From Acidimicrobiales bacterium (GTDB lineage: Bacteria > Actinomycetota > Acidimicrobiia > Acidimicrobiales > AC-14): a DNA stretch of 24,000 nt. The stretch is taken from contig JANMRJ010000542.1 in NCBI GenBank assembly GCA_031370985.1, positions 1-24,000 on the forward strand. Reading direction: 5' to 3'. Positions 1-24,000 of this stretch are shown one piece after another. Below the pieces are notes generated by a model. It was given only the letters and a program-made list of their open reading frames with translations. It searched no databases and had not been told where the DNA came from. Every line of letters starts with the position of its first letter. Position 1 is the first letter of the stretch. Made by a program: the position numbers and the translations under genes.

Positions 1-1278
1 GACCTCTTCGAGCAGTTGCGATCGAAGCGGCAGGATGGCGGCGAGCGAGGCCAGGATCGTCGTCAGCGAGATCGCCACGATTCCCGAGCGACCGATGGCA
101 TCGGCGAAGCCGGCCGACAGCAGTTCCTCGCGGAACAGGCCCAGCCCGATCAGGGCGCCGATTGCGACGCCGACGATCGAGCCGACCAGGGCGGTGATCA
201 CGGTCCCGGCCATGAACACCTTCCAGAGCTGGATTCGGGTGGCACCGCGCGATCGGAGCAATGCCGCGTGGCGGCGTGTGGCATCGGCCGTGGCGTCGGC
301 GGCAAATCGCGAGAGGGCCAGAGCAAGGAAGATCCCCGGCAGGGCCAGGAAGATGAACAGGATCTGGCCCCAGGCGAGGTCGCTCGCAAGGGGCTCGAGC
401 GAGGCGCTGGCATCGTCGACCCACTGGAATGCGCCCGCACCCTGCTTCTCGACCCGGCGCCGGATCGAATCGAGCCACGTCGACGCGGCGACGGGATCGC
501 CCGGCAGCTGCGCATGGTCCAGCTGGACGTGGAGCTCTCGACGGACCGCCGGATCCGCTGCGAACACGGGCGAGGCGGCACCGGCGGCCTGCCCGGTGGT
601 CGTCGGATCGGACGCCGCCGCGCCGGCCGGGATCTTCGGCAGCACCGCCGATTCGAGATCGGCACGGCTCATGACGGCGACATTCGTCGGCGAGTTGGCG
701 CCAGCGGCGCGGTGCGCGGCATCGATCGGTCCGAGGAGCAGGTCCGCGCCGTCGATCGAGATCACACCGGACACGGTCAGGCTGATCGACGCCCCGCCGG
801 GCAGGCTGAACACGATCGAGTCACCGGGCACGACGCCGAGGTTCGAGGCGAGGTCGCGACTGATCCCGATCTGGCCGGGTGCGACCGAACCGGACGACGG
901 ACCGAACAGGCCGGTGGCCGCCGTATAGCCCGGGTCGATGCCGACGAGCACGCCGACGCTGGTCTGGGTGGCAGTCCCGGCCTTCGATGCCGCGGCGCTG
1001 TCGAAGTGGGCGAGGTCGAACGGGGCCACCGTCTTGACGGCCGGATCGGCCACGAGCAGGGCGGCGCTGCTGCTGGCGTCAGCCGCGGGAGCGAGGATGA
1101 CCTGGGCATCGATGGCCAGGCTGGCCAGGGCTCGCCGGGTCACGGTGGTGCCCGACGCGGCGCCGAACAGCAGCACGCTGGTGATGAGCGACGACGCGAG
1201 CGCCACTCCGACGAGCGCGGCAAGCGATCGACGTGGCTCGCGGATGACGAGCCGGAGCGCGTGCCCGACGAGGTTCAT
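1..1278 (-). CDS. ABC transporter permease, FtsX/MacB type (first 426 codons; 3' end lies beyond window start)
   Basis: Absent from the ORF track because it has no in-window stop. Hand translation of the minus strand from ATG (1278-1276) gives MNLVGHALRLVIREPRRSLAALVGVALASSLITSVLLFGAAS..., an N-terminal TM helix. A roughly 270-aa extracytoplasmic domain follows, then ...LAWGQILFIFLALPGIFLALALSRF...RSRGATRIQLWKVFMAGTVITALVGSIVGVAIGALIGLGLF, which are FtsX-domain helices. The frame stays open to position 1. The start forms an ATGA overlap with the stop of the upstream ATPase (1275-1278). GC3 is high. Confidence 0.8.
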   Translation of the reverse strand, partial: MNLVGHALRLVIREPRRSLAALVGVALASSLITSVLLFGAASGTTVTRRALASLAIDAQVILAPAADASSSAALLVADPAVKTVAPFDLAHFDSAAASKAGTATQTSVGVLVGIDPGYTAATGLFGPSSGSVAPGQIGISRDLASNLGVVPGDSIVFSLPGGASISLTVSGVISIDGADLLLGPIDAAHRAAGANSPTNVAVMSRADLESAVLPKIPAGAAASDPTTTGQAAGAASPVFAADPAVRRELHVQLDHAQLPGDPVAASTWLDSIRRRVEKQGAGAFQWVDDASASLEPLASDLAWGQILFIFLALPGIFLALALSRFAADATADATRRHAALLRSRGATRIQLWKVFMAGTVITALVGSIVGVAIGALIGLGLFREELLSAGFADAIGRSGIVAISLTTILASLAAILPLRSQLLEEV

Positions 1279-1979
1279 GCCCGGGTGCCTGCCGTCAAGC
1301 GGCCGTCCCGCATCGCGTAGCGCTGATCGGCGCGCGCCGCGCTCACGGGATCGTGGGTGACGAGGAGGAGGTTCGCTCCGCGCCGGCGGACGGCGCCCAC
1401 CAGGAGCGCCAGGACGCCGGCCGCATTGTCCTCGTCGAGGCTGCCGGTCGGCTCGTCGGCGAGGATCAGCGCCGGATCGATGACGAGGGCGCGGGCGACG
1501 CCCACTCGCTGGCGTTCGCCACCGGAGAGCTCGTCAACTCGGGCGCCGATGACATGACCGAGGCCGACCTCCTCGAGGACGGATCGGGAACGGGCCGTGC
1601 GCTCTTCCTCTGGCACGTTTGCGAGCAGCAGCGGCAGCCCGACGTTCTCGACGACCGGCAGGCTCGCGATCAGGCCGAACGACTGGAAGATGATCCCGAT
1701 TTGACGCTGGCGGAGGCGGGCACGCTCGGCTCCGGACAGCCGCGAGAGGTCATGGCCGAGGACGGTGACCGTTCCGTCATCGGGCGGTTCGAGGCCGGCG
1801 AGAAGGCCGAGTAGGGTCGTCTTGCCCGAGCCCGACGGTCCCTCGATCGCGACGAAGGTTCCGGGCTCGACGGTGAGGTCCACGCGATCGACGGCCACGA
1901 CCGGATCGATCCCGGTTCCGACGTAGCGCCGGGTCAGGCCGATGCACCGGATCACGCTGGTACCGGCGATGACGCTCAT
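1275..1979 (-). CDS. ABC transporter ATP-binding protein (MacB/LolD-like ATPase), second of two
   Basis: 234-aa ORF. Walker A is GPSGSGKTTLL, Q-loop FQ, ABC signature LSGGERQRVGVA, Walker B ILADEPTGSLD and H-loop THD. ATGA overlaps occur at both ends (with 1976..2722 upstream and the permease downstream). Confidence 0.95.
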   Translation of the reverse strand: MSVIAGTSVIRCIGLTRRYVGTGIDPVVAVDRVDLTVEPGTFVAIEGPSGSGKTTLLGLLAGLEPPDDGTVTVLGHDLSRLSGAERARLRQRQIGIIFQSFGLIASLPVVENVGLPLLLANVPEEERTARSRSVLEEVGLGHVIGARVDELSGGERQRVGVARALVIDPALILADEPTGSLDEDNAAGVLALLVGAVRRRGANLLLVTHDPVSAARADQRYAMRDGRLTAGTRA

Positions 1980-2722
1980 CCCGGTCCCCGCTCGCCGACG
2001 ACTCGACCGTCCCGGAGTTCGATGATCCGCCCGGCGCGGCGCGCGACCTCGGGGTCGTGCGTCGCGAGGACGAGGGTCATGCCGTCGGCGATGTGGATCT
2101 CCTCGAGCAGATCGAGCAGGATGGTCGCGTTGGCCGTGTCGAGCTCGCCGGTGATCTCGTCGGCGAGGACAATCGGAGGCCGCGAGATGACGACGGCGGC
2201 GAGGGCGGCCCGCTGCTGCTCGCCCCCCGAGAGCTGGGCGGGACGGTGATCGGCCCGTCCGTCGAGACCGACCCGGCTCAGTGCGGCCGACGCGGTCGAG
2301 CCGTCGATCGGCCGACCCGCCAGCAGTGCGGCCAGTTCGATGTTCTCCCGCAACGTCAGGAACGGCACGAGGTTCTGGCTCTGGAAGACGATGCCGACCC
2401 GCGACCCGCGCACGGTCGCTCGTGCGCTCTCCTCCGCCCGCGACAGGTCGACACCGTCGACGACGACGCGCCCGGCCGTCGGCCGATCGGAGCCGGCGAG
2501 CAGCTGGAGCAGGGTCGATTTGCCGGAGCCTGAACGGCCCATGATCGCGACGAATTCGCCCGGGGCGATCGACAGGTCGACCCCGCGCAGGGCGATCGTC
2601 TCGACGTCGACCTCGCGAAACACCCGGATGACGTCGCGGAGCTCGATGATCGGCGCCGTCGGCGATGCCGCGAGCGCGCCCGACCCGGTGGCGACGGGCG
2701 ATTGATGGACCATCATGCCCAC
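1976..2722 (-). CDS. ABC transporter ATP-binding protein, first of two
   Basis: 248-aa ORF. Walker A is GRSGSGKSTLL, signature LSGGEQQRAALA, Walker B VLADEITGELD and H-loop THD. The track start is GTG at 2722. An ATG at 2716 forms an ATGA overlap with the lipoprotein stop (2713-2715) and is an equally likely start. Confidence 0.93.
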   Translation of the reverse strand: MGMMVHQSPVATGSGALAASPTAPIIELRDVIRVFREVDVETIALRGVDLSIAPGEFVAIMGRSGSGKSTLLQLLAGSDRPTAGRVVVDGVDLSRAEESARATVRGSRVGIVFQSQNLVPFLTLRENIELAALLAGRPIDGSTASAALSRVGLDGRADHRPAQLSGGEQQRAALAAVVISRPPIVLADEITGELDTANATILLDLLEEIHIADGMTLVLATHDPEVARRAGRIIELRDGRVVGERGPG

Positions 2723-3405
2723 GTGAAGCTCTGCATCATCTGGCGGAAGGCGTCGACGTTGTCGACTCCGTCGGGCGTGGAAAGGCTGATGATCGCGAGG
2801 CCGGCCGGACCCGGGACGTAGTAGCGGTCGACGGTCGAGGGGACCTGCTTGCCGGTGACCGGATCCGGCGGAGCCGGCAGGTGGAAGACGAGATGGACAT
2901 CGGTCGCGCTGCCGACCTTCACGGTGTCCTGCCTGACCAGCTTGAAGCCGGATTGCGCCTGGAGCGCGGGCAGGTCCGTTGACGAGACATACCCCGTCGC
3001 GTCGGTCGGAGCGACGATCGCGACGGTCTCCGAGCTGTCCTTGTCGCGGATCACGACCCCGTCCGGCTGCGGAGTGACCTGCCAGCCCTCGACGTACTGG
3101 ATCGAGAATGCCGGCGTCCCGCCGCGGAACCGGAGGAAGACGGCGTTGTCCGGGATGTCGCCCGCGGCGGTCGTGCCGCCCGACTCGGGCGCCGCCGACT
3201 CGACCCGGCTGGCGTTGGGAGACGCCACGTCACCAGACGACGTCGCGGTCGTGTCGGGGCTGGCCGCGGTCGCACCCGGCGCTGCGGTCGGGGCGACGCT
3301 GGACGGCGCCTGGGAGGGCGCGCCGCTGCCGCAGGCCGCGACAGCGATCGCGAGCATCGGCACGATGAGCAGGGGCACGAGACGGCGATCGGAAACGGAA
3401 CGCAT
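2713..3405 (-). CDS. Putative lipoprotein of unknown function (230 aa)
   Basis: This is the C-terminal part of the 2713..4203 ORF. The internal ATG at 3405 is preceded by GAGG 4 nt upstream. The N-terminus MRSVSDRRLVPLLIVPMLAIAVAACGSG is a signal peptide with lipobox V-A-A-C. An Ala/Pro/Ser/Thr-rich linker follows, then a roughly 150-aa globular domain (FSIQYVEGWQVTPQPDGVVIRDK...). The upstream 266 codons of the track ORF are Arg/Pro-rich and overlap the kinase gene in another frame. Confidence 0.75.
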   Translation of the reverse strand: MRSVSDRRLVPLLIVPMLAIAVAACGSGAPSQAPSSVAPTAAPGATAASPDTTATSSGDVASPNASRVESAAPESGGTTAAGDIPDNAVFLRFRGGTPAFSIQYVEGWQVTPQPDGVVIRDKDSSETVAIVAPTDATGYVSSTDLPALQAQSGFKLVRQDTVKVGSATDVHLVFHLPAPPDPVTGKQVPSTVDRYYVPGPAGLAIISLSTPDGVDNVDAFRQMMQSFTWA

Positions 3406-3476
3406 GAAACCTCGCTGGATCCGAGCCGACAGTTCGTCGGCGTGTTGCCGCGGACCATCGCCCGCCGACATGAACC

Positions 3477-4448
3477 TCACCTGAGCCGCGGCAGGCTCAG
3501 GCGGAACGTGGCACCGGCGCCGGCCTCGCTGGCGACCGTCAACCGGCCGCCGTTGCGCTGGGCGAGGCCGCGTCCGATCGCGAGGCCGAGGCCATTGCCG
3601 CCCGGCGCGCCGGTGTCGGCGCGGACCCGGTGGAAGGGCTCGAAGATGCGCTCGAGGTCGGCCGCTGCGATCCCCGGACCGCTGTCCGTGACATCGACGA
3701 TGGCGTCCCGGTCCGTCGATCGGGTGGCAATCCGGACCGAATCGGCGGCGGCGCCGCCTCCATACCGGAAGGCGTTGTCGAGGAGATTCGCCACGACCCG
3801 GCCGACCTCGTCCGGGTCGGCCACGACGCGCAGGTCCTCGACGAGGGCGACGCGGGGTCGAGGCAGATCGGGGTGGGCGACCGCGAATGCCTCGACGGTC
3901 TCGGCGACCAGGACCGACAGGTCGACGGCTTCGGGCCGGCTGGTCGGAAGCTCGTCGGCTCTGGCGAGCAGCAGGAGATCGTTGGTGAGGCGCGTCAGCC
4001 GGTCGGCGGAGGTCGCGACGACACCGAGCGCGCGCCGGAGGTGGTCGGTGGACGCCGCGCCGGGGTCCTCGAGCGCGCCTTCCGCGGACGCACGGATCGC
4101 CGCAAGGGGCGTCCGCATCTCGTGCGACGCGTCGGCGACGAACCGGCGTTGTCGCGCGTGGGACTCCCGGATCGGGCGGAGGGTCCGGCCGGCCAGGACC
4201 CACGCGATCAACCCGACGAGCACCACGACCAGCAGGTCGCCGATCAGCAGGGCAAGGCCAAGCTGATCGAGGGAGGCCTGATAGCCGGCCTCCGCGGCCT
4301 GCTCGTTCGAAAGCTCCGGGGCGAGGTCGAAGGTCGGTGACAGGACGGTCGCGAACGCCACATAGAAGATGACACTGAACGCGGCCAGGACGAGTCCGAA
4401 CAGGACGATGTTCAGGACGGTCAGCCGGACTCGAGCCTGCTTGAACAT
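3477..4448 (-). CDS. Sensor histidine kinase (two TM helices, ~30-aa external loop)
   Basis: 323-aa ORF. H-box FVADASHEMRTPL, N-box LLDNAFRYG, G1 DSGPGI and G2 GLGLAI are present. The N-terminus has two hydrophobic helices (LTVLNIVLFGLVLAAFSVIFYVAF and LGLALLIGDLLVVVLVGLIAWVLAG) separated by about 30 residues. The start overlaps the RR stop by 1 nt (TGATG at 4446-4450). Confidence 0.92.
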   Translation of the reverse strand: MFKQARVRLTVLNIVLFGLVLAAFSVIFYVAFATVLSPTFDLAPELSNEQAAEAGYQASLDQLGLALLIGDLLVVVLVGLIAWVLAGRTLRPIRESHARQRRFVADASHEMRTPLAAIRASAEGALEDPGAASTDHLRRALGVVATSADRLTRLTNDLLLLARADELPTSRPEAVDLSVLVAETVEAFAVAHPDLPRPRVALVEDLRVVADPDEVGRVVANLLDNAFRYGGGAAADSVRIATRSTDRDAIVDVTDSGPGIAAADLERIFEPFHRVRADTGAPGGNGLGLAIGRGLAQRNGGRLTVASEAGAGATFRLSLPRLR

Positions 4449-5128
4449 CAGGCGTCCACGCCGGTCCGGATCCGATAGCCCGACCCGCGGACCGTCTCGA
4501 TCAGCCCATCGCGTCGCCCGTCATCGACCTTTCGACGAAGGCTCCGGATGTAGACCTCGACGATGTTCGACTCGGCCGCGAAGTCGGCGTCCCACAGGCT
4601 CTCGATGAGCCGCTCCCGGGTGAACAGCTGGCCCGGGTGGCGGGCGAGGAGCTCGAGCAGAGCAAACTCGCGGGCCGTCAGGCGGATGTGCCGGCCGGCC
4701 CGCGTCACGCCCAGGGACGACGGATCGAGCATCAGGTCGCCGACCTCGATCGTTGGCGCGCGGTCCTCGTTACGCCGCCGGCCGAGCGCCCGGACCCGGG
4801 CCCGGAGCTCGTCCATGCTGAATGGCTTCGCGAGATAGTCGTCGGCACCCCGGTCGAGGCCGGTGATCCGATCGTTGACGTCGTCGAGCGCCGTGAGCAT
4901 GAGGATCGGCGCACCGAAGCCGGCTCGACGCAGCTCCGAGCAGACCGCGAAGCCATCGATCCCGGGCAGGATGACGTCGAGGATGACCAGGTCGTAGGGA
5001 TAGGCATCCGACCATTCGAGCGCCGTTCGCCCGTCGCCCACGGCGTCGACCGCGTGGCCATCGGCGGTCAGGGCACCCTTCACCGCATCCGCGATGTCGA
5101 TCTCGTCCTCGACGACGAGGATGCGCAT
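4448..5128 (-). CDS. OmpR/PhoB-family response regulator (226 aa)
   Basis: This is the C-terminal part of the 4448..5803 ORF, starting at the internal ATG 5128 (MRILVVEDEIDIADAV...). The receiver domain shows DLVILDVILPGIDG and KPF. The winged-helix output shows LTAREFALLELLARHPGQLFTRERL...GSGYRI. GAGG lies about 10 nt upstream of the ATG. The 225 upstream codons are Arg-rich and antisense to cydA. Confidence 0.95.
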   Translation of the reverse strand: MRILVVEDEIDIADAVKGALTADGHAVDAVGDGRTALEWSDAYPYDLVILDVILPGIDGFAVCSELRRAGFGAPILMLTALDDVNDRITGLDRGADDYLAKPFSMDELRARVRALGRRRNEDRAPTIEVGDLMLDPSSLGVTRAGRHIRLTAREFALLELLARHPGQLFTRERLIESLWDADFAAESNIVEVYIRSLRRKVDDGRRDGLIETVRGSGYRIRTGVDA

Positions 5129-5181
5129 GTCAGAGGACCTCTGGGAAGGCGTGCTGGAGGTGCGGCCGATCCTAGGCCGTT

Positions 5182-5206
5182 GCGTCCGAACGCGTCCGAA
5201 CGCATC
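5182..5206. promoter_or_regulatory. Exact 10-bp tandem direct repeat GCGTCCGAAC x2 (+ partial GCATC) in the divergent RR / cydA intergenic region; candidate response-regulator box
   Basis: Read directly as t-GCGTCCGAAC-GCGTCCGAAC-GCATC. It lies 54-78 nt upstream of the RR start codon (5128, minus strand). OmpR/PhoB-family regulators typically bind direct repeats with a 10-11 bp period. The functional assignment is inference only. Confidence 0.3.
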
Positions 5207-5444
5207 TCGCATGCCGAATCCGCCGGGTCGCCGCCGACCATCCGGTCCCGGCTCGGGGGAGCCAGGTCGCGCGACGGTCGGCGGTGGGACGACTGTGGCG
5301 CGAACGAGATGAATCCCCGATGAATGAACGGCGGTCGCGGGCGCTCGACAGCCGTGGCCCGCTCGCGGGTCGTCGAACACGCGGGTACGATGGGCTCGTC
5401 GTGAAACCGACTGACCGCCCGACCCCCCTCGATCGGCGACATTC

Positions 5445-6860
5445 GTGATTCCGGCGCTCGGGCTTCTCACCATCGATCCCGGCGAGCTCGTCGCCGCGCG
5501 GTCGCAGATGGCGTTCACGCTCGGCTTCCACATCATCCTCGCGTGCCTCGGCGTCGGCTTGCCCAGTCTCGTCCTCGTCGCCAACGCGATCGGCCTTCGG
5601 CGGCGCGATCCGGTCGCCCTCCTCCTCGCCCGGCGCTGGTCGTTGATCATGGCGGTGACGTTCGCGGTCGGAGCCGTGACCGGAACCGTCCTGAGCTTCG
5701 AGATGGGCCTCCTCTGGCCGGTCCTGATGGGTCGCTTCGGGGGTGCCTTCGGGATCCCGTTTGCGATCGAGGGCCTGTTCTTCTTCCTCGAGGCGATCTT
5801 CATCGCGATCTACATCTATGGCTGGGAGCGACTCTCGCCTCGCGCCCACCTGGCCAGCGGCATCCCGGTGGCCCTGGCCGGACTGGGCGGAACGTTCTCG
5901 GTCATCGCGGCGAACAGCTGGATGAACCAGCCGGCGGGCTTCACGATCGGGGCGGACGGTCGGGTCGCCGCGGTCGATCCGCTGGCGGTGATCTTCAACC
6001 GGGCGACCTGGTACGAGGTCCCGCACATGCTCCTTGCCGCCTATCTCGTGACCGGATTCCTCCTCGCGTCCGTCTACGCGGTCGGGCTGCTGCGGGGGCA
6101 CCGCGACCGGTACGTGCGGCTCGGCTTCGCGATCCCGTTCGTGGTGGCCGCGATCGCGGCGCCGATCCAGGTCGCGGTCGGCGACATCGCGGCGCGGGCC
6201 GTGTTCGAGGACCAGCCGGCGAAGTTCGCCGCGATGGAGCTGATCACCCGGAGCGGCCCGAATCAGCCGGTCACGATCGGCGGGGTGCTCGTCGGCGATG
6301 AGGTCGTCGGCGGTCTCGCGATCCCGAACCTCGGCTCGATCCTTGCCGGCTTCAGCCCGGACACGCCGATCACCGGCTTCGACGCGATTCCGCTCGACCA
6401 GCGCCCGCCGGCAACGATCGTCCATCTGGCCTGGGACGCGATGGTCGGTATCGGGACGGCCCTCGTCGTGCTCGGGTTGTGGGGCCTGGTGCTCCGCCTT
6501 CGAAAGCGCGACCATGCCACCGCCCGCTGGTTCCTCCGGGCAGCGGCGCTCGCGGGTGGCGGCGCGATCGTTGCCCTCGAGGCCGGCTGGATCGTGACGG
6601 AGGTCGGGCGCCAGCCGTGGGTCGTGTACCTCGTCCTCCGGACCGCCGACGCCGTCTCGCAGTCGGGCGGAATCCGGATCACGTTCGCGGCCGTCATCGC
6701 GCTCTACTCGGTTCTGGGGATCGCGACGATCGCCATCCTGCGGACGATGACCCGGCGCTGGGCCACCGCCGATGCGGCGGCCGGCGGACGGGCCACTGCG
6801 GAGGGCGACGGTCGCCACGCTGGCGAGCGCGTCCCGTACGGCCCGCCCGACGATCGATGA
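5445..6860 (+). CDS. cydA: Cytochrome bd-type ubiquinol/menaquinol oxidase subunit I
   Basis: 471-aa polytopic membrane ORF with the family hallmarks: an N-terminal SQMAFTLGFHIILACLGVG (His in helix 1), FEMGLLWP, AIEGLFFFLEAIFIAIYIYGW, EVPHMLLAAY and GRQPWVVY. The start is GTG at 5445 with a weak SD. The stop overlaps the cydB start (ATGA at 6857-6860). Confidence 0.93.
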   Translation: MIPALGLLTIDPGELVAARSQMAFTLGFHIILACLGVGLPSLVLVANAIGLRRRDPVALLLARRWSLIMAVTFAVGAVTGTVLSFEMGLLWPVLMGRFGGAFGIPFAIEGLFFFLEAIFIAIYIYGWERLSPRAHLASGIPVALAGLGGTFSVIAANSWMNQPAGFTIGADGRVAAVDPLAVIFNRATWYEVPHMLLAAYLVTGFLLASVYAVGLLRGHRDRYVRLGFAIPFVVAAIAAPIQVAVGDIAARAVFEDQPAKFAAMELITRSGPNQPVTIGGVLVGDEVVGGLAIPNLGSILAGFSPDTPITGFDAIPLDQRPPATIVHLAWDAMVGIGTALVVLGLWGLVLRLRKRDHATARWFLRAAALAGGGAIVALEAGWIVTEVGRQPWVVYLVLRTADAVSQSGGIRITFAAVIALYSVLGIATIAILRTMTRRWATADAAAGGRATAEGDGRHAGERVPYGPPDDR

Positions 6861-7900
6861 CCCTCGTCGACCTCACCGCGGTCGTCCTGTGGCTCGGCGT
6901 CACGACCTACGCGGTCTTCGGCGGGGCCGACTTCGGAGCCGGGTTCTGGGACCTGGTATCCGGACGCGGCGCCCAGGGCGAGCGGTCCCGAGGCTTGATC
7001 GCGGCCGCGATCGGGCCGGTTTGGGAGGCGAACCACACCTGGCTGATCTTCGACATCGTGATCCTGTGGACCGCGTTTCCGGCCGCGTTTGCCGCGATCA
7101 TGTCGAGCCTGTTCATCCCGATCAGCCTGGCCGCCGTCGGGATCGTCCTGCGCGGGGCAGCCTTCGCGTTCCGGCCGGTCATCGGCAGCGCCCGCGGGCG
7201 CCGGATCACGACGGCGATCTTTGCGGCATCGTCGGTGATGACACCGTTCTTCCTCGGCGCGGCCGGCGGCGGGATCGCCAGTGGCCGGGTCTCGCTCGAG
7301 CCGGGCGGCGGTGACCTCGTCGGGAGCTGGCTCAACCCGACCTCCGTCCTCGTCGGGCTGATGGCGGTCTCGGTCTGCGCCTACGTGGCAGCAGTCTTCC
7401 TCGTGGCCGATGCACGACGGCTCGGCCAGGCCGACCTCGCGTCCCTGTTCCTGCGGCGAGCGCGCGGCGCGGCGATCGTCACCGGCGGGCTGGCGGTGAT
7501 CGGAATTCTCGTGCTCGCGATCGACGCGCCGGTCCTTGCCGGCGAGCTGACCGGTCGGGGCTGGCCGCTCGTCACGGCAGGCCTCGTGCTCGGCGGCGCC
7601 GCGCTCGTCGCGATCGGGCAACGCGCACCGGTCGGGACGCGCCCGCTCGCGGTCGGGGCGGTGGTGGCGGTGATCTGGGGCTGGGGCGTGGCCCAATATC
7701 CCGACATCCTGCCGCGCACCCTGTCGCTCGCCGATGCCGCCGCGCCCGCCGGCTCACTCTCGTCGTTGCTGGTGGTGTTCGTCGTTGCGGCGCTGCTGAT
7801 CGCCCCGTCGCTCGCGCTTCTCTTCTGGTTGACCCAGCAGAACCGGCTGGCAGGCCACGCTCCGGAGGTGGTCGGCGACCCGGCGGCCCGGGTGGACTGA
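6857..7900 (+). CDS. cydB: Cytochrome bd-type oxidase subunit II (347 aa)
   Basis: The internal ATG at 6857 of the 6479..7900 ORF gives MTLVDLTAVVLWLGVTTYAVFGGADFGAGFWDL.... The protein is hydrophobic throughout (about 8-9 helices) and has the size and position expected for CydB. It overlaps cydA by ATGA. Confidence 0.88.
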   Translation: MTLVDLTAVVLWLGVTTYAVFGGADFGAGFWDLVSGRGAQGERSRGLIAAAIGPVWEANHTWLIFDIVILWTAFPAAFAAIMSSLFIPISLAAVGIVLRGAAFAFRPVIGSARGRRITTAIFAASSVMTPFFLGAAGGGIASGRVSLEPGGGDLVGSWLNPTSVLVGLMAVSVCAYVAAVFLVADARRLGQADLASLFLRRARGAAIVTGGLAVIGILVLAIDAPVLAGELTGRGWPLVTAGLVLGGAALVAIGQRAPVGTRPLAVGAVVAVIWGWGVAQYPDILPRTLSLADAAAPAGSLSSLLVVFVVAALLIAPSLALLFWLTQQNRLAGHAPEVVGDPAARVD

Positions 7901-8334
7901 TGCCCACGATGCGCTTCCCGATCCGCGTCGGCCCGAAGTCGCGGCTGCCGCTTCGCCTTCTGTTCGGCGTCCAGGCCGACGACGCCTGGATCGACATCGG
8001 CGACGGCCACGAGGGCGAGCTCGAGGTCCAGTTCGGCTGGTCCCACTTCCGGACGCCGATGGCCAACATCGCGCGCTGGCAGATCGAGGGCCCATTCCTG
8101 TGGATCACCGCGATCGGCGTCCGGCGCAGCAACCGCCACGGCGACGTCACCTTCGGCGGCAGCCCCCACGGCGGCGTCCGGATCGACTTCACGACCCCCG
8201 TTCACTGGACGATCTTCCATGTTCCGGCGATCTATGTTCCGGCCGACGACCTCGACGGCCTGGCCGCAGAGCTCGAGCGCCGGGGCGTACCCGGGCGTGA
8301 TGTTCGCCGCGGTCAGGGACCGACGCTCGGGTAG
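7900..8334 (+). CDS. Hypothetical protein (144 aa), translationally coupled to cydB
   Basis: The ATG at 7900 overlaps the cydB stop (TGATG). GC3 is very high throughout and the composition is non-repetitive and globular-looking (MPTMRFPIRVGPKSRLPLRLLFGVQADDAWIDIGDGHEGELEVQFGWSHF...). I recognise no motif. The 3' end overlaps the convergent GH18-like gene by 22 nt. Confidence 0.65.
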   Translation: MPTMRFPIRVGPKSRLPLRLLFGVQADDAWIDIGDGHEGELEVQFGWSHFRTPMANIARWQIEGPFLWITAIGVRRSNRHGDVTFGGSPHGGVRIDFTTPVHWTIFHVPAIYVPADDLDGLAAELERRGVPGRDVRRGQGPTLG

Positions 8335-9734
8335 TGCTCGGCGCTCGGGCTCGAGTTGGACCCGGCGCTCGGGCTCGAGCTGGGCCCGGCGTTCGGGCTC
8401 GAGTTGGGCCCGGCGTTCGGGCTCGAGTTGGGCCCGGCGCTCGGGCTCGAGTTGGGCCCGGCGCTCGGGCTCGATCCGCCGCTGGGCGCAGGTCCGATGA
8501 CGTCCGTGGCCATCGACCTCCCGGCCCGGAAGTCGGCGATCAGGGCCGTGTACCCGGGCAGGCCGCGCTCGTAGCCGACCGCCCAGAACCCTGCGCCCGC
8601 GAGGCCGAGGCCGTTGGCGAGGCCCAGCTTCGGTCGGAGGCTTTGCGGTGTGTCGTAGTAGATCGCCCGCCAGGCCTTGCCGTTGGGGATCGCGAGGAAG
8701 GCGACGTCCTCGATCGGGTCGAACGAGGCCGTGATCGACGGATCGAGCAACGTCGCGAGGTTCCGGCGCGGCACCCAGATGTCGCCGCGGCCGGTCTCCG
8801 GCGAGCCCACCGCGGCGCTCGCCGTCGGCCACGACAGGCCGTAGAGCGGCAGCCCGAGCAGCGTCCGTTCGGCCGGCACCCCGGCCGCGGCATACAGCTC
8901 GAGCGACCACGCGATCGATCGTTCGACACCATCGCCACGGGAGATCGGGGCCGAGCCGCCTGGCTGGCTCGTTGCCGTCCGGTAGTCGTAGCCCATGAGA
9001 AAGATCCGATCGGCCCCGGCAAGGTTCGCCGCTGCGGCGAGTACGGCGCCCTGGGGTCCGGCACCGGTCGTCGCGGTGATCGTCGCCTCGGGGTCAGCCG
9101 CTCGGAGCGCCGACCGCAGCCGGCCGAGGAAGGCGCCGTAGGCCGGGATGTCGGAGTCGGCGATCTCTTCGACATCGACCGCGATGCCGTCCACGGAGAG
9201 ACCCGCGCGCAGCCGGACCAGCGAGTCGATCACGCGCTGCTGGAGCGCGTCCGACGCGAACAAGGCCTGATTCCTCGTCCAACCGAAGCTGGTCCAGGTG
9301 ACCTCCACTCGCCTGCCGAGCGCGTGGGCGTCGGCGACGATCGCCTGGCCGACCGGGCCGGCAATCGCCTTGTAGCCGTTCTGGTTCGTCGCGATGTCGC
9401 CCTTGCCGGTGTGGGTCACCGAGAAAAGCGCCACGGTCGTCGTGTCGGTCGCGCGGAGGTGATCTGCGATCGTGCCGTCCATTTCCCAGTACGGGACGAA
9501 GCCGTACACCTCGTGGCCGGGCAGTGGGGGTGCGGCGCTTCGACCGACCGTCGAGCCGGGCCCGCCGCCATCCGCCCCCGGACTGTACGGCGCACCGGGC
9601 GGCAGGGAGGTCAGCGCGAGGATCGAGCCCACGATCGCGACGATCGCGAGCCCGGCGACCGCTCGACCGGCCGGCCCGGGCGGCCATCGCCGTGCCAACC
9701 GTCGCCGCAGTGCTGGGTGAGATCGCCTCTCCAC
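8313..9734 (-). CDS. Glycoside hydrolase family 18-like protein, membrane-anchored, with C-terminal octapeptide repeats
   Basis: 473-aa ORF. The N-terminus has a signal anchor (AVAGLAIVAIVGSILALTSL). The core resembles GH18 (YaaH/YdhD-like): HEVYGFVPYWE, SVDGIAVDVEE (the DGxDxDxE region with the second Asp replaced by Ala and D-x-E retained), LMGYDY, LGLPLYG and GAGFWAVGYE. The C-terminus is (S-P-S/N-A-G-P-N-S)n. The GTG start at 9734 is uncertain. Confidence 0.8.
   Translation of the reverse strand: MERRSHPALRRRLARRWPPGPAGRAVAGLAIVAIVGSILALTSLPPGAPYSPGADGGGPGSTVGRSAAPPLPGHEVYGFVPYWEMDGTIADHLRATDTTTVALFSVTHTGKGDIATNQNGYKAIAGPVGQAIVADAHALGRRVEVTWTSFGWTRNQALFASDALQQRVIDSLVRLRAGLSVDGIAVDVEEIADSDIPAYGAFLGRLRSALRAADPEATITATTGAGPQGAVLAAAANLAGADRIFLMGYDYRTATSQPGGSAPISRGDGVERSIAWSLELYAAAGVPAERTLLGLPLYGLSWPTASAAVGSPETGRGDIWVPRRNLATLLDPSITASFDPIEDVAFLAIPNGKAWRAIYYDTPQSLRPKLGLANGLGLAGAGFWAVGYERGLPGYTALIADFRAGRSMATDVIGPAPSGGSSPSAGPNSSPSAGPNSSPNAGPNSSPNAGPSSSPSAGSNSSPSAEHYPSVGP
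8341..8474. repeat. 24-bp tandem repeat, 5 full copies plus a partial copy (consensus GCGCTCGGGCTCGAGTTGGGCCCG)
   Basis: Read directly. Units lie at 8341-8364, 8365-8388, 8389-8412, 8413-8436 and 8437-8460, with a partial unit at 8461-8474. Copies differ by 1-2 substitutions. The repeat is in frame (8 codons) within the 3' end of the GH18-like gene and encodes SSPSAGPN/SSPNAGPN. Confidence 0.92.
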
Positions 9735-9857
9735 ACTCCCAGTCTGCCGCCTCGGGCCGGATCTGGTGGATGACGAGTCCCGACGAGCATGCCGAATGTG
9801 GCTAAGTCAAGTATTCTCAATTGGCTCGGTCCCGGCGTCGACCGAGGGGAACGCCGG

Positions 9858-10409
9858 ATGCCGGGCACCCCCTCCCTGCATGGAAGGAACGGAACCTTGC
9901 CTGATCGGGCCACCCGAGTCGGCGACAGCCCGGGATCCGGGAGCGACGCGCCCGGGCTGCGCGGGCTGCCCGGGCGGCGCGGGAGTCGCGGCGCCAAGCC
10001 CGAGTTCGGCGCTCAATTCGAAGGCCCGGAGCTCGGTCGCGAGGAGTCCCTGCTCGTCGTCCTGCGCGGAATCGGGGCGATGATGTTCCTGACGACGCAC
10101 CGCGTCATCGTGGCGCGCGACGGCATCGAACGGCGACCGAGGAGCGGTGTCGCCTCCTTCCCGCTCGAACAGATCCGCCACCTTCGCCTCGAGCTCGGCA
10201 GCGGGCCGTCCGGCCGGATCGCCGTCTGGACGGACGCGAGCCAGGAGGCGCTGAGCATGTTCTTCGACGGGCGATCCCTGGATCGCGCCCACAAGCTGAT
10301 CGATGTCGCCAGGCCGCAGATCGCCCGACAGCGACGACGCGGCCCCGGAGATTGGCCGGCCCGTCCCCCGACCGGGCCGGCCGACTCCGGCCCTCGAGAT
10401 CCGGCCTGA
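9858..10409 (+). CDS. Hypothetical protein with bacterial PH-like (YokE/GRAM-like) core (183 aa)
   Basis: This is part of the 9789..10409 ORF. I prefer the ATG at 9858, which is preceded by GAGGGGA 7 nt upstream. The core ESLLVVLRGIGAMMFLTTHRVIVARDG...ASFPLEQIRHLRLELG...GRIAVWTD resembles bacterial PH-like domains. The N- and C-termini are disordered and Gly/Pro/Arg-rich. I chose it over the equal-length antisense ORF 9807..10427 because of composition and the SD. Confidence 0.6.
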   Translation: MPGTPSLHGRNGTLPDRATRVGDSPGSGSDAPGLRGLPGRRGSRGAKPEFGAQFEGPELGREESLLVVLRGIGAMMFLTTHRVIVARDGIERRPRSGVASFPLEQIRHLRLELGSGPSGRIAVWTDASQEALSMFFDGRSLDRAHKLIDVARPQIARQRRRGPGDWPARPPTGPADSGPRDPA

Positions 10410-10428
10410 ACCGCGGACCGCGGTCACA

Positions 10429-10516
10429 GCCGACCGGCATACGCGACAACCGATGATCCTCCGCCCCGGGGTGCCGGGCGTATGACGAGTGGGCGTTGTC
10501 GCGTTGCCCGGTCGGC
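10429..10516. terminator. Long three-tier inverted repeat between convergent genes (probable bidirectional, U-tract-less terminator or structured RNA)
   Basis: Outer stem GCCGACCGG (10429-10437) pairs with CCGGTCGGC (10508-10516). A 3x3 internal loop follows. Inner stem ACGCGACAAC (10441-10450) pairs with GTTGTCGCGT (10495-10504). An apical hairpin spans 10462-10480 (CGCCC(C)GG-GGTG-CCGGGCG). The element sits 20 nt after the PH-like gene stop and 35 nt after the small-ORF stop. Confidence 0.5.
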
Positions 10517-10550
10517 CGTGATCACGATGTCGGGGTGGGATCTCCGAAAT

Positions 10551-10667
10551 TCACTTGGGAATCGGCCCCCCGCCGCCGTCGGCGAGGACCGTTGCCACTG
10601 TGGCCAGGAATGCGGCGGCTGCCAGAATCGCCGAGATGGAAATGGTTCGGGCACGATGGAAGCGCAT
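10551..10667 (-). CDS. Unannotated 38-codon ORF: small secreted pre-peptide (candidate signalling pro-peptide)
   Basis: It falls below the ORF-track size cut-off. The minus strand reads GGAGAAGGAG-CAGACCCC-ATG, a strong SD with an 8-nt spacer. The translation is MRFHRARTISISAILAAAAFLATVATVLADGGGGPIPK followed by TGA. It has a basic n-region (R2, H4, R5, R7), a roughly 21-residue hydrophobic core, a V-L-A signal-peptidase-type site, and a 9-residue tail DGGGGPIPK. An in-frame stop lies 17 codons upstream with no alternative start between, so the ATG is unambiguous. No convincing long ORF covers this region. GC3 is about 74% by hand count, lower than in the neighbouring genes. Confidence 0.5.
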   Translation of the reverse strand: MRFHRARTISISAILAAAAFLATVATVLADGGGGPIPK

Positions 10668-10736
10668 GGGGTCTGCTCCTTCTCCACCCGGGCCCGAGGC
10701 GAGAGGACACGCCGTTCATGGTAGGCGTTGCGGCGA

Positions 10737-10808
10737 GATGCACAAGTATTTAGCGACATTGCAGCCCAAATGGTGCATCGCATGCAAATCAGGCGGAGTC
10801 AATCCGCC
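10737..10808. promoter_or_regulatory. AT-rich divergent promoter/operator region with inverted repeats between small ORF and XRE-TPR regulator
   Basis: The stretch 10735-10804 is about 49% G+C by hand count, against roughly 70% for the window. It has an inverted repeat GATGCAC (10737-10743) / GTGCATC (10773-10779). Four TGCA cores lie at 10739, 10760, 10774 and 10783. GCATGC lies at 10780-10785. A hairpin GGCGGA-gtcaa-TCCGCC spans 10792-10808, just upstream of the regulator start. TATTTA/TAAATA at 10747-10752 is a possible -10 on either strand. Confidence 0.4.
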
Positions 10809-10814
10809 CTTGTC

Positions 10815-12143
10815 ATGGCGCGTATGATCCGGGCCATGACAACTGAAACGACCACCCGCACGCGGAATCGCCCGAGCCTCGCCAAGGAGGACCTCGACCT
10901 CGCCCGCCAGGTCGGCGGTCGCCTGAAGGCCGCTCGGACTCGGTCCGGACTGACCCAGCGCGAGCTGGCCGAGCCGCGCTACACGAAGGCCTACGTCAGC
11001 GCCCTCGAGAACGGCCTGATCAAGCCGTCCATGGCGGCCCTCCGCTTCCTCGCTCGAAAGCTGGGCACGGTGCCGAGCGCCTTCCTGGCCGACGAGGACA
11101 CCCACTGGCAGCGACTCGACGCGGAGCTCCGCCTCGCCGCGGGCGACTGGCAGGCCGCCGCCGACCGGTTCCAGACGATCCTCGACGCGGACCCTGCGGG
11201 CGTCGGGCGAGGCCTGTCGCTCCTCGGACTCGCCGAGGCGAGCTACCGGCTCGGCCTCTCGCGCGCGACCATCGCCAGTGCAGGCGAGGCGGTCGAGCTG
11301 CTGTCGAAGGCCGGCCGCGCGGCGGACGCGATGCGGGCGACCTACTGGCTCGCCGCGGGCCATCACGCGATCGACGATCCCGCCCGCGCGCGGATGCTCT
11401 TCCAGGAGCTCCTGGCCGCGACGTCGGTTGAGCTCAGCGATCCCGACCTCCGGGTCCGGATCCTCGTCGCCCTGGCAACGGTCGAATCGGGCGCCGGCGA
11501 ATCGGCGACCGCGATCGGCCTGCTCGAAGAGGCGCGCTCGATCGGCGCCGACCTCGACGACCGGCGGCGAGCGACGTTGCTTCATTCCCTTGCCCAGTCA
11601 TATCGCCTGTCAGGCGACCTCGAAGGTGCCGTTCGGACCGGGATCGAGAGTCTCGCGTTGTTCCGGTCGGTCGACGCCCGGGCGGAGTCGGCATCGATCG
11701 AGAACGAGCTCGCCATGACGTTCCTCGGGCTTGGTAACCTCGAGGCGGCAGAGCGACACGCCCATGAGTCGCGGCTCGGCATGGAGCATGATCGCGATCA
11801 GTTCCGGCTGGCCGACCTCACCGACACCGAGGCGCGGATCGCCCTGGCCCGTGGCGACCTGGACACAGCCGCCAGTCGCGCCGCGGATGCCGCGGAGATC
11901 GCCGAGAAGCTCGGCAACCAGAAGGCCTTCGTCGACGCCCTGCTCACGATGGCCCGCACCGCGCGTTTGCGGGGCGATCGCGAGCTGGCGACGGCGTCCC
12001 TCGAGCGGGCGGCAGCGGTCGCGGAGACGGGCCCGGCCTTCCGCCTCCGCCTGGTCCTGACGGAGTGGAGCGAGCTCGCCGCGGAGACCGGCGACCTGGC
12101 CCGCGCCTACGAGCTCAGCCGGCGGGCCCTCGCCATCAGCTGA
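10815..12143 (+). CDS. XRE-family helix-turn-helix + tetratricopeptide-repeat (TPR) transcriptional regulator (~442 aa)
   Basis: Taken from the 10728..12143 ORF. The HTH region is LARQVGGRLKAARTRSGLTQRELAEPRYTKAYVSALENGLIKPSMAALRFLARKLGTVPSAFL (about 10899-11090), a classic XRE/Cro-type pattern. The remaining ~340 aa are Ala/Leu-rich helical repeats with TPR signatures (AELRLAAGDWQAAADRFQTIL, LHSLAQSYRLSGDLEGAVRTGIESLALF, LAMTFLGLGNLEAAERHAHESR, IALARGDLDTAASRAADAAEIAEKLG, LTMARTARLRGDRELATASLERAAAVA). The start is uncertain: ATGs at 10815, 10824 and 10836 all lack a clear SD, so the transcript may be leaderless or short-leadered. Confidence 0.88.
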   Translation: MARMIRAMTTETTTRTRNRPSLAKEDLDLARQVGGRLKAARTRSGLTQRELAEPRYTKAYVSALENGLIKPSMAALRFLARKLGTVPSAFLADEDTHWQRLDAELRLAAGDWQAAADRFQTILDADPAGVGRGLSLLGLAEASYRLGLSRATIASAGEAVELLSKAGRAADAMRATYWLAAGHHAIDDPARARMLFQELLAATSVELSDPDLRVRILVALATVESGAGESATAIGLLEEARSIGADLDDRRRATLLHSLAQSYRLSGDLEGAVRTGIESLALFRSVDARAESASIENELAMTFLGLGNLEAAERHAHESRLGMEHDRDQFRLADLTDTEARIALARGDLDTAASRAADAAEIAEKLGNQKAFVDALLTMARTARLRGDRELATASLERAAAVAETGPAFRLRLVLTEWSELAAETGDLARAYELSRRALAIS

Positions 12144-12152
12144 TCGGCGCCC

Positions 12153-12168
12153 CGCCGGCCGGCCGGCG
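12153..12168 (+). terminator. Perfect 16-nt GC palindrome CGCCGGCCGGCCGGCG directly after the regulator stop
   Basis: Read directly. It begins 10 nt after the TGA at 12141-12143. It can form a 6-bp stem with a CCGG loop. No U-tract follows, which is common for high-GC I-shaped terminators. Confidence 0.35.
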
Positions 12169-12535
12169 CTGCCCGCGTCAACGGTCTCGGGCTCAGCCGC
12201 AGAAGTCGAGCACCAGGCGGGTCCGGGTGCCCGAGCGCCAATCGCGAGACCAGGTTCAGGCGATGGACGGGCGGCCCCCCTCGCTCGGAGGGAGCCGGCC
12301 CAGCCGGGCGTCCGCAGCGATTCGAACGGTGGTCGAGTCGAGTGCGTCGCGGATCGCGGGGCACTCGGTCGGGTGATGCGCCACGGACGGTAGGCCGGCC
12401 CCGCCTCTCCGGCCATGCGGCGACGGAGGTGGAGGCCTGCCCGCGGGAAGTCCACCTCAACGATCCTCCGAACGGACGAAGCCTCCGCCGAGTCTCCGTC
12501 GCGTCTTCACAATCGCCCCACATCAGCGGCCCACG

Positions 12536-13006
12536 ATGAGCACGTCGAACCCACGAAGCACACGGAGCACCATCACCATGAACGGTCGAACGTTCGCTCG
12601 AATCCTGCTCGCCATTGTCCTCATCGGCGGCGCCATCGGCATCGGCGTGACCGCCTACAACGCCGGGGTCACCGCCGGTCTCGTCCAGACCGGCCACGCG
12701 GTCGTCGTCGACGGCGGATATGCCGTCGCCCCCGGCGGCGCCTACGTCGGCTATGGCTGGGGCTTCGGCCACGGCGGAGGCTTCTTCGGCTTCCTCGGCG
12801 GGCTGCTCTTCCTCTTTGTCCTGTTCGCCCTGATCCGGGCCGCATTCGGCTTCGGTGGTCATCGTCGCGGCTGGGGCGGTCCCGGCGGCCCCGGCGGCTC
12901 GGGCGGCGACTGGCGACGCGACGCCTGGGAGCAGCGCATCAAGGAGACGCACGACGCCCTCCACCGCGACGCAACCGCTGGTCCGGACAAGCCCGCCGGA
13001 AGCTGA
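12536..13006 (+). CDS. Glycine-rich small membrane protein (hypothetical; 156 aa, or 142 aa from ATG 12578)
   Basis: TM1 is ARILLAIVLIGGAIGIGVTAY. A Gly/Tyr/Ala-rich external segment follows (GYAVAPGGAYVGYGWGFGHGGG). TM2 is FFGFLGGLLFLFVLFALIRAAFGF. The C-terminal tail is Arg/Trp/Gly-rich (GGHRRGWGGPGGPGGSGGDWRRDAWEQRIKETHDALH). GGAG lies 10 nt upstream of the ATG at 12578. The antisense 285-aa ORF (12107..12964) is Arg-rich and is not credible. Confidence 0.7.
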   Translation: MSTSNPRSTRSTITMNGRTFARILLAIVLIGGAIGIGVTAYNAGVTAGLVQTGHAVVVDGGYAVAPGGAYVGYGWGFGHGGGFFGFLGGLLFLFVLFALIRAAFGFGGHRRGWGGPGGPGGSGGDWRRDAWEQRIKETHDALHRDATAGPDKPAGS

Positions 13007-13010
13007 TCCC

Positions 13011-13083
13011 GACGCCCGGCGGGCCGGGCGTCCTCCCTCCCCTCCTTTCCGCGGCGGCCGGGCCCCCCAAGGCCCGGCGCCGC
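13011..13083 (+). terminator. Two tandem GC-rich hairpins between the glycine-rich protein gene and the response regulator
   Basis: Hairpin 1 pairs GACGCCCGG (13011-13019) with CCGGGCGTC (13024-13032), giving 9 bp with loop CGGG, followed by CTCCCTCCCCTCCTTTCC. Hairpin 2 pairs GCGGCG(G)CCGGGCC (13051-13064) with GGCCCGGCGCCGC (13071-13083), giving 13 bp with one bulged G and loop CCCCAA, followed by TTCTGC. Confidence 0.5.
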
Positions 13084-13109
13084 TTCTGCAACCCCTAGGA
13101 TGAGCCGCG

Positions 13110-13802
13110 ATGAAGACGATCCTCGTGGTCGACGACGAACCAAAGATCGCGGACCTGGCGCGCGACTATCTCGAGCACGCCGGATACACGGTCCGGACCG
13201 CACGTGATGGCGAGGCGGCGCTGACCGCCGTCCGGCGCGATCGGCCCGACCTCGTCGTCCTCGACCTTGGCCTGCCGGGCATCGACGGCCTCGACGTCAC
13301 GAGGGCGATCCGGCGCGATTCGAACCTGCCGGTGATCATGCTCACCGCCCGCGATGACGAGCTGGACAAGCTCATCGGCCTCGAGCTCGGGGCTGACGAC
13401 TACCTGACCAAGCCGTTCAGTCCGCGCGAGCTGGTCGCCCGCGTGCGTGCGGTCCTGCGCCGGGTCGACGCCGCGTCCGAGCCCGACGCGGTCTCGCTGA
13501 TCCGGGCCGGTGACCTGACGCTCGACCTGCCCCGGATGTGGGCCGACCTGGCGGGCCGGACGATCGACCTGACCCCCACCGAGTTCGCGCTGCTCGCGGC
13601 CATGGCCCGTCAGCCCGGCCGGATCTTCACCCGCTCGCAGCTCCTCGACGCCGTTCACGGGGTCGCGTTCGAATCATACGAGCGGGCGATCGATACGCAT
13701 ATCAAGAACCTCCGCCGGAAGCTTGAGCCCGACCCTCGCCGACCTGTCCACGTCCTGACGGTGTACGGCGTCGGCTACCGGTTCGCGGACGAGCGGCCGT
13801 GA
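13110..13802 (+). CDS. OmpR/PhoB-family response regulator (230 aa)
   Basis: The N-terminus is MKTILVVDDEPKIADLARDYLEHAGY. The receiver shows DLVVLDLGLPGIDG and KPF. The winged helix shows LTPTEFALLAAMARQPGRIFTRSQL...VYGVGYRF. AGGA lies 9 nt upstream of the start. The stop overlaps the kinase start (GTGA). Confidence 0.95.
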   Translation: MKTILVVDDEPKIADLARDYLEHAGYTVRTARDGEAALTAVRRDRPDLVVLDLGLPGIDGLDVTRAIRRDSNLPVIMLTARDDELDKLIGLELGADDYLTKPFSPRELVARVRAVLRRVDAASEPDAVSLIRAGDLTLDLPRMWADLAGRTIDLTPTEFALLAAMARQPGRIFTRSQLLDAVHGVAFESYERAIDTHIKNLRRKLEPDPRRPVHVLTVYGVGYRFADERP

Positions 13803-15028
13803 CCGACGGCCCGCCCGATCGGGCGGGCGACGGCCCGGCGGACGGGCGGTCGGCCGGTCCCGGACGGCACCGCGGAGCGCGACGGGGAGGCCGCGCACGC
13901 GGCGGATGGGATCGGCGCTGGAGTGCCGGTCCGCGCCCGGCCTGGCTGCCCGACGAGGAACCCTGGCCGCCGCATCGGCGGCGGCCGTGGCGCGGGTTCG
14001 GGTGCCTCTTCGGATTCCTGTTCCTGGCCGGCGTCCTCGGCCTGCTGTCGATCGCGACGACCGTCATCGGGCGAATCGCGGAGGCGCCCGGTCCGTTCGG
14101 GCTCGTCGTGCGGATCGCCACGGCCGGTCTCGTGATCGGAGTGGTCCTCGCGCTTGCCCGGACGGCCCGCGCGATCCGTGGCTCGGGAACCGTCCTTGAC
14201 GCGCTCGTCGATCAGGCCGGACGAGTCGAGGCCGGCGACTACAGCGCCCGGGTCGATACGAGCGGCGCCGTCCCGATCCCGGTCCGCGGGCTCGCGCGCG
14301 GCTTCAACACGATGGCCGCCCGGCTCCAGGCCGACGAGGCGCAGCGCCGGACGCTCCTCGCCGACGTGACCCATGAGCTGCGGACGCCGCTCGCGGTCGT
14401 CCAGGGCAGCGTCGAAGCCATCCTCGACGGGATCCACCCGGCGGACGAGACGCACCTGTCGGCCATCCTCGAGGAGACACGCATCCTCGACCGCCTGATC
14501 GAAGACCTCCGGACCCTCGCATTGTCCGAGTCCGGCGCGCTGTCCCTCCATCGGGAGCCGACCGACCTCGGCGTCCTCGCGACCGACGCGACGACGTCGT
14601 TCGGCGCGACTGCGGCAACGGCCGGCGTGGAGCTCAGCGCTCACGTCGACGACGACCTGCCGCTGCTCGATGTCGATCCGGTCCGGATCCGCGAGGTGAT
14701 CGGCAACCTCGTCGCGAATGCCCTGCGCCACACCCCGTCGGGCGGACGGATCTCGATCGAGGCGCGCCTGATCCACGAGGCACGACCGGCGACGCGCCCG
14801 TGGGTCGAGATCGTCGTCCGCGACACCGGCTCGGGCATCGACCCGGAGCTCCTACCCCACGTCTTCGATCGGTTCGCCCGCGGCGCCGGCTCCACGGGCA
14901 GCGGCCTGGGCCTGTCGATCGCACGAGGGCTGGTGGAGCTGCATGGCGGGACGATCGCTGCGTCGAGCCCGGTCGGCGGCGGCGCGGAGATCCGGATCCA
15001 GCTGCCGGTCGAGGCAGCGGAGGCCTGA
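13799..15028 (+). CDS. Sensor histidine kinase, intramembrane-sensing type with HAMP (409 aa)
   Basis: H-box [16 protein letters not shown]-box [11 protein letters not shown]1 DTGSGI and G2 GSGLGLSIA are present. Two TM helices ([25 protein letters not shown] and [19 protein letters not shown]) are joined by only about 10 residues. They are preceded by a roughly 65-aa Arg/Pro/Gly/Trp-rich cytoplasmic extension. The GTG start at 13799 overlaps the RR stop. Confidence 0.9.
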
Positions 15029-15040
15029 CCGGAGGCCAAT

Positions 15041-15061
15041 GGTCCGGTGATCGTCCGGACC
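15041..15061 (+). terminator. Hairpin GGTCCGG-tgatcgt-CCGGACC after the kinase stop
   Basis: It has a 7-bp stem and a 7-nt loop, 13 nt after the TGA at 15026-15028. No U-tract follows. It may separate the TCS from the peptidase gene. Confidence 0.3.
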
Positions 15062-15108
15062 CGAATTGGGGGTTGCGTCCCGACACCGGCAGGGGTCACC
15101 CTCTGTCC

Positions 15109-16809
15109 ATGTCCCGACGCCTGCGCGCTCCTCGTCGATCGATGTCCGGCGGCGCCCTCGTGGCGATCGCATTCATCGTCCTCTCGGCCATGCCCGCGGC
15201 GGGGACCGGTGCCCCGCCGGCTCCCGTCCAGACCCTCGTCCCGACTGCGGGCGACTTCCCGCCCAGAGATTCGCGCTACCACTCGTTCGCCGAGATGGTC
15301 ACCGACATTCACGCCGTCGAGACCGCCCATCCCGATATCGTCCACGTGTTCAGCATCGGCAAGAGCTACCAGGGCCGCGACATCTGGGCCGCCAAGATCA
15401 GCGACAACGTCGCCACGGACGAAGCCGAGCCTGAGGTCCTGTTCGACGCGCTGCACCACGCCCGTGAGCACATGACGGTCGAGCAGGCGCTCTATCTGCT
15501 CCACCTCCTGGCGGACAACTACGGGACCGACCCGCAGATTACGAACCTCGTCGACTCGCGCGAGATCTGGATCATCTTCGCGGTCAACCCGGACGGGTTC
15601 GTGTACGACCTGACGTGCGCCGGGAGCAGCCATCCGCCGTACTGCGCATGGCGCAAGAACCGCCAGCCGAACGCCGGCACGAGCGCGATCGGGACGGACC
15701 TGAACCGCAACTATTCGACCCACTTCGCCTGCTGCGGTGGCTCCTCGAGCAGCCCGTCGTCGATCATCTATCGCGGACCGAAGGCGTTCTCGGCACCGGA
15801 AACCCGCGCGGTCCGCGACTTCGTCCTCAGCCGCAGGATCGGTGGCATCCAGCAGATCAAGGCCCACATCACGTTCCACACGAACGGCGAGCTGATCCTC
15901 TGGCCGTACGGCTACACGAAGACGAACATCCCGACGGACATGACGTCGCTCGACCACTCGACGTTCGTTGCGCTCGGCCGCCAGATGGCGTCGCGCAACG
16001 GCTACACGGCCGAGCAATCGAGCGACCTCTACATCACCGACGGGGACGAGATCGACTGGCTGTACGGCACGCAGCGGATCTTCTCGTTCACCTGGGAGCT
16101 GTACCCGCCCGAGACGCCGACCGTCTGGGGCGACCACTACCCGGCCGACGAGACCATCGCGCCCCAGACCGCCCGCAACAAGGCGGCCCTGCTCTACTTC
16201 ATTGCCCGAGCCGGCTGCCCGTATGACGCGATCGGCCAGGGCACGGCCTATTGCGGCCCATTCTTCGACGACATGGAGGGCGCCCACGGCTGGACGGTCA
16301 ACCCCGATGGCACCGACACCGCGACCAGCGGGCGCTTCGCGCGGGGCGATCCGGCCCCGACGAGCACGGCGTCCGGGCTGCGGATCCAGCCGGACAACGC
16401 CGCGAACGGTCGGTATGCGTTCATGACCGGTCTCGCGGCGGGGTCGTCGCTGAACGCCAACGACCTCGACGGGAGGACGACGATCCGGAGCGCACCGATC
16501 TTCGTTCCCGGCAATCCGGGTGCGCAGAACCGCAACCTCTTCTTCCGATACACGTTCGCCCATGGCCCGAGCAGCACCTCCGATTCGCTCAAGGTCTTCC
16601 TCGAGAACGACCAGGGGGTCCGTACCCAGGTCTTCGCCGCGCTGGGGTCGTCCGCCACCGTCGGAGCCAGCTGGAAGTCGGTTTCCATCCCGATGACCGA
16701 GCCTGCCGATGCAACGATCCGGATCATCGTCCAGGCGACCGACGGCGGTCACGACAGCCTCGTCGAGATCGGGATCGACGACGTCCGGATTTCGCGCCTG
16801 GGGCTTTGA
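15109..16809 (+). CDS. Secreted zinc carboxypeptidase, peptidase family M14 (carboxypeptidase T-like) with a C-terminal beta-rich accessory domain (566 aa)
   Basis: The internal ATG at 15109 of the 14800..16809 ORF gives [32 protein letters not shown], a signal peptide. M14 hallmarks are present: [39 protein letters not shown], the zinc motif LHHAREHMT (HxxE), [20 protein letters not shown] and [13 protein letters not shown]. About 190 C-terminal residues ([19 protein letters not shown]...IDDVRISRL) resemble a MAM/jelly-roll-type domain. Confidence 0.88.
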
Positions 16810-16903
16810 TCGAGGAGAGCCCGGGAACCGCGTCCAGCCGACTGGCGTCACAGGCCGCATCCGCCGACCCGATCGTGGCCGGCCAGCCCAGGAGGGCGAT
16901 GCG

Positions 16904-17965
16904 ATGCGGCAGCGACGGTTCGGTCGGCTCGGACTCGGCCTCTCGACGGCAGTTCTCGGCCTCTTCCTGGCGGTCACCCCGACCCTCGCCTGCGGCGGGT
17001 TGATCGGCCCGAACGGGGCCGTGAACCTGCTCCGGACCACGACGCTGGCGGGCTACCACGACGGCGTCGAGCACTACGTCACAGCCTTCCAGTTCGCGGG
17101 TGGCGGCGGTGCGTTCGGCTCGATCACTCCCCTGCCGGGCATCCCGACGAGCGTCGTCAAGGGCGGCGATTGGACTCTCCAGCGGCTGATCCGCGAGACG
17201 AACCCGCCCGTCCCGGCGGCGTTCGCCGCCGAGAGCGCGGTCCGGCTCGGCGCCGTCGAGCTGATGAATGTCAAGATCGACGCCCTCGACCTCACGGTCC
17301 TCAAGGGCGGCTCTGCCGACATCGGGGCGTGGGCGAAGGACCATGGCTTCCGGCTCCCACCCGACGCACCCGAGGTCCTCGACTTCTACGCGCAGCGCAG
17401 CCAGATCTTCCTCGCCGCCGCGTTCGATGCCAACGCCGCCAAGATCCGCGGCCAGCAGCTCGGCGACGGAACCCCGGTCCATATCACGATCCCGACCGAT
17501 CGTCCGTGGGTGCCCCTCCGGATCCTGACCCTGGGCAAGGCCGGCGGCGAGCCGATCCAGGCGGACGTGTACCTGCTGACCGATCGCGCTCCGGCCCTCC
17601 TGCCCGTCCCGACCGGCGACAACGGGATCCGCCTCGATCACAGCGACGTTGCCTCGGCGAGCCTCCTGAGCGACCTGCACAGCGATCGTGGCATGGACTG
17701 GGTTCCGTCCTCCGGCTGGCTGACCAAGGTCGCGGTCGACGGCACCGCCGCCCAGCTCGGGTTCGACCTCGCGATCGACCCGTCGGGCGCCGGGCGGCCG
17801 TCCGCGGTCGACGCCGGGTTCACGATGCCCGGGGCGGTCGTGCCGACGGCTCCCGTGGATCTCAGCCGGCTGCTGCTGGCCCTCGGGTTCGTCGGCGTCG
17901 GCCTCATCGGGCTCGCCCTGATCGCCCGGGCCCGGCCGTCGGCCGGCCGGCCGATCGGCTGGTAG
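16904..17965 (+). CDS. DUF2330-like secreted/membrane-anchored protein (353 aa)
   Basis: The internal ATG at 16904 of the 16709..17965 ORF is preceded by GGAGGG 7 nt upstream. MRQRRFGRLGLGLSTAVLGLFLAVTPTLACGG is a signal peptide ending in a conserved-looking Cys-Gly. The pattern ...LAGYHDGVEHYVTAFQFAGGGGAFGSITPLPGIP matches my memory of DUF2330 proteins (N-terminal CG[FG] motif followed by a ...PVP-type strand). The C-terminus has a TM anchor, LLLALGFVGVGLIGLALIA. The family assignment is from recall, not from a search. Confidence 0.65.
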   Translation: MRQRRFGRLGLGLSTAVLGLFLAVTPTLACGGLIGPNGAVNLLRTTTLAGYHDGVEHYVTAFQFAGGGGAFGSITPLPGIPTSVVKGGDWTLQRLIRETNPPVPAAFAAESAVRLGAVELMNVKIDALDLTVLKGGSADIGAWAKDHGFRLPPDAPEVLDFYAQRSQIFLAAAFDANAAKIRGQQLGDGTPVHITIPTDRPWVPLRILTLGKAGGEPIQADVYLLTDRAPALLPVPTGDNGIRLDHSDVASASLLSDLHSDRGMDWVPSSGWLTKVAVDGTAAQLGFDLAIDPSGAGRPSAVDAGFTMPGAVVPTAPVDLSRLLLALGFVGVGLIGLALIARARPSAGRPIGW

Positions 17966-17967
17966 CG

Positions 17968-18396
17968 ATGATGCGCGGGCGAGCGGCGTTCGGCCTCGGT
18001 CTCGGCGTGGCGGTCGCCGTCCTGACCGGGATCGCAGCCAACGCCGTCGCCCGCTCCCACGACCCGATCGAGGTCGCGATCACGATCCATTACTCGCACT
18101 TCGACCCCGCGATCGTGTCGGTGCCGGTCGGGCAGGCGGTAACGTTCGTCATCACGAACACCGACCCGATCGACCACGAGTGGATCGTCGGCGACTCCGC
18201 CACCCACGAGCGTCACCGGACCGGTACCGAGCCGGTCCACGACGCGCGACCGACCGAGATCACCATCCCCGCCGGGACCCAGAAGCGGACGACCGTCACC
18301 TTCGCGACGAGCGGCTCGGAGCTGTACATCTGCCATCTGCCGGGGCATGAGGCGTATGGGATGGTCGGAACGGTCGTGATCACCCCAGGGAGCTGA
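17968..18396 (+). CDS. Small cupredoxin (type-1 copper, plastocyanin/azurin-like) with N-terminal signal/anchor (142 aa)
   Basis: The internal ATG at 17968 of the 17170..18396 ORF gives MMRGRAAFGLGLGVAVAVLTGIAANAV. The copper-ligand pattern is an upstream His (DPIDHEW) and a C-terminal loop, YICHLPGHEAYGM (C-x4-H-x4-M). The start lies 2 nt after the preceding stop. Confidence 0.8.
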   Translation: MMRGRAAFGLGLGVAVAVLTGIAANAVARSHDPIEVAITIHYSHFDPAIVSVPVGQAVTFVITNTDPIDHEWIVGDSATHERHRTGTEPVHDARPTEITIPAGTQKRTTVTFATSGSELYICHLPGHEAYGMVGTVVITPGS

Positions 18397-18596
18397 CGGC
18401 GAAAGCGCCTTCCTGCGTTCGTCGAGCATGAGTGCGTCAGCGCAAGGCGGCCGCGAGCACCGCAGCGAGCAGGCGCGGACGCCCGTGAGCGAGGAGCACA
18501 GCGGCCAACGCCGCAATGGCGTGCCCAGGCGGCAGCCGTCGTTCTTGACTCGGCCTGTGGGCCGCCCCACACTCACTCGGGGTCTCACCCAATGAG

Positions 18597-19913
18597 GTGC
18601 AGGTGGCGACGACCGGACTGATCGTCCGCAACGCGCGTGTCCATCCCACGCAGGGTCGTCCGGGCGACCCCTCCGACATCCTCGTCGAGGACGACCGGAT
18701 CAGCGCGATCGGGCCGGCTGGCTCGATCCCGGCCGACGGTCGGCACGAGCTCGACGCCGCCGGGCGGCTTCTCTCACCACCCCTCGTCGATCCGCACGTC
18801 CACCTCGATGCCGTGCTCACCGTCGGCGAGCCGCGCCACAACGAATCCGGGACGCTCATCGAGGGGATCCAGACCTGGGCCGAGCGGAAGCCGTTCCTCA
18901 CCCGCGATGACGTGAAGTCGCGGGCCCGCGAGGCGATCCTGTGGGAGGTCGCCCAGGGCACGGGCCTCATCCGCTCGCATGTCGATGTCTGCGATCCGCC
19001 ACTGACTGCACTGCGGGCCCTGATCGAGCTCCGCGACGAGCTGCGCGATCTGGTCGAGATCCAGCTCATCGCCTTCCCCCAGGACGGCATCCTGTCGTAT
19101 CCGAACGGCAAAGAGCTGATGCGCGAGGCGATGCGCCTCGGCTGCGACGTGATCGGCGGGATCCCGCACTACGAATGGACCCGCGAGGACGGCGTGGAGG
19201 AGGTTCACTTCCTCTTCGACCTCGCGAAGGAGACCGGCGCGCCGATCGACCTCCACTGCGACGAGACGGACGACGAGCAGTCGCGCTTCCTCGAGGTCGT
19301 CGCGGCCCGTACGATCCGCGACGGAATGGGCGGCCGGGTCGTGGCCGGCCACACGACGGCGATGGGCTCGTACAACGACGCCTACGCGTTCAAGCTGCTC
19401 CAGATCCTCAAGCGGGCAGGCGTGACGATCGTCGCCAACCCGCTCGACAACATCGTCCTCCAGGGTCGCTTCGACACCTACCCGAAGCGACGCGGCATGA
19501 CCCGGGTCAAGGAGCTCGACGCGGCCGGCGTCAACGTGGCCTGCGGTCACGATTCGATCATGGACCCCTGGTACCCGCTCGGGCGCGGGTCGATGCTGGA
19601 CGCGCTGTCGATGCTCGTCCACGTCGCCCAGATGACCGGCCGGACGGAGCTGTTCCGAGCCTGGGAGATGGTCACGATGAACCCGGCCCGGGCGGCCGAG
19701 GTCGAATGGGGGGTGAAGGAGGGACTGACAGCGAATTTCGTCGTCTTCGACGCCGACGACGAAGCGGAGGCAATTCGTCTTCGGCCGGCGGCGCGCTGGG
19801 TGGTCCGCCGGGGCCGGGTCGTCGCCGAGACCGAGCCAGCGCGGAGCGTCGTCCACGTCGACGGGGAGCATCAACGGGTGACATTCACCAAGGGAGAGGG
19901 AAGCAGCTCATGA
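18597..19913 (+). CDS. codA: Cytosine deaminase-like amidohydrolase (CodA family; cytosine/creatinine deaminase type)
   Basis: 438-aa ORF. LSPPLVDPHVHLDAVLTVGEPRHNESGTLIEGIQTWAERKPFLTRDDVKSRAREAILWEVAQGTGLIRSHVDVCDP aligns by eye almost position-for-position with the E. coli CodA N-terminal region (PPFVEPHIHLD...NQSGTLFEGIERWAERK...HVDVSD). The start is GTG at 18597, or GTG at 18603 with GAGG 5 nt upstream. Confidence 0.88.
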   Translation: MQVATTGLIVRNARVHPTQGRPGDPSDILVEDDRISAIGPAGSIPADGRHELDAAGRLLSPPLVDPHVHLDAVLTVGEPRHNESGTLIEGIQTWAERKPFLTRDDVKSRAREAILWEVAQGTGLIRSHVDVCDPPLTALRALIELRDELRDLVEIQLIAFPQDGILSYPNGKELMREAMRLGCDVIGGIPHYEWTREDGVEEVHFLFDLAKETGAPIDLHCDETDDEQSRFLEVVAARTIRDGMGGRVVAGHTTAMGSYNDAYAFKLLQILKRAGVTIVANPLDNIVLQGRFDTYPKRRGMTRVKELDAAGVNVACGHDSIMDPWYPLGRGSMLDALSMLVHVAQMTGRTELFRAWEMVTMNPARAAEVEWGVKEGLTANFVVFDADDEAEAIRLRPAARWVVRRGRVVAETEPARSVVHVDGEHQRVTFTKGEGSSS

Positions 19914-21286
19914 CGGCCATCACGCAAGACCTCGGGATGCCCAAGGGCGAGGGCGACTTCACCATCGAAGGCCACGGGATGGAGCCCATTCCCGCAGCCG
20001 CCCGCTACGGATCGGTCGGTCGCCTGTTCACCGTCTGGTTCACGCCGAATCTGGTGCCGGCCGCGTTCTTCGTCGGCACGCTCGCGTCGATCGTCGGGCT
20101 CGGCTGGTGGCTGGGTGTCGTCGCGATCGTCGTCGGCAACGTCATCGGCGCCGGCCTCGTCGGCGTCCTCTCCGCGATGGGCCCGCGAACCGGAATGGCC
20201 CAGATCCCCGCCGCGCGGCTGCCGTTCGGCAAGAGCATCGTCGTGCCCGGGATCATCAACTGGCTGAGCACCATCGCCTGGGACGCGATCAACGCGTTCT
20301 TCGGGGCGTACGCCGTCGACGCGATCACGGGTGGCGCGATTCCGTTTCCGGTCGGGCTTGCCCTCGTGATCATCCTCCAGGCCGCTCTGTCGGTGGTCGG
20401 GTATGAGGCCATCCATACCTTCGAGCGCTACGCGGCCGTGGGCCTCGCGATCCTGTTCGCGATCGTCACGGTGGCGCTGCTGCCGAAGGCGACGATCGGC
20501 GGCTCGGGCACGTCCGATACGTTCGGCACATTCGTCCTGATGACCACGATCGCCGGGAGCTTCAACCTTGCGTGGGCGCTCTACGCCTCCGACTACAGCC
20601 GGTACCTTCCCGCCGAGACGCCGCCGCGTCAGGTGTTCACGTGGACGTTCCTCGGTCTTCTGCTGGGCGCGGTCTGGATCGAGGTCCTCGGACTCGCTGT
20701 CGTCGGAGCGCTCGGCAAGGAGGCCGACACCACCCATCAGATCTACGGATTGCTCGGCGGCGGCGTCATTGGCGCGATCGCGATGATCGCCATCTTCTTC
20801 GGGACCGTCGCCGTCAACTCGATGAATGACTACACCGGCTCGCTCTCGCTGCTCGCCGCCGGCATCCGGATCCCTCGCCCGGTCTCTGCCGCGATCGTCG
20901 CGGTCCTGAGCTTCGCCGCGACCCTCTACCTCTTCTACAACAACTTCGCGGCGACGGTCGAGAACTACCTCCTCGTGATCACCTACTGGATCGGGCCATG
21001 GGCCGCGGTCGTCCTCATCGACTGGCAGCGACGACGTGGATCCCGGATCGACGGAGATCGGGCCGCGGACTTCTCGGCGTTGCCGAGCGGACGGAACGCG
21101 CTGATTGCCCTCGTGGTCGGGTTCATCGTCTCCATTCCGTTCATGAACCAGACGCTCTTTGTCGGGCCCCTCGTCGCGACGCTCGGGGGCGCGGACGTGG
21201 CCTACCTGGTCGGGTTCATCGTGGCCGGGATCGTGTATTGGTTCCTCGAGAACTCGGCGTCGACCGCGGTGCCGATCGAGGGCTGA
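19910..21286 (+). CDS. NCS1-family purine/cytosine (nucleobase-cation symport) permease (458 aa)
   Basis: The internal ATG at 19910 of the 18941..21286 ORF forms an ATGA overlap with the codA stop. AGGGAGAGGGAAG lies upstream. The protein is polytopic (about 12 TM) with purine-cytosine-permease-like features: PIPAAARYGSVGRLFTVWFTPNLVPAAFFVG, GMAQIPAARLPFG, NWLSTIAWDAINAFFG and YSRYLP. Confidence 0.86.
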   Translation: MTAITQDLGMPKGEGDFTIEGHGMEPIPAAARYGSVGRLFTVWFTPNLVPAAFFVGTLASIVGLGWWLGVVAIVVGNVIGAGLVGVLSAMGPRTGMAQIPAARLPFGKSIVVPGIINWLSTIAWDAINAFFGAYAVDAITGGAIPFPVGLALVIILQAALSVVGYEAIHTFERYAAVGLAILFAIVTVALLPKATIGGSGTSDTFGTFVLMTTIAGSFNLAWALYASDYSRYLPAETPPRQVFTWTFLGLLLGAVWIEVLGLAVVGALGKEADTTHQIYGLLGGGVIGAIAMIAIFFGTVAVNSMNDYTGSLSLLAAGIRIPRPVSAAIVAVLSFAATLYLFYNNFAATVENYLLVITYWIGPWAAVVLIDWQRRRGSRIDGDRAADFSALPSGRNALIALVVGFIVSIPFMNQTLFVGPLVATLGGADVAYLVGFIVAGIVYWFLENSASTAVPIEG

Positions 21287-21311
21287 CGCGTCCGCCGACC
21301 TGATCGATCAC

Positions 21312-21339
21312 GACTGCCTCGGCCCAAGCCGGGGCAGTC
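21312..21339 (+). terminator. Strong hairpin GACTGCCTCGGC-ccaa-GCCGGGGCAGTC after the permease gene
   Basis: It has a 12-bp stem (one G-U wobble) and a tetraloop, 25 nt after the TGA at 21284-21286. A second hairpin, GCGGCCG-ggg-CGGCCGC (21415-21431), abuts the stop of the convergent deacetylase gene. Confidence 0.55.
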
Positions 21340-21431
21340 CGACCTCGGGCCGACGGCGTCGCGGAGCTCCGCCTCGGACCTCGGTTGGCCGGCCGCTAGT
21401 CAGCTGTCGCAGACGCGGCCGGGGCGGCCGC

Positions 21432-22331
21432 TCAGTCCGGGACGATCGGGCGCCGATGGACGACAGGCTCGAGCCCGAGGGTCGCGACGTGGGCCGCGAT
21501 CTCCTCGCCGGTCGCGATCCACAGCCCATCGATTGCCTGCGCTCGTTCGACCAGGCGCTCGAGAGCCACTGCACGCGAGGCCCGGCCCGACACGAACGGG
21601 TGGTTCGTCAGCATGAACAGGCCGCCCTCCGCGACAAGCGCCTCGAGCTCGAGGGTCCAGCGCGCGAGCACCTCGGCCGGGCTCGAGATCACCCCGGAAC
21701 CGGTGATGCCCGGCAGGTAGTTGTACGGCTCCCAGTCGTCGAGCGCCCAGTGGCCGGGCAGCTCGACGATCGTCGGCGCACTCGGCGCCTCGGTCGTCGC
21801 CAGGATGTACGGATGATCGGCGTCCATCATCCCGGAGTCGTACGCGAACCCGTGCCGGGCGAGGATCGCGGGCGTCTCGAACGTCATCTCCCAGTTCGGG
21901 CCGCGATAGCCGGTCGGGTGGACGCCCAGGACCTCGTCGAGCGCAGCCAGTCCGCGCACAATTCGCGCGTCCTGGACTTCGGCCGACGCACCATGAGCGC
22001 CCTCGTGGAGATAGCCGTGATGCGCGATCTCGTGACCCGCGTCGCGGATCGAGCGGCAGATCGCCGGCCAGCGCTCGGCGCTGTAGCCCGGGATGAAGAA
22101 CGTTGCCCGGACGGCGCGGCGATCGAGCATCCGGAGCAGGCGGGCGATCCCCGTCCGGGCGCCGTATGCCTGGTGGCTCATCACGTCGAGCCAATCGGCG
22201 CTCTCCGGGTGCTCGAAGAGGACCGGGCACTCGGCGTCGACGTCGAACGTGAAGCACGCAGCCGCGGGCACGCCGTCCGGCCAGCCGAAGCCGGGCGGGA
22301 GGGGCTGCCGCCAGTCGGCCTCGGCCATCAC
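21432..22331 (-). CDS. Polysaccharide deacetylase (NodB/CE4)-family protein (299 aa)
   Basis: NodB-type motifs are present: FTFDVDAE (the TFDD-like metal/catalytic Asp motif), GHEIAHHGYLH (an H-x-x-x-H-type motif), ATFFIPG and YRGPNWE. There is no signal peptide, so it is cytoplasmic. The start is GTG at 22331 or ATG at 22328 (TGATG with the agmatinase stop). Confidence 0.85.
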   Translation of the reverse strand: MMAEADWRQPLPPGFGWPDGVPAAACFTFDVDAECPVLFEHPESADWLDVMSHQAYGARTGIARLLRMLDRRAVRATFFIPGYSAERWPAICRSIRDAGHEIAHHGYLHEGAHGASAEVQDARIVRGLAALDEVLGVHPTGYRGPNWEMTFETPAILARHGFAYDSGMMDADHPYILATTEAPSAPTIVELPGHWALDDWEPYNYLPGITGSGVISSPAEVLARWTLELEALVAEGGLFMLTNHPFVSGRASRAVALERLVERAQAIDGLWIATGEEIAAHVATLGLEPVVHRRPIVPD

Positions 22332-23281
22332 CGGGTCGGGCCTGCGCGACGGAGGGCCACGAGCGACAGCATCTCGTAGGCGAGATTCGCCGCGACGGTC
22401 GCGGTCTGGCCGGCCGGGTCGTAGGCGGGGATGACCTCGACCACATCGAAGCCGACGAAGTCGATCCCGGTCAGGCCACGCAGGATCGCGAGCAAGTCGC
22501 GCGCCGACGGCCCGCCGGCTTCCGGCGTGCCGGTCCCGGGCGCATATGCCGGATCGACGACGTCGATGTCGAAGCTGATGAAGGCTGGGCGGTCGCCGAC
22601 TCGATCACGGATGGCACTCGCCACCGCGGCCGGGCCGAGTCGGAACAGGTCCTCGGTCGTGAGGTAGTCGAGTCCGAGCTCGGTCCGGAGTCCGGTCCAG
22701 TCCTCGGCGCCGTAGAGAGAGCCGCGCAGCCCGACCTCGATCGAGTGGTCGACGTCGACCAGGCCCTCCTCGATCGCCCGGCGCATCCACGTCCCGTGGT
22801 TGTACTTCTCCCCGAAATAAGAGTCCCACGCGTCGGTGTGCGAGTCGAAGTCGATGACGGCCACGGGCCCGCGTGAGCGCGTCGCGCGGAGGTGCGGCAG
22901 CGTGCAGGCATGATCGCCGCCGATGAGGAGCGGCACGACACCGGCCTCGACGATCGGCGCGACGGCCGCCTCGATCGCGGCGTAGCTCCGCTCGGTGTAG
23001 CCCGGCACGATCGCGATGTCGCCGTGGTCGATGCACGAAAGCACCTCGAACGGCTTCACGTTGAGGTTCGGGTTGTACGGCCGGAGCATCACGCTTGCGG
23101 CGCGGACGGCGTTCGGGCCGAACCGGCCACCGACGCGATAGGTGACGCCGGTGTCGAACGGGACGCCGACGACGGCCACATCGACGTCCGCCAGGTCACC
23201 GACCAGCGGCAGCCGGGCAAACGTCGACGGCCCCGTGAACCGCGGGCTCTGGAGCGAATCCTCGGGCGTGTAGCGCGGCAT
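22328..23281 (-). CDS. Agmatinase/guanidino-acid hydrolase (ureohydrolase/arginase family, 317 aa)
   Basis: The internal ATG at 23281 of the 22328..23353 ORF gives MPRYTPEDSLQSPRFTGPSTFARLP. Mn-binding ureohydrolase motifs are present: LLIGGDHACTLP, VIDFDSHTDAW and ISFDIDVVDPAYAPGTGTPEAGG. Substrate specificity (agmatine versus guanidinobutyrate, guanidinopropionate and similar) cannot be decided from sequence by eye. Confidence 0.9.
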   Translation of the reverse strand: MPRYTPEDSLQSPRFTGPSTFARLPLVGDLADVDVAVVGVPFDTGVTYRVGGRFGPNAVRAASVMLRPYNPNLNVKPFEVLSCIDHGDIAIVPGYTERSYAAIEAAVAPIVEAGVVPLLIGGDHACTLPHLRATRSRGPVAVIDFDSHTDAWDSYFGEKYNHGTWMRRAIEEGLVDVDHSIEVGLRGSLYGAEDWTGLRTELGLDYLTTEDLFRLGPAAVASAIRDRVGDRPAFISFDIDVVDPAYAPGTGTPEAGGPSARDLLAILRGLTGIDFVGFDVVEVIPAYDPAGQTATVAANLAYEMLSLVALRRAGPTR

Positions 23282-23300
23282 GGCCGTGAGTCTACGCAGC

Positions 23301-23320
23301 CACGCGCGGGGCCGCGCGTG
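23301..23320. promoter_or_regulatory. 20-bp near-perfect palindrome CACGCGCGG-GG-CCGCGCGTG in a 52-bp divergent intergenic region; candidate operator
   Basis: Read directly. The 9-bp arms are perfect reverse complements. It is roughly centred between the agmatinase-family start (23281, minus) and the alcohol dehydrogenase start (23334, plus). Confidence 0.4.
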
Positions 23321-23333
23321 CGATCCTGCGTCG

Positions 23334-24000
23334 ATGACCGACCAGACGACCACGATCCGCGCCGCCGTCCTCGACCGGCCGGGCGTGCCGGTCCGGATCG
23401 AGGACCTCGAGCTCGACCCGCCGGGGCCGGGTGAGGTCCGGGTCCGAATGGCGGCGGCGGGGGTCTGCCACTCGGATCTCCACGTTCGCGACGGCGAGTG
23501 GGAGCGTGGCGGCCCGATCGTCCTCGGTCACGAGGGCTCGGCGATCGTCGAGGCACTCGGTGAGGGCGTTGCGGCGGCGTTTCCCGGGCTCCGGCCCGGC
23601 GCCATGGTCGCGCTGGCCTGGCTGATCCCGTGCGGCGCGTGCCGTGCCTGCCGTGCCGGGCGTGTCTGGAGCTGCTCGGCCAGCCCGTCGTATACCCATC
23701 GGATGCCCGACGGGGAGGCGGCGCTGCATCGACCGGCCGATGGCTCCGCGGTGCTCACGTACTGCGCGATCGGCACGTTCGCGGACCGCCAGAACGTGCC
23801 GGCCGCGGCCGCGATCCCGGTCCCCGACGGCACGCCGCCGGAGGTCGCCGCGCTCATCGGCTGCTGCGTCACGACGGGCGTCGGCGCGGCGACGAAGACC
23901 GCCGACGTCCAGCCAGGCTCGTCGGTCGTCGTGATCGGCCTCGGCGGGGTCGGGCTGTCGTGTGTAATGGGCGCTGCGCTCGCCTGTGCAGGAACAATCG
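23334..24000 (+). CDS. Zinc-dependent alcohol dehydrogenase (MDR family), N-terminal 222 codons; runs off window end
   Basis: Absent from the track because it has no stop in the window. Hand translation from ATG 23334 gives MTDQTTTIRAAVLDRPGVPVRIEDLELDPPGPGEVRVRMAAAGVCHSDLHVRDGEWERGGPIVLGHEGSAIVEALGEGV.... The catalytic Zn motifs are GVCHSDLH and GHEGSA. The structural Zn site is CGACRACRAGRVWSC (C-x2-C-x2-C-x7-C). The start of the Rossmann fold is VVVIGLGGVGLS. Confidence 0.88.
   Translation, partial: MTDQTTTIRAAVLDRPGVPVRIEDLELDPPGPGEVRVRMAAAGVCHSDLHVRDGEWERGGPIVLGHEGSAIVEALGEGVAAAFPGLRPGAMVALAWLIPCGACRACRAGRVWSCSASPSYTHRMPDGEAALHRPADGSAVLTYCAIGTFADRQNVPAAAAIPVPDGTPPEVAALIGCCVTTGVGAATKTADVQPGSSVVVIGLGGVGLSCVMGAALACAGTI

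Follow-up and report, generated by a model that had tools for sequence, protein, structure and literature searches.

The locus described here raises the question whether peptide signaling through a cytoplasmic, DNA-binding receptor of the RRNPP type occurs outside the Bacillota. In the literature, signaling of this type is regarded as specific to the Bacillota and their mobile elements. A large-scale RRNPP detector study was confined to Firmicutes and viruses (PMC10075063), a structural phylogeny of the family comprises Bacillota only (PMC12700828), and no paper linking RRNPP systems or quorum sensing to Limnocylindria was found in the literature searched. The stretch of DNA that we analyzed (24,000 nucleotides in full, hereafter the window) contains a gene for a protein with a helix-turn-helix (HTH) and TPRs and, divergent from it, a very small open reading frame (ORF). 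An earlier note on this DNA had proposed that the two form an RRNPP-like signaling module in an Actinomycetota-like, high-GC organism. The host had to be corrected: it belongs to Candidatus Limnocylindria (Candidatus Limnocylindrales; Chloroflexota), is of the monoderm type, lives in soil and is not a member of the Actinomycetota.

The regulator gene and its divergent small neighbor

The larger gene was thought to encode a protein of about 442 aa with an N-terminal Cro/XRE HTH followed by TPR-like repeats, and on this architecture the Pfam matches and the AF2 model agree. In the product of ORF 10815–12143 (forward strand), Pfam identified HTH_31 (E = 1.6e-8, residues 32–86), HTH_3 (E = 8e-7) and TPR_12 (E = 2.1e-14). 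The XRE/Cro-type domain (residues 32–87 in the numbering of the 442-aa product; positions 10908–11075, forward strand) is followed in the model by 18 helices, which form a predicted superhelix of nine TPR-like pairs (residues 96–440; positions 11100–12134, forward strand), also indicated by TPR_12 and by Foldseek. The pLDDT is 88 overall and mostly above 90 across the TPR region. The ORF itself exists as described, but its proposed start at ATG 10815 was replaced. In the intergenic alignment this ATG lacks conservation, and in the related loci L007 and L023 an in-frame stop comes after it; the start was therefore reassigned to ATG 10836. In all close-group loci an ATG or GTG is found 6–8 nt past a nearly invariant GCGTATGATCC element, and this conserved start, giving a protein of 435 aa (10836–12143, forward strand; ORF GC3 0.86), is probably the true one. 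As no Shine-Dalgarno sequence precedes ATG 10836, the regulator mRNA is probably leaderless. The protein has no hydrophobic segment (maximum hydropathy 1.22) and is predicted to be cytoplasmic; more than 1288 homologues were retrieved by database search.

The small ORF (10551–10667, reverse strand) comprises 38 codons and a stop, and encodes MRFHRARTISISAILAAAAFLATVATVLA|DGGGGPIPK. It is found exactly where it had been proposed, with a Shine-Dalgarno sequence, GGAGAAGGAG (10676–10685, reverse strand), 8 nt before its ATG. The description of the ORF as unannotated does not hold everywhere: the identical peptide (P0122) has entries in both NCBI and JGI under the name "hypothetical protein". The gap to the regulator is 168 bp when counted from ATG 10836 (147 bp from 10815). 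Of the 72 regulator loci for which the upstream sequence exceeds 300 nt, 71 have a homologous ORF there, at a distance of 126–392 nt and always divergent, well beyond what chance would give; the frame is intact next to these orthologous regulators, so that the conservation check that had been suggested came out decisively in favor of the pair. An AGGAG-type Shine-Dalgarno sequence in the same place, followed by an ORF of 36–41 aa, is conserved in 70/70 loci. When 490 kb were translated in six frames, the small-ORF profile had a single match in each locus, and a profile search yielded 191 database clusters of homologous peptides. Differences are most frequent at the third codon position (0.32/0.22/0.55 for positions one to three) and dN/dS is 0.30–0.45, while the GC3 of approximately 0.70–0.75 is below that of the neighboring genes (0.86–0.90). 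Judged by its conservation and substitution pattern, the small ORF is a real gene under purifying selection. Two other minus-strand ORFs, which overlap the upstream gene (9807–10427 and 10105–10449), were rejected as non-coding by their codon-position GC pattern.

The locus lies on the chromosome, with synteny between genomes, and the pair is kept in three different gene neighborhoods, with flanks that change completely in the groups of 57–63% and 43–47% identity. Comparison of the loci indicates that the small gene is genetically locked, in divergent orientation, to the XRE-HTH and nine-TPR protein across at least three genomic contexts. No such ORF accompanies a paralogous subfamily of HTH-TPR proteins from the same class; by this distribution, the peptide is tied to one receptor lineage only. 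Within the 24-kb window no oligopeptide permease or processing protease was found, and an adjacent Peptidase_S8 gene is present at only one related locus.

Just downstream, loci of the close group have genes for an OmpR-type response regulator and a histidine kinase. These genes would suit a peptide that is a regulated cargo and not a ligand. In this case, the HTH-TPR protein would only control transcription of the exported and cleaved peptide, the peptide would have another sensor (a membrane histidine kinase, for example) or a function outside the cell, and the TPR region would bind a different partner. TPR domains are generic protein-interaction modules, and the lack of detectable co-variation between peptide tail and receptor is compatible with such an arrangement as well: normalized mutual information over 47 unique pairs gave no usable signal, the largest excess being 0.07 over the signal-peptide columns that served as control for phylogeny. 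However, the two-component system is gone from the neighborhood in the 57–63% and 43–47% groups while the pair stays, and it is the TPR regulator that is specifically conserved with the peptide, a peptide-less paralogue existing beside it. We consider the cargo explanation unlikely.

Leader and tail of the peptide

The first 29 residues of the small product (10581–10667, reverse strand) are predicted to form a Sec-type signal peptide, with a basic n-region, a 22-residue hydrophobic stretch and V-L-A before the cut. The remainder (10554–10580, reverse strand) would be exported as the nonapeptide DGGGGPIPK. The basic n-region, hydrophobic core, V-x-A-type site and nine-residue tail recognized earlier are all present and, by rule-of-thumb assessment, conserved throughout the family. 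Among 104 distinct family members, position −1 is Ala in 100% and position −3 is mostly V or A; the N-terminus carries two to four R/K, and its basic character is conserved within subgroups. At the −1 Ala, pN is 0, with a pS of approximately 0.5. Between the last R/K and the predicted cut lie 22 residues, and the maximum 19-aa hydropathy of the leader is 2.31. By these rule-of-thumb features, the leader has every sequence trait typical of a Sec/SPase-I signal peptide. Tat export was considered and rejected, as most n-regions read H-R-A-R and are not twin arginine. A hydrophobic stretch of 22 residues is long enough for a membrane anchor.

The tail is 9 aa long in approximately 95% of the members and follows the motif [D/E/G]-[G/S]-x-x-x-P-[I/F/Y/L/V]-P-[K/R/H]. 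Its ending, P-x-P-[K/R/H], is fixed and its central residues are hypervariable: pN is 0 at Pro6 and Pro8, and approximately 0.5–0.6, close to pS, at positions 3–5. Approximately 89 distinct tails are found among the 104 peptides, and near-identical leaders can be followed by unlike tails (DGAGGPIPR in L023 vs. GGIPGPIPR in L024; EGGPVPYPK in L017 vs. EGGPGPLPK in L018). The family-wide C-terminal P-x-P-basic motif could have a common processing or structural role instead of conferring receptor specificity.

The same conservation bears on a second alternative, in which the 38-aa product is not cleaved and spans the membrane with its N-terminus in and its tail out, so that the basic cytoplasmic end would sequester or modulate the regulator in the manner of an anti-sigma tether. 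Length and hydropathy of the hydrophobic stretch suit a transmembrane helix, and a subgroup-wide basic N-terminus could serve such an interaction. However, the invariant Ala at −1 and the near-invariant V/A at −3 are under strong purifying selection, which is more in keeping with a peptidase site than with an anchor, only about seven residues would be cytoplasmic and these vary between subgroups, and the most constrained motif would be located in the extracellular tail. This makes a membrane-tethered partner quite improbable.

Intergenic control region and RNA structure

The intergenic region had been described as AT-rich and palindrome-rich, and it is both: its GC content is 0.61, and 0.56 in the central 120 nt, compared to 0.706 for the window, and it contains several inverted repeats. 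For the peptide promoter, a probable −10 hexamer TACCAT (10718–10723, reverse strand) is suggested by conservation of the block CCTACCATG across 31 loci, and a second block, AATACTTG (10743–10750, reverse strand), which the close-group intergenic alignment shows to be at least 90% conserved, occupies the −35 region; a sigma-70 consensus scan found no site. The transcription start of the peptide gene is predicted near 10711 (reverse strand). The probable −10 hexamer of the regulator promoter, TATGAT (10823–10828, forward strand), is located 7 nt before ATG 10836, inside the conserved GCGTATGATCC context. Over the −35 region of the latter promoter we identified a conserved box, GTCAA-N6-CTTG (10798–10812, forward strand), which contains the dyad TCAA-N7-TTG(A) and is a candidate operator. 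As far as the alignments indicate, both promoters are conserved and the dyad box sits over the regulator promoter. The exact box is present in 52/94 fetched loci, including loci of the 57–63% group and two of the 43–47% group, mostly just upstream of the regulator start, and some loci have a second, inverted copy near the peptide promoter. It occurs once in the window, a count that by itself is not significant; no further copies were found in the 24 kb, and therefore no regulon member was identified within this range.

Directly downstream of the small ORF, the earlier note had seen a strong structured element. We find there a long imperfect hairpin (10419–10526; −76.6 kcal/mol, z = −3.8) with arms of 32 nt that are 81% complementary, located between the small ORF and the convergent upstream gene of 206 aa. 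Comparable hairpins are present in most homologous loci. It is probably a terminator or a 3′ stabilizer; a terminator consensus scan found no U-tract terminator for it, and an Rfam scan of positions 9500–12500 returned sub-threshold noise only. The loop of this hairpin contains a segment, GGGCGGAGGA (10457–10466, reverse strand), that is complementary to a segment of the 5′UTR, UCCUCUCGCC (10698–10707, reverse strand), and the two are predicted to pair as the arms of an inverted repeat bracketing the small ORF. Generic duplex energies between 5′UTR and 3′ region were uninformative at 70% GC (median z only −1.5), and an arm-specific count of pairs was used in their place. In alignment A4, 93.3% of the cells pair, compared to 88.1 ± 1.0 in shuffled alignments (0/500 reach the observed value) and 36–56% in slid controls. 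One arm pair shows compensatory changes (GC:11, AU:4, UG:2, UA:1). A local hairpin in the 5′UTR sequestering the Shine-Dalgarno sequence was not supported (RNAalifold −5.9 kcal/mol, zero compensatory pairs).

Conserved complementarity between 5′UTR and 3′ region with compensatory changes, strong structure after the ORF and a product that is a single hydrophobic helix of 36–41 aa are reminiscent of a type I toxin-like small hydrophobic gene (hok-like), the mRNA of which would be kept inert by 5′–3′ fold-back while the XRE-family neighbor acts as repressor. Yet the n-region, h-region, AxA and conserved Pro-rich tail point to a secretion signal and not to a typical pore-forming toxin, and a hypervariable tail center next to a fixed cleavage site suits a signal better than a toxin. 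Moreover, neither an antisense RNA nor an Rfam family was found in the region scanned, and no known type of antitoxin is a TPR regulator of 435 aa, so that we regard a toxin gene as very unlikely.

Relation to RRNPP systems and a possible mechanism

We compared the pair with the five-point RRNPP signature of PMC10075063 and found four of its features, Sec export being judged by rule of thumb only. The receptor is 435 aa long and carries TPRs (250–500 aa in the signature), is predicted to be cytoplasmic and has the N-terminal XRE-type HTH that is general except for Rap; the adjacent propeptide has 38 aa at an intergenic distance of 168 bp (10–100 aa and −60 to 400 bp, respectively; PMC10075063). 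The TPR domain is not structurally closest to RRNPP receptors. Its best Foldseek matches in the PDB are LGN/Pins, canonical TPRs that bind extended peptides, and consensus TPR (E approximately 1e-10, target-normalized TM 0.7–0.78), together with OGT; there is no RRNPP receptor among the best 50 Foldseek matches, and the search against viral structures returned generic repeat proteins only, none named AimR. The TPR domain is modeled as a canonical superhelix, and the resemblance to a generic scaffold, named in advance as an argument against the signaling proposal, is partly borne out. The RRNPP-specific families RNPP_C, Rgg_C, ComR_TPR and AimR gave no Pfam or NCBIfam match at E ≤ 1. In a PDB profile search, PlcR was matched over the HTH only (E = 8.6e-4) and RapH weakly (E = 4e-3). 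Homology-based membership of the RRNPP family is therefore not shown.

In NCBIfam, the TPR region weakly matches a cyclophane RiPP TPR protein (E = 8.6e-4, well short of the cut-off), which together with a short core rich in Gly and Pro would suit a RiPP or leader-peptide precursor, with the small product as substrate of modifying enzymes and the TPR protein as biosynthetic scaffold or regulator, but none of the three contexts has a conserved modifying enzyme, protease or transporter beside the pair and the leader is a Sec-type signal and not a RiPP recognition leader, which leaves this explanation hardly credible.

Of the signaling proposal, the two-gene layout has thus stood, while homology to RRNPP receptors was not detected and the host phylum was wrong. 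Conservation across the loci indicates that regulator and small ORF are a genuine, co-inherited two-gene module of RRNPP-type layout, and this layout matches that of peptide cell-to-cell signaling systems described so far from Firmicutes only. That the pair is an RRNPP-like peptide signaling module in the Chloroflexota, outside the Bacillota, is in our judgment somewhat favored by the evidence. We infer export, processing, re-import and peptide binding, and propose the following mechanism for such a module. The pre-peptide would be exported by Sec and cut after V/A-x-A, releasing the nonapeptide, which is perhaps trimmed further. It would accumulate with cell density, re-enter the cell via an oligopeptide permease encoded elsewhere and bind in the concave TPR groove. 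Binding would alter the occupancy of the GTCAA-N6-CTTG box by the HTH dimer, and box occupancy would in turn determine how strongly peptide gene, regulator gene and a regulon are expressed. The many different tails found in close relatives would serve as pherotypes, and pairing of 5′UTR and 3′ region across the small ORF may provide a further, post-transcriptional layer of control.

A broader proposal, to which we give slightly less than an even chance, is that peptide quorum sensing with a cytoplasmic receptor arose independently in soil Chloroflexota, by convergence or very ancient divergence, and that here a canonical nine-repeat TPR transcription factor senses a nonapeptide released directly by Sec and dozens of tail variants, as pherotypes, partition uncultured Limnocylindria populations. 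If the conserved pair signals alike, peptide quorum sensing would have a wider taxonomic range, with this abundant and uncultured class of soil Chloroflexota included. The approximately 90 natural peptide variants with their cognate receptors would offer a ready-made test of the evolution of signaling specificity, the receptor with its regular TPRs should be easy to model and engineer, and synthetic peptides together with protein from heterologous expression would allow direct tests.

Among known systems, NprR–NprX and PlcR–PapR of the Bacillus cereus group (RRNPP/RRNPPA) share with the pair a cytoplasmic receptor in which an XRE-type HTH at the N-terminus precedes the TPRs, and an adjacent small gene for a product with a Sec-type leader and an active C-terminal end, which for the pair are predicted, the leader by rule of thumb. 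NprR is also similar in size, with about nine repeats, and a paralogue in the same class as our host has been named "NprR" automatically by JGI (P0483). The pair differs from both systems in the absence of detectable homology beyond the HTH, in its canonical TPRs (degenerate in NprR and PlcR), in its divergent genes (co-directional in the Bacillus systems), in the lack of a pro-region between the leader and the tail of about 9 aa, in a tail motif, [D/E]G-xxx-P-x-P-[K/R], unlike those of known pheromones, and in its Chloroflexota host. Divergent genes and an intergenic control region with operator-like boxes are found in Rgg–SHP, PrgX–PrgQ and TprA–PhrA as well. Unlike the peptide described here, for which one is predicted, SHP and PrgQ are without Sec leaders and use PptAB/Eep (PMC10075063), and the C-terminal domain family of Rgg is not matched by our regulator. 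AimR–AimP (arbitrium) of Bacillus phages likewise combines an HTH and TPR receptor with a pre-peptide of about 40 aa in which a signal peptide precedes a short signal at the C-terminus, and has many peptide variants among relatives, but is phage-borne, whereas the present locus is chromosomal. LGN/Pins and designed consensus TPRs, the closest solved folds, are alike in fold class only; LGN/Pins are eukaryotic scaffolds without an HTH or a signaling-peptide partner, whereas the regulator has an HTH and an adjacent peptide gene. LGN binds extended peptides along its inner groove.

The small ORF and its linkage to the regulator

The 38-codon ORF proposed in the earlier note is present at 10551–10667(-), with GGAGAAGGAG as its Shine-Dalgarno (SD) sequence 8 nt ahead of the ATG. 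As an open frame of this length proves nothing in a genome of 70% GC, and the GC3 of the ORF is unremarkable, related loci were compared; 88 loci encoding regulator relatives 43–89% identical to the window protein were fetched from genome and metagenome collections. The conservation expected beside such relatives was found: of the 72 loci in which the sequence before the regulator exceeds 300 nt, 71 have a divergent ORF of 36–41 codons and like design. Each of these ORFs begins with ATG or GTG, 5–9 nt behind an AGGAG-type ribosome-binding site, and in a six-frame translation of 490 kb the peptide profile gave one match per locus, always at that divergent position. The sole exception among the 72 loci, L059 (1204–1374), lacks the peptide ORF despite ample sequence ahead of its regulator; there, a 399-aa ORF running in the same direction ends 170 nt before the regulator. 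Pairwise differences by codon position (0.32/0.22/0.55) and a dN/dS of 0.30–0.45 (Nei-Gojobori) indicate that the small ORF is a gene that is translated and subject to purifying selection. When protein databases were searched with a profile of the peptides, 191 clusters were obtained, all named 'hypothetical protein' and none with a Pfam family. They include a protein identical to the window peptide, from NCBI and JGI records (P0122), so the gene was overlooked rather than invisible. We regard the reality of the two-gene module as established.

Among regulator relatives at least 66% identical, the full neighborhood is syntenic (GH18 enzyme, 206-aa protein, peptide, regulator, Gly-rich membrane protein, response regulator, histidine kinase). 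The flanks differ in the 57–63% group, and in the 43–47% group the pair alone is held in common, with no other gene shared. The genes of two distant peptides, retrieved separately, likewise lie divergently beside HTH-TPR genes. Judged by these comparisons, peptide and regulator form a conserved unit. A subfamily of paralogous HTH-TPR proteins, also from Limnocylindria (31% identical) and encoded between glpX and folD (L092, 4001–5356; L094, 4001–5359), served as the negative control and has no peptide ORF; one of its members was automatically named 'quorum sensing regulator NprR' by JGI.

Database searches gave more than 1288 relatives of the regulator; of those bearing a name, the best all come from MAGs of Candidatus Limnocylindrales, Limnocylindria or Chloroflexi. 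The host, by this measure, belongs to Limnocylindria, a class of Chloroflexota, and the Actinomycetota-like host assumed earlier has to be given up. One locus (L002, DATNBW010000316.1) bears a Verrucomicrobiia MAG label, yet shows full synteny with the Limnocylindrales loci; the label is probably a binning error.

The regulator and the intergenic control region

The window has a GC content of 70.6%, and real genes in it were told apart by codon-position GC; the ORF that terminates at 12143(+) has a GC3 of 0.86 and qualifies as a good gene. The encoded protein matches the Pfam models HTH_31 (residues 32–86, E = 1.6e-8), HTH_3 and TPR_12 (E = 2.1e-14), and an AlphaFold2 model (mean pLDDT 88, 65 homologues as input) has the HTH at the N-terminus followed by 18 helices, forming about nine TPR-like pairs, over residues 96–440, in agreement with the architecture originally claimed. 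No hydrophobic segment was found in the protein, which is therefore predicted to be cytoplasmic. The gene stands, with a revised start: when 31 intergenic regions were aligned, the ATG at 10815 proved unconserved, and two loci have a stop codon in frame behind it, so that a start at 10836, giving 435 aa, and a leaderless mRNA are most likely. At 10823–10838 an invariant TATGAT lies 6–8 nt ahead of the conserved ATG/GTG without an SD sequence, as would suit a leaderless transcript.

The intergenic DNA is relatively AT-rich, as had been noted (GC 0.61, and 0.56 at its center). Five blocks are conserved in its alignment: the SD and an extended block of the 5'UTR; CCTACCATG, the probable -10 element of the peptide gene; AATACTTG at the -35 region of that gene; the box GTCAA-N6-CTTG, with dyad symmetry TCAA-N7-TTG(A); and GCGTATGATCC, followed 6–8 nt later by the regulator ATG or GTG. 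The box occurs once in the window and in 52 of 94 fetched loci, including the more distant groups, mostly just upstream of the regulator start; some loci have a second, inverted copy near the peptide promoter. We infer that it is a candidate operator, and any direction of regulation through it is likewise presumptive. A 33-bp near-palindrome at 10810–10842 (TTGTCATGGCGCGTAT / ATCCGGGCCATGACAA) spans the -10 element and start codon of the regulator, and by eye does not look conserved in a related locus (L001).

The structured element described downstream of the small ORF was recovered as a long hairpin at 10419–10526, between this ORF and the convergent upstream gene (-76.6 kcal/mol, z -3.8). 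An inverted repeat also surrounds the small ORF, its arms being UCCUC(G/A/U)CGCC in the 5'UTR and GGCG(C/U/A)GAGGA 50–140 nt past the stop; the 10-bp arms lie at 10698–10707(-) and 10457–10466(-), the latter within the loop of that hairpin, and the same elements recur in L001–L083. Over 18 loci, 93.3% of cells pair, against 88.1 ± 1.0% when shuffled (0/500) and 36–56% when slid, and one position shows compensatory changes (GC, AU, UG and UA pairs); as the arms were picked by likeness to the consensus and six loci were dropped, this pairing is suggestive only. The repeat may reflect either two DNA sites or base pairing over a long range between the 5' and 3' parts of the mRNA. A hairpin that would mask the SD on a local scale alone was rejected for want of covariation support.

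Anatomy of the peptide family

Among 104 distinct family members, the N-terminus carries two to four Arg/Lys residues, followed in most by 22 mostly hydrophobic residues. Ala directly precedes the predicted cut in 100% of peptides, most have Val or Ala at position -3, and the tail after the cut has nine residues in approximately 95%. Signal-peptidase cleavage is predicted from these rule-based leader features. When columns are analyzed singly, non-synonymous change is zero at the -1 Ala and at tail residues Pro6 and Pro8, although pS is 0.3–0.7, and tail positions 3–5 change at almost the rate of silent sites. The 104 peptides comprise about 89 different tails, some on nearly identical leaders (DGAGGPIPR vs. 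GGIPGPIPR; EGGPVPYPK vs. EGGPGPLPK), with the family motif [D/E/G]-[G/S]-x-x-x-P-[I/F/Y/L/V]-P-[K/R/H]. In five loci (L019 at ~1640–1684(+), L020, L029, L035 and L083) the convergent upstream neighbor ends in a hydrophobic helix and 'AADGGGLISR', resembling the peptide ending 'LADGGAGPIPK'; its window homologue (9789–10409) lacks that ending.

Relation to RRNPP systems and possible function

The operational signature of RRNPP systems comprises a small propeptide, Sec export, a receptor of 250–500 aa, TPRs and direct adjacency (PMC10075063). Four of these points are found outright in the pair, and Sec export is suggested by rule-of-thumb features. The RRNPP-like layout claimed in the earlier note holds; membership by descent found no support in the searches made. 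The regulator matched no RRNPP-specific Pfam or NCBIfam model; its profile, run against PDB sequences, matched PlcR over the HTH only and RapH at E = 4e-3. The comparison of folds gave no such link either: the best 50 PDB Foldseek matches (target-normalised TM up to 0.78) include no RRNPP receptor and are superhelices of canonical TPRs, namely LGN/Pins, consensus TPR and OGT, and the Foldseek viral library gave generic repeats only. The pair works like RRNPP systems on every feature testable from sequence; because of these results with family models, PlcR and folds, we would not class it as a member by descent.

In the reading we hold somewhat better than even, the pre-peptide would be exported via Sec, a signal peptidase cut would release the nonapeptide, and this would re-enter the cell and bind in the TPR groove, altering HTH occupancy of the operator; the diverse tails would represent pherotypes. 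Against it stand the lack of receptor homology, the constant C-terminal tail motif across the family, the absence of a permease or protease from the conserved neighborhood, the lack of detectable tail-receptor co-variation and a hydrophobic stretch of sufficient length for an anchor. That the regulator only controls the peptide, which is sensed elsewhere, seems rather unlikely. That the peptide is an uncleaved membrane tether we consider improbable. A hok-like small toxin is very improbable, and a RiPP precursor scarcely credible. In the searched literature, RRNPP(A) systems are described as restricted to Bacillota and the mobile elements of that phylum (including PMC10075063), and nothing was found there on quorum sensing in Limnocylindria. 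A conserved pair of like logic in this class would extend the taxonomic range of such signaling. We infer, with good motivation, that the pair may serve signaling, and this is directly testable.

Downstream of the regulator (12536–15028) lie genes for a Gly-rich 156-aa membrane protein, an OmpR-type response regulator and a HAMP histidine kinase, whose synteny is restricted to the close group (at least 66% identity); they could belong to the regulon. In one distant locus only (L090), a Peptidase_S8 (subtilisin-type) gene at 4986–6302(-) directly follows the regulator, and its product is a possible processing protease. The GH18-family gene of the window (8313–9734(-)) contains in its C-terminal part a 24-nt tandem repeat (8325–8474; 6.2 copies, 92% matching), encoding a repeated Ser/Pro/Gly/Asn-rich octapeptide.
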